Positions 1-64,000 of a stretch of DNA of 64,000 nucleotides are shown piece by piece; position 1 is the stretch's first letter, and every line of letters begins with the position of its first letter. The position numbers were made by a program, and so were the translations under genes. The notes under the pieces are model-generated. The model was not told where the DNA came from, searched no databases, and saw only the letters and a list, made by a program, of their open reading frames with translations. This DNA comes from Cardiobacteriales bacterium (GTDB lineage Bacteria > Pseudomonadota > Gammaproteobacteria > Cardiobacteriales > Ostreibacteriaceae), in the NCBI GenBank assembly GCA_965215775.1, contig CBDCEG010000027.1:101860-165859 (forward strand), in the 5' to 3' direction.

Positions 1-347
1 TTATAAAAATATATATAACTATCTACTTCTTCAGTAACTTCTTGATGGTTTTTAAAACTTAAATAATTTAATCTTTCAGACTTTAGACTCCTAAAAAATC
101 TTTCCATTACAGTATTATCCCAACAGTTTCCTTTTCTGCTAACACTCTTTGTTATATGCAAATTTACACAAAAATCAACAAATAAATTAGAAGTATATTG
201 CACCCCACGATCCTAATGAAATAATAATTTACTTGTGTCTGGCTGTTTTCTTCTAATTGCGTTTTGAAGTGCTTTTTTTGCAAGTTTTGCATTCGGTTTT
301 TGCGACAAACTCCAGCCCACAATTTCTTTTGTTGCAAGGTCAAGAAC
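1..347 (-). mobile_element. Window-truncated partial copy of the IS3-family left end (tandem unit 1)
   Basis: Bases 1-347 repeat at 453-799 (period 452 bp). The copy ends at the same ...caagaac junction and is followed at 348 by the IS terminus TGTAATGG. Confidence 0.85.
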
Positions 348-799
348 TGTAATGGTCTAATTTTATGGAACACTTTTTAAGCGACATTTATCATTCTATT
401 AAATTTTTCATTTGGTGTCATGTAATTTATTGCGGAATTTAACCTCTTATAATTATAAAAATATATATAACTATCTACTTCTTCAGTAACTTCTTGATGG
501 TTTTTAAAACTTAAATAATTTAATCTTTCAGACTTTAGACTCCTAAAAAATCTTTCCATTACAGTATTATCCCAACAGTTTCCTTTTCTGCTAACACTCT
601 TTGTTATATGCAAATTTACACAAAAATCAACAAATAAATTAGAAGTATATTGCACCCCACGATCCTAATGAAATAATAATTTACTTGTGTCTGGCTGTTT
701 TCTTCTAATTGCGTTTTGAAGTGCTTTTTTTGCAAGTTTTGCATTCGGTTTTTGCGACAAACTCCAGCCCACAATTTCTTTTGTTGCAAGGTCAAGAAC
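348..799 (-). mobile_element. Partial IS3-family copy (left terminus plus 3' part of orfB), tandem unit 2
   Basis: Starts with the same 33-bp terminus as the full copy at 800. It stops at the position equivalent to 1239 of the full copy, where the next IS terminus begins. Confidence 0.85.
377..799 (-). pseudogene. Truncated IS3 OrfB fragment (C-terminal part) with an in-frame TAG
   Basis: Colinear with the C-terminal part of the 279-aa OrfB. The HSD codon TCG is TAG here (665-667; same change at 213-215 in unit 1). The N-terminal half is missing. Confidence 0.8.
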
Positions 800-828
800 T
801 GTAATGGTCTAATTTTATGGAACACTTT

Positions 829-1668
829 TTAAGCGACATTTATCATTCTATTAAATTTTTCATTTGGTGTCATGTAATTTATTGCGGAATTTAACCTCTT
901 ATAATTATAAAAATATATATAACTATCTACTTCTTCAGTAACTTCTTGATGGTTTTTAAAACTTAAATAATTTAATCTTTCAGACTTTAGACTCCTAAAA
1001 AATCTTTCCATTACAGCATTATCCCAACAGTTTCCACTCTTTGTTATATGCAAATTTCCACAAAAATCAGTAAATAAATTAGAAGTATATTGCACCCCAC
1101 GATCCGAATGAAATAATAATTTACTTGTGTCTGGCTGTTTTCTTCTAATTGCATTTTGAAGTGCTTTTTTTGCAAGTTTTGCATTCGGTTTTTGTGACAA
1201 ACTCCAGCCCACAATTTCTTTTGTTGCAAGGTCAAGAACCGTCGCCAAATAGCTCCAGCCTTGATGATTTCGGATATAAGTTATATCGCCAACCCAATGT
1301 GTATTTGGTGTTTTTTGATTAAATTCTCTATTTAAAATATTATCAGAAATAATTTTAGACGCTTGTTCTTTGGGGTAATAGTGTTTTTTTCTTGGTGTAA
1401 TTGCTTGAATATTAGCAAGTTTCATCAATGACGCTACTTTAAAAATACCAATCTTAATACCGTAAAGTTGAAGTTCTTTTTGCATTCTTCTTTTCCCATA
1501 ACTGTGTTTTGTTTCTATAGAAATTTTCTTTAATAAAGATATTATTTCAGAAGATTTTCTATTAATTTTCCTAGTGTTAGTCTTTTTATAAAATGTATTT
1601 TTAGGAACCCCATAAGCAGTGCATAATTCAGTTATTGAGTAATTTTTATTTGCCATTTTTATTTTCAT
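829..1668 (-). CDS. IS3-family transposase OrfB (DDE integrase domain), with a 4-codon deletion between the second D and the E
   Basis: 279-aa ORF with WVGDITYI, FHSDRGVQYTS and GNCWDNAVMERFFRSLKSE. It lacks 12 nt (VSRK) that are present in the partial copies at 584-595. Confidence 0.85.
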   Translation of the reverse strand: MKIKMANKNYSITELCTAYGVPKNTFYKKTNTRKINRKSSEIISLLKKISIETKHSYGKRRMQKELQLYGIKIGIFKVASLMKLANIQAITPRKKHYYPKEQASKIISDNILNREFNQKTPNTHWVGDITYIRNHQGWSYLATVLDLATKEIVGWSLSQKPNAKLAKKALQNAIRRKQPDTSKLLFHSDRGVQYTSNLFTDFCGNLHITKSGNCWDNAVMERFFRSLKSERLNYLSFKNHQEVTEEVDSYIYFYNYKRLNSAINYMTPNEKFNRMINVA

Positions 1669-1682
1669 AATAACTTCAGTTT

Positions 1683-1988
1683 TTAGTTTTTTTGAATAAA
1701 AATGGCAGCAGCCTTTTTTAAAATTTCATTGTCTCTTTTAGCCCTCCAAAGCTGTTTCCTAAGGTCTTGAATCTCCTGCTGCTGAGCTGTCAACGCTCTT
1801 TTGCCATCTGGAGTTTTCCCACCTAATTCGTCAATATATTGTTTTTTCCAACGCGCAACAGCTGATTTTCCTGCACCAGAAATTTCTTGAATTTGACTAT
1901 TTGTATAATTTTCATGCACCATAAGCTTTGCATAATCAAGCTTTTGCTCTACAGTCCAAGTTTTTCTTTGTTTGTTAATTTTTGACAT
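1683..1988 (-). CDS. IS3-family transposase OrfA (HTH plus leucine-zipper-like C terminus)
   Basis: 101-aa ORF directly upstream of OrfB in the 0 frame, with the usual IS3 OrfA size and layout. Confidence 0.85.
   Translation of the reverse strand: MSKINKQRKTWTVEQKLDYAKLMVHENYTNSQIQEISGAGKSAVARWKKQYIDELGGKTPDGKRALTAQQQEIQDLRKQLWRAKRDNEILKKAAAIFIQKN
1713..1719 (-). promoter_or_regulatory. Programmed -1 ribosomal frameshift heptamer A AAA AAG (orfA to orfB)
   Basis: In the orfA frame the minus strand reads TTA AAA AAG. I translated the -1 frame from here and it runs without stops into the OrfB ORF (..KKGCCHFYSKKLKTEVIMKIKMANK..). Confidence 0.7.
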
Positions 1989-2052
1989 AATTTTTTCCTC
2001 TTAAAAGTGTATTATAGGCTAAAAATCTGTCCCATAAAACTGAACCACTTCA

Positions 2053-2085
2053 ATCTTTTATTTATCTTTTATTTATCTTTTATTT
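2053..2085. repeat. Three tandem copies of an 11-bp unit (ATCTTTTATTT)
   Basis: Read directly. It lies in the ~129-bp segment between the inner degenerate IR and the outer perfect IR of the IS. Confidence 0.8.
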
Positions 2086-2362
2086 ATCTGTTTTCTTATT
2101 TTTCTTATTTTTTTAAGATTTTGTTAGTTTTGTAAGTTTTTTAGTTAATTAAAAAGTGTTCCATAAAATTAGACCATTACAAGCTCAGCATCATCCTTTA
2201 AGGGGTACATGAAATCAAAATCAATAAAAACATAAATTGTTTTTTTTTGATTAGCTCGATAGTATTTATTGGTATCGGTATAAATACTTAAAAACTCTTC
2301 TTCAGATAATATTTCATATGCTGGTCATTGTTAAAACTCATAGTTACTTCTATATAAATAAT

Positions 2363-2403
2363 AAATAAAGCTCAAAAAAATATGGTTTTTTTGAGCTTTA
2401 TTT
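2363..2403 (-). terminator. Rho-independent-type hairpin downstream of rph (bidirectional A/T tails)
   Basis: aaataaagctcaaaaaaa / tatgg / tttttttgagctttattt is a perfect inverted repeat ~28 nt past the rph stop. Confidence 0.7.
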
Positions 2404-2430
2404 ATTGATTTAATTTTTTTCATACTAAAT

Positions 2431-3147
2431 TTATAATCCCAAAACTTCTCTTTGTTTAATTGTTATTTCTTCAATTCCTTTTTCTGCCAAATCAATCATT
2501 TGATTTAATTCATCGCGTGAAAAAGTTCCATTTTCTGCAGTTCCTTGAATTTCAATAATATTTTTACTTTCATTCATAACTACATTCATATCAGTTTGTG
2601 CGTTTGAGTCTTCAATATAATCTAAATCAAGCACAGGTTCATCATTGAAAATTCCTACAGAAATTGCGGCAACTTGTCCAATTAGAGGGTTTGTTGTTGT
2701 TTTTTGATTTTCAATAAGATAACGAATGCAGTCAGCAAGAGCGATAAACCCACCATTTATTGAAGCGGTTCTTGTTCCGCCATCTGCTTGAATTACATCA
2801 CAATCAATTGTAATCATAATCTCTCCAAGCTGTTTTAAATCAACCACACCACGCAAGCTTCTAGCAATTAATCGTTGAATTTCCATAGTTCGTCCAGATT
2901 GTTTACCTTTGGACGCCTCTCTTTGCATTCTAGTATTTGTTGAACGCGGCAACATTCCATACTCTGCTGTTACCCAACCTTGTTTTTTACCTCTTAAAAA
3001 ATGTGGAACCTTTTCTTCAACACTTGCTGTGCAAATTACCTTTGTATTTCCAAATTCTACCAAAACTGAACCCTCTGCGTGTTTGGTGAAATTTCTTGTG
3101 AACTTTACTTCTCGTAACTCATTATTTTGTCTATTGCTTGGTCTCAT
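2431..3147 (-). CDS. rph: Ribonuclease PH
   Basis: 238 aa with typical RNase PH blocks ([33 protein letters not shown]). Confidence 0.95.
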
Positions 3148-3173
3148 TTTTCGCCTCTAATAATAATTTATAA

Positions 3174-4253
3174 TTATAGTTTTTTTAATTCTGCTAAAAC
3201 AGCATTACCCATAGCTTCACAGCCTAGAAGTTTACTATTTTCATCCATGATATCAGCAGTTCTAAAGCCATTATCAAGAACTATATTTATTGCTTTATCA
3301 ATTTTATTTGCAATTATTTGTTCATCAAATGAATAACGCAAAAGCATAATTAATGATGAAATAGTTGCAAGTGGGTTTGCTTTGTCAGTCCCTGCAATAT
3401 CAGGAGCGGAGCCGTGAACAGGTTCATACAATCCCTTTCCATTTGCATCAAATGAAGCGGATGGAAGCATTCCAATAGAGCCTGTAAGCATTGCTGCACA
3501 ATCTGATAAAATATCCCCAAATAAATTCCCTGTAACCATTACATCAAACTGTTTTGGTGCACGAACTAATTGCATAGCTGCATTATCAACAAACATATGT
3601 GATAATTCTACTTCTGGATTATTTTTATGAGCTTTTATAGCTCCTTCACGCCATAATTCTGATACTTCAAGGACATTTGCTTTTTCAACAGAGCAAAGCT
3701 TTCCACCGCGTTTTTTCGCAATATCAAAAGCAACTTTCATAATTCTAGAAATTTCAGTTTCAGAATAAACCATTGTGTTAAAACCTACTTTTTCTCCATT
3801 TCTATCTTCAATTCCTCTCGGTTTACCAAAATAAATCCCACCAGTTAGCTCACGAACAATCATAATATCAAGCCCTGAAACTATATCTTCCTTTAAGCTA
3901 GAAGCACTTGCAAGCTGTGGAAATAAAGTTGCAGGACGCAGGTTTGCAAATAAACCTAGTTGCTCACGAATAGCAAGCAAACCTCGTTCTGGGCGTAAAC
4001 TTCTCTCTAATGTATCATATTTTGGACCACCAATAGCACCCAATAAAATTGCATCCGCTTGTTTTGCAAGCACAACTGTTTCATCAGGCAAAGGCTTACC
4101 ATATTTATCATAAGCACAACCACCAATTAACCCATGGCTAATTTCTATATTTAAAATATTCTCATCTTTTAAATAATTAAGTATTTTTTCAGCTTGTGCA
4201 ACAATCTCTGTCCCTATGCCATCACCTGGCAGTAATAATATTTTTTTTGTCAT
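3174..4253 (-). CDS. leuB: 3-isopropylmalate dehydrogenase
   Basis: 359 aa with [11 protein letters not shown] near the N terminus and the NLFGDILSD motif. Confidence 0.95.
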
Positions 4254-4276
4254 TTTTCCTCTATTTATTTCAAATG

Positions 4277-5416
4277 TTAATTGATAAAACTGTCATAGGA
4301 ACCAGTCTTTAATATATCAATTTTAAAGTTACTTTCTTTACTTTTAGTAATAATTATACTATCAAAACCTAACCTATCTAATTTTTCAATTGTTGCCAAT
4401 TCTCCTTCTTTTAATTGTAAAATCTTTCTTAAAAGCCAATCAGATAATGCTTTATTTGGATTGGTCATTAATGCTTTAGAATTGTCTTGACATACTTTTG
4501 CATCAAAGACTTTTCCTGTTGGTGCTTCTAGGCTAAAACTTTTATCTCTAGCAGGAAAAAAGCTTGGATATTTTTTGTGAATTATACTTGGAATTCGGAT
4601 ATAAATTTCTCCCATATTCCTTTCTCTTCCTTCTGAATTCCACTGATTTAGTCCACTTTTTTCAAAAACAAACTTTTCTTTATCTTTTATACCGTATAGT
4701 GGTAAAACTACATAATGCTCTCCTTTTATAAGTTTATCTGTAGCAGGTTTGAAGTCATTATTTGAAAATAAATCAAGTAATAAACTAAAAGGGTCTTCAA
4801 TTATATCAACTGGTAATCTAAATGCATTGTTAGGGATTATGAATTTTCTAAATAAAGTACTCTTTGAATAATTAAAAGAGTAAAAATTATGTCCATCTTC
4901 AAATTGTAAACTTGCTTTACTTTCTTTAACAGAATGGATATTTGCAATATCAATTTGTTCATAGTCTGTTTCAAAAAGTAATAACTCATTTTCTCTTCTT
5001 GCTACAATATGATAAATTGATGATTCAATATCATAAATTCTATTTGCCAAATCAATCCTTTGATTTCTATATTCGCCTAATTTATAAGCTAGTTCTTTTC
5101 CTTGAATTTTTTTTAGCTCTTTTGAAAGGCTATTAAATTCTGCAATTTTTTCTGTACTATTATCATTTTTAGAAATAAAAGTTTTTAAGCCTATGCCAAC
5201 AGAATCTAAATCTGCATCAAATGCAGTATCAGAACGCGATAAGTTGTTTGCACCAAAACTGCTACAGAATATGTTTTCTGCAACCCTATAGTTTATAAAT
5301 GGAACCGCACTTTCACTAAAAAGTCCAGATAACTTAGATACAGCAGATAATAGTTTTAAGTAGTTACCCTTATTATCAATGTCTATTTGAGCAAAGCTTT
5401 TTGTATTATTGTTCAT
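4277..5416 (-). CDS. Putative type II restriction endonuclease partner of the adjacent C5-methyltransferase (family and specificity unknown)
   Basis: 379-aa ORF whose start overlaps the methyltransferase stop by 11 nt on the same strand. I do not recognise a named family, so the call rests on context. Confidence 0.5.
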
Positions 5417-6347
5417 ATTTTAATACTTTTTTTATTTCATTAGCGATTGCTTTAATAACAGGGACTGTAACAGAATTTCCAATTTGCTTATATAAAGAAG
5501 AGTTGGACAGTTCCTTGCTTAAAATAAAATCATCAGAATACCCTTGAAATCTAGCACATTCCCTTGGAGTTAATTTTCTAATATCAACCTCATCTATTAT
5601 CAAAGGAACATTATGCCCACCAGTCCCCATATTCGCAGTTAGTGTTGGGCAGACATTACTTTTGTTTTCTCGGACATATTTTCTCCTCCATTGAAAAATA
5701 GAATCTTTATTTAACATTTCTTTTTTTAACTGCTTATAGTAAATACTATTTGTATAATAGTATTTTTCATTTGCACGGTTATCAATAAAATCTTTAGTTT
5801 TTCTTTTTAATGTTATTTTTGCAGGAAAAGAGAAATTATTGAATGCATATTCACTTTTGAAAGCAACAATATAAATTCGTTCTCTATTCTGCGGAATATT
5901 AGCATAGTCTAATGTGTTTAATACCTCACTCTTAACAAAATACCCTCTTTCATTTAACTCATTAATTATTTTATTAAAAGTTCTTCCATCATCATGAGTT
6001 TTTAAATTTTTCACATTTTCTAAAAAAACCACCTTAGGATTTAAATCATCAATGAAACGAAGTATTTCAAAAAAAATATTACCTCTTTTATCCTCAAAAC
6101 CCTTTCTGTGTCCAGCAATAGAAAAAGCTTGGCAAGGGAACCCTGCTGTTAAAATATCAATAGGATCTATATCTTTAGAAGATAATTCTTTTATATCTTT
6201 TTCAAAAAGTTTATGTGTATGGTTATGTCTATATGTTATTGCTGCATATTTATCTATTTCATTTGCCCAAACAATATTAAACCCAGCCTGTTGAAATCCA
6301 AGCTCAACTCCTCCAATACCAGCAAATAAACCACCTACTTTTTTCAT
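5406..6347 (-). CDS. DNA (cytosine-5)-methyltransferase
   Basis: Motifs FAGIGG (I), GFPCQAFS (IV), FLENVKN (VI), QNRERIY (VIII) and GNSVTVPV (X). The ATG at 6347 is preferred over the TTG at 6362 used by the ORF track. Confidence 0.9.
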   Translation of the reverse strand: MKKVGGLFAGIGGVELGFQQAGFNIVWANEIDKYAAITYRHNHTHKLFEKDIKELSSKDIDPIDILTAGFPCQAFSIAGHRKGFEDKRGNIFFEILRFIDDLNPKVVFLENVKNLKTHDDGRTFNKIINELNERGYFVKSEVLNTLDYANIPQNRERIYIVAFKSEYAFNNFSFPAKITLKRKTKDFIDNRANEKYYYTNSIYYKQLKKEMLNKDSIFQWRRKYVRENKSNVCPTLTANMGTGGHNVPLIIDEVDIRKLTPRECARFQGYSDDFILSKELSNSSLYKQIGNSVTVPVIKAIANEIKKVLKYEQ

Positions 6348-6358
6348 ATTTTTAGCTC

Positions 6359-6427
6359 TCAAATAGATGTATTCTCAAAAACCCAAGGGTTTTCGGATTT
6401 GTATTTTTCTTCAAATTGTTTTATCTC
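6359..6427 (-). repeat. Duplicated copy of the leuD 3' end (direct repeat of 8374-8442)
   Basis: 6361-6427 is identical to 8376-8442 and weaker similarity continues ~13 bp. It encodes ..[22 protein letters not shown] plus a stop and sits between the two R-M cassettes. Confidence 0.9.
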
Positions 6428-6466
6428 ATTTTCTTTTTTCATATTTTTCCTCGTCATATTTAACTT

Positions 6467-7315
6467 CTATAAGTTTATATATTTAATTAACTTACATTTT
6501 ATCATATTTGATGGGTTATTAGGGTTTTGCACTTCAATGTTTTGTACTGAAATGGAATCATTTAACTCTATCTTTTTTCTGCTACTTGAAGGGTAAGAAT
6601 TATATTTAGTTAAAGGTAATATTGTAATACATTGAAATTTAGCATTTGATGAGTAGCCGTGGACATAATCAAAAACTTTGTAAGGTTGCTGTAACAACCA
6701 CATACCTCTAATTCTTAGGTTTGTTATTTTAAGAGGGTCAACTGAATTTACTCTTCCTATTTCATTTGTTGGAGAAAAGTCTATCTCAGGAGCCGCTTCA
6801 ATATTTTTGGTTAAATCTTCTTTTAATGAAATATAAACCTCCTCATCAGCCGCATAAATAGACCCATCAATAAACCAAAGTGATGATAATATTTTTGAAC
6901 CTTTCGGGATATGCCCAATAGCATATATAAAATCTTTTTCTGTCCATTCTTCGCAACTTACACAGTGTTTATTTATTAGTGAGCTTGTTGATAGTAATTT
7001 TGATTTTGGGTGTGAGCTATTTAATTGAAGGTCTGATTTAATATTCTCTACTTTCTTAACCTCAATAGCATCTCCACCTTTTATCATTATATCTGGTGGC
7101 GTTCTTGAGCTTCCTTGGTATGAAAACACATCATTATATTTATTAATCTTTGTTTCTTTATCAGCCTCTGTATAGGTATTAGCAAATACATCTTTAATAA
7201 AAGACTCTAGTCCTTCTCCTACACTTATGGCACGATTATTACCTAGTGTAATATTTTTCACTTCTAGCTTTTCTAATTGTGAAATATTATATATTGCTTC
7301 TAAGATATTTGTCAT
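6467..7315 (-). CDS. Type II restriction endonuclease, NgoPII-like (predicted GGCC)
   Basis: 282 aa with a 4-nt overlap with the upstream HaeIII/NgoPII-like methyltransferase. Blocks [18 protein letters not shown] and LRIRGMW match my recollection of R.NgoPII. Confidence 0.7.
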
Positions 7316-8361
7316 ACTGCCACTTTTACTTTTTCAACTTGCTTAAATTTTGATTTTTCTTGTTTAGAAATATTTGCTGTTAATTGTGCTTTAATATTCT
7401 CTGCTAAAAATTTTGCCAAATTCACAGGAACTGCATTTCCAATCATTTTATAACCTGCTGGCACATTTGTATAATGAAAAGTAAATTCATCTGGAAATGT
7501 TTGTATTCTTGCACATTCCCTAACACTTAAGCGTCTGTATAAATGTTCTTTCCCTGGAACAAAAACTCTAATATTTTGCTCTATAAATTTCATTTTTGGT
7601 GCTTGTGGATGGATTGGTGCGTGTCTTCCACCTGCTTGAATTGTATACGATTGTTCGCCCCAACTTCTTACACGATTTCTGGACATATACATTGATGAAA
7701 AACTGCCAATCATATATTCATGATTTGTTACTTCACAATCACTCCCATTTGTTTTATTTTTCTCTTTCGCAGGTATTGCAGTATTTTTTAGGTCTTCAAT
7801 AGTTTCTTTTAATGTAATTTTCGGAAATTTAATTGTTGGAAAATTAAACTCAAAACCCAAATCTTTCCTTACTCCAATAAAGAATACTCTTTTTCTGTCT
7901 TGAGGAACATTATAATCTGAAGCATTTAGCATTTGAAATGAAAGGTTATATCCAATTCCTGCATTTTTAAAAAGTTCTTTAATCCCTTTTAATGCCTCAT
8001 TATGTTTTGAAATGAGCATTCCACTTACATTTTCCGCCAAAAAGAATTTAGGTTGTTTGGCTTCTAATATTCTTATGAAATCATAGAACAATTGACCTCG
8101 CTTATCTTTTATTCCTCTAGCCGCACCTGCTTCACTCCAGCTTTGACAAGGTGGACCACCAATAATTCCATCACACTCTGGAACCTCATCAGCTGGAATA
8201 TTTACAATACTTCTTTTGTCAAGAGTTGTATTAGGATGGTTTTTTTCATAGGTTTCCCAAATTTCTTTGTCGTATTCATTTGCCCAAATAATATCAAATC
8301 CTGCCTTTTGAAATCCAAGATCTAATCCACCTGCTCCTGAAAAAAATGATACTATTTTCAT
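7312..8361 (-). CDS. DNA (cytosine-5)-methyltransferase, M.HaeIII/M.NgoPII-like (predicted GGCC)
   Basis: 349 aa, colinear with M.HaeIII as I recall it ([73 protein letters not shown]). Confidence 0.9.
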
Positions 8362-8373
8362 ATCTCTAAAATT

Positions 8374-9018
8374 TTAAATAGATGTATTCTCAAAAACCCA
8401 AGGGTTTTCGGATTTGTATTTTTCTTCAAATTGTTTTATCTCTTCTTCTTTCTCAAGAGTTAAGCCAATTGCATCTAATCCTTTAAGCATCATATTTTTT
8501 CTAAACTCATCAATTTCAAAATTATAATTTTCACTGCCAACAATTACAATTTGCTTTTCTAAATCAACAGTTATTTCTAGTTGTTTTTTATTACTTAATT
8601 CAAATAACTTATCAATTTGTTGTTCGGTTAGTTTTATTGGTAAAACACCATTTTTAAAACAGTTATTATAAAAAATATCTGCAAAGCTAGGGGAGATAAC
8701 AGCACGAAAGCCATAATCATCTAAAGCCCAAACAGCATGTTCACGAGAAGATCCACAGCCAAAATTTTCTCTGGCAATAAGTATTGTGGAATTTTTATAA
8801 AGTGGATTGTTTAGAATGAAATCTTTATTTATTGGTCGTTTAGAGTTATCCATATTTGGTTGACCTTCATCTAAATAACGCCACTCATCAAATAAATTAA
8901 CCCCAAATCCTAAGCGTTTTATTGATTTTAAAAACTGCTTTGGAATAATTGCATCAGTATCAACATTTGATCTATCTAACGGTGTTACAATTCCTGTTTC
9001 TATTATAAATTTTTTCAT
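8374..9018 (-). CDS. leuD: 3-isopropylmalate dehydratase small subunit
   Basis: 214 aa, colinear with E. coli LeuD ([33 protein letters not shown]). Confidence 0.95.
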
Positions 9019-9027
9019 TTAGTTTCC

Positions 9028-9477
9028 CTATTTTTCTTGTTTGTTTTCGTCTTCAACTGTAAATTCACCTTCAATAATATCCTCTGAAGATTGATTTTGT
9101 TGTTGCTGAGTTTTGCCGTTAAGTATAGTTTTAGAGGCAAAGTTAAAGTTTCTTTTTACAACTTTTGCCAAACTTTGTCTAATTTTAGGAACTAAACCTA
9201 AAAAACCAACAATATCAGTTAAAAATCCAGGAGTAATTAATAAAACTCCACAAATTAATAAAATCATACCTTCTGAAAGTGCCTCAGTAGGCTCTGTTTG
9301 TAGAGTTTGAAGCTTATTAAGTGTGGCTCTCCCTTGTTTTTTTAATTGCCACGATCCAATCATTGCTGTGATAATAACTGTAAAAAATGTTCCCCATCCA
9401 CCAATAATAGAACTAACCTTGCCAATTAGCATTATTTCTATTGCTGTAACAATAATCATCGCTAAAAATAATTTCAT
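9028..9477 (-). CDS. fxsA: FxsA family inner-membrane protein
   Basis: 149 aa with N-terminal TM helices and the LLITPGFLTDIVGF block. Confidence 0.8.
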   Translation of the reverse strand: MKLFLAMIIVTAIEIMLIGKVSSIIGGWGTFFTVIITAMIGSWQLKKQGRATLNKLQTLQTEPTEALSEGMILLICGVLLITPGFLTDIVGFLGLVPKIRQSLAKVVKRNFNFASKTILNGKTQQQQNQSSEDIIEGEFTVEDENKQEK

Positions 9478-9526
9478 AAAATTTTACCTTATATTTTCTT
9501 TAAGAAAACTTATATAATACCTAATA

Positions 9527-10264
9527 ATGAACAGAATTTATACTAAACAAAATTTAATTATTGATAAAAAAATAGAAATAGACGGTAAAACTTACCATTA
9601 TCTATTTAAAGTCTTACGCAAAAAAGAAACTGATAAACTAATGCTTTTTAATGGTGATGGGTTTGATTACCAAGCAGTTATAAAAGAAGTGAATAAAAAA
9701 AATGCTTTAATAAAAATAATTAAAAAAATAGAAAATAATACTGAATCTAATATTTACACAGTTTTAGTTCAGTGTATTTCAAAGCTTGATAAAATGGATT
9801 TGGTTATTCAAAAAGCAGTAGAACTAGGCGTTAATGAAATTATCCCAGTTTATTCTGAGTTCTCAAATGTGCGTCTGAATGAAAAACGCCAACAAAAAAA
9901 AATAGAACACTGGCAGTCTATTATTATTTCAGCTTGTGAGCAAAGTAGGCGGGCAATTATTCCAAAACTGCATAATATTTCTAAACTAGAAAATCTAGCA
10001 GAACAGTTAGATGATATTAATATTTATAAAAAAATTTGTTTAGATCCTTATTCAAAACAAACATTCTCTAATATAAAAATAAACAATGAAAAAGTATTAT
10101 TTTTAGTAGGTCCAGAAGGTGGTGTTTCTGATAAGGATGACGAAATATTACAAGGTTTAAACTTTGAAAAAGTAAGATTTGGAAAAAGAATTCTTAGGTT
10201 AGAAACAGCAGCCATATCAAGTTTGGCAGTTATTCAATTATTATGGGGAGATTTAAATGTTTAG
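9527..10264 (+). CDS. rsmE: 16S rRNA (uracil1498-N3)-methyltransferase
   Basis: 245 aa with the RsmE layout and the C-terminal LVGPEGG...RLETAA motif. Confidence 0.9.
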   Translation: MNRIYTKQNLIIDKKIEIDGKTYHYLFKVLRKKETDKLMLFNGDGFDYQAVIKEVNKKNALIKIIKKIENNTESNIYTVLVQCISKLDKMDLVIQKAVELGVNEIIPVYSEFSNVRLNEKRQQKKIEHWQSIIISACEQSRRAIIPKLHNISKLENLAEQLDDINIYKKICLDPYSKQTFSNIKINNEKVLFLVGPEGGVSDKDDEILQGLNFEKVRFGKRILRLETAAISSLAVIQLLWGDLNV

Positions 10265-11975
10265 AACAAAAGAAGATGAGTTAATTAAAGAAACTATAAA
10301 TTTCCCACAGCTATTAGTTGAGCCTTGGCGCGCTCAAGAATTAGTTGATAAAGAATCAGTAATTCAAATGTATAGATTATTTAAGGTTATAAGTTTGACT
10401 AGAATATTTATTGGCTTTCTTGCGACAATTTTAATATCAATATCTGGGAATTTATCAATTCCTAATGGGGTTACTTTAGCTTGTTATGTTTTTTTAGTAA
10501 TATCATTTTTATCATTATCAAAAAGAAAATCACAAAGTATAAAAATATATAGTTTCTTAATTGCAGTTTTAGATATATGTGTGATTGGTTATTTTTTGAT
10601 ATTATCACCAACAAACGAACAAGTAACTTTATTGTTCTTTAGTGTATTACTTAGTTGTATGGTGCTTGGTTTTGGTTCTATTATTATTATTTTCTTGCTT
10701 TCCACTTTTTTGCTTCTTTTTGATTGGTTTTTCCAAATTATAGGTATTTATAATATTAAAAATAATAACTTTAACTTAACTGATTTTTCATTTCATATTG
10801 AAAAATTCTTTAATTCAAAACAAGGCACTGATTTACTTTTTTTGATTGTTTGGTTGCTGTTGATGACATTTATTGTGAATTATTTAGCTAGATGGTCTTT
10901 TAAAAATGAAGTTAAAGCACAGTTTAGATACAAACAACTTAGACATATTTTACACTTTAATCATTCAATAATAGAGCATTTAAAAACTGGTATTATTGTT
11001 CTGACAACCGATGCACAAATCATAAGTATAAATAAAAGAGCTTTAGAGTTATTAGGTTTAGAAAGTGAATATGCAGTAATAAAACTTGATGATTTATCAG
11101 ATGACTTATTAACAAGTTTTTTTAATTACAAAAAAGGTGCACCAGTAAATCAAAATCACTATAAACATAATGAAAAAGCACAGGAAGTTGCAGTTTCCTT
11201 TTCAAGTTTTAGTGAAGAAAATAATGGTGTGATTATGATGTCTTTACAATGTGTTATAGAAGCTTCATCTCAAGCAAATGAATTGAAATTAGCATCTCTA
11301 GGAAAGCTAACAGCAGGAATAGCTCATGAGATTAGAAACCCACTTTCTGCAATTAATTCTGCTGCCCAATTAGTGGCTGAAACTGAAATAAATGAGCAGC
11401 AAAAAAAACTAGTTGGAATAATTACTTCAAATACCAAAAGAACCAATAAAATAATAACCAATATACTTGGTTTATTTAGAGATTATAAAACAGATAGGGA
11501 AATGATAAGTCTAAATGAAGCTATCCCAAGATTTGTAAAACAGTTTCAAGAATCAAATAAAAAAAGTGATTTTTCAATGATATTTAAAAAATCAATAGAT
11601 ATTGAAAAAGATATTTTTATTTTATTTTCTGCAGAACAATTTGATCAAGTCTTATGGAATTTATGCACAAACTCTTTGCATTATGGTGAAAGTGAGGCGT
11701 TAAAACTAGAAATAACAATAAAAATAACAGTTCCAAAAGCAAGTAGCTCAGTATTTATAGATGTTTCTGATACAGGAACTGGAATTGATAAGGCTAATTT
11801 ACCAAGAATATTTGAACCATTTTTTATAGGCTCTTCTAAAGGAACAGGGCTAGGTTTGTATTTAGTTAAGGAAATTTGTGAAGCAAATGATGCCAAAATA
11901 AACTACCAAACAAAACCTATAGGTGCTTGCTTTAGAATAGCTTCACATATTTATTACTCTAAGCTTAGGAAATAA
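10257..11975 (+). CDS. Sensor histidine kinase, PilS-like (polytopic N terminus, PAS-like region, HisKA, HATPase)
   Basis: 572 aa with about six N-terminal TM helices, the H-box GIAHEIRNPLSAI and the G-boxes DTGTGI and GTGLGL. Confidence 0.85.
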   Translation: MFRTKEDELIKETINFPQLLVEPWRAQELVDKESVIQMYRLFKVISLTRIFIGFLATILISISGNLSIPNGVTLACYVFLVISFLSLSKRKSQSIKIYSFLIAVLDICVIGYFLILSPTNEQVTLLFFSVLLSCMVLGFGSIIIIFLLSTFLLLFDWFFQIIGIYNIKNNNFNLTDFSFHIEKFFNSKQGTDLLFLIVWLLLMTFIVNYLARWSFKNEVKAQFRYKQLRHILHFNHSIIEHLKTGIIVLTTDAQIISINKRALELLGLESEYAVIKLDDLSDDLLTSFFNYKKGAPVNQNHYKHNEKAQEVAVSFSSFSEENNGVIMMSLQCVIEASSQANELKLASLGKLTAGIAHEIRNPLSAINSAAQLVAETEINEQQKKLVGIITSNTKRTNKIITNILGLFRDYKTDREMISLNEAIPRFVKQFQESNKKSDFSMIFKKSIDIEKDIFILFSAEQFDQVLWNLCTNSLHYGESEALKLEITIKITVPKASSSVFIDVSDTGTGIDKANLPRIFEPFFIGSSKGTGLGLYLVKEICEANDAKINYQTKPIGACFRIASHIYYSKLRK

Positions 11976-12023
11976 AAATAGGGAGTGTAATAAAATGTAA
12001 GCGAAGAATAAAAAAGAGAATAA

Positions 12024-13349
12024 ATGCTAAAAGAAATAAAAAACACACTTAAAATATCATTACCACTTATATTTGCCCAACTGCTTTTATCATCAATTGC
12101 GACGGTAGATACTATTATGGCTGGAATTGATGGTTCATTGACTTTGGCAGCTATTGCTCAAGGAAGCTCACTTTGGATTATTTGTTGGTTATTAATTATG
12201 GGGGTTGGTTCTGCGATTTCTCCTTTAATTGCACATGCTTATGGGGCAAAAAACAAACAAGAATTAAGAAATATATTTCAACAAGGTTTTTTTGTTAGTT
12301 TAATTTTGGGGTTTGTTGGGACTGTTATAACTCTTTTAATTCCTAATCTTATGGGGTTATTTGCGGTTAATGAAAATATAATTCCAGAAGCAACTAATTA
12401 TCTAAGAGTTATGGCTATATCTATGCCATTTAGTGCTATATTTTTTGCACCAAGATATTTAAATGAAGGAATTGGAAATACTAAAATATTGCTTTATATA
12501 ATAATACTAACTGTTCCAATTAATATTATAGGAAATTATGTTTTCCTAAATGGCTTACTAGGATTTCCTAAAATGGGAGCTGCTGGAATTGCTTTATCTA
12601 GTTCGATTAGTATATTTGCGGTGGCTGTTATGATTTGGGCTTATATTTTCAAATCTAAATTTTTTAGAGAATTTGAGCTATTTTTAGATTTTAAAAAACC
12701 TAATTTGCAAGAAATAAAAAAAATATTATTGCTTGGGATTCCAATATCTATATCTGTTGTTATGGAAGTAGGGCTTTTTACCCTTGTAACTTTGCTAGTT
12801 GGTCGTTTTAGCATTGATATTATTGCAGCAAATCAAATTGCTCTAAATTATGCATCTTTGATATTTATGATACCGCTTGGGATAAGTATGGGGCTAACGG
12901 CAAGGATTGGTATGGCATTAGGAGAAAATAATATAACAAAAATTAAGATAATAGGTTTTTCTGGAATATTCTTAGGTGCTTTTATAATGTTTATTTCAGT
13001 TATTATTTTAAATATATTTGATGAAAGTATTGTTGGTCTTTATACAAAAGATACTGAAGTGATTAAATCCGCATTATTACTTATTGGGTTAGTTGCTGTT
13101 TTTCAAGTTTCTGATGGGGTGCAAGTATGTGCTGCTGGTTGCTTAAGAGGGCTAAAAGATACTAAAACCCCAATGTTTTTTTCTATTATAGGATACTGGA
13201 TTATTGGTGCTCCTTTGGGTGTATTTATTTGTTTTTATTTAGAAAAAGGTGTTGTAGGTTTGTGGCTTGGTTTAACTGCAGGTTTAACAATTTCTGCAAT
13301 TCTAAATACAACAAGGCTTTATTATTTGATAAATAATTTACTAAAATAA
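12024..13349 (+). CDS. MATE family multidrug efflux transporter (NorM-like)
   Basis: 441 aa with 12 predicted TM helices and a typical MATE N terminus (LPLIFAQLL...VDTIMAG). Confidence 0.9.
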   Translation: MLKEIKNTLKISLPLIFAQLLLSSIATVDTIMAGIDGSLTLAAIAQGSSLWIICWLLIMGVGSAISPLIAHAYGAKNKQELRNIFQQGFFVSLILGFVGTVITLLIPNLMGLFAVNENIIPEATNYLRVMAISMPFSAIFFAPRYLNEGIGNTKILLYIIILTVPINIIGNYVFLNGLLGFPKMGAAGIALSSSISIFAVAVMIWAYIFKSKFFREFELFLDFKKPNLQEIKKILLLGIPISISVVMEVGLFTLVTLLVGRFSIDIIAANQIALNYASLIFMIPLGISMGLTARIGMALGENNITKIKIIGFSGIFLGAFIMFISVIILNIFDESIVGLYTKDTEVIKSALLLIGLVAVFQVSDGVQVCAAGCLRGLKDTKTPMFFSIIGYWIIGAPLGVFICFYLEKGVVGLWLGLTAGLTISAILNTTRLYYLINNLLK

Positions 13350-13423
13350 CTAAGCTTTTAAGCCTAATAAATCACACCTCTACAGAACCACTAATCAATC
13401 ATAATTTACATACTGCCTTTTTT

Positions 13424-13479
13424 CGTCTTCAAAATATATTATAGGCTAAAAATCTGTCCCATAAAATTAGACCATTACA
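13424..13479 (-). mobile_element. Solo remnant of the IS3-family right end
   Basis: 13438-13466 is identical to 2011-2039 and 13467-13479 is identical to the outer terminus 2169-2181. It ends 5 bp before the LysR-family stop codon. Confidence 0.8.
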
Positions 13480-13484
13480 TAGTT

Positions 13485-14342
13485 TTAAAACTTAGAGAAC
13501 CACTTTATGAATTTATCCACAGCTTCGGAGTTTTGGTTTTTACTAATAACTGCATAAAACTGTCTTTTGGAAGACACTCTAATATCAAATGGAGCAACTA
13601 GAGTTCCCATATCTAAGTAACTTTTAATAATTGAAGTTCTTCCAATCGCTAACCCAAACCCTGCTATTGCAGCATTAATAACCATACTATACCTTTCAAA
13701 ATCTATTGTTTTATGAGGCATAATATTTACATTTGCTTTTTCAAACCATCTACTCCAGTCATCATTCCAATCAATATCACAAAGCAAGGGATAGTTAAAT
13801 ATATCATTTAAATTTGTTAATGAACTTCCTATTTCTGAATTACAAACTAATGTTAAATAACTATTTTGTAAATGATAACTATCACAATTTTTGTGTTCAC
13901 CATCTGATAATGTTAGCCAAATATCTGTTTCACTATTTGTGAAATCAACTTGCTTATCATCCAAAATTAAATTTATTTCAATATCTTTAAATTCTTGCTG
14001 AAACTCCCATAGCTTACTAACTAACCAAGTTTCTGCAATTGCTGGAATTGAAGTTATTTGAATTGTTTTTTTGCTATCTTTTTGTTTTACTTGTTTTGTT
14101 ACTTTAGCTATTTCATTAAGTGATGGAGATATATTTAGATAGTATTTTCCTCCTTTTTCAGAAAGCTGAACACCATTTGATTTCCTAACAAACAATTCAA
14201 AACCTAAATAGTCTTCTAATATCTTTATAAATCTACTAATTGATGCTGCTGAAATATGTAATTCATTAGCTGCTAACAAAAAACTTTGGTGGCGTCCTGC
14301 TGCTTCAAATGCTCTAAGTGCTTTAAGTGGTGGTAGTTTCAT
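13485..14342 (-). CDS. LysR family transcriptional regulator (GcvA-like)
   Basis: N-terminal HTH (LKALRAFEAAGRHQSFLLAANELHISAASISRFIKILE). The ATG at 14342 is preferred to the TTG at 14354. Confidence 0.9.
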   Translation of the reverse strand: MKLPPLKALRAFEAAGRHQSFLLAANELHISAASISRFIKILEDYLGFELFVRKSNGVQLSEKGGKYYLNISPSLNEIAKVTKQVKQKDSKKTIQITSIPAIAETWLVSKLWEFQQEFKDIEINLILDDKQVDFTNSETDIWLTLSDGEHKNCDSYHLQNSYLTLVCNSEIGSSLTNLNDIFNYPLLCDIDWNDDWSRWFEKANVNIMPHKTIDFERYSMVINAAIAGFGLAIGRTSIIKSYLDMGTLVAPFDIRVSSKRQFYAVISKNQNSEAVDKFIKWFSKF

Positions 14343-14458
14343 TTTGTGGCTCAAATAATTATAGTCATAATTAGAAATTCTATCATTGAATGATTAATTA
14401 TTTAGAATTATATTTAGTAATATTAAATATTTTTTAAAAACTTAAATAGGAGGCAAAA

Positions 14459-15574
14459 ATGCTAGTAGGAGTACCAAAAGAAATAAAAGCTAATGAAAAC
14501 CGTGTTGGTCTTACACCAACGAGTGTTGCAGAGTTCGTAAAATCAGGTCATAAAGTAATTGTTGAAACAAATGCAGGTCAAGGGATTGGAAGTTCTGACC
14601 AAGATTACAAAAATGCAGGCGCACAAATAATTGAAACTGCAAAAGAAATTTTTGCAACAGCAGATATGATTGTAAAGGTAAAAGAACCTCAAGAAGTTGA
14701 ATATAAACAACTTAGAAAAGATCAAATTCTTTATACTTATTTACACCTTTCCCCTGATGCAAAACAAACTCAAGGGTTAATTGACTCTGGTTGTATCGCA
14801 ATCGCTTATGAAACCGTAACTGATAATAATGGTGGGTTACCATTACTTGCCCCAATGTCAGAAGTTGCTGGAAAAATGGCTTCTCAAGTTGGTGCATATT
14901 TCTTGCAAAAAGCTGATGGTGGTTCTGGCGTTTTATTTGGTGGTGTTGCTGGAGTTGCTCCTGCTAGCGTTGCCGTTATCGGTGGTGGTGTTGCTGGTTT
15001 AAATGCAATTAAAATGGCTGTTGGAATGGGTGCAAATGTAACAGTTTTAGATAGAAATATTGATAGACTTCGTTATATTGATGATATTTATCATGGAAGT
15101 GTAACAACTTTATATTCAACTTCACAATCTATTGAAGAAACTGTAATAAATGCAGATTTGGTGGTTGGAACAGTTTTAATTCCAGGTGCTAATGCTCCAA
15201 AATTAATAACAAAAGATATTATTTCTAAAATGAAAAAAGACTCAGTTGTAGTTGATGTTGCTATTGATCAAGGTGGTTGCACGGATGTTTCAAAAGCAAC
15301 AACACACGAAGAGCCTGTATTTAAATATGATAATGTTAATTTTTATTGTGTTGCAAATATGCCAGGTGGTGTTCCAAAAACTTCAACTTATGCTTTGAAT
15401 AACGCAACTTTAAGTTTTGGTTTGCAAATTGCAAATAAAGGGGCTGAAAAAGCAATGCTTGAAAATAAACACCTTTTAAATGGTTTAAATATTTACAAAG
15501 GTAGCGTTACATACAAAGCTGTTTCTGATGCTCAAGGGATAGAATATACAGATCCAAAACAAGCTATTAGTTAG
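14459..15574 (+). CDS. ald: Alanine dehydrogenase
   Basis: 371 aa with MLVGVPKEIKANENRVGLTP at the N terminus and a VIGGGVAG NAD-binding fold. Confidence 0.95.
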   Translation: MLVGVPKEIKANENRVGLTPTSVAEFVKSGHKVIVETNAGQGIGSSDQDYKNAGAQIIETAKEIFATADMIVKVKEPQEVEYKQLRKDQILYTYLHLSPDAKQTQGLIDSGCIAIAYETVTDNNGGLPLLAPMSEVAGKMASQVGAYFLQKADGGSGVLFGGVAGVAPASVAVIGGGVAGLNAIKMAVGMGANVTVLDRNIDRLRYIDDIYHGSVTTLYSTSQSIEETVINADLVVGTVLIPGANAPKLITKDIISKMKKDSVVVDVAIDQGGCTDVSKATTHEEPVFKYDNVNFYCVANMPGGVPKTSTYALNNATLSFGLQIANKGAEKAMLENKHLLNGLNIYKGSVTYKAVSDAQGIEYTDPKQAIS

Positions 15575-15607
15575 TTTATTAAAAAAACAAAGATATAGCG
15601 GAATTAG

Positions 15608-15636
15608 AAAAAGGAGTATTATTGCTCCTTTTTTTA
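15608..15636 (+). terminator. Rho-independent terminator after ald
   Basis: aaaaaggag / tattattg / ctccttttttt is a hairpin followed by a T-run ~35 nt after the stop. Confidence 0.7.
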
Positions 15637-15710
15637 ATTTAAAGCTATAATAATTATTAGAATATTTAAAATATTCAAAATAATAAAGTAATTAAAACTT
15701 ATAACTAAAT

Positions 15711-16049
15711 ATGGACAAACAAATTAGCATAGAAGATTTTCAAAATATTGATATACATATTGGAACAATAGTTTCTGTAGAAATAAATAAAAAAGCTAAA
15801 AAACCAGCTTATATTTTAGAAATTGATTTTGGTAAGTTAGGAATGAAAACTAGCTCTGCTCAACTAACTGAAAACTATACCAAAGAGTTATTAATAGGCA
15901 AACAAATATCAGCTGTAACAAATTTCCCTGCTATGAGAGTGGCTGGAGTGAAATCAGAGGTTCTTGTATTAGCAGTTGTTTGTGAAGATGAAAAGACAGT
16001 TTTACTTGAGCCTACTAAACTTGTAAAAAATGGTGGGAAAGTTAGTTAA
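15711..16049 (+). CDS. tRNA-binding domain protein (CsaA/YgjH-like)
   Basis: 112 aa with an OB-fold tRNA-binding pattern (IDIHIGTIVSVE...AYILEIDFG). Confidence 0.8.
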   Translation: MDKQISIEDFQNIDIHIGTIVSVEINKKAKKPAYILEIDFGKLGMKTSSAQLTENYTKELLIGKQISAVTNFPAMRVAGVKSEVLVLAVVCEDEKTVLLEPTKLVKNGGKVS

Positions 16050-16085
16050 TTTTCTAACTTTTAGATATTAAAATTATTACAATCA

Positions 16086-16730
16086 TTAAAAAAGTAATTT
16101 TATTTTTTCAAAATAAATAGTTTCTTTGAAATTCTTTAAAAATCTTTTTTTATCTTTTTCTAGATTCTTAGAATTTGTTTTTTTCAACTGATCCAAATCT
16201 ATAAAATAAATCATAAAATCATCATCTAGCTTTTCAACCATAAGGTTTTGAGACTTCAAATCGCCATGTGAAAAACCTATTTGCCAAAGTTGTTTTATTA
16301 AATTCACAGATTTGGTTAAAACTAATTCGTTAGTTTGCTGATTATTTTCATTAATAAAGTCAAATAAAGTTTCTCCATTTATTCTTTTAGCAATAAAGTA
16401 TTCTGCTTTTTTGAAAACAGCTCCTGTTTCATAAGCAAAACCAACCTCTTCACTTACCAAAATATTATTATCAGTTAATAATTTAGTCCAATTAAATGTA
16501 TTTTTTGCTCTTCCAAAACCTAATATCTGTTTTATTTTATGTTTTATTGTTTTTTGGTTATAGCGTTTTATAACATAATTATCATTGGCATAAACTGTGC
16601 AAGTTCCAGTTTTTTTAAAATATATTTTGCAAGAGTCTGGATTACTTATTAAATCTATTATTTCTTGGCTATTATTTTTATATTTTTCAGTTATAAATAA
16701 TTTAACTTTTCCTTGTTTCTTAGTAATCAT
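16086..16730 (-). CDS. Lipopolysaccharide/Kdo kinase family protein
   Basis: Catalytic-loop block [13 protein letters not shown]. The ATG at 16730 overlaps the guaA TGA stop (ATGA). The ORF-track start at 16736 is a GTG. Confidence 0.7.
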
Positions 16731-18274
16731 TCCCACTCAATAGTTGCAGGTGGTTTGCCAGAAATATCATATACAACGCGTGAAACTCGTGTAATTTCAT
16801 TCATTATGCGGTTGGAAACCAGTCCTAAAAAATCATAAGGAAGCTCAGCCCAGCGAGCTGTCATAAAGTCAATTGTTTCAACTGCACGAAGAGCAATCAC
16901 AAAATCATAACGCCGTCCATCGCCAGTTACACCAACGGATTTGACAGGTAAAAATACTGCAAAAGCTTGGCTGGTTTTGTCATATAAATTGTGTTTTTCA
17001 AGTTCACTTATAAAAATATCATCAGCTTTTCGTAAAATATCTGCATATTCTTTGGTTACTTGTCCCAAAATTCTCACTCCAAGACCTGGTCCTGGAAATG
17101 GGTGGCGATATAACATATTATGTGGAATACCAAGCTCTAAGCCAAGTTTACGCACCTCGTCTTTGAACAATTCTCTCAAAGGTTCCACTAGTTTTAGTTT
17201 CATTTTTTTGGGAAGTCCGCCGACATTGTGATGTGATTTGATAGTGTGAGCTTTTCCAGATTTTGCTCCAGCGGATTCGATAATATCTGGGTAAATTGTT
17301 CCTTGAGCCAAATATTTTACATTTGTAATTTGTTTTGATTGAGCCTCAAAAATATCTATAAAAACTTTGCCAATTTTTTTCCTTTTTTCCTCAGGGTCAG
17401 AAGTGTTTGCAAGTGCATTTAGAAAGTCATTTTCAGCATTCACACGAATTACATTTACCCCAAAATTATCTGCAAACATAGCCATAACTTTATCGCCTTC
17501 ATTGAGTCTTAATAAACCATTATCCACAAAAACACAAGTGAGTTGGTTGCCAATTGCTTTGTGCAAAAGCATTGCAACTACCGAAGAATCAACACCTCCA
17601 GAAAGTCCTAAAATAACTTTTTCATCACCTATTTCTTGTCTGAGTGAACTAATAATATCTTTGGCAATATTTGAAGAATTCCAAACAGCTTTACAATTAC
17701 AAATATTTTCTACAAAATTACTCAATATTTGAGTTCCTTGTTGGGTGTGAGTTACTTCTGGATGAAACTGAATTCCAAAAATTGGTTTGGTTTTGTGAGC
17801 AATTGCAGCAATTGGGCAAGAGCTTGTTTTGGCAGTTATAACAAAATCATCAGAAACGCTCTCAACCTTATCTCCATGGCTCATCCAAACGGCTAAAGTT
17901 TCATTTTTTATATCTTTAAATAATGGATTTTTAGCTATTATTTGTAAATTAGAATGCCCAAATTCTTGCTTATCACTAATTATAACCTGACCGCCTGATT
18001 GTTTTGAAATGGCTTGCATTCCATAACAAATACCCAAAATAGGGATACCTAATCTAAAGACAATATCATTGATTGTAGCTGCATCCTCTTGGTTTACATT
18101 TTGTGGTCCACCTGAGAGAATTATGCCCTTTGCACTTGAGTTGGCAATGTCTTTAGTATCACAATCATAAGGTAAGATTTCACTGAAAACTCCAACCTCA
18201 CGAACCTTTCTTGCTATGAGTTGAGTGTATTGAGAACCAAAGTCTATAATGATTATTTTGTCTTTGTTTTGCAT
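16727..18274 (-). CDS. guaA: GMP synthase (glutamine-hydrolysing)
   Basis: Conserved from [26 protein letters not shown] to the C-terminal PPATIEWE. The ORF-track N-terminal extension (18275-18442) is hydrophobic junk that overlaps the bolA-like gene. Confidence 0.95.
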
Positions 18275-18406
18275 TTTTGTATGGTGTTGGTTGTTTAATT
18301 TAATATAAGTATAAATTATTTTAAAATTGTTTGGGAAAGTTTTATCACAAACATAAAAATAATGTATTATTACTAATATTATTAACCAATAAACCAAAAA
18401 TAAATT

Positions 18407-18631
18407 ATGGATTGCAAACAAATAGAAGATAAAATCAAACAAAACCTAGAGACAACCTCAGTTGAAGCTAAATCAAGTGATAATATTCATTTTAACTTGA
18501 TTGTTGTTTCTAATAAATTTGAAGGACTTAGTAAAATCAAACAACATAAAATCATTATGGATTTATTTGCAGGTGAAATAGCAAATCAAGAAATCCATGC
18601 ACTTTCAATTAAAACACTTATTAATAGTTGA
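18407..18631 (+). CDS. BolA/IbaG family protein
   Basis: 74 aa with BolA-like size and pattern ([24 protein letters not shown]). Confidence 0.7.
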
Positions 18632-18639
18632 TGATAAAA

Positions 18640-19359
18640 ATGCATATAAAAAAAATAACAACACTCCTTCTAATTTCAATACTTTTTATAGGTTGTTCAT
18701 TCAACAAAAAAGAAATTATAACTATTAAAGTTTTAGACCAGTTTGAAAGCAAACAAGAAAATATAAAACTAGGGTTAAGCTTAATGAGTTATTACTATCC
18801 ATTTTTTTTAGAAAAAGAAATTTCAAGCTTAACTAAGGAAGATATGAAAGGAATAAAGTGGCGTTACTTTATTCAAAAAAGTAATAATCAAATTTCTTTT
18901 GACTTAATTTTGGAGGGTAAATCTATATCTAAAAAGGATCTACTTGTTAATTTCTTTGAAAAAAAAGTTGAAGAACAAATTAAACATCAAATTAATGATA
19001 AAGAAATTTTTAATAGAGCTATTAAACTAGCAGATAAAATCGCAAATCAACTTAACAAAAAAGAGCTTGATAAAGTGTGGAATGACGCTAGCTTAAGTTT
19101 AAAAAAGAATATGACAAAGGAACAGTTTATTAAGTCTATAGAAAGAAGGTACTCTGTAAATGCAATTTTAAATGAAAAAAGAATTGTTCATAGTAAAATA
19201 TACTATGAAAAACTCCCAGGAGCTGAAGAAAACATAACAGGGTTTTATACTATAAATTCAACATTTAAGTTATCCCCAAATGTTAGTGAACAGTTCAACT
19301 TTCACCTTGAAGGAGACGCGTTAAAGCTTGTTGGTTACTTTATTTACAAACCAAACTAA
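18640..19359 (+). CDS. Lipoprotein of unknown function
   Basis: Signal peptide with lipobox (LLISILFIGC) from the Met at 18640. No family is confidently recognised. Confidence 0.6.
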   Translation: MHIKKITTLLLISILFIGCSFNKKEIITIKVLDQFESKQENIKLGLSLMSYYYPFFLEKEISSLTKEDMKGIKWRYFIQKSNNQISFDLILEGKSISKKDLLVNFFEKKVEEQIKHQINDKEIFNRAIKLADKIANQLNKKELDKVWNDASLSLKKNMTKEQFIKSIERRYSVNAILNEKRIVHSKIYYEKLPGAEENITGFYTINSTFKLSPNVSEQFNFHLEGDALKLVGYFIYKPN

Positions 19360-19376
19360 AAACTTCACTATAAATT

Positions 19377-19997
19377 GTGTATGAAATCAAACATATAGCC
19401 TTAGACGATAATGATAAATTTGTTATCCCAAGTAAAAATATTATTCAACAAAAAATTGGTTGGGATTTATGTAGCGAATTTAATTTAGGTTTTAAAGGGG
19501 GTAAATTAACAAGCAATAAACGACAGTTTGTTATAGGAAAATCTTATGATTATTTATTAGGTGCAATATTATTCATTTCTCTTGGGCTGTTCTTTATTAA
19601 AAGCTATGGTGACTATAGGATGACTATTTTGGGTGTTCTGATAAGTTGTTATGGCGCTATGATGCTACTTTATAAAAATAACTTTGTAATTGATAAAGCA
19701 AAAAAAATATACTACTTTGAAAGAAAATATATAAAAAATAGATTTAGTATTAATAAAACTAAAAAACATACATATAAAGACTTTGGGAAAACTGATGAAA
19801 TATACGCAATTCAGTTAATTCCAAATTTTATTATAAATGATGACGAAGAATATTATGCTTATGAAATTAATCTGGTTTTTAAAACTGGAGAACGGTTAAA
19901 TATAATGCAAAGTATCCAAATGCCAGCTGCATCAAGAAATGCAAGTGAACTTGCTATTTGGCTTGATATCCCTATCTGGGCGGTTATTGAAAGATAG
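19377..19997 (+). CDS. Membrane protein of unknown function (two central TM helices)
   Basis: 206-aa ORF with a GTG start, on the same strand 17 nt after the preceding lipoprotein gene. Confidence 0.5.
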   Translation: MYEIKHIALDDNDKFVIPSKNIIQQKIGWDLCSEFNLGFKGGKLTSNKRQFVIGKSYDYLLGAILFISLGLFFIKSYGDYRMTILGVLISCYGAMMLLYKNNFVIDKAKKIYYFERKYIKNRFSINKTKKHTYKDFGKTDEIYAIQLIPNFIINDDEEYYAYEINLVFKTGERLNIMQSIQMPAASRNASELAIWLDIPIWAVIER

Positions 19998-20040
19998 TAT
20001 TAACTAAGTTTTATTTTAGGTATTAATAACTTCAAAATAA

Positions 20041-20080
20041 AAAAATGAGCCTTATAAAATTTTATAAGGCTCATTTTTTT
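20041..20080. terminator. Bidirectional hairpin terminator
   Basis: aaaaatgagccttataaaattttataaggctcattttttt is a near-perfect palindrome with A and T tails. It sits between the convergent 19377-19997 ORF and the eptA-side genes. Confidence 0.75.
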
Positions 20081-20127
20081 TATACTTTTTATAGATGTTT
20101 TATGTTACTTCTACCTAAAAAATAATA

Positions 20128-20319
20128 CTAGATGCATTTAAAAGTAAGTTTAGCCACTCCATTAACAAGTAAGTGAGAGCTAATTTCATTTTTAATGATT
20201 TTCATTGCTTTATTCATGCTTTGGCATTTTGTTGTTGCATCTTGCAACACAAGTGCTTTAGCACCACCAATACGACCTCTAAGAGGAGAGGCTTCAACAT
20301 AAGCAACATAACTAAGCTT
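20128..20319 (-). pseudogene. Possible 5'-truncated gene remnant downstream of eptA
   Basis: 63-codon open frame (..VAYVEASPLRGRIGGAKALVLQDATTKCQSMNKAMKIIKNE..) with no usable start. Its upstream edge abuts a 21-bp sequence that is repeated at 13346-13366. Confidence 0.3.
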
Positions 20320-20325
20320 TTAAGC

Positions 20326-21933
20326 CTAGTTATTTCTACATTTTGCAAAAATATCTAAATTTGGAGTATATTCTTTTGTAGTTATATTCATCAAACCAAG
20401 TACAGATGAGAAAATATTATCATGGCTAAATTCCAAGTTTTTATTTTTTTCTAAGCAACCTTTATCAATATTATTATAAGTTGCAAAATCATCAGATAAC
20501 CAAAGCATCATAGGAACTCTCTTTTGCTCAATAGGTGCAGCGAAATAAGGAATACCATGTAAATAATAGCCACTTTCTCCAAGAGATTCTCCATGGTCTG
20601 AAACATAAAACATAGATGAATTCCAGCTAGAGTTAGGTTTATTTATGATATTTATGATTTCTGATAGAACATAATCTGTATATAAAAGTGTATTATCATA
20701 AGTATTTGTTATTTCTTCTTGGCTACAGCTTCTAATATCACTTGTTAGGCATTCTGGTGTGAATTGTTTGAACTTTTCTGGGTAGCGTAAATAATAAGTT
20801 GGTCCATGGCTTCCAATAATATGTAAATAAATTATAGTATCTTTACCTTCACTTTCTTGCATTTCTGCTTTTAAGTTTTCTAATAATTTTTCATCAAAAC
20901 AGTATCTTCCATCACAAAGATTATTTTTAGTCGTTGAAATTTCTATATGTTTTATAGTATCGCAAGCTCCTTTACAGCCACCATCATTTTCAAACCAAGC
21001 TTGATGAGTTCCTGATTTTTTGATAATACTAACAAGATTATCTTGGGCTTTAGTTTCTTCGCTACTATAGTCGTCTCTTGTTTGTTTTGAAAACATACAA
21101 GGAACACTAAATGCAGTAGCAGTTCCACAAGAAGCAACATCTGTTAATGAAATAATATCTGTGCTTTTGGTGAATTTGTTAGTTTCTCTGTGATAACCAT
21201 TTAGTTGCATATTTTGGCTTCTTGCTGTTTCACCAAGGACAAAAACAAGTAAGTTATTTTTATTATTTTGGGGAACAAAAGTATTTTTAGCATCATTTCC
21301 AAGTGAAGTGAATTCCAGAGGAGTTTTTATAAATTCATCATTAATATACCCTGAAATACTATATATTTGAGGGAAAGGAATTAATATTTTATGAATTCCA
21401 CGGTTATTTCTTCCCACACTTGCATAATCTTGGTAAAGAAAATTATAAATTAAGAAGCAAGTAATAATGGGTGGAATAGTTATAATTAATTTTCTTATGA
21501 TTTCTCTACCAAAGCTTAAATATTGAATTTTGGTGAAAAGTAATAAAAGTGCAGGAAGCAAACCTAGTCCCAAAAACCAAATTATAGAAGTTTTATTAAA
21601 GTAAGATAAAGCTTCGCGTTGATCAGTCTGAGCAAAATTTGTAATCATATCTTGATCAAATACAGTTCCATAGTAAAAAGTTGTATAACTAAAAACTGCT
21701 GATGCTAATACTAAAATAATAAAAAGTGGTTTAGTTATATATTTAATAGTAAGTATATTAAATATAATTAAATGAATAGATATTAAAAATACAGGGATAG
21801 ATATAATGAAAATCATTGAAATATTATCCAAATCCTTTATGTTTTTATAAACCTTTGCAAAAAAAGGAATATTTATAACTAAAGAAAAGTATAGTGTTAA
21901 AAGTATTGTTAGAGTTGAATTTTTAATTTTCAT
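20326..21933 (-). CDS. Phosphoethanolamine transferase (EptA-like; lipid A or LPS-core modification)
   Basis: 535 aa with five N-terminal TM helices and a sulfatase-type domain (FVLGETARSQN, SDHGESLGE). Confidence 0.9.
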   Translation of the reverse strand: MKIKNSTLTILLTLYFSLVINIPFFAKVYKNIKDLDNISMIFIISIPVFLISIHLIIFNILTIKYITKPLFIILVLASAVFSYTTFYYGTVFDQDMITNFAQTDQREALSYFNKTSIIWFLGLGLLPALLLLFTKIQYLSFGREIIRKLIITIPPIITCFLIYNFLYQDYASVGRNNRGIHKILIPFPQIYSISGYINDEFIKTPLEFTSLGNDAKNTFVPQNNKNNLLVFVLGETARSQNMQLNGYHRETNKFTKSTDIISLTDVASCGTATAFSVPCMFSKQTRDDYSSEETKAQDNLVSIIKKSGTHQAWFENDGGCKGACDTIKHIEISTTKNNLCDGRYCFDEKLLENLKAEMQESEGKDTIIYLHIIGSHGPTYYLRYPEKFKQFTPECLTSDIRSCSQEEITNTYDNTLLYTDYVLSEIINIINKPNSSWNSSMFYVSDHGESLGESGYYLHGIPYFAAPIEQKRVPMMLWLSDDFATYNNIDKGCLEKNKNLEFSHDNIFSSVLGLMNITTKEYTPNLDIFAKCRNN

Positions 21934-22033
21934 TATTTGGATTTGTAGTTTTATATAGCAAGTAATTCTAGCAGATTATTTATAAAATTTTATGCATTAT
22001 TCATTAATTAATGCAAGGGAATTCTCTATTAAT

Positions 22034-22768
22034 TTATAAGTAATTATCTAAAGTAAAGGTCATATTCTCATCTAAATCAAGGTTATTTCTCATCCATTTT
22101 AAGTAACTAATATCAGTTTGTGCAATTTCTTCAATATTTTTCCCTTTATGTTTGCCAAATTTGAAAGTTTTCATTAAAACTGGTTTCTGTGTTAGTTCTG
22201 CAAGTTTTCCCATTACATCAGTATTTGGAAACTGTTGTCTAACTTCATTTACTAAAATAGTTAATAATAATTTCATAATTAAAACATCACCCAAAGCATC
22301 GTGAGCTTTGATTGTAATATTAAGTTTCTCAGCTTCTTGTTTTTCCTTTTTATACAAATCCAAACTATAACGCAAATATTGCAATCTGTGATAAGGAGAA
22401 TCAGGTAACAAGTGCATTGCACAGCGAAGCGTATCAATAGTTGTTAGATTATTTTCAAAACCTTCTTTCTCTAACATGGTTAGGTCAAAATTAATATTAT
22501 GAGCAATCAAATAATTATCTTTATTATTTATTGAAAGTAATTTCTTATAAAAATCTGTTTCTATAAAATTTGGTTTGTTTTCAATAAGTTCTTGAGTTAT
22601 ATTGTGAATTTCCATAGCTTCAAGTTTGATATCAACTTCACTCTTGCAAAGTTCATCATAAACAAGTTCTTTGCTTTTAGGTTCTAAAATAATCGCACCA
22701 ATCTGAATAATACGATCTTCTTGCTCTGTTCCTGTTGTCTCTGTATCGAAAAGTATAAATTGTTTCAT
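22034..22768 (-). CDS. DnaQ-like 3'-5' exonuclease with a C-terminal DUF3820-like tail
   Basis: Exo I FDTETTG, Exo II HNINFD and Exo III HDALGD motifs. The tail reads FGKHKGKNIEEI...YLKWM. Confidence 0.8.
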   Translation of the reverse strand: MKQFILFDTETTGTEQEDRIIQIGAIILEPKSKELVYDELCKSEVDIKLEAMEIHNITQELIENKPNFIETDFYKKLLSINNKDNYLIAHNINFDLTMLEKEGFENNLTTIDTLRCAMHLLPDSPYHRLQYLRYSLDLYKKEKQEAEKLNITIKAHDALGDVLIMKLLLTILVNEVRQQFPNTDVMGKLAELTQKPVLMKTFKFGKHKGKNIEEIAQTDISYLKWMRNNLDLDENMTFTLDNYL

Positions 22769-22847
22769 TTAATATTTTTTTTAGTATTTATAAAGTAGAA
22801 TAATTATAGATGAAATAACTTAAAAACAAATAGTAAATAAGGGAATT

Positions 22848-23219
22848 ATGCAAAGTATAAAAATATATGGAATTAAAAATTGTGATACGGTAAAAAAAGC
22901 ACTTAAATATTTAGATAATAAATCTATGAATTATGATTTTATTGACCTTAAAACAGCTAGCTTAAAAGATAAAACAATACAAAAATGGCTAAAGCACAAC
23001 TTAGGAAAAATAATAAATAAACGCTCAACAACTTATAGGCAGAACAAAGAGCAGCTGGAGAAAATATTAGCTAAAGTTGATTTTGAAAAAGATTTGATAA
23101 CTTTTGTTAAAAATAATCCAATAATAATTAAACGCCCAGTTATTGAAATGGGTGATGAAATAATTATAGGGTTTGATGAAAATATTTATAAGGAACTATG
23201 CAATAAATCTAACAAATAA
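22848..23219 (+). CDS. ArsC/Spx family protein (YffB-like)
   Basis: 123 aa starting IKIYGIKNCDTVKKALKYL. Confidence 0.8.
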   Translation: MQSIKIYGIKNCDTVKKALKYLDNKSMNYDFIDLKTASLKDKTIQKWLKHNLGKIINKRSTTYRQNKEQLEKILAKVDFEKDLITFVKNNPIIIKRPVIEMGDEIIIGFDENIYKELCNKSNK

Positions 23220-23235
23220 AAAGTTTAAGGCAAAT

Positions 23236-23269
23236 AAAAAAGCCAGTAAAATTAATTACTAGCTTTTTT
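23236..23269. terminator. Bidirectional hairpin between convergent genes
   Basis: aaaaagccagta / loop / tactagcttttt, with one mismatch in the stem. Confidence 0.6.
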
Positions 23270-23287
23270 GTTTATTACGAAAGTAAA

Positions 23288-24058
23288 TTATTTTAATAAA
23301 CGGATAAGTGATTTATAAACCTTTGGATTTGCACAAGCAATATTTCCAGTTTTGAAATGAGTAAACTGTCCATTTATATCACTAACAATTGCACCAGATT
23401 CTTGAGCGATAAGAACGCCAGCGGCGATATCCCACTTTTTCAAATCAAGCTCAAAAAAACCATCAACTCTTCCACTAGCAACATAACACAAATCAAGTGC
23501 TGCAGATCCAGTTCTTCTAATATCAGGGAATGTATTTAGTACTTTATCCATATAACCAAGCTGTTTTGCAACTAAACCTTCTGTTTTAAAAGGAATTCCT
23601 GTGGCAATTATTGCATTCTCTGGAAGTGAATTAGAAACTCTAAGCTTTTTATTATCCAAAGTTGCTCCTTCTCCACGAACAGCGGTGAAAAGTTCATCAG
23701 TTATTGGTTGATAAACAACTGCAACTTCTGGCTTATTATCCTTAAAGAGTGCAATAGAAACTGCAAAATGAGGGAAACCTTTCATAAAATTAGTGGTTCC
23801 ATCAATTGGATCAATAACCCATTGATATTCACTATCTTGGTTTATTTGACCAGTTTCTTCGCCTAAAATTCCGTGTTCTGGGTATGATTTTGATATTACT
23901 TTTATAATCTCTTGCTCTGCAAATAAATCAATTTCAGTAACAAAATTATTTTTTGACTTCTCTTTATTAGCAATGCTGGTAACTCTTGGGTAAGCATTTC
24001 TTATGATTTCTCCAGCAGCAAGAGCAGCTCTTTGAGCGATAGTTAAATTTGGATGCAT
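23288..24058 (-). CDS. suhB: Inositol monophosphatase family protein
   Basis: 256 aa with the motifs GEE, WVIDPIDGTTNF and WDIAAG. Confidence 0.9.
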   Translation of the reverse strand: MHPNLTIAQRAALAAGEIIRNAYPRVTSIANKEKSKNNFVTEIDLFAEQEIIKVISKSYPEHGILGEETGQINQDSEYQWVIDPIDGTTNFMKGFPHFAVSIALFKDNKPEVAVVYQPITDELFTAVRGEGATLDNKKLRVSNSLPENAIIATGIPFKTEGLVAKQLGYMDKVLNTFPDIRRTGSAALDLCYVASGRVDGFFELDLKKWDIAAGVLIAQESGAIVSDINGQFTHFKTGNIACANPKVYKSLIRLLK

Positions 24059-24144
24059 TTTATTTCCTTTGGTTTATATTTTTAAATAACTTTTTAAATA
24101 ATATTTATAAGTAACTTTTAAGAAACTTATTTTTTTAAAATAGA

Positions 24145-25542
24145 TTAATGATTATATACCCATTCTAGTATTTGGTCTTGTAAAATTCTTCCTTGAGTTG
24201 CTTTATTTCCTTGAAAGAGCATTGCAAAAACATATTTTTCACCATTAATATTAGTTAGATAGCCTGCAACTGCTTTTGCATTTTTAAGTGTTCCTGTTTT
24301 TCCAATTGCATTTCCTTGTAATGGAGTATTTCTTAGTCTCTTTCTAAGTGTGCCATCTACTCCTGCAATTGATAGTGAGTTTTTAAAGTATTGACTAACA
24401 TTAGTTTTGCTTATGCTTTTTAAGTAGCTTGCTAGTTGTTTTGCAGAAATTCTAGTAACCCTAGAAAGACCAGCGCCATTATCTAGTTTTATACCTGCTG
24501 TATTAATTCTAAGTGCTTTTAAAGTGCTAAAAACAATAGAGCGTGATTTTTCTAAATTAGCTGGTGGCTGGCTCATTTGAGCGCCAATAGTTAAGAAAAG
24601 CTGCCTTGTCATAATATTATTACTTCTTTTATTCATAACCTTAATTTGCTCAGAAAGTGGTTTTGAATATTGCGTATGAATTAGTTTATAGTTGTCTTCA
24701 ACATTGCCATAACTCCAGCTTCCGCTTATTGTTCCGCCTGCATTTGTCCAATATTGTTTAAATAAACCAAAATATAAATCTCCAGCATCCCCCAAAACTT
24801 TGCGTAACATAACGCCAGAGCAAGCGCGTGATATACTTCCAGAAACAATAATTAAGTCTTGGTTTTTATCAGCGTTTATAACTGGTCTAAAACCTTTTCC
24901 TTTGCATTTTTTGGAATTATTAAGTGTCATATTATTTTGAATTTCACTATATTCTAATTTTGGATTTGTTGTAACAACAGCTTTTCCTGTATTTCCTGAA
25001 AAGGTTACTTTAATTGTGCGAAAATTAATAGCCAAAGCATTAGGTATAGCGTTATAAGGAGACATACCATTTCCATCAAATAAATCTGGTATTTCAACTT
25101 CGTTTTCAAAAAAATAATTATCCATAATTATTTTACCATTAATATCATAAATACCCTTTTCTTGAAGCGATGAAACTATATCAACCAAGCGTTCTTCAAC
25201 CATATATGGATTACCATAACCTTTTATTATCAAGTTTCCATTTAAAGTATTATTTGAGATTTTTCCATCAATATAGAATTCAGTTTTCCATCTATAATCA
25301 GCTCCCAAATTAATTAAACCTGTGCCTGTTGTAAGAAGTTTTGCAACTGAAGCAGGGTTTCTTGGGGTATTTTCTTGAAATGAAATCAAAGGAGTTTCTG
25401 AATTAACAGGTGCAACCCAAATACTTATTTGGTTAAGTGGAACTGGTGATTTAGTTATTAGCTCTCTAACGCCTGCTGGTAATTGTGCATAGGCAAGGTT
25501 AATGTTGATAATTAAACTTATAATAAATATTATTGCTTTCAT
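24145..25542 (-). CDS. dacB: D-alanyl-D-alanine carboxypeptidase/endopeptidase (PBP4)
   Basis: 465 aa with a signal peptide, an SxxK block (PASVAKLLT) and KTGTL. Confidence 0.9.
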   Translation of the reverse strand: MKAIIFIISLIININLAYAQLPAGVRELITKSPVPLNQISIWVAPVNSETPLISFQENTPRNPASVAKLLTTGTGLINLGADYRWKTEFYIDGKISNNTLNGNLIIKGYGNPYMVEERLVDIVSSLQEKGIYDINGKIIMDNYFFENEVEIPDLFDGNGMSPYNAIPNALAINFRTIKVTFSGNTGKAVVTTNPKLEYSEIQNNMTLNNSKKCKGKGFRPVINADKNQDLIIVSGSISRACSGVMLRKVLGDAGDLYFGLFKQYWTNAGGTISGSWSYGNVEDNYKLIHTQYSKPLSEQIKVMNKRSNNIMTRQLFLTIGAQMSQPPANLEKSRSIVFSTLKALRINTAGIKLDNGAGLSRVTRISAKQLASYLKSISKTNVSQYFKNSLSIAGVDGTLRKRLRNTPLQGNAIGKTGTLKNAKAVAGYLTNINGEKYVFAMLFQGNKATQGRILQDQILEWVYNH

Positions 25543-25580
25543 AGTTTTGATGGTGTTTTTTATTTTTTATTTTTATATTA

Positions 25581-25700
25581 TTTTCAATACATTTCCAATA
25601 CTTTCCAATACTTTCCAATGTTTTCCAATACTTTCCAATGTTTTCCAATACTTTCCAATGTTTTCCAATGTTTTTCAATACTTTCCAATGGTCTTTAATG
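25581..25700. repeat. Twelve tandem 10-bp units (consensus yTTTCCAATr)
   Basis: Read directly. Two alternating variants, cTTTCCAATa and tTTTCCAATg, lie between the smpB stop (25721) and the dacB start (25542). Confidence 0.95.
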
Positions 25701-25720
25701 ATTTGCTCAGGAACAAAAAG

Positions 25721-26194
25721 CTAATTATACTCTTTCATAACTCTAGCTTTGCTTCTTTGCCAATCACGATCTTTTTCATCTGCTCTTTTATCGTGATCTT
25801 TTTTACCTTTGGCAATTCCAATTTCACATTTTATTTTTCCAGATTTCCAATAAAGAGAAAGAGGAACAATTGTATAACCTTTTCTCTCTTTTAAACCTAT
25901 TATTTTGCCAATTTCTCGCCTAGAAAGTAGTAATTTTCTTGTGCGTAAAAAATCAGTATCAACATGAGTTGATGCAGCAGGAAGAGGAACAATATGACAA
26001 CCAAATAAAAACATTTCATTATTTTTAATGGTTACATAACTTTCAGTCATTTGAACGCGACCAGCACGAAGTGATTTAACTTCCCAGCCAAGTAAGACTA
26101 AACCTGCTTCAAATCTATCTTCTATATGAAAATCAAATCTAGCTTTTTTGTTTCTAGCTATTTGATTTGTTGATTGTTTTTTCTTTTTTGCCAT
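25721..26194 (-). CDS. smpB: SsrA-binding protein
   Basis: 157 aa with the typical [10 protein letters not shown]...GWEVKSLR pattern. Confidence 0.95.
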
Positions 26195-26237
26195 TATTTT
26201 GCTTTTTTGTATTAATTTTTAAGTAAGTTATATTATT

Positions 26238-27233
26238 CTAAACAAGCTGTGCTAAAACTATAAATGTATCTCCAGTGCTTATCAGGCAAGGGTGGCGTTT
26301 TGCCATAATTATTCCATCCATTTTTGCATAATATTTAACTGGTTGCTGTCCTGTTCTTTCAATATTATGAATAGTTGCTACCAAATCTCCTTTTTTTACA
26401 ATATCTTCAAGCTCCACAGTCATTTCCAAAATTCCACTATGCTCACTTTGAACATAACAATTACCACCAGACATATCTAACATTTGTGTTTTGTATGGTT
26501 TTTTATATTCACCTTTTATATTTCCAGCATAAATCAAAAAGTTATGAATTCCGCAATCTGCATAAGCAATTGTTTTGGGAGAGCTAGTTCCACCACCTCT
26601 TAATTCGGTTGTAACAAAAACTTTGCCTTGTTTTTCAACAGTTGTATCATAAATAGTTTTAGCATCTAATTCAAACATAATTAATGTATAAGGAGCACCA
26701 AATAGTTGAGCGGCTTTTATACACTTCTCTTCTTGCATTTTATCATCAAGTCTGTGAGCGGCGGCAAAAGGAATAATATCCAAAGTCTTTCCACCAGAGT
26801 GAATATCTAAAACATAATCTGATTTTGGAACTAAAACAGTTGTGAAATAATCTGCGATTTTCTCAGTAAGAGTTCCATCAGATTTTCCAGGGAAAGCACG
26901 GTTTAGATTTCCATTATCAATTGGCGAAACTCTATCTCCATTTAAAACTGCAGGATAATTCATTGCAGGAATAATAATTACAGTTCCTTTAATATCCTTA
27001 GCTTCTAAACTATTTGCAAGTTTTAATAAACTAGTTATTCCCTCATATTCATCACCGTGATTTCCACCAGTTAATAAGCTGGTTGAACCTTCACCATTTT
27101 TGATACAAGTAATTGGAATCATAATAGACCCCCAAGCTGACTCATTAGACGAGTAGGGCAGTTTTAAAAAGCCATGCTGTTTACCATCTTTTTCAAAATC
27201 AATAGTTGCTGTAATTGGGGATTTATTAGACAT
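26238..27233 (-). CDS. Succinylglutamate desuccinylase/aspartoacylase (AstE/AspA) family zinc hydrolase
   Basis: 331 aa with the GGNHGDEYEG zinc-site block. Confidence 0.8.
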   Translation of the reverse strand: MSNKSPITATIDFEKDGKQHGFLKLPYSSNESAWGSIMIPITCIKNGEGSTSLLTGGNHGDEYEGITSLLKLANSLEAKDIKGTVIIIPAMNYPAVLNGDRVSPIDNGNLNRAFPGKSDGTLTEKIADYFTTVLVPKSDYVLDIHSGGKTLDIIPFAAAHRLDDKMQEEKCIKAAQLFGAPYTLIMFELDAKTIYDTTVEKQGKVFVTTELRGGGTSSPKTIAYADCGIHNFLIYAGNIKGEYKKPYKTQMLDMSGGNCYVQSEHSGILEMTVELEDIVKKGDLVATIHNIERTGQQPVKYYAKMDGIIMAKRHPCLISTGDTFIVLAQLV

Positions 27234-27242
27234 CTTTATCCT

Positions 27243-28508
27243 TTATTTATTTTTACTGAAGTTTATTGTCTTCATAATATTTAAAGCTTCAAATAACTGA
27301 AAATCAGTTTTTGCAACTTGTGTTGAACTAAAGCTTACAGTTTTATTTTGTGCTTTTTTATCAGATTTAATATGATTATCAATATCTTTTTCTTTATAAG
27401 CTAATAACTCAACCTCTGATTTTTTGACCTCTAAATCGGCAAGAGTTATATCAGGTGTAATTCCTTTGGCTTGAATAGAAACATTATTTGGAGTGTAATA
27501 TTTTGCAGTAGTTATTTTTACAATATCACCGTTAGATAAAGGAATTATATTTTGAACTGAACCTTTACCAAAACTTTTTTGTCCAACAATAATCGCTCTT
27601 TTATGATCTTGCAAAGCACCTGCTAAAAGCTCAGAAGCAGAAGCAGAACCTTTGTTTATAAGAACAACTAAAGGAATTTTATTATATTGTTTATCAGTTG
27701 CATTTATTTTAGATTCAAGACCTGAATTATTATTTTTAGTTCTAACTATTAACCCTGATTTCAAAAAATAATCAGCAATTTTTGTTGCAGAAGTAACTAA
27801 ACCACCTGGATTATTGCGTAAATCAATAATAATTCCTTCAAGTTTAGTTTCTTTTTGTAATTTATTAACTTCAGCAATAAAATCTTTCGCAGTGTCTGAT
27901 TGAAATTGTGAAATAAAGATATGAGCAAATTTATCATCAAGCAGTTTTGAGTAAATACTAGTTAAACTAACTTTTCCTTTAGTAACTGAAATTTTAAGAG
28001 TTTTCTCTCCTTTTCTTTTAATAACTAAGTTTATAGTTTCAGTTTTACTTTTTCTAATTAAGTTACTAATATCGTGCATTTGCATATTTCTGATAACTTT
28101 ATCGTCAATTTTTACAATATTATCACCAGCTTTAACTCCTGCTTTTTCAGCAGGGCTATTTGTAATAGGCGAAACAACTATCAAATTACCATCAACAACA
28201 TCAAGCTCAACGCCAAGTCCTGTATATTGACCATTTATATCATTATTAAAATCTTCTTTTTTAGTTTTTTTGATATAAGCAGAATGAGGATCAAGTCCTG
28301 AAAGCATTCCAGAAATAGCATTATCAATAAGCTCTGCTGAGTTTTTTTCATCAACATACTGAGTTTTTAGAAGGTTAAAAACTTCTACAAAATTCTGAAT
28401 TTCTTTTACTGGTAAATTATTTTTTGCAGGAGCTTGAAAGCTAAGGAAACTAACAGCAATTGCAGCTGATAATTTAATTATAGAGTTCTTTTTCATAGTA
28501 TTTATCAT
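27243..28508 (-). CDS. Carboxy-terminal processing protease (S41 family)
   Basis: 421 aa with a signal peptide, a PDZ region and GSASASELLAGALQD. Confidence 0.9.
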   Translation of the reverse strand: MINTMKKNSIIKLSAAIAVSFLSFQAPAKNNLPVKEIQNFVEVFNLLKTQYVDEKNSAELIDNAISGMLSGLDPHSAYIKKTKKEDFNNDINGQYTGLGVELDVVDGNLIVVSPITNSPAEKAGVKAGDNIVKIDDKVIRNMQMHDISNLIRKSKTETINLVIKRKGEKTLKISVTKGKVSLTSIYSKLLDDKFAHIFISQFQSDTAKDFIAEVNKLQKETKLEGIIIDLRNNPGGLVTSATKIADYFLKSGLIVRTKNNNSGLESKINATDKQYNKIPLVVLINKGSASASELLAGALQDHKRAIIVGQKSFGKGSVQNIIPLSNGDIVKITTAKYYTPNNVSIQAKGITPDITLADLEVKKSEVELLAYKEKDIDNHIKSDKKAQNKTVSFSSTQVAKTDFQLFEALNIMKTINFSKNK

Positions 28509-28577
28509 ATTTTATATTCTCTTTTTAGTAGTTTTTATTAATTTTAATTTGTTGGTTTTAAATTGTTTTAGTATTTC

Positions 28578-29495
28578 TTATATTGGCAAAGTTACAGTTT
28601 GCATCATATTTTGGATAATCTGTTCTTTACTTATAGTGCTTTCTTTTTTAACTTCTAATCTATGCGGCGTGGCACTTAAGAAAACAGCTTGAATATCCTC
28701 TGGTTTAACAGCTTCACTGCCTTTTAAAAATGCAAAAGCTTTAGCAGAAGCTATAATTCCAGCACCTGCACGAGTTGATAAGCCATTTACAAAAGTTCCA
28801 CAATCTCTAGTTTCTTGTAATAAAGCTTGAACATATTGTGCAATAAGCTCACTTACATAAACTTGGCTAGCTTTATTTTGGTATTGAATTAACTCATCTT
28901 TAGTTAAAACGGGTTTAAGTTCTGCTAGTAAATCTTTTCTTGATTTCCCTAGTAAGATTTCAACTTCAGCAGGGCTATCCAAATATCCTAAAGATATTTT
29001 AAATAAAAATCTATCAAGCTGAGATTCAGGCAGTGGAAAAGTTCCATATTGCTCAGTTGGATTTTTGGTTGCGATTACAAAAAAAGGATTATCTAAAATT
29101 AGAGTTCTACCTTCAATAGAAACCTGTAGCTCTTCCATAGCTTCAAGTAATGAACTTTGACACTTAGGAGAAGCACGATTTATTTCATCAGCTAATAATA
29201 TATTTGTGAAAATAGGACCTTTTTGTAATTTGAATTTTTGCTCATTTGGTAAATAGATAAGCCCACCAGTTATATCTGATGGAACCATATCTGCAGTAAA
29301 TTGAACTCGTTTGTTATCCAATCCCAAAAGAGCGGCAAAAGATTTTGCTAATGTTGTTTTACCAGTTCCTGGCAAATCTTCTAATAACAAATGTCCCTTT
29401 GCAAGCAAACAAACAAGCGATAATCTAACTTGTTTGCTTTTTCCAATAATAATTTTATTTAGTTGTTTTTCTAGTGTTTGTAATTTAATCATCAA
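28578..29495 (-). CDS. MoxR-like AAA+ ATPase
   Basis: 305 aa with Walker A GTGKTT, Walker B LLADEINR and typical MoxR length. Confidence 0.9.
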   Translation of the reverse strand: MMIKLQTLEKQLNKIIIGKSKQVRLSLVCLLAKGHLLLEDLPGTGKTTLAKSFAALLGLDNKRVQFTADMVPSDITGGLIYLPNEQKFKLQKGPIFTNILLADEINRASPKCQSSLLEAMEELQVSIEGRTLILDNPFFVIATKNPTEQYGTFPLPESQLDRFLFKISLGYLDSPAEVEILLGKSRKDLLAELKPVLTKDELIQYQNKASQVYVSELIAQYVQALLQETRDCGTFVNGLSTRAGAGIIASAKAFAFLKGSEAVKPEDIQAVFLSATPHRLEVKKESTISKEQIIQNMMQTVTLPI

Positions 29496-29584
29496 ATCAT
29501 TATATTATTCACACGAGATTTAAACAATATAATTATTCAAACATTAGCACTATTAATATTTGCGTAATAAATAGAAAATTATTT

Positions 29585-30961
29585 TTAGCTAATAGTTGTT
29601 ATAAGATCTAAGATTTTACTTTTATAAAATAAAGCGGTTTTTTCATCAATTGCTTCAAATCTAGTAACAATATTTGGACTAGTATTACTTGCACGAACCA
29701 AGCCCCAACCATTTTCAAAATTAACACGAACTCCATCAATATCAATAATATCTTTTATAGTTGGGAAATCTTTAGGTGGATTTTGTAGTTTTTGTTTTAC
29801 TCTTTCAACTATTTCAAACTTTATATTATCAGCTGTTTTTATATTTTCTTCATTTGTTGCAAATGTTTGCGGTAGTTCTTCAAAGTTTTTATTAAAGTCA
29901 AAATCATTATGAACAAGTTCTAAAACTCGTAAAGTTGAATAAATAGCATCATCAAAACCAAAATATCTATCATTAAAAAACATATGTCCACTAACTTCTG
30001 TTGCAAGTGATGCGTTTGTTTCTTTGATTTTTACTTTCAAATTACTATGTCCTGTTTTATGCATAATTGCAGTTCCATAAGTGTTAATTATGTCATACAT
30101 ATTTTGACTACATTTTACTTCGCCAATTACAATTGGGTTTTCAATAAATTTGGATAAAAATATTGCTAAAATATCTCCCTTAAAAATATATTTATTAGAT
30201 AAAACTCCAATTCTATCGGCATCACCATCATAAGCAAAACCAAGTGCGTAGTCATTACTTTGCAACTCTTTTTTAATATCAACTAAGTTTGCCTCAACAC
30301 CTGGATCTGGATGATGATTTGGAAAAGTTCCATCAGGTTGCTCAAACATAATTTTAGAATTAATATTTAAACCTTCCAAAATATCTCTTAAAACTATTCC
30401 TGCAACACCATTTCCACAATCAAAAACAAACTTTTCACCTTTTAAATTAAGATGTTTGAAATTTTCAATCATATAATTAATATATTGTTGCTTTCCATTT
30501 ACTGGAATAACTTTATTATTATCAACTATTTCACTAGCATTTATATTTGAATTTATAATTTGCTCACCAAGTGCATAAATATCTTTACCAAAGAATGGTT
30601 CTTTATTAATAGTTAGCTTAAATCCATTATATTCTGGTGGGTTATGTGATCCAGTTATCATAATTGAAGCTGATGAAGATTTACCATCAAACTCAATAAA
30701 ATTAGAAAAATAGTTAGTTGGAGTTGGAACAATTCCTAAAAATAAAACTTCCATTCCACCACTATTAATTCCACTAACCAACCAATCACAAAGCAATGGA
30801 GAATGGCTTCTTGCATCATAACCGATAGAAATATACTTAGCTAAAGGAGTTGTTTCTTTGACTTTTTTGGCAAAAAAGTAACCAATTTTTTTAACAGTTT
30901 CTTGATTTAATTCTTTCTCAAAAATCCCACGAATATCATATTCTCTAAATATATTTATCAT
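29585..30961 (-). CDS. Phosphomannomutase/phosphoglucomutase
   Basis: 458 aa with the active-site block ITGSHNPPEYNGFK and the Mg loop YDGDADR. Confidence 0.9.
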   Translation of the reverse strand: MINIFREYDIRGIFEKELNQETVKKIGYFFAKKVKETTPLAKYISIGYDARSHSPLLCDWLVSGINSGGMEVLFLGIVPTPTNYFSNFIEFDGKSSSASIMITGSHNPPEYNGFKLTINKEPFFGKDIYALGEQIINSNINASEIVDNNKVIPVNGKQQYINYMIENFKHLNLKGEKFVFDCGNGVAGIVLRDILEGLNINSKIMFEQPDGTFPNHHPDPGVEANLVDIKKELQSNDYALGFAYDGDADRIGVLSNKYIFKGDILAIFLSKFIENPIVIGEVKCSQNMYDIINTYGTAIMHKTGHSNLKVKIKETNASLATEVSGHMFFNDRYFGFDDAIYSTLRVLELVHNDFDFNKNFEELPQTFATNEENIKTADNIKFEIVERVKQKLQNPPKDFPTIKDIIDIDGVRVNFENGWGLVRASNTSPNIVTRFEAIDEKTALFYKSKILDLITTIS

Positions 30962-31053
30962 AATATCTTCCTTTTAAGTTATTTGTTTGTTGTGAATTTA
31001 TAATCATATGTTTTTTAGCTATATGATTATATTTGTTTTTTATCTGTTTTTTA

Positions 31054-31842
31054 TCAAATTATGCAAGTTTGTAATTCAAAATTAACATCAGTTGTAATTT
31101 GTGAAATACCTTTTTCAAAAGTTGATCTTTCAATAAATCTAATTGAAAACCTATGTTTTCCACCGCTTATTTGTGGATAAGCGTTTTGAATACCATTTAC
31201 TTTTACTCTCAAAAGTTGATACGGTGTAATTTCTCTAGCTGTTGTTTTTAAAAACATTCCAGATTTTGCACATTCGGCGGTTGGTTTGGAGCTTTCTCTG
31301 ATAATTTTCAAAATAAAAGCAATTGAATCTCTAAAAGCACGAAAAGGCTCCATCCAGTTATTTATTTGGTATTGTTTATCATCATTAGATTGAAGTAACC
31401 AAAATTGAAGCTCTGGAATTTCAAAGAAATATGTTCCTGTATCATGAATATTTCTTAGTTTTATAGTATTTAATAGTTCATCGTTTTGCACTGCAAGAAT
31501 TTTTGAACTATCTAAATTATGTAACCCACTAATACAGCTATTAATTTCAATTAAAAGTTCTTTGATTTTATTTTTATCAGCACCTTCGTGTTGTTGGGCT
31601 GAATTCAGCATATTTTGCATTCTGATAAGTTCTTTTAGAATTTCAGATCTAAGTTCGTATCGTTTACTAATATTCATCAATGCAAACAAAGAGTTAAAGC
31701 ACATTTGAGCCTCATAAATATCAGCAACAGTTTTGAAATGAGTTGCTTGGTTATAAATAAGTTCTAAACGCAAAAAAAGTCTAACTCGTTCATTAAGTGG
31801 ATGCTCGTAAATATCAGTTACTTGTGTATTTGTTTTAGTCAT
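31054..31842 (-). CDS. zapD: Cell division protein ZapD
   Basis: 262 aa starting YEHPLNERVRLFLRLE, with ZapD length. Confidence 0.85.
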   Translation of the reverse strand: MTKTNTQVTDIYEHPLNERVRLFLRLELIYNQATHFKTVADIYEAQMCFNSLFALMNISKRYELRSEILKELIRMQNMLNSAQQHEGADKNKIKELLIEINSCISGLHNLDSSKILAVQNDELLNTIKLRNIHDTGTYFFEIPELQFWLLQSNDDKQYQINNWMEPFRAFRDSIAFILKIIRESSKPTAECAKSGMFLKTTAREITPYQLLRVKVNGIQNAYPQISGGKHRFSIRFIERSTFEKGISQITTDVNFELQTCII

Positions 31843-31875
31843 AAATTAATTACCAATTTTGTTTTAGTTATTACA

Positions 31876-33390
31876 TTATTTTTTTGAGGTTACGATAACA
31901 GAAATCTCACCATCTTTAAGCCATATTTTCAAATTTTGTTTATTTTCCACCTGTGTAACTGAAGATATTATACTTTTATTTTCATCAAAAGTTAAACTAT
32001 AACCTCTATCCAAAATACCCAAAGGAGAAAGTAGTTTTAACCTTGCAGCTAAACCTTTTTGGTAGTTCTTTTTATTTTCTAATAAGTTATTTATTTGTTT
32101 TATTAAACTTTGAGATTTTTTATTAACATTTTGATTTTTCTCAATTAAGATTTTTTTAGGGTGTTGAACTTTTAGTCTGTTATTTAAATTTAAAAGTTGG
32201 TTGCGTTTTAATTTGTAAATCTCACGCATAGAATTTAAAAGTTGTAATTTTTTGCTGTTTAACTTTTGATTTTGTTCAATAAAAACTCTTTTAGGGTGCT
32301 GAAGTTTTAATCTTTTGTTTAAACTTATCAAATCAACTTTACAAGAGTTAGTATATCCTTTTATTAATTTAATTAGCTTTATTTTAGATTCATCAAGTTT
32401 CTGATTTTGTTCTAATAATAATCTATTTGGGTGTTGAACTTTTATTCTATTATTCAGGTTTAAAAGTTGGCTGCGTTTTAATTTGTAAGTTTCACGCATA
32501 GAACTTAGAAGCTGTGATTTTTTGTTATTTAAACTTTGTTGTAAATCTTTTATATTTGGGCTGGCAGCAACTGCCGCTGCAGTTGGCGTTTCTGCTCGGT
32601 AATCTGAAACAAAGTCCACAATAGTAAAATCAGTCTCATGCCCAACACCTGTGATAACTGGAATTTTGGAATTAAAGACTTCAAAAGCAAGTTCTTCATT
32701 ATTAAAAGCTTGTAAATCTTCAAGTGAACCACCACCACGAACTAATAAAATAACATCTGAATTGTCGTTAGAATTTATCTTTTTTAGAGCTTTTATAATA
32801 TTTTGTGTCGCCTTTTCTCCTTGAACTAAACTAGGATAAACAACCACTGGGATAAAAGGTGCGCGTCTTTTTAGAGTGCTGATTACATCAGCGATTGCTG
32901 CCCCTGTTGCTGAAGTTATAATTGCAATTTGTTTTGCCCAAGTTGGGATAGTTTTTTTAGTTTTGACCCCAGTCATACCAAGTTTTTCTAACTTTAACTT
33001 TAGCTCTGCAAATTCTTTGGCTAATTTCCCAAAACCAGCTTCCTCAATATCAGAAACTATTAATTGATAAGTTCCTCTTGGCTTATAAACACTTATATTT
33101 GCTTTTACAATAATTTTATCGCCATTTTTTAGGTTTTGTAATATTGAAGAGTTTATACGGTTTGCAGAGCCTTTAAATAAAGCACAACTAACTGAGCTAT
33201 TATTATCCTTTAAGGAAAAATATCTATGCCCTGAGCCAACTAAAGAGTAATTAGAAATTTCCCCTTCTATCCATATTTGTGCTGGAAAACCTGAGTCCAA
33301 AATATCTGAAATTATTGAATTTAGTTCAGATACTGAAAAAGATTTGTCTGAAAACTTAGGGTTTTCTGTTAATTGTAAGTTATTTTTCAT
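31876..33390 (-). CDS. xseA: Exodeoxyribonuclease VII large subunit (with an extra internal coiled-coil repeat)
   Basis: 504 aa with an OB-fold N terminus, the catalytic region (RGGGSLEDL, GHETDFT) and a repeated RLKVQHP segment. Confidence 0.9.
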   Translation of the reverse strand: MKNNLQLTENPKFSDKSFSVSELNSIISDILDSGFPAQIWIEGEISNYSLVGSGHRYFSLKDNNSSVSCALFKGSANRINSSILQNLKNGDKIIVKANISVYKPRGTYQLIVSDIEEAGFGKLAKEFAELKLKLEKLGMTGVKTKKTIPTWAKQIAIITSATGAAIADVISTLKRRAPFIPVVVYPSLVQGEKATQNIIKALKKINSNDNSDVILLVRGGGSLEDLQAFNNEELAFEVFNSKIPVITGVGHETDFTIVDFVSDYRAETPTAAAVAASPNIKDLQQSLNNKKSQLLSSMRETYKLKRSQLLNLNNRIKVQHPNRLLLEQNQKLDESKIKLIKLIKGYTNSCKVDLISLNKRLKLQHPKRVFIEQNQKLNSKKLQLLNSMREIYKLKRNQLLNLNNRLKVQHPKKILIEKNQNVNKKSQSLIKQINNLLENKKNYQKGLAARLKLLSPLGILDRGYSLTFDENKSIISSVTQVENKQNLKIWLKDGEISVIVTSKK

Positions 33391-33568
33391 ATTGGTAAAA
33401 TTATAACATAACTTTATTAGCTAATTATGTAGTTAATTTGTTAGTTTGTTTTCAAGTTTATTTGTAAGTTAATTTTGCAGGAAGCAAAACTATAATTAGA
33501 GTTATAAATTGCTTATAAATTAAGTATAATCATAAAAATACATAAACCTTTTATAGTGAGAAAATAAA

Positions 33569-34492
33569 ATGCAAAATCAAAAATTAATTAAAATCGCGAC
33601 AAGAAACAGCCCTTTAGCAATGTGGCAAGCTGAGTTTGTAGCAGATAAACTCAAAAAAAATATTGAAGGTTTAGAAGTCCAAATTATTGGTATGACTACA
33701 AAAGGTGATCAAATGCTAGATAGCCCACTTGCAAAAATAGGTGGCAAAGGTCTCTTTGTAAAAGAATTAGAAGCATCTATGCTAAATAATGAAACTGATA
33801 TAGCTGTTCATTCAATGAAAGATGTTGGTGTTTCTTTGCCAGATGGACTAGCAATTAAAGCCATTTTAAAACGCGATAATCCTTTTGATGCGTTTGTAAG
33901 TAACAAATACCAAAACTTGGCAGAAATGCCAGACTCATCAGTGGTTGGAACTTGTAGTTTGCGAAGAGTTTGCCAATTAAAAAACATTTACCCAAATTTA
34001 GTTTTTAAAGATTTACGCGGAAATGTAAACACAAGGCTGAAAAAATTAGATGATGGAGAATATGATGCAATTATCCTTGCTGCCGCTGGTTTAGAACGAC
34101 TAGGAATGAATGAAAGAATTACTTCTGTTATTTCTAGTGAAATTTGTCTTCCAGCAATAACTCAAGGCAGTATGGGAATTGAGTGTCGTAAAGAAGATTT
34201 AGAGATTATTGAAATTCTTCAAACAATTGCAGATGATGAAAATACAATCAGAGCAACAGCTGAAAGAGCAGTTAATGAAAGGCTTAATGGAAGTTGCCAA
34301 ACACCAATCGCTGCTTATTGCACGATTGATGGGGAAAATATTCACTTAAGAGCAATAATTGGAGAACCAGATGGTTCAATTATGCTAAATGCAGAAGTTA
34401 CAGGACTTGCAATTGATGCACGAGGACTTGGTTTGCAAGCGGCTGACTACTTGATAGAGCAGGGTGCTTTGGATATTCTTGCCAAAATATAA
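33569..34492 (+). CDS. hemC: Hydroxymethylbilane synthase
   Basis: 307 aa with IATRNSPLAMWQAE and RGNVNTRL. Confidence 0.95.
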   Translation: MQNQKLIKIATRNSPLAMWQAEFVADKLKKNIEGLEVQIIGMTTKGDQMLDSPLAKIGGKGLFVKELEASMLNNETDIAVHSMKDVGVSLPDGLAIKAILKRDNPFDAFVSNKYQNLAEMPDSSVVGTCSLRRVCQLKNIYPNLVFKDLRGNVNTRLKKLDDGEYDAIILAAAGLERLGMNERITSVISSEICLPAITQGSMGIECRKEDLEIIEILQTIADDENTIRATAERAVNERLNGSCQTPIAAYCTIDGENIHLRAIIGEPDGSIMLNAEVTGLAIDARGLGLQAADYLIEQGALDILAKI

Positions 34493-34545
34493 TCAATAAA
34501 ACTAACTAAACTAAATTAATTAAACAATATAAATAACAAATAATT

Positions 34546-35388
34546 ATGCGATATTTCTTACACTTTTTACTACCAAAAAAACTCCTTAGTGCTTTAATGT
34601 ATAAGCTTTCAAGAATTGAAAATAAAACATTTAAAAACATAGCTATAAAAGCTTTTATGAAAATAACTGGAGCAAATTTAGATGACTCACAAAGAGAAAC
34701 AGTTGAAGAATATAAAAGTTTATTAGATTTTTTCACAAGAGAACTTGAAGATAATGCAAGACAAATTACAGGCGAAAATATAATAGCCTCGCCAGTTGAC
34801 GGTAGAATTGCACATTTTGGAGATATTGAAGGAAATCAAATATTTCAAATAAAAGGACATAGTTACTCAGTTGATAAATTAATAACTGAAAATTTGGCTC
34901 AAAAATACCAAAATGGACAAGCTATAACAATTTATTTAGCACCTTATGATTATCATAGAATACATATGCCAGCTGATGGTAAGCTAATAAATGCAACTTA
35001 TATACCTGGTGAATTAAATAGTGTTTCTATAGCTTTGCTAGATAGAATTAGTGGATTATTTGCTAGAAATGAAAGGCTGGTTTTAGAGTTTGAAGGTGTT
35101 GATAATAATGAGTTTATTATGGTTTTAGTTGGTGCTGTTAATGTTGGTTCAATAGAAACAGTTGTTCATGGGGAAATTTCTCCTAATAATTATAAAGAAC
35201 AATTTTCACTGCCAACAAACTCAGAAGAGTTTAAAAAAGGAGATGAAATTGGTAGGTTTAACTTAGGCTCAACCGTTATTTTGATTAGTAAAAAAGGAAC
35301 TTATAACTGGAATAATTTAGAGTTTAAACAAAAACTAGAAATGGGTGAAGCAATTACCCAAAAATCATCAAAAACTAATAACCAATAA
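34546..35388 (+). CDS. psd: Phosphatidylserine decarboxylase proenzyme
   Basis: 280 aa with the LGST self-cleavage site (FNLGSTVIL). Confidence 0.9.
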
Positions 35389-35402
35389 AGCAAATATCAA
35401 AT

Positions 35403-35852
35403 ATGAAAAAAAATAAAGTAATTATTTATACAGATGGAGCTTGCAAAGGTAACCCTGGAGTAGGTGGCTGGGGTGCTCTTTTGGCTTATAATGAAACTCA
35501 AAAAAGTATTTGTGGTGGAGAAAAAGATACCACAAATAATAGAATGGAATTAATGGCAGCAATAAAAGCTTTGGAATTGTTGAAAAGACCTTGTGATATT
35601 GAGCTTTGGACAGATTCTAATTATGTAAAAAATGGAATTACAAAGTGGATAACGGCTTGGAAAAAAAATAATTGGAAAAATTCAAGTAAAAAAGATGTTG
35701 CAAATAAAGATCTTTGGCAACAATTAGAGCAAGCAACCTTATTACACACAGTTAGCTGGAATTGGGTAAAAGGACATTCTGGACACCTAGGAAATGAAAT
35801 CGCCGATACCCTTGCCAACGAAGGTGTTGAAAAGGTTTTGAATGGTTTGTGA
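35403..35852 (+). CDS. rnhA: Ribonuclease HI
   Basis: 149 aa with [18 protein letters not shown] and TDSNYV. Confidence 0.95.
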
Positions 35853-35860
35853 AATTTTAA

Positions 35861-36454
35861 TTATTTTTTTATTAAAATTGTAGAAGAAGCTTTTTTCCCT
35901 AAATTATGTTTTAAGACTAGCCTAGACTCTTCTATATTTTTTTTCCAAATATTATATTTATCTTTTTTAAATTTTTCATTTATAACTGTATAAGATAGTG
36001 TATATGTTCCATCACTACCTTGCATATACTTACTAATTTCTTTCTGTCCTTTAAATTTCCCACAACCATTGTGTTCCCAAAATATAGTTATATTTTTTTT
36101 GGAAGTTCTACTTGTTTTAAGTTTAATATTAGGACATTTACTTATAACATTTATGAATTCAGTTGATAAAACATTAAAGTCTGTATTAAAGTAAGTTGCA
36201 GAAGTTAGTAGTTCACTCCAATTATTTATATTATCTTTACCGACTGTCATCTCTGTAAGGAAAAAAAGATCATGTCCAGCTTGATATTTTGGTGTCCAAT
36301 TTCTACCATCAAATTTGTGTTCTATAAAGTCAGCAGGTGCTTTTGAATAACCACCAATTATTGAGTAGTTAGAGCCAGTTGATAGACAAGCAGACAAAAC
36401 CAATGTAGATATTAATAAGCAACTTAAATTTAGTTTTTCTTTAATTTTTTTCAT
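35861..36454 (-). CDS. Lipoprotein of unknown function
   Basis: 197 aa with a signal peptide and lipobox (LVLSAC). Its signal-peptide DNA (36402-36434) is identical to 46395-46427. Confidence 0.6.
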   Translation of the reverse strand: MKKIKEKLNLSCLLISTLVLSACLSTGSNYSIIGGYSKAPADFIEHKFDGRNWTPKYQAGHDLFFLTEMTVGKDNINNWSELLTSATYFNTDFNVLSTEFINVISKCPNIKLKTSRTSKKNITIFWEHNGCGKFKGQKEISKYMQGSDGTYTLSYTVINEKFKKDKYNIWKKNIEESRLVLKHNLGKKASSTILIKK

Positions 36455-36569
36455 TATTTTAGTAAGGTTTATGTTTGGGGGTTATAAGGCATATTGTCTT
36501 CGGTGATTTCTTGCAAATTAACTTTATCGGATAAATCAGCTCTATTTAATCATCGTATGTATTCAAAGC

Positions 36570-37100
36570 CTAAAGTATTTCAGACTTAGGTAAAAGCATT
36601 GTGTTTGAAATATATTTTTTTCCAAAACGATAAAGAGGAACAATTCTAATGGCACATTTAAAGCTACTCATATCTTTACTTAATGCATTTATTTTTTTTA
36701 AATATTCATTTTTGGATACAGTACTATAACTATTATTACTTGAATTTCTCTCATAAAAATATATTTCGGTATAATAAAGGCTATCTTTTTTATATCTAGA
36801 GCTTAGCTTTAGAGAGCTTGAATTTATTTTCATTGGGTATAAACCATAGCTATAGAAATCTTTATCTTCAACTTTATTTTTTTTAAAAAAGCAATCTAAT
36901 GCAGTAATAGTTTTTTTCTTATTGAAATTTTCTTCTAAATTAATATCCGAGGAAAAATACAAATAATATGAATATATATTTTTATATTTCAGAGATTTTT
37001 TTTTATTGATTTTAATGAACTTCAGATTAGCCTTGGGAATATAACTCCCAGCGCATGATAGTAATGTTAAAATTAATATAGTTATTAATATTTTTTTCAT
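36570..37100 (-). CDS. Lipoprotein of unknown function, paralog of 37195-37779
   Basis: 176 aa with lipobox LLSC. The C terminus YISNTMLLPKSEIL is shared with its neighbour. A TAG replaces the neighbour's AAG codon, so this copy ends about 8 codons early. Confidence 0.6.
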   Translation of the reverse strand: MKKILITILILTLLSCAGSYIPKANLKFIKINKKKSLKYKNIYSYYLYFSSDINLEENFNKKKTITALDCFFKKNKVEDKDFYSYGLYPMKINSSSLKLSSRYKKDSLYYTEIYFYERNSSNNSYSTVSKNEYLKKINALSKDMSSFKCAIRIVPLYRFGKKYISNTMLLPKSEIL

Positions 37101-37194
37101 TTTATTTTCCTAAGTAGTTTTTAATAGAATTAAGTAATATATCAGAAGCAGATAATAGGACTACAAAATCATCTATCATAGCTTCTCACTCACC

Positions 37195-37779
37195 TTAATT
37201 ATCAAATGGTTTCAAAGCCTTAAGTATTTCAGATTTAGGTAAAAGCATTGTGTTTGAAATATACAAATCTTTTTTAATTGGACTAATTGTAGGCCATGCA
37301 ATAACTACACATCTTAAGTTAGATGGTGGTTGTTTAAGCTGACTTATAACTTCTAGCATTTTATTATCTTCAACCATATCAGCATGATATGGTCTAGATC
37401 CAGTTCCATCTATAGACTTTAAAAAAAAAGCTGTATAATTATAGGAATATTGTAAGTCAGATTTAGGATTGTATTTAGGGTTAATAACACTGGATCTTAA
37501 TAAATATCCATTGTATGTAATTAAGTCTTTTTCTGCAATATCATTATCTATAAATAAGCATATAAACTCCTTTTGACTATAAGAAATAAACCCTTGATGT
37601 GAACTAATTGCCTTTCCAATATTGTGGCTAGATGAAAAACTAATCTTAAATAAATTATTAATATCTTTTTCTGCTAATTTTAATTTATCAAACTTTAAAG
37701 TTGCAATTGGGATATTATGGCGGCTAGAGCAAGATGTTAAAGATAGTAATAATATAATTTGTAATAATGTTTTTTTCAT
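37195..37779 (-). CDS. Lipoprotein of unknown function, paralog of 36570-37100
   Basis: 194 aa with lipobox LTSC. The shared 3' DNA block is nearly identical (~50 bp) although the gene bodies have diverged. Confidence 0.6.
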   Translation of the reverse strand: MKKTLLQIILLLSLTSCSSRHNIPIATLKFDKLKLAEKDINNLFKISFSSSHNIGKAISSHQGFISYSQKEFICLFIDNDIAEKDLITYNGYLLRSSVINPKYNPKSDLQYSYNYTAFFLKSIDGTGSRPYHADMVEDNKMLEVISQLKQPPSNLRCVVIAWPTISPIKKDLYISNTMLLPKSEILKALKPFDN

Positions 37780-37951
37780 TTTATTTTCCTAAGGCTTATA
37801 TTTGAGTTTAATTGTTTGTTTTGCTTCACAATTATGCGTGTAATAAATTGAGGTATCTTTATCTTTATTAATTGGTAAAAAGTTTTCTAAATTTACATAG
37901 TCTTTTTCTCCCAAATATTTTTTGCTAGCTTCGTCTTTAACTACCAAAATT

Positions 37952-38449
37952 CTAATGTCTTTTATTTTTATACTCTTCCACTGTTTCCGTTAAACCATGA
38001 AAAGATAACCCCTCTAACCAATTTATACCTATATCATAAGAGTATAAATATTCCATTCTCTCTTCCATATCATACTTTAAAATCCATGCTATCCAAAATT
38101 TCAAATACGATTCTCCTATTCCTTCTCTAAAACACATTTGAACATCTAATATTCCAGGGAAGCATACCCAAGGAGGGTAAAATTTCATTTGATTATTATA
38201 CTCTTTTAGTTTTTTCCATTTTCTATAGGAGCTAAAGTAAACTTGCATATAAATTGTATGTTTTTCAACCACTACATTAAAATTTTTCTCAATATCTACT
38301 GATTCCATAAAATATAAAGCTTCTGATAAGAATATGAATTTAACTTGCTTTTTTTGTATCATTTCTTTTTTGAATTTTTCTCGTTCTTTTTTAAAACCTA
38401 AAAAATGTTTTATTGTTTTTAACATTTTAATAACCTTTTTAATTTTCAT
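37952..38449 (-). CDS. Candidate immunity protein for the upstream PAAR toxin (cytosolic, unknown family)
   Basis: 165-aa ORF with no signal peptide or TM helix. It overlaps the toxin stop by 11 nt. The call rests on context only. Confidence 0.45.
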   Translation of the reverse strand: MKIKKVIKMLKTIKHFLGFKKEREKFKKEMIQKKQVKFIFLSEALYFMESVDIEKNFNVVVEKHTIYMQVYFSSYRKWKKLKEYNNQMKFYPPWVCFPGILDVQMCFREGIGESYLKFWIAWILKYDMEERMEYLYSYDIGINWLEGLSFHGLTETVEEYKNKRH

Positions 38450-47256: not shown

Positions 47257-48280
47257 AATAATACCTCCTTAAATTTTGTAAAATTTCATCAACCTTTATC
47301 TTTTGCTTCTCTATAAAAGCAGATAGATATAACTTAGAAGTGAAAGGGTTAAATATTTAAGCATTTAATCTTTCTCAATAGCTGGCACTAAGTTTAAAAT
47401 AAATTCATCAAATTCTTTTGAATTATAAATATCAATACAACTTATAAAGGTTATGGGTTTATTTGTAAACATAGATACCCCTTTTACTTTTTCAGACTCT
47501 TTATTTATATATTCATCTACTCTCTTCATGTCGGAACTCCCATAATATTTTATTATTTGATTATATCTACCCAAAGTATCTCCAATATCACGATTCATTT
47601 CATTATCTTCCAATAAATGCGTATTCATACAGACTCCAAAGCTATGATTCTTAAGCATTAACTGGTTTTTATCTAAAGTTATATGTGGATTGTAGAGGTT
47701 TTGAAGAAAAAACCCTATACTTGCCCCTAGTAATATAAAAAAAATATATTTCATTATTTTAGCTTTCAAAATAATACCTCCTTAAATTTTGTAAAATTTC
47801 ATCAACCTTTATCTTTTACTTCTCTATAAAAGCAGATAGATATAACTTAGGAGTGAAAGGGTTAAATACTTTAAGCATTTAACCTTTCTCAATAGCAGGC
47901 ACTAAGTTTAAAATAAATTTATCAAATTCTTTTGAATTATAAACTTTCATACAAGCCATAAAGATTAATGGTTTATTGGTAAACTTAGACACCATCACTA
48001 TTTTTTCATACTCTTTCTCTACATAATCATCCACTCTCACCATGTCAGAATATCCGTAATAATTTATCATTTGATGATATCCACCCAAAGCATCTCCAAT
48101 ATCACGAGTCATTTCATTATCTTTCAATATATGCATATTCATACAAGCTCCTAAGCTATGACTTTTAAGCATTAACTGATTTTTATCTAAAGTTATATGT
48201 GGATTGTAGAGATTTTGAAGAAAAAAACCTATACTTGCCCCTAGTAACACAAAAAAAACATATTTCATTATTTTAGCTCC
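47254..48280 (-). repeat. Tandem duplication, about 514-bp unit x2 (leader plus family-A gene)
   Basis: 47254-47766 and 47767-48280 are colinear. The ~110-bp leaders are nearly identical and the gene bodies are more diverged. Confidence 0.9.
47365..47769 (-). CDS. Small signal-anchored/exported protein, two-Cys family A, copy 2
   Basis: 134 aa with a hydrophobic N terminus, conserved GVC and ISC cysteines and the YNSKEFDEFILNLVPAIEK tail. The start is a TTG after AAGGAGG, or the ATG at 47754. Confidence 0.6.
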   Translation of the reverse strand: MKAKIMKYIFFILLGASIGFFLQNLYNPHITLDKNQLMLKNHSFGVCMNTHLLEDNEMNRDIGDTLGRYNQIIKYYGSSDMKRVDEYINKESEKVKGVSMFTNKPITFISCIDIYNSKEFDEFILNLVPAIEKD

Positions 48281-48298
48281 CCGATTGATAACCATCAT
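47879..48298 (-). CDS. Small signal-anchored/exported protein, two-Cys family A, copy 1
   Basis: 139 aa, paralog of 47365-47769. The start is either the ATGA overlap with the upstream gene at 48298 or the ATG at 48268 after GGGGAG. Confidence 0.6.
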   Translation of the reverse strand: MMVINRGAKIMKYVFFVLLGASIGFFLQNLYNPHITLDKNQLMLKSHSLGACMNMHILKDNEMTRDIGDALGGYHQMINYYGYSDMVRVDDYVEKEYEKIVMVSKFTNKPLIFMACMKVYNSKEFDKFILNLVPAIEKG

Positions 48299-48735
48299 AA
48301 ATTACTCCTCTTATTATAAAAAATCAGAAAGACCATAGGTATGAGACTTAAAAGATAAGCTATGTAAAAATGCTTTTGTTGTAGCATAAAATTAAATACT
48401 TCAATATCTAACCATGTATGTCCAAAGTGTTGAATGTATATATGCATAATACTATAGCTCGTATAGAACCAAAATAGACTATATAGTAAAAATATTGGAA
48501 TAATCCATAACTTACTTTTTTTCACTTTTAAATATAGGTAAGCAATAATAAAAGAAGGAATTATATTTATAATCACTATTTGTATAGTATTCCAAAGAAC
48601 ATTATCGTTTGTTACTTTATCTACATATAGACCAACTGTTTTAGGAATTAAAGGAACAATTATATCTATATAAATAAAGCTGTTGATACTACTAGCAATA
48701 GTTAGTAATATTATAAAAAAATTTATTTTTTTCAT
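48295..48735 (-). CDS. Small polytopic membrane protein (about 4 TM), unknown function
   Basis: 146-aa ORF, first gene of the cluster. Its upstream region resembles the leader upstream of the PAAR gene. Confidence 0.5.
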   Translation of the reverse strand: MKKINFFIILLTIASSINSFIYIDIIVPLIPKTVGLYVDKVTNDNVLWNTIQIVIINIIPSFIIAYLYLKVKKSKLWIIPIFLLYSLFWFYTSYSIMHIYIQHFGHTWLDIEVFNFMLQQKHFYIAYLLSLIPMVFLIFYNKRSNL

Positions 48736-48817
48736 ATCTATTCACGCCTTGGTTTTACTTATTTTATTTATATTTTTATACTGACAATTATAACTTAATA
48801 TCTCAATAATACTTTTC

Positions 48818-50098
48818 TTAATTTGTAATTAAATACTCTTTTAATAACTTAATATAGCTATCAGTAGAGCCTTGTTTGCTTTGTAGGTATTTATAACTAT
48901 TTTCTGAGATTTGTTGTTTATTTTCAATTAGTTCCAAAATTGCTTTTTTGAGGGTTTTGCTATTATTTTCTTCACATTGAATTATTGCATTTTCTTCAAG
49001 CATTTGGTTGATTATTTCTGGGAAATTAAAGCTACTATTTCCAATGATACAAGGGGTTTTGAATAAAGCAGATTCAAGCGGATTATGTCCGCCGTGTTCA
49101 ATAAAAGAACCACCAATAATAGAAAAATAAGCCATAGAATATAAATAAATAAGTTCTCCTATGCTATCAATTATGATAACTTCTACATTATTATCTGATT
49201 GTTTTAGGTTGCTTTTTTTGATTGAAATTAAATCATTTTGTTTACATATTTGTATAATATTATCAGCTCGTTCTGGGTGTCTTGGAACAATAACTAACAA
49301 TTTATTTATTATATTTTCTTTAACTAACTGTTTATAAGCTTTAATTATTATTTCATCTTCACCTGTGTGCGTGCTTGCTGCTAGAATAAATTCTTTATTT
49401 ATTAATTGTTTTAATTGCTGGTTTTTCTCTTTTAAATCATTTGGTTTTATAATATCAAACTTAATATTTGTAATTATATCTGTTTTTGCATTTAGCTTTT
49501 CAAACCTACTTGCAGACTCTTGGTTTTGACAAATAACTTTTGTAAACTTACTTATTATATTATTTGCAAAGTTATTGAATTTGTTTGCTTTTTGATAACT
49601 ATTAAATGATTTTTCTGAAAGTCTAGCATTTATAAGAAATGTAGGAATATTTCTTTTGTAAAGTTTATTTATATAATTTGCCCAAATTTCAGTTTCCATA
49701 AACAAACTTATTTCAGGTTTAAAATGGTTTAGAAACTTACTAACTAAAAAAGGTGCATCAAAAGGTAAATAACAGAAAATAACTTTTTCTGAGTTAATTT
49801 CTAAGCTAAGTTTTTTGGTTATCTGCTCCATTCCTGTTGGTGTGGTTGTTGTGATTAGAAGCTGTTTATTAGGGAATTGTTTTATAATTTTTTGAATTAA
49901 AAGTAAGCTTGCCAAAAATTCTCCAACAGAAACACAATGCAACCAAATTAAGTCAGAATTATTAGTTTTTGGTAATCCTAATGCAAATCTTTGTTTGATA
50001 TTCTTACGATAAGCTTTATTTTTAGAGCTTTTTATAAATAATCTAATTACCGCAAAAGGAAGTAATAAGCTTATGATTATTGAGTATAAATAAATCAT
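48818..50098 (-). CDS. waaA: 3-deoxy-D-manno-octulosonic acid (Kdo) transferase
   Basis: 426 aa with WLHCVSVGEF and a C-terminal GGHNPLE block. Confidence 0.9.
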   Translation of the reverse strand: MIYLYSIIISLLLPFAVIRLFIKSSKNKAYRKNIKQRFALGLPKTNNSDLIWLHCVSVGEFLASLLLIQKIIKQFPNKQLLITTTTPTGMEQITKKLSLEINSEKVIFCYLPFDAPFLVSKFLNHFKPEISLFMETEIWANYINKLYKRNIPTFLINARLSEKSFNSYQKANKFNNFANNIISKFTKVICQNQESASRFEKLNAKTDIITNIKFDIIKPNDLKEKNQQLKQLINKEFILAASTHTGEDEIIIKAYKQLVKENIINKLLVIVPRHPERADNIIQICKQNDLISIKKSNLKQSDNNVEVIIIDSIGELIYLYSMAYFSIIGGSFIEHGGHNPLESALFKTPCIIGNSSFNFPEIINQMLEENAIIQCEENNSKTLKKAILELIENKQQISENSYKYLQSKQGSTDSYIKLLKEYLITN

Positions 50099-51654
50099 TT
50101 CTGAGGTCTAATAAATCCAGCAGAAAACCTAGTGGAAAATCTAACAAAAAATATAAATAAAACAAAGAAAATAATAAAAGGATAATCACCAATTAAAACA
50201 TATATTGTATTACCAATTCTTGGGCTAACTTTGGCAATAACACTACCAGCTTTGAATTGTTCGGTGGTTTTTATTACCTTACCATTATAATTTATAATTG
50301 CAGAAATCCCTGTGTTTGTTGCTCTAATTATAGTTTTTTGGCTTTCAATTGCACGCATTCTAATTATATTAAAATGTTGCATTTGTGCTTTTGATTTTGC
50401 AAACCAAGCATCATTTGAAATATTTAAAAGGATATTTGAATTTATTGCATTTTGCCTTATTTCATTACCAAAAACAGCTTCAAAACAAATAGAAACCGCA
50501 AGTTTAAATGTTGTTTTTCCTTTAGTTATAATAAATGGTTCTTGAATTAGTTCTCCTTTTTTAAAATCAGCCATCGGAATAGTAACAAACTTTTCAAAAA
50601 GACTTAAAACACTACGAAAAGGAATGTATTCACCAAAAGCTAACAAATGTTGTTTCTTATAAAAGCTAACTTCTCCATTTTTTGACTGTAAATAAGCAGA
50701 GTTATATATATCACCATATGCGTTTGCTGTTCTATTTTTTTCAAATTGGATTCCAGCAACCCAATCAAAATTATATTCTTGCTGTAAAAGAAACATATCA
50801 TTTAAATCTTCAACTGAATCTTGGTAGATATTTGGAATGGCGGTTTCTGCCCAAATAACTAAGTCAGGTTTGTTGTTTTGTAAGACTTTGAAAGTTTCTT
50901 TTTTATAATCATTTATACTTTTTTGTATTTTTTCTAAAGTGTATTTGGTGATAACATCAGTATTTGCTTGAATTAAAGCTACTTCTAACTTGTCTGAGTT
51001 TAGTTGTTTGGTTTGTGGAATATTTAAAAGTAGGGCGGAAATAACAATTGTAAAAATACCCAAAACACCTATTAATTTTGATTTTAAATTTTTATTTAGA
51101 AAGATAATTAAAATAAATGAAGCAAGTAAAACACATATGAAACTAACAAAAAATACACCACCAATTTTAGAGAAATTAGCAAGCGGGCTATCAATTTGAG
51201 CATAACCAAGAGAACCCCAAGGAAAACCTATAAAAAACATACTTCTAATCCATTCAAATATTGCAATAATTGCAGGAGCTATAAATATTTGTTGTGTTCT
51301 ATTTTTGCCAAGTTTGATAATGCAATAAGCTGATAATCCCCAATAAATAGCCAAAATCAAAACCATTAAAGCATTTGCTAAAATTGAAAAAAATAAGCTA
51401 GCACCACCAAAAATATTCATACTTATATAAACCCAACTCAAATTCCAAGCGAAAAATGAAAGTCCATATAAATAACCAGTTGCAAAAGCTTTTTTTGGAG
51501 TTTTTACTAAAGATTTATTAGTTATTATATAAATAAAACCAGCAACTGAAATAATAGAAATAATTCCACTAAGCCAAGTGATGTTAGAGCTGTATTTTAT
51601 ATCAAAAACAAGAGCTTGAATAAATCCAAGAAAAATAATAATGCCAAATTTCAT
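50095..51654 (-). CDS. lnt: Apolipoprotein N-acyltransferase
   Basis: 519 aa with a polytopic N terminus and a CN-hydrolase domain (WAETA, SICFE). Confidence 0.9.
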   Translation of the reverse strand: MKFGIIIFLGFIQALVFDIKYSSNITWLSGIISIISVAGFIYIITNKSLVKTPKKAFATGYLYGLSFFAWNLSWVYISMNIFGGASLFFSILANALMVLILAIYWGLSAYCIIKLGKNRTQQIFIAPAIIAIFEWIRSMFFIGFPWGSLGYAQIDSPLANFSKIGGVFFVSFICVLLASFILIIFLNKNLKSKLIGVLGIFTIVISALLLNIPQTKQLNSDKLEVALIQANTDVITKYTLEKIQKSINDYKKETFKVLQNNKPDLVIWAETAIPNIYQDSVEDLNDMFLLQQEYNFDWVAGIQFEKNRTANAYGDIYNSAYLQSKNGEVSFYKKQHLLAFGEYIPFRSVLSLFEKFVTIPMADFKKGELIQEPFIITKGKTTFKLAVSICFEAVFGNEIRQNAINSNILLNISNDAWFAKSKAQMQHFNIIRMRAIESQKTIIRATNTGISAIINYNGKVIKTTEQFKAGSVIAKVSPRIGNTIYVLIGDYPFIIFFVLFIFFVRFSTRFSAGFIRPQK

Positions 51655-51661
51655 AATTTGT

Positions 51662-52480
51662 TTAGTTGTTTGTGATTTTTATTTTTTTGACAACCAATGA
51701 AATGATTTTTCTTTCATCCGCTTCTTTTACAATAAAACAAAATCCACCACTGTTTATTTTTTCGCCAATTTTGGGAACATAAGCAAATTTTGAAACTACA
51801 AAACCACCAATAGTATCAGTGTTTATATGGCTTAACTCTACGCCAAAAGTTGAGTTGAATTCATCAAGTTCGGTCATAGCAGTTACAAAATAACTTGTTA
51901 AATCTAATTTTTTGATGTTTTTATCATTTTTAATATCATGCTCATCATCAATATCTCCAACAATTTCCTCCAAAACATCTTCAATAGTAACAAGACCAGC
52001 AGTTCCACCATACTCGTTAGTTACAATAACCATATGTTCGCGTTGGTAACGAAATTCTTTTAATAAAATATCTAATGGTTTTGATTCTGGTATAAATTTG
52101 GCAGCACGCATAGCTTTGCTAATTTCAAAATCAGTTTTATATTTAATATGAATAAGTAAATCTTTGGCAAGTAAAATACCTATGATTTTATCATCTTTTT
52201 CAACAGGAAAACGAGAATGCCCACTATCTAAAACTAGTTTAATAACTTCATCAAATTTTAAGTCATATTCAACACTTATAATTTGTGAGCTAGGAATCAT
52301 AACATCTCTAACCTTTTGCTCAGAAACAGAAAGAACTCCTGTAATCATTCGTGCTTCTTGGCTATCAATTATGTTGTTTTCTTGAGCTTCTTGAAGATAT
52401 TCAAGTAAATCTTCTTTGTTATCTTTTTTGATTACAAGCCCTAGTAGTTTTTGAAATATATTTTCTTTTTCTTTTTTCAT
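51662..52480 (-). CDS. corC: CorC/HlyC family magnesium/cobalt efflux-associated protein (CBS pair plus CorC_HlyC domain)
   Basis: 272 aa. The lnt-corC adjacency is typical, and the EYGGTAGLVTIEDVLEEIVG block is present. Confidence 0.9.
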   Translation of the reverse strand: MKKEKENIFQKLLGLVIKKDNKEDLLEYLQEAQENNIIDSQEARMITGVLSVSEQKVRDVMIPSSQIISVEYDLKFDEVIKLVLDSGHSRFPVEKDDKIIGILLAKDLLIHIKYKTDFEISKAMRAAKFIPESKPLDILLKEFRYQREHMVIVTNEYGGTAGLVTIEDVLEEIVGDIDDEHDIKNDKNIKKLDLTSYFVTAMTELDEFNSTFGVELSHINTDTIGGFVVSKFAYVPKIGEKINSGGFCFIVKEADERKIISLVVKKIKITNN

Positions 52481-52562
52481 TGAAATATTAAGTGTTTATT
52501 AACTATTTAGTTTTAAAATAATCTTTCATTATAACACTAACCAATAGATTATTTATAGCTGT

Positions 52563-52606
52563 AAAAAAAGGCAACAGGAAATTTCAACCTGTTGCCTTTA
52601 TTTTTT
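52563..52606. terminator. Bidirectional rho-independent hairpin
   Basis: aaaaaaaggcaacagg / aaatttcaa / cctgttgcctttatttttt, ~30 nt past the stop of the YeeE-like pair. Confidence 0.8.
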
Positions 52607-52631
52607 CATTATGAAAAAACTTACTTAAAAT

Positions 52632-53201
52632 CTAATCCTTTAAAATTGATTTAGGTAAGAAAATAGCTATTAAAATAAATAAAGCACCAATTCCACCAGC
52701 AACCAAAAGAGGTGAAACAGCTGGCATCAAAGCTGTAAATTTATCATTTCCAGTTTCTACCAAAGTAGCCTTACTACCAAGCTTATCAAATAAAAATGTT
52801 GATTTTAAGCTTGCATAAGAAATTGTATAAGCTAACGCACCAAGTAAACCACCAATAATAAAAATCAGTGCATCTTTTCTACCAGCTCCTGCTGCAACAA
52901 CACCAGTTCCTGGGCAAAATCCAGACATAGCCCAACCAAGTCCCAAAATAGCACCGCCAATAATAACGCCAACATAAGAAGCTTTAACGCTTAAATGTGC
53001 AGAGTCAACAAGTCCAAGTGCAAGTAAAGCGAACAAAATAAGACTGCTAGTCCCAATTCCTAAAAGAATTGCACGCATTAAATGTAAATCTGAAAGGCGT
53101 AACATTCCTATAATTTTTTGTGGATTTGATGCACCAACTTTTTGTAGGATAAATCCAAATAAAAATCCTAAAAGTATCGCGAATAATATAGTTGTAGTCA
53201 T
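52632..53201 (-). CDS. YeeE/YedE family (sulfur-compound transport-like) membrane protein, C-terminal-half type
   Basis: 189 aa, polytopic, with GFCPGTG. Confidence 0.8.
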   Translation of the reverse strand: MTTTILFAILLGFLFGFILQKVGASNPQKIIGMLRLSDLHLMRAILLGIGTSSLILFALLALGLVDSAHLSVKASYVGVIIGGAILGLGWAMSGFCPGTGVVAAGAGRKDALIFIIGGLLGALAYTISYASLKSTFLFDKLGSKATLVETGNDKFTALMPAVSPLLVAGGIGALFILIAIFLPKSILKD

Positions 53202-53203
53202 AA

Positions 53204-53806
53204 TTAACCTCTTTTTTTATACATAATAATTGCTACAGGAATTGCAACTGCAAAAGCACCAGCTGCAAATAAATAACCACTAAGTGAAGTCTGCATCATT
53301 CCACTCATCATATGACCACTTGTGCAACCACCTGCTAGCCTTGCTCCATATAAAACTAAAAAACCACCAATAAATGAAATCATATAACGCTTTTTAGTGC
53401 AGTTTCCTAGGCTTTCTCTAAATACTTTTGGTGAAATTGCTAGCTTTTTACTTTCTAACTTTTCTTCATCTGTTTGCTTTGGTTGAAGTTTGCTTGCAAC
53501 AAAACCACCCAAAATCATAGCAAGAACAAAAATAAAACTATAATTAATTGGTTTAGCAACACTTTTGGCATATTTACCACCACTTTTGTTCAGGTAGGCA
53601 TTGGTACTTCTATAACCTTTTTTGGCAGTCTTATCTTCAACAATTAAGTCTGAAGAAACTGCATTCCAAACAATTCCATCTAAAATAACAAACTGCGTAG
53701 AAACCCCAACAGGCTTAACAAAAGCAACAGCAAGCAAGAAAATAAAACCTAACGAAAGCCCGCTTGCCAGCCAGCCCCATTGTTTTTTGAAAATAAAACC
53801 TTTCAT
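53204..53806 (-). CDS. YeeE/YedE family membrane protein, N-terminal-half type
   Basis: 200 aa with LAGGCTSGHMMSG. Confidence 0.8.
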   Translation of the reverse strand: MKGFIFKKQWGWLASGLSLGFIFLLAVAFVKPVGVSTQFVILDGIVWNAVSSDLIVEDKTAKKGYRSTNAYLNKSGGKYAKSVAKPINYSFIFVLAMILGGFVASKLQPKQTDEEKLESKKLAISPKVFRESLGNCTKKRYMISFIGGFLVLYGARLAGGCTSGHMMSGMMQTSLSGYLFAAGAFAVAIPVAIIMYKKRG

Positions 53807-53955
53807 AAGTAACCTCTTATATTAGTAAAGTTGCAATTTTATAGTTTTAAACTAATAAAGCAAATATTTTTTGAATAACTTATATGAATTTTAGTTATTG
53901 TTTGTGTATGTATGTTTTAAATACTTTGGAAATACTTTGGATTTGTAAATTTCTG

Positions 53956-54747
53956 TTAATATTCGTAACCATTAAGTATCCAATTTTTTGGTGTTAAATA
54001 CATCCAGTATTTAGTATTAAAAGGAATTATCCAATATTTTGTTTTGAGTTTTTTATTTTCTTTTACTCCTGTTACTTTTAGTTTTAGAGAATAAACTCGT
54101 TTGTTTTTATCTGTAATAATAGATAGTTTTGTCTTAATATCAATCAAAGATTGTTTGTTTACAACAACTCCTTCATTACTATAAAAAGTGGTTAATGAAA
54201 AAATATCTTTAATACCTTGTTTTCCATAAGGAGCGAAAATTAAATCTACCGCTCCATAATATCCATTATGAGCATCCCAAATGTGAGTCTTCCAACCCCA
54301 ATAATCAGTAGGTGCAAGTTTAACTAACTTCCAATCTCGTGGAGGCGTGCTGTAAGCTCCAAGAAGAATTGTTGGATTTGCAGCAATAAGTTTGGAGCTT
54401 TTATCTTCAACAATAAACAAAGCACTCATACCAAATGTAAGGTGGCTAATGAAAGCATCATTATTCTTATCAAGCATTCTACCATCTAAAACAAGATATC
54501 TTCGTTTGCCAAATTTTGTTTTGATAATCTCGGATTTGATTATTGATAAACAATAATGATTTTCATTAAATTCCTTACTTTTAACTATCCAACAATTATT
54601 TTTTTTATCGTATTTTTGATAAAATTTACTAATAGTTTTTATCAAAGAACTTGATGCTTTTAGATTATTACTTTTTTTTGCAAAAATAGGGCTTGTAAAT
54701 ATTATAACAATAAGAAGTATATAAGTTTTCATAATAGTATGTTTCAT
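53956..54747 (-). CDS. Secreted protein of unknown function
   Basis: 263 aa with a cleavable signal peptide (..FTSPIFA/KK). No family recognised. Confidence 0.5.
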   Translation of the reverse strand: MKHTIMKTYILLIVIIFTSPIFAKKSNNLKASSSLIKTISKFYQKYDKKNNCWIVKSKEFNENHYCLSIIKSEIIKTKFGKRRYLVLDGRMLDKNNDAFISHLTFGMSALFIVEDKSSKLIAANPTILLGAYSTPPRDWKLVKLAPTDYWGWKTHIWDAHNGYYGAVDLIFAPYGKQGIKDIFSLTTFYSNEGVVVNKQSLIDIKTKLSIITDKNKRVYSLKLKVTGVKENKKLKTKYWIIPFNTKYWMYLTPKNWILNGYEY

Positions 54748-54792
54748 AATAATATATTTAATAATAAATTAAGTTTAAGAGTTAAAATTTTA

Positions 54793-55386
54793 CTACCTAT
54801 CAATATTTTTACTAACCTTAAATACTTTCACATTTTCTCCATCAACTAATTTGTATTGAATATAACGAATTCCTCCTGTTGGGTTTGCATTTGTATCCTT
54901 TTTTTTATAGATTGGGAAGCTTTGTACTAAGTGGTTATTAATTAACTCAAACTTATCATGTCCCATATATCCTTTGTTTAATCGTTTATTATGAACAATA
55001 CCTTTAAAATAAGCTTCACTTGCTGAATGTTTACCATTTGGAGATACAGCAATTACTTTCCCATAAGCTCCGCTTCCCACAGAATGTAAATAAATAACTA
55101 ATTCGCCAACCTTATCTTTATCTAAATCAGAAACCTCTGCACCTGTTATAGTATAGCCTTCTTCAACCTCTAGAGTTTCTTTATAAGCTTCTTTTAAGCC
55201 TATAATTGAAATTTTTGCATAATTACGATCATCTTTTTTTATAGAAGATATATTATATTTAATTTTGTTATAACTTAATGACTTTGAAAAAGAAGTGTTT
55301 CTAAGCGGTTCGGAGCTTGTGTTATCTTTAGTTTGTAGGCAAGATATTAATGCACCAAGTGTAAATATTAAAAGTATTTTATTCAC
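54793..55386 (-). CDS. Lipoprotein of unknown function
   Basis: 197 aa with lipobox GALISC. No family recognised. Confidence 0.5.
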   Translation of the reverse strand: MNKILLIFTLGALISCLQTKDNTSSEPLRNTSFSKSLSYNKIKYNISSIKKDDRNYAKISIIGLKEAYKETLEVEEGYTITGAEVSDLDKDKVGELVIYLHSVGSGAYGKVIAVSPNGKHSASEAYFKGIVHNKRLNKGYMGHDKFELINNHLVQSFPIYKKKDTNANPTGGIRYIQYKLVDGENVKVFKVSKNIDR

Positions 55387-55465
55387 TTAATTACCTCATT
55401 TATAAAATTAGTTAGATAATTTAGTTTACCACAAAATAAACCTAGTTTTTAGGCACGGTTAGTTT

Positions 55466-56131
55466 TCAAAAAACACTAACCAAACTAAAGACACCTATAC
55501 AAATTAGAAATACTGCAAGGGTAGGGCGTAGAGTTTTGTTATTATTAAGTATATTAGTTATAAACCCCATTCCAATTAGTGCAGGCATTGTTCCTAAGCC
55601 AAAACAAATAATTGCGATAACTGAATTTATTAAATTATCAGCACTTATTGCGACAGCTAATGCACTATAAATCAAAGAACAAGGTATAAAACCCCAAACA
55701 ATTCCAACAAGGTAAACTTGTTTTAAGCTTTTTGGTGGCAGAATTGGATTTACTAATTTCCTTATTTTTTGCCAAATTTTTTGAGTGAAATTATTGAAAA
55801 ATCCTTGAGTTTTAATTTCAAATAATTGACTAACACCAAGGAAAATCATAAAGCAAGCAGCTAAAGCTTTGAAAAAAAGAGCTGTTGGAATTAAGCTTTG
55901 GGTTTGTTTGGTAAAGTTAAGTATAAAAATCATAGAAATTATAGTTATTAATATATAACTACTAATTCTTCCTAAGTTATAAATATATAAGCTATATTTT
56001 TTATGCTTTTCCTTTGTTATATTTTGAAATATTTGTAAAATGCTACCACACATTGCGATACAGTGTGCGCTTCCAATCAATCCAATCAAAAATAGTGAAG
56101 CATATAAGTTGTAATTATTAAGAATTGTCAT
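55466..56131 (-). CDS. Polytopic membrane protein with an HCxxMCG motif (COG2836 / TauE-SafE-like)
   Basis: The Met at 56131 (MTILNNY...GSAHCIAMCG) is preferred. The ORF-track extension would overlap the rnfC start. Confidence 0.65.
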   Translation of the reverse strand: MTILNNYNLYASLFLIGLIGSAHCIAMCGSILQIFQNITKEKHKKYSLYIYNLGRISSYILITIISMIFILNFTKQTQSLIPTALFFKALAACFMIFLGVSQLFEIKTQGFFNNFTQKIWQKIRKLVNPILPPKSLKQVYLVGIVWGFIPCSLIYSALAVAISADNLINSVIAIICFGLGTMPALIGMGFITNILNNNKTLRPTLAVFLICIGVFSLVSVF

Positions 56132-56192
56132 TTTGTTATAGGAAAAAATATAGTTATTTAGATAAAAAATAAAAATGTTATAATTCAAAACT

Positions 56193-57845
56193 ATGTTTGA
56201 ATTTCTTAAGAAAAAAAATAATAACCCCAAAGGCACCAAATTACAAGAATATAAGTTTCTTTCAAATTCTGGTGAAGCTAAAACCCTACCTATTTACAAA
56301 AAATACTATATTTCTTTAACTCAAAGAGATGGAGAACAGGCTATTCCAATTATAAAAATTGGTGAGAAAGTTAAAAAAGGTCAAATTATAGCTAAGCCAA
56401 CTTCAGATTTGGCACATTATAGACATAGTCCAACCTCAGGGGAAGTTACAAATATTTGTGAAATTGCAGAAAACCACCCGTCACAAATAATAACTAATGC
56501 CATTGAAATAACAGCTGATGGTTTAGATGAGTTAAGTGATGTTGCTAATTCTATAAAAATAAAAAAATCTACCGTAAAAATAGAAAATTATGCACTTGAA
56601 AATATTTCAAAAAACGAATTGCTAGATAGTATTTGTTTAGCTGGCGTTGCTGGAATGGGTGGGGCTGGATTTCCAACTAAAAGAAAACTAGATTTGAATG
56701 TAAGCGTTGATACTTTGATTATAAATGGTGCTGAATGTGAACCATATATAACTTGTGATGATGTTTTGATGCAAGAAAAGGCTGAACAAATATTAAAAGG
56801 TGCACAAATTATCGCTTATATAATTGATGCGAATGAAATACTTGTAGGAATTGAAGATAACAAGCCAAAGGCAATAGAAATCATGCAAAAAGCTTGTGAA
56901 AAAATATCTGGTAAAACTATAAAAAATATAAAAATATGCCCAATGCCAACAAAATATCCAATGGGAAGTCGTATTCAAATAGCACATTTTTTATTAGGTA
57001 AAAAGACAAGCCCTCAAAGGCGTTCTAGTAGTTATGGTTTTATTTGCCATAATGTTGGAACGGCAAATGCATGTTATGAAGCTGTTGTTTTAGGTAAACC
57101 ATTGATAGAAAGGTATATGACTGTTTCTGGAGACGCTGTTAATAAACCTACTGTTGTAAAAGCAAGGGTTGGAGCAACACTTTTTGATATATTTGAAAGT
57201 TGTGATTTGCAACAAAATTCAAATGTTATAGTTGGTGGCACGATGATGGGATTTGCACTATCAGATGGCTGGCAAGAAAATAAAGTAACAATTAAAAGAG
57301 AAACTACATCAATTTTAGGATTTCAAAAGAAAGTCAAAGTATTTAATTCATTAGAGCAAAATTGTATTCGTTGTGGTCAGTGTGCTGAAGCTTGCCCAAT
57401 TGATTTACTTCCACAGCAACTTTACTTTTACGGTAAAAATAAAAATTATAAAAAAGCCCAAGAAAATAGAATATTTGATTGTATAGAATGTGGTTTATGT
57501 TCTTATGTTTGCCCTAGTGATATTCCTTTGGTTACTTATTTTAAACACAGTAAAGGAGAAATTTATACAGAGAAAAAGAAAAAACAGAACTCTGATATAG
57601 CACAAATTAGATTTGAAAATAGACAACAAAGAATTGAAAAAGTAAAAGCCGAAAGAAAAAGAAAAATGGATGAAAAAAGAAAAAGAATGGCAGAAAAACA
57701 AATAACAAAAACTGATGAAATAGCCAAGCTAGAAGATAATACTAAAAAAGGTTATGACCAAGATTTGATCGCTCAAGCTTTGGAGCGAGTGAAAAATAAA
57801 AAAGCAAATTTTGAAAAAGAAAAAATTGAAAAAGAAAAATCTTAG
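56193..57845 (+). CDS. rnfC: Electron transport complex subunit RnfC
   Basis: 550 aa with NADH/FMN-site glycine motifs, two 4Fe-4S CxxCxxCxxxCP motifs and a K/E-rich tail. Confidence 0.9.
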   Translation: MFEFLKKKNNNPKGTKLQEYKFLSNSGEAKTLPIYKKYYISLTQRDGEQAIPIIKIGEKVKKGQIIAKPTSDLAHYRHSPTSGEVTNICEIAENHPSQIITNAIEITADGLDELSDVANSIKIKKSTVKIENYALENISKNELLDSICLAGVAGMGGAGFPTKRKLDLNVSVDTLIINGAECEPYITCDDVLMQEKAEQILKGAQIIAYIIDANEILVGIEDNKPKAIEIMQKACEKISGKTIKNIKICPMPTKYPMGSRIQIAHFLLGKKTSPQRRSSSYGFICHNVGTANACYEAVVLGKPLIERYMTVSGDAVNKPTVVKARVGATLFDIFESCDLQQNSNVIVGGTMMGFALSDGWQENKVTIKRETTSILGFQKKVKVFNSLEQNCIRCGQCAEACPIDLLPQQLYFYGKNKNYKKAQENRIFDCIECGLCSYVCPSDIPLVTYFKHSKGEIYTEKKKKQNSDIAQIRFENRQQRIEKVKAERKRKMDEKRKRMAEKQITKTDEIAKLEDNTKKGYDQDLIAQALERVKNKKANFEKEKIEKEKS

Positions 57846-57900
57846 TGATAAGAGTGATAACTAACCGATAAAACTATAAAAGATAAATATTATTAAACCA

Positions 57901-58878
57901 ATGAACCAAATAAACCACCCGATAGAAAGAAGGCAAGCTCCAAATTCTGCACAAATTATGAAGATAGTTATTTTAACTATGTTGCCGACTCTTGGTTTGT
58001 ATGTTTATTTATTTGGTTTTGCAATTATTATTCAATTGTTTATTGCAACTTTAACAGCTCTTTTTTGTGAGTTTGCTGTTGCAAAACTAAAGTCCAAACA
58101 TTTATCAAAATTAGATATTTATAGTGGAATATTAACAGCTTGGATATTAGCGTTTTGTTTACCAGCAACTTCAGTTTATTGGTTGATTATTGTTGGAGTT
58201 TGCTTTTCTATTTTACTTGCCAAACATTGTTTTGGTGGTGTTGGAATGAATATATTTAATCCTGCAATAGTTGGCTTTTGTTTTGTTTATATTTCTTTTG
58301 CTTATCAACTTAGCCTTTATCCTTTGGGATATATTTCTTTTTCGCAAAGCATTGGATTAATTTTCCAAAGTAATTCTTTGGCTGATATTCAAACAGGGGC
58401 AACCTTGCTTGCATTAGTTAAAGCAAATGCAGATTATACTTTTACTGAAAATACTTTTTATATATTTATTAAAAATCCATATTTCTTAATAAGTATATCT
58501 TGGTTTATTGGTGGTTTTTATTTGTGGTTTAGGAAAATTGCTGATTGGCGATTAAGTATAAGTTTTTTAATATCTTATTTTATATTTAGTTATTTGTTTT
58601 TATCTTCTTTTTCAGGACAAATTTTAAATACTAGATTATTTATTGGGGCAACTTTTTTCTGTGCTTGTTATATTATTACAGATCCAACAACTGCACCAAG
58701 TAGCGTAAAGGGTAGGGTGGTTTATGCAATTTTAATTGCTTTTGTTGCAGTTATTATAAAAAGATATAGTCAAATGCCTGATAGCATAGCTTTTGCAGTA
58801 TTAATTGGTAATTTATCATTTCCTTTGATTGATGAATTTACTAAAACTAAATATGCACTTTCAAAAGGTAAAAAGTAA
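57901..58878 (+). CDS. rnfD: Electron transport complex subunit RnfD
   Basis: 325 aa, polytopic, with MNIFNPA and TGAT blocks. Confidence 0.9.
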   Translation: MNQINHPIERRQAPNSAQIMKIVILTMLPTLGLYVYLFGFAIIIQLFIATLTALFCEFAVAKLKSKHLSKLDIYSGILTAWILAFCLPATSVYWLIIVGVCFSILLAKHCFGGVGMNIFNPAIVGFCFVYISFAYQLSLYPLGYISFSQSIGLIFQSNSLADIQTGATLLALVKANADYTFTENTFYIFIKNPYFLISISWFIGGFYLWFRKIADWRLSISFLISYFIFSYLFLSSFSGQILNTRLFIGATFFCACYIITDPTTAPSSVKGRVVYAILIAFVAVIIKRYSQMPDSIAFAVLIGNLSFPLIDEFTKTKYALSKGKK

Positions 58879-58879
58879 A

Positions 58880-59470
58880 ATGGATAAACGAATAAAACTA
58901 TCATCAAAAGAAAGCTTAAAGCTTGGTGTAATTGCAGTTGTTTGCTTATTTGCAGTATTTGCAGTATTTAATTTGAGTAAAGAAAGTGCAAAAAAAAGTG
59001 AGGCAAATTACTTAACTTCTTTACTGGAAAAAGTGGTTGCAAAAGGTTCTTTTGATAATGATTTGCTAGCAACTAAACAAAGTATAAATAATAATATCTA
59101 TTATCAAGCTTGTCTAAAAGGAAAACCAACTTTTCAAATAATAGAAGTTTCAACCAAAGATGGTTACAGTGGTAAAATCAAATTACTTGTTTCTATTGAT
59201 AATAAAGCAAATATTTATAAAATAATCCCACTATTTCATCGAGAAACCCCAGGGCTTGGTGATCAAATAGAAATATCTAAATCAAACTGGTTGCAACAAT
59301 TTCAGTTAAATACTAATAATTATAAAACTGTGGAATTAAAAAAAGATGGTGGGAAAATAGATTCAATAACAGGGGCTACAATAACTTCGCGTGCGGTTAC
59401 TAAGCTTATTTCCAAAGAGTTTTTTGAAGATAAACAAAACCAAATAAATAATAAATTTAGTTGTGAATAA
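58880..59470 (+). CDS. rnfG: Electron transport complex subunit RnfG
   Basis: FMN-attachment block DSITGATITSRAV. The ATG at 58880, directly after the rnfD stop, is preferred. Confidence 0.9.
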   Translation: MDKRIKLSSKESLKLGVIAVVCLFAVFAVFNLSKESAKKSEANYLTSLLEKVVAKGSFDNDLLATKQSINNNIYYQACLKGKPTFQIIEVSTKDGYSGKIKLLVSIDNKANIYKIIPLFHRETPGLGDQIEISKSNWLQQFQLNTNNYKTVELKKDGGKIDSITGATITSRAVTKLISKEFFEDKQNQINNKFSCE

Positions 59471-59473
59471 ATT

Positions 59474-60124
59474 ATGAGTATAGATAAAAATACACAAAAC
59501 CTAAAAATAGATACAAAAGGTCTTTGGTCAAATAATCCAGCACTTGTGCAGCTGTTAGGTCTTTGTCCACTTTTGGCAGTTAGTAATACAGTTGCAAATG
59601 GTTTGGCGATGGGAATTGCTACAACTCTAATTTTACTAATGTCTGCATTTTTCATTTCATTATTGCAAAATTTTATTCCTAAATCTGTTCGCCTGCCAGC
59701 GTTTATGCTAATTATTGCAAGTGCGGTAACAATTATAGAATTACTTATAAAAGCATATTTTTATAACTTATATATTAGCTTAGGAATATTTATTCCTCTA
59801 ATTGTTACAAACTGTATTATTATTGGGCGTGCTGAAGCTTTTGCTTCCAAAAATAAACTTATCCAATCATTATTAGATGCGTTGATTATGGGAGCTGGAT
59901 TTACTTGGGTGATTTGTGTTTTAGGAGCGGTGCGAGAGCTATTAAGCAAAGGAACTTTATTTTCAGGGTTTGAAAATATATTTGGAAATGCTTTTTCAAG
60001 TGTGAAAATACAAATTTTAGACTTTAATCCATTACTTTTAGCTGGTCTCCCTGCTGGTGCTTTTATTATTTTAGGTCTTATAATTGCTATAAAACAGGCT
60101 GTTAATAATAAAAATAACAAGTAA
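59474..60124 (+). CDS. rnfE: Electron transport complex subunit RnfE
   Basis: 216 aa with NPALVQLLGLCPLLAV. Confidence 0.9.
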   Translation: MSIDKNTQNLKIDTKGLWSNNPALVQLLGLCPLLAVSNTVANGLAMGIATTLILLMSAFFISLLQNFIPKSVRLPAFMLIIASAVTIIELLIKAYFYNLYISLGIFIPLIVTNCIIIGRAEAFASKNKLIQSLLDALIMGAGFTWVICVLGAVRELLSKGTLFSGFENIFGNAFSSVKIQILDFNPLLLAGLPAGAFIILGLIIAIKQAVNNKNNK

Positions 60125-60191
60125 TGGTTTTATTGCTGAGTAATTTGCTTGGTTATAATTGATTAACACTTGATGTATAATAACTTAAATT

Positions 60192-60225
60192 CTTAAGACT
60201 GTACTTGTCTTAAGGGTTTATTTTT
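60192..60225 (+). terminator. Possible terminator after rnfE
   Basis: cttaagac / tgtactt / gtcttaag hairpin followed by a T-rich stretch. Confidence 0.5.
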
Positions 60226-60258
60226 ATAAAATAATTAATTATAAGAGGATTAAATTCT

Positions 60259-61206
60259 ATGAATATTAAAAAAGTATTACTAGCGGTAGCAATTTTACCA
60301 TTAATGGCAATGAGTGCTGATTACCCATCAAAAACAATTAAAATTATAGTTCCATCAAAAGCAGGTGGTTCAACTGATACAACAGCTAGATTATTTGCAG
60401 AAACTGCAAAGAAATACCTAAAAGGAGCGAAGTTTGCAATCGTAAATAAAGGCGGAGCAGGTGGTTTGATAGGTTTTGAAAATATATCAAGAGCTAAAGC
60501 TGATGGTTACACTTTAGGTTTGGTTTTTACTCCTCAGCTAGTTGCACACATTGTATCTAAAAAAGCAAAATATACACTTGATACATTCAAAATTTTAGGA
60601 AATGCAGCTAAAGATCCAGGTGTTATTGTTGTAAATGAAGCTAGTCCATTAAAGTCAATTGATGATTTAGTGAAAGCAGCAAAAGCTTCTAAAGATAAAA
60701 AGCTAGCAGTAGTTGTTAATGGTGTAGGTAGTGATGATTTCTTAGCTGCTAAAAACTTTGAAAAAAATAATGGTGTTGAGTTTAACTTAATTCCAACTAA
60801 AGGTTCAACTGAGCAAAAAACAGAAATTCTAGGTAATCATGTTGATGTTTCTTTTATGAATTTATCTCAAATGCTTGCTAATCATAAAGCTGGTAAAGTA
60901 AGAATATTAGCAATTTTAGATGAAAAAAGAGCAGAAGTTGCTCCAGAAATTCCTTCAATGAAAGAATTAGGATACAAAACTTATATGACTGCAACTCGTG
61001 GATTTTTAATCCATAAAGATGTTAAACCAGAAATTGCAGCAGTTCTAGAAAAGTTAGTAGCTGATGTATTGGCAGACAAAGAGTTTATAGAAAGAGCAAC
61101 TAAAAGTTATATATTCTTAGGACCTTTATCAGGTGCTGATTACAAAACTTACTTAGAAGGATTACAGGCAGAAACTCAAAAAGTTTATGACGCAACTCCT
61201 TGGTAA
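60259..61206 (+). CDS. tctC: Tripartite tricarboxylate transporter substrate-binding protein (Bug/TctC family)
   Basis: 315 aa with a signal peptide and the DYPSKTIKIIVPSKAGGSTD block. Confidence 0.9.
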   Translation: MNIKKVLLAVAILPLMAMSADYPSKTIKIIVPSKAGGSTDTTARLFAETAKKYLKGAKFAIVNKGGAGGLIGFENISRAKADGYTLGLVFTPQLVAHIVSKKAKYTLDTFKILGNAAKDPGVIVVNEASPLKSIDDLVKAAKASKDKKLAVVVNGVGSDDFLAAKNFEKNNGVEFNLIPTKGSTEQKTEILGNHVDVSFMNLSQMLANHKAGKVRILAILDEKRAEVAPEIPSMKELGYKTYMTATRGFLIHKDVKPEIAAVLEKLVADVLADKEFIERATKSYIFLGPLSGADYKTYLEGLQAETQKVYDATPW

Positions 61207-61217
61207 TAAAAATTAAA

Positions 61218-61255
61218 TTTGTGAGCTAATTAAATTAGTTTTTTAAGCTCACAAA
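61218..61255 (+). other. Intergenic stem-loop between tctC and tctB
   Basis: tttgtgagct / 18-nt loop / agctcacaaa is a 10-bp perfect stem. There is no clean T-run, so its function is unclear. Confidence 0.4.
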
Positions 61256-61334
61256 TATTAAAAATATTTTAAAAGGAGTGCTAGGGTTTAACTTAGTCTC
61301 CTTTTTTATTTATCAAAATAACATCAAAAAAATT

Positions 61335-61880
61335 ATGAATCAACGAATTGTAGATATGATATATGTAGCTTTACTATTATCATTGGCTGGCTTTCTTTAT
61401 TATTCAACAAATATTAATTATATTGTTTATGGAATGCCACTTTATCCAGAAAGCACACAGAAATTAACAGGAACTTATGTTAGATCGTTAGCAGTATGTT
61501 TGGCAGTTTTAAGTGTTTTATTGCTTATAAAAACACTTAGACAAGAAGCTAAAAATATAACAGGGTTAATTGGTAATCCTAAAAAATTCATAAAGTTAAT
61601 TATTCTTTTAATAATATATACTTATCTTATTAGTAAATTAGGATTTTTTACTTCAAGCTTTATATTTTTACCAGCAACTATGTTAGTGATGGGTTATAAA
61701 AATTATTTGGTTATTGGGTTATCAACGGTTGGCTTATTGACTTTTATATATGTTCTTTTTGCAAAGGTATTTGAAGTTCCATTACCAGAAGCTGAATACT
61801 TAGCAGAAGATTATATAAGAATACCATTTGATAAAGTTCATGATGTTTTTTCTAACTTATTTAAAGGCAAAGGAGGTTAA
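61335..61880 (+). CDS. tctB: Tripartite tricarboxylate transporter small membrane subunit (TctB family)
   Basis: About 180 aa with 4 TM helices, between tctC and tctA. The Met at 61335 is preferred. Confidence 0.75.
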   Translation: MNQRIVDMIYVALLLSLAGFLYYSTNINYIVYGMPLYPESTQKLTGTYVRSLAVCLAVLSVLLLIKTLRQEAKNITGLIGNPKKFIKLIILLIIYTYLISKLGFFTSSFIFLPATMLVMGYKNYLVIGLSTVGLLTFIYVLFAKVFEVPLPEAEYLAEDYIRIPFDKVHDVFSNLFKGKGG

Positions 61881-61882
61881 TT

Positions 61883-63364
61883 ATGGAACATGCTACTGAA
61901 TACTTACAAATAGTTTTTTCACTTCCCGTTCTTTTAGCAATTACTTTAGGAACAATTGCAGGAGTTATTATTGGTGGAATGCCTGGTCTTACAGCAACAA
62001 TGGCTGTTGCTCTTTTAATTCCCATTACACTTAAATTTGAATCTGTAATTGGTCTTGCTTTAATGGGAGGGGTTTATTGTGGAGCAATGTATGGTGGTTC
62101 AATTGCTGCAATTTTACTATCTACACCAGGAACACCTGCTGCTGCTGCAACAGCGATAGAAGGTTATCCTCTGACGCAACAAGGACATGGTGGTTTGGCT
62201 CTTAAGGTTTCTGTTGTTGCAAGCTTTATTGGTGGAACATTCTCTATTTTTGTGCTTTTATTAGTATCTCCTTTACTTGCAAAAGTAGCTCTTGAATTTG
62301 GTTCTCCTGAGAAATTTTTATTAGCTATTATGGGGCTAGCAGGAATTATTTCACTTACTTCAGGAAATTTAATCAAAGGCTTGATTTCAGGTTTAATAGG
62401 TCTTGTTATTGCAGTTGTTGGAACTGATCCTATATCTGCATCAGTTCGTTATACAGGTGGATTGTTAGATTTGTATGAAGGAGTTTCATTTATGCCTGCT
62501 TTAATAGGTATGTTTTCAATTACCTCAATGTTAGAGCTTACAGGAAAAGGTAGAATTGCAAATCAAGATGTTGATACAAGTAAAATAAAAAGAGAAAAAA
62601 TGCCCAAAGGTCTAAATCCATTTATTGCAATAGGGTCTGCAGTTGGGACTGTTGTTGGTATTTTACCTGGTGAGGGTGCTACAGTAGCAGCATTTGTCTC
62701 GTATAACTTTGCAAAACAAAAATCTAAAAATAAAAAATTATTTGGTAAAGGTAATGTAGAAGGAATAGCAGCTGCAGAAGCAGGGAATAATGCTTGTGTT
62801 GGTGGTTCTTTAGTTCCTCTTTTAACTTTGGGAATCCCAGGAAATACAGTTTCAGCGGCTTTAATGGGAGGGCTTATAATTAAAGGTCTAGTTCCAGGTC
62901 CAGAGTTATTTACAGTACACGCTGATATAGTTTATCCTTTTATTATTAGTTTATTTATTGCTAATACTGTATTTTTAGTGGTTGGAATATTTTTCGCACC
63001 ATATTTTGCTAAAATATCATTAATTCCATCAGGTGTTTTAATACCAGCTATTTGTATGTTTTCAGTAATTGGTGCATATTCGATGAATAATAGCGTATTT
63101 GATGTTTGGTTAATGTTAGGCTTTGCTTTAGCGGGTTTTATACTCAGTAAAACAGGATTTTCATTATCAGCAATTATTCTAGGAATGATACTAGGTAGTA
63201 TTGCAGAAAATGGGTTCAGCCAATCATTGGCTAAATCAGGTGGAGACTTTGGGATATTTTTCCATGGTTATTTAACTTGGATATTATGGGCAATTATTGC
63301 TGCTTTAATTATCCCAGCAGCATTTCCCAAAAAATCTGATGATATAGAGAATATAGCATCTTAG
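61883..63364 (+). CDS. tctA: Tripartite tricarboxylate transporter large permease (TctA family)
   Basis: 493 aa, polytopic, with GMPGLTATMAVALL and GTPAAAATA blocks. Confidence 0.9.
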   Translation: MEHATEYLQIVFSLPVLLAITLGTIAGVIIGGMPGLTATMAVALLIPITLKFESVIGLALMGGVYCGAMYGGSIAAILLSTPGTPAAAATAIEGYPLTQQGHGGLALKVSVVASFIGGTFSIFVLLLVSPLLAKVALEFGSPEKFLLAIMGLAGIISLTSGNLIKGLISGLIGLVIAVVGTDPISASVRYTGGLLDLYEGVSFMPALIGMFSITSMLELTGKGRIANQDVDTSKIKREKMPKGLNPFIAIGSAVGTVVGILPGEGATVAAFVSYNFAKQKSKNKKLFGKGNVEGIAAAEAGNNACVGGSLVPLLTLGIPGNTVSAALMGGLIIKGLVPGPELFTVHADIVYPFIISLFIANTVFLVVGIFFAPYFAKISLIPSGVLIPAICMFSVIGAYSMNNSVFDVWLMLGFALAGFILSKTGFSLSAIILGMILGSIAENGFSQSLAKSGGDFGIFFHGYLTWILWAIIAALIIPAAFPKKSDDIENIAS

Positions 63365-63378
63365 GAAAATTTTAATTT

Positions 63379-63419
63379 AGCACCAAAGTATTATTTATAT
63401 TTTACTTAGGTGCTTTTTT
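63379..63419 (+). terminator. Rho-independent terminator after tctA
   Basis: agcaccaaagta / loop / tacttaggtgct (11 bp, one mismatch) followed by TTTTTT. Confidence 0.6.
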
Positions 63420-63511
63420 ATTTATCTAAATAAACTATTTCCAAATAGCTTTAGCTAACTTATAATCAAAGCATAGACTTAACTTTAAATAACTTACAAA
63501 AGGAGAAAACC

Positions 63512-63865
63512 ATGTCAGATTACCCAGAGCTTCAACGAATAGGTGTTACAAGACCAAATCAAATTGTAAAATACACTCTTACAAATGCAGTTGATTTAGA
63601 TATTTTACGAATAAAATACAAAAGACCAAAAGGTTCATTCTTGCCAACTATCAAGCGATTTGAATTTGCAAGAAAATTACTTCCAACAGGTGAAACTGAA
63701 ATCTCAGCAACTCTTGAAGCTATTTTAACAGAGCTTGAGAAATTAGTTATTACAGAAAAAGACTCTGCAGAAATGAAAGAGGATATAATTACTGAAATTT
63801 CAGACTTAGAGAAATTTATGCGAATTAGACTACAAGAGCTAAAAGCAGAGATTGAAAAGCTTTAA
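63512..63865 (+). CDS. Conserved hypothetical protein (DUF3461-like)
   Basis: 117 aa with a good SD sequence. MSDYPELQRIGVT...ILRIKYKRPKGSFLP matches my recollection of DUF3461 proteins. Confidence 0.5.
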   Translation: MSDYPELQRIGVTRPNQIVKYTLTNAVDLDILRIKYKRPKGSFLPTIKRFEFARKLLPTGETEISATLEAILTELEKLVITEKDSAEMKEDIITEISDLEKFMRIRLQELKAEIEKL

Positions 63866-63920
63866 TTTACCCCCATAAATATAAAGAACATTATTAATTA
63901 ACTACAAAAAAAGAGGAAAA

Positions 63921-64000
63921 ATGAATTATTTAGATACAGGAACAGGATTAGTAGCTCAGGCATCAGGTGATGTTAAAGCAAATTTTATCAAAAAAACATA
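63921..64000 (+). CDS. 5' end of a CDS that runs off the window (possibly a BAX-inhibitor/YccA-family membrane protein)
   Basis: ATG preceded by AGAGGA. Only 26 codons are visible (MNYLDTGTGLVAQASGDVKANFIKKT). Confidence 0.35.
   Translation, partial: MNYLDTGTGLVAQASGDVKANFIKKT

Follow-up and report, generated by a model that had tools for sequence, protein, structure and literature searches.

Restriction-modification (R-M) genes are known to enter genomes by "insertion with long target duplication" (Nobusato et al., 2000, Gene 259:99; Furuta, Abe and Kobayashi, 2010, NAR 38:2428, PMC2853133), a class delimited in the latter study by homologues of both the R and M genes, an insert of less than 20 kb, a flanking direct repeat of more than 30 bp and a single copy of the repeated stretch at the empty site used for comparison. 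Insertion into operon-like structures has been reported and the long repeats often span stop codons, a position expected simply since insertion there is harmless (PMC2853133). As discussed in the same work, R-M units with long flanking direct repeats are able to amplify and excise. Regarding the enzymes, the ATP-dependent NgoAVII and CglI systems comprise an R protein, in which a phospholipase-D-type (PLD) nuclease is followed by a B3-like domain, an m5C methyltransferase and a helicase-like N/H protein, i.e. an ATPase of the DEAD family.

The locus considered here belongs to a gammaproteobacterium of the Cardiobacteriales whose genome is AT-rich and whose family is sparsely sampled. Positions refer to the window, i.e. 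the whole stretch of 64,000 nucleotides that was analysed, and the features run as follows in the direction of the genes.

9028–9477, minus strand: fxsA, first gene of the co-directional string (PF04186, 1.6e-27; NF008528)
8374–9018, minus strand: leuD, 3-isopropylmalate dehydratase small subunit, intact (TIGR00171, 265 bits, 2.4e-79, over the cut-off)
8376–8442, minus strand: direct repeat copy 1, last 22 codons of leuD (exact 67-nt match to 6361–6427)
7312–8361, minus strand: M2, C5 cytosine methyltransferase of HaeIII type, predicted GGCC (PF00145, 3e-99; M.HaeIII 1dct, E 4e-130)
6467–7315, minus strand: R2, NgoPII-family restriction endonuclease, predicted GGCC (PF09521, RE_NgoPII, 3.4e-103; PADLOC REase_II, 2e-93)
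6361–6427, minus strand: direct repeat copy 2, the leuD-tail copy (TGA stop at 6359–6361)
5406–6347, minus strand: M1, C5 cytosine methyltransferase (PF00145, 7e-92; PADLOC MTase_II PDLC03272)
4277–5416, minus strand: R1, 379-aa Type II endonuclease with a C-terminal B3-like domain (PF20731, 7e-14; PADLOC REase_II PDLC03479, 4e-192)
3174–4253, minus strand: leuB, 3-isopropylmalate dehydrogenase, intact (TIGR00169, 487 bits, 3.8e-146)
2431–3147, minus strand: rph (RNase PH), last gene of the string (TIGR01966, 2e-113)
2360–2406, unstranded: terminator-like hairpin with a perfect 21-bp stem and T runs on both strands, the only strong one between 2000 and 10000

From leuD to rph, this minus-strand order is the one given by the preliminary description, and the spacings recomputed from the ORF coordinates reproduce all the gaps and overlaps it had claimed, namely 12 bp between leuD and M2, a 4-nt overlap of M2 and R2, 119 bp between R2 and M1, an 11-nt overlap of M1 and R1, 23 bp between R1 and leuB, and 26 bp between leuB and rph; upstream, fxsA and leuD are 9 bp apart. 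The likely start of M1 is the ATG at 6347; the TTG at 6362 proposed by the ORF lister, with which the R2–M1 gap would shrink to 104 bp, falls inside the leuD-tail copy. Both units consist of a methyltransferase gene followed by an endonuclease gene, with overlapping reading frames and coding sequence only. Each of the four ORFs is full length when compared with its family model, the PCQ and ENV catalytic motifs are present in M1 and M2, and the claim of two intact, co-oriented Type II m5C cassettes stands.

M2 and R2 form an intact system of HaeIII/NgoPII type that is presumably active; its specificity would be for GGCC, as had been predicted from similarity. As in HaeIII/NgoPII systems, the methyltransferase is collinear with M.HaeIII (residues 1–326 against 1–323 of 1dct in a single stretch that includes the target-recognition domain), and the adjacent R2 is a full-length member of the NgoPII family (positions 1–261 of the 262 of PF09521). 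GGCC is indeed rare, as anticipated: the 2-Mb genome has 268 such sites, for an observed/expected ratio of 0.22, and the six genes of the locus lack it altogether. This depletion is not specific, however, as ACGT, CCGG, GTAC, TCGA, GCGC and GATC are depleted too. M2 shares 81% identity with a Tenacibaculum maritimum methyltransferase, and the homologues of R2, from Tenacibaculum and from metagenomes, are 79–81% identical to it. The T. maritimum system shares the M-then-R order and the 4-nt overlap, but it has an upstream C-protein (HTH) gene and an adjacent integrase, neither of which accompanies M2/R2.

Judged by sequence similarity, both R-M pairs are foreign to this lineage and closest to marine flavobacteria. 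Whole-genome searches of 51 relatives from the order, with R1 and R2 as the only queries, returned no full-length match for R2, with one short fragment in a single genome (G026), and for R1 only homologues of 38–40% identity in three genomes. The best homologues are 79–84% identical and belong, where named, to Tenacibaculum, Polaribacter and Olleya. Protein identity to the Tenacibaculum and Polaribacter relatives is about 80% for R1, R2 and M2, but only 54% for M1, whose nearest homologues (70–74% identical) carry no informative names. At the DNA level, identity reaches 78% to T. maritimum over 8363–6480, i.e. just the M2 and R2 ORFs, and 75% to T. dicentrarchi over 6146–4314. Such similarities document that whole R-M units have recently passed between marine Flavobacteriaceae and this AT-rich gammaproteobacterium, whose base composition is similar to theirs. 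The high similarity to Bacteroidota genes, in a draft of 33 contigs, could also be taken to mean that the cassettes are inactive relics or that flavobacterial DNA was joined to the host genome during assembly. Taken together, these two explanations are extremely improbable: the full-length ORFs and conserved catalytic motifs speak against relics, while an assembly chimera was rejected: the contig around the cassettes measures 182 kb, spacers of 12 and 23 bp link them to host genes, the leuD tail copied at the junction is that of the host itself, and contamination is estimated at 0.43%.

This copy of the leuD tail, noticed in the preliminary description, proves to be an exact 67-nt repeat (8442–8376 and 6427–6361), also readable as 76 nt at 97% identity, and a search of the 2-Mb genome found it at these two sites only. 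Copy 1 ends at the first base of the leuD stop codon, beyond which the two copies part (T|AA in leuD, T|GA in copy 2), so that the opening bases of M2R2 complete the TAA of leuD and the LeuD protein is unchanged. Copy 2 has become part of a chimeric 32-codon mini-ORF (6359–6457), and M1 starts 11 bp past the stop of this copy. Between the repeats, which are spaced by 2015 bp, lie M2 and R2 and no other mobility gene; the insert is thus far below 20 kb and the repeat well above 30 bp. The M2R2 unit, which measures 2015 bp with its flank, would have come in precisely at the stop codon of leuD through integrase-free insertion with long target duplication, so that the 67-nt leuD-tail copy now lies beyond it, and M1R1, around which no flanking repeat was found, would fill the remaining spacer with no visible duplication. 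The earlier view of the cassettes as mobile units is thus borne out by the target duplication together with their foreign origin.

The same repeat could arise if M2R2 had come on a circular or allelic fragment carrying a leuD tail, excised for instance from a related strain where the unit sat after leuD, and had then integrated through one Campbell-type crossover between homologous leuD sequences. The weak similarity that continues upstream of the exact repeat, for some 13 nt, might then be the trace of a diverged donor allele, and amplification and excision of R-M units with long direct repeats would provide the fragment (Furuta et al., 2010, PMC2853133). This route appears unlikely, since the two 67-nt copies do not differ at all (100% identity), the additional 13 nt or so are low-complexity A/G-rich sequence, and no other leuD-linked copy of the cassette was found in the relatives or at 66 further leuD-to-leuB junctions that were surveyed. 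Direct insertion with target duplication makes the locus a clear, if unremarkable, case of an entry route already known for selfish defence genes. It resembles the described class in having M and R genes only, over 2 kb and with no integrase or transposase, and in a target repeat that spans a stop codon, leaves the target gene intact and lies in an operon-like string. It differs by the second, repeat-less cassette next door, by the AT-rich gammaproteobacterial host of a sparsely sampled family and by the lack of a same-species empty site for comparison: exact-protein look-ups with LeuD and LeuB and a metagenome scan found no conspecific empty site and nothing closer than 67%, so that the duplication is deduced from one genome and more distant relatives, in which a single leuD tail is followed directly by leuB or by other genes. 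Such events, also those that hit operon-like clusters, have been described before and no new question is raised; the locus offers a tidy natural case of integrase-free R-M mobility, in which insertion inside a stop codon made an exact 67-nt duplication and left the host protein unchanged.

The relatives also point to the state of the locus before these insertions. The sister family f3 has gaps of 8–35 bp between leuD and leuB in at least 12 genomes, in one genome (G016) the order leuC-leuD-leuB includes an overlap of 4 nt, and in another (G002) a spacer of 85 bp separates leuC-leuD from leuB. The ancestral locus was a tight leuC-leuD-leuB cluster. In the sister genome (G001), whose LeuD is 71% identical, the junction is occupied by two genes, one GST-like and one coding for 173 aa; junctions of more than 500 bp make up 15 of the 66 surveyed, and none of the 66 contains homologues of M1, R1, M2 or R2. 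In Pseudomonas-type clusters the order is leuC-leuD-(extra gene)-leuB-asd. There, as here, the leuD|leuB junction tolerates inserted genes, but leuB is followed by asd instead of rph, the cargo here is two R-M systems and leuC is missing. No leuC was found in the whole assembly (93% complete), only an 884-aa aconitase, and fxsA stands upstream of leuD where the relatives carry leuC. The placement "inside the leu operon" is for this reason overstated: with leuC absent and fxsA and rph flanking, the locus is a remnant leuD…leuB junction rather than a canonical operon. The whole account, i.e. an ancestral tight leu cluster, the horizontal acquisition in this lineage of two Type II R-M units, of two genes each, in the leuD–leuB spacer, M2R2 by long target duplication, and transcription as part of the string or from promoters within upstream genes, is considered highly probable.

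Regarding transcription, leuB has indeed, as first noticed, only a 23-bp gap and so no intergenic room for a promoter. Such missing room is weak evidence on promoters, because the genome is compact; fxsA and the divergent rsmE share just 49 bp. Promoter-like hexamers inside the cassettes (31 against 40.9 expected in shuffled sequence) neither favour nor exclude internal promoters. Read-through across the cassettes is plausible, since the sole strong terminator follows rph and none was found between fxsA and that hairpin. The cassettes would most likely be transcribed within the fxsA-leuD-…-leuB-rph string, or from promoters inside upstream coding sequence, and leuB and rph would then depend on transcription passing through, or starting within, the cassettes. 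An adaptive reading goes further, in that the position between essential leucine genes would have been selected because leucine prototrophy then hinges on keeping and expressing the cassettes, in an addiction-reinforced defence hot spot. The tight packing ahead of leuB, the absence of a strong terminator before the end of rph and the adjoining of two cassettes agree with it, as does a third m5C cassette, of HpaII type, which on another contig is likewise squeezed in between housekeeping genes of the same direction. It is nevertheless very unlikely. A working leucine pathway is unproven where leuC is absent from the assembly, and leuB does not enforce retention, because precise excision recreates the ancestral leuD–leuB junction; the coupling of leucine prototrophy to cassette retention put forward at the outset was speculation. 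Besides, insertion at a stop codon needs no selective explanation if it is simply harmless (Furuta et al., 2010, PMC2853133). As for the defence hot spot that had been proposed, the two adjacent cassettes speak for it, but the non-defence cargo at the sister junction and the 66 junctions devoid of R-M homologues speak against it, and the support is weak.

In contrast to M2, M1 matches its best solved relative, M.HhaI, in conserved blocks only, and its closest homologues are paired with an unrelated PDDEXK_5 endonuclease of 250–258 aa. The homologues of R1 reach 84% identity on metagenomic contigs and 82% within Tenacibaculum; the one of T. dicentrarchi has other R-M genes next to it. With NgoAVII and CglI, R1 shares an m5C methyltransferase partner and the homologous C-terminal B3-like domain (PF20731 over residues 243–358; profile match to R.NgoAVII, PDB 4rd5, E 5.5e-5). 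It differs from them at its N-terminus, where no PLD family is recognised, the first 240 residues having no Pfam match at E up to 10 and no PDB match with a 93-sequence profile, and by its surroundings, since the DEAD-family N/H gene of these systems has no counterpart next to R1, leuB being the next gene 23 bp away. PF20731 is the sole match for 89 of the 93 family members, and an AlphaFold2 model built with 29 close homologues is poor (mean pLDDT 51, below 50 in the N-terminal domain). Three conserved residues of R1, D67, K78 and E93, may belong to a PD-(D/E)XK-like centre. An N-terminus unlike PLD and the absence of an adjacent ATPase place R1, along its full length, in a separate and widespread Type II family (PADLOC PDLC03479), and the locus thus flags a large uncharacterised endonuclease family in which an N-terminal domain of no known match is joined to a B3-like domain.

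A bolder interpretation would see the cassettes as devoid of their own control elements (C-protein gene, promoter region) and wired into a housekeeping unit, with R1 carrying a new nuclease domain that cuts without an ATPase. As a whole this is quite unlikely. If true, the levels of restriction and methylation would track the expression of fxsA-leuD-leuB-rph, in a domesticated, operon-embedded form of R-M, the expression of leuB and rph would depend on passage through defence genes, and R1 would represent a new nuclease domain that is attached to a B3-like reader and cuts free of the ATPase partner that NgoAVII and CglI need. Regarding the third m5C cassette, no repeats were found flanking it, and CCGG is probably already taken by this HpaII-type system.

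Every gene between 9477 and 2431 is carried by the minus strand, and two restriction-modification (R-M) pairs, M2/R2 and M1/R1, lie in this string between leuD and leuB:

Genes of the leuD-leuB locus, as assigned with Pfam/NCBIfam (window positions).
9028-9477, minus strand, fxsA
8374-9018, minus strand, leuD
7312-8361, minus strand, M2, C5 cytosine methyltransferase
6467-7315, minus strand, R2, NgoPII-family endonuclease
5406-6347 (ATG start), minus strand, M1, second C5 methyltransferase
4277-5416, minus strand, R1, 379 aa, with a C-terminal NgoFVII-type B3-like domain
3174-4253, minus strand, leuB
2431-3147, minus strand, rph

The gaps of the preliminary description, 12 bp (leuD-M2), 119 bp (R2-M1), 23 bp (R1-leuB) and 26 bp (leuB-rph), and its overlaps, 4 nt (M2-R2) and 11 nt (M1-R1), were all recovered from these coordinates; its observations are confirmed, its interpretation only in part. 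The GC content is about 29-31% all along the locus and no compositional break appeared in the GC profile. Besides, window 1-2180 contains transposase ORFs of the IS3 family (829-1988) together with partial copies; they approach to within 450 bp of the terminator following rph and may have contributed to local rearrangements and assembly breaks.

In the 119-bp gap between R2 and M1, the reported copy of the leuD tail proved to be real: an exact 67-nt repeat (6427-6361 = 8442-8376) found at these two places only in the 2-Mb assembly. The last base shared by the two copies is the first of the leuD stop codon. Upstream, this codon reads T/AA, the AA being provided by the insert; downstream, the T/GA stop is retained and is followed by 11 bp and then the ATG of M1. 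With one methyltransferase and one endonuclease gene, a size of 2 kb, a repeat of more than 30 bp on both sides and no mobility gene, the M2R2 insert fits the operational criteria given by Furuta et al. [quoted passage not shown] (2000) gave the first description. Furuta et al. (2010) note that a start or stop codon often falls within repeats of this kind, leaving the target gene intact, and that a Type II R-M system had been seen inserted into an operon-like structure. M2R2 would thus have entered at the leuD stop codon in this manner. Campbell-type integration of a fragment already bearing the leuD tail would be expected to leave the same picture, but is considered less likely. That the two copies are perfectly identical indicates that the duplication is young or has been kept uniform, and nothing more; exact-protein look-ups with LeuD and LeuB and a metagenome scan found no empty site in the same species. 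A chimeric 32-codon ORF (6359-6457, minus strand), in which 10 new codons are in frame with the duplicated last 22 leuD codons, probably arose as a side effect of the insertion.

Regarding specificity, M2 aligns with M.HaeIII (PDB 1dct) in a single collinear stretch (residues 1-326 vs. 1-323, E 4e-130) that takes in the variable target-recognition region, and R2 spans the entire RE_NgoPII model, which together constitute strong homology evidence for the GGCC system predicted earlier. The closest named homologue of M2R2, in Tenacibaculum maritimum (L013:2231-3958), is 78% identical in DNA over a stretch that begins 2 nt ahead of the M2 ATG and ends just short of the R2 stop, the similarity covering the two ORFs alone and nothing beyond. 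There, a tyrosine integrase and a 104-aa HTH (C-protein-like) gene lie ahead of the pair, the latter overlapping the methyltransferase start, whereas the cassette in the window has neither.

In the second cassette, M1 possesses all the conserved C5 blocks, FPCQ and ENV included, and its similarity to M.HhaI and M.HaeIII is confined to them. R1 matches the PADLOC Type II endonuclease model PDLC03479 end to end (4e-192) and shares homology, over residues 243-358, with the B3-like DNA-binding domain of R.NgoAVII, but it lacks both the PLD domain and the adjacent ATPase gene of NgoAVII/CglI-type enzymes, an assignment that was consequently rejected. For the N-terminal 240 residues or so, neither Pfam nor the solved structures gave a match, even when a profile built from 93 diverse homologues was used, and the AlphaFold2 model is unreliable there; the residues conserved across the family (D63/D67, G76-x-K78 and E93) suggest to us a PD-(D/E)XK-like centre. 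A T. dicentrarchi methyltransferase-endonuclease pair is 75% identical to window 6146-4314. As the first third of M1 differs from the T. dicentrarchi methyltransferase and the nearest relatives of M1 (70-74% identical) adjoin an unrelated endonuclease of 250-258 aa, M1R1 looks mosaic. Such M1-like pairs, with a PDDEXK_5 endonuclease, come from Campylobacterota-like and Tara Oceans contigs (L103:2840-4541, L105:3001-4729), so that one methyltransferase family is found with two unrelated endonuclease partners.

Within 52 genomes of the host's order, no full-length R2 homologue was found, only a 55-residue fragment match in one genome (G026), and R1 homologues are limited to three genomes at 38-40% identity. 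In the global protein collection, identity to R1 and R2 reaches 79-84% in the best relatives, those with names belonging to marine Flavobacteriaceae (Tenacibaculum, Polaribacter and Olleya), against only 71-74% between the host LeuD and LeuB and those of its nearest sequenced relative. To judge from these identities, both cassettes are recent imports, and the locus is a good further instance, cross-phylum in origin, of an established mode of R-M mobility.

In relatives, leuC, leuD and leuB follow each other with 85 bp between the last two in G002 (a sister family), with 4-nt overlaps in the relative G016, and with a leuD-leuB spacing of 8-35 bp in at least 12 further genomes of the sister family f3. 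The only other genome of the host's family (G001) reads leuC-leuD-GST-like-173 aa-leuB-asd (L012:8772-9933), the 173-aa gene being of unknown family and asd standing where the window has rph; neither the GST-like nor the 173-aa gene was found in the window's genome. A survey of 66 public loci in which leuD precedes leuB gave a gap of at most 100 bp in 41 and above 500 bp in 15, and a homologue of any of the four R-M genes in none. The junction thus tolerates cargo without serving as a landing site for R-M systems in general.

As for expression, leuB was said to have essentially no room for its own promoter. The 23-bp gap upstream stands, but the divergent fxsA and rsmE starts are just 49 bp apart (9478-9526), so that their promoters must overlap coding sequence as well and such crowding is general in this compact genome. 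The sole convincing terminator within 2000-10000 is a bidirectional hairpin with a 21-bp stem just after rph, and a few sigma-70-like hexamer pairs lie inside R1 upstream of leuB (e.g., 4380 to 4353), making both read-through from upstream of fxsA and internal promoters within the string plausible; such pairs are not enriched (31 vs. 40.9 in shuffles).

Placement within an essential biosynthetic operon is unproven, leuC being absent from all 33 contigs, where an 884-aa aconitase is the sole large subunit of the aconitase family. Its position in relatives is taken by fxsA, 9 bp upstream of leuD (9019-9027); ilvC, ilvD, a long-form leuA, leuD and leuB are present and intact. Since the assembly is 93% complete with a smallest contig of 5.7 kb, leuC may be in unassembled sequence or lost. 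The idea that position enforces retention of the cassettes is weak too, as their precise loss would simply recreate the ancestral leuD-leuB junction.

Four-base palindromes are strongly avoided genome-wide, as evaluated over the whole genome with a maximal-order Markov model (observed/expected 0.10 for ACGT, 0.14 for CCGG, 0.22 for GGCC, 0.28 for GTAC, 0.30 for TCGA, 0.35 for GCGC and 0.39 for GATC). GGCC, with 268 sites, is rare as anticipated; GGCC, CCGG, GCGC and ACGT are absent from all six genes of the locus, and CCGG and ACGT from the 64-kb window. The genome encodes just three C5 methyltransferases, the third overlapping an HpaII-family endonuclease gene by 11 nt (contig 29, 64910-67082; L107:5911-8083). 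No long flanking repeat was found around this pair, which is wedged co-directionally between housekeeping genes, an esterase and rsmA-recC.
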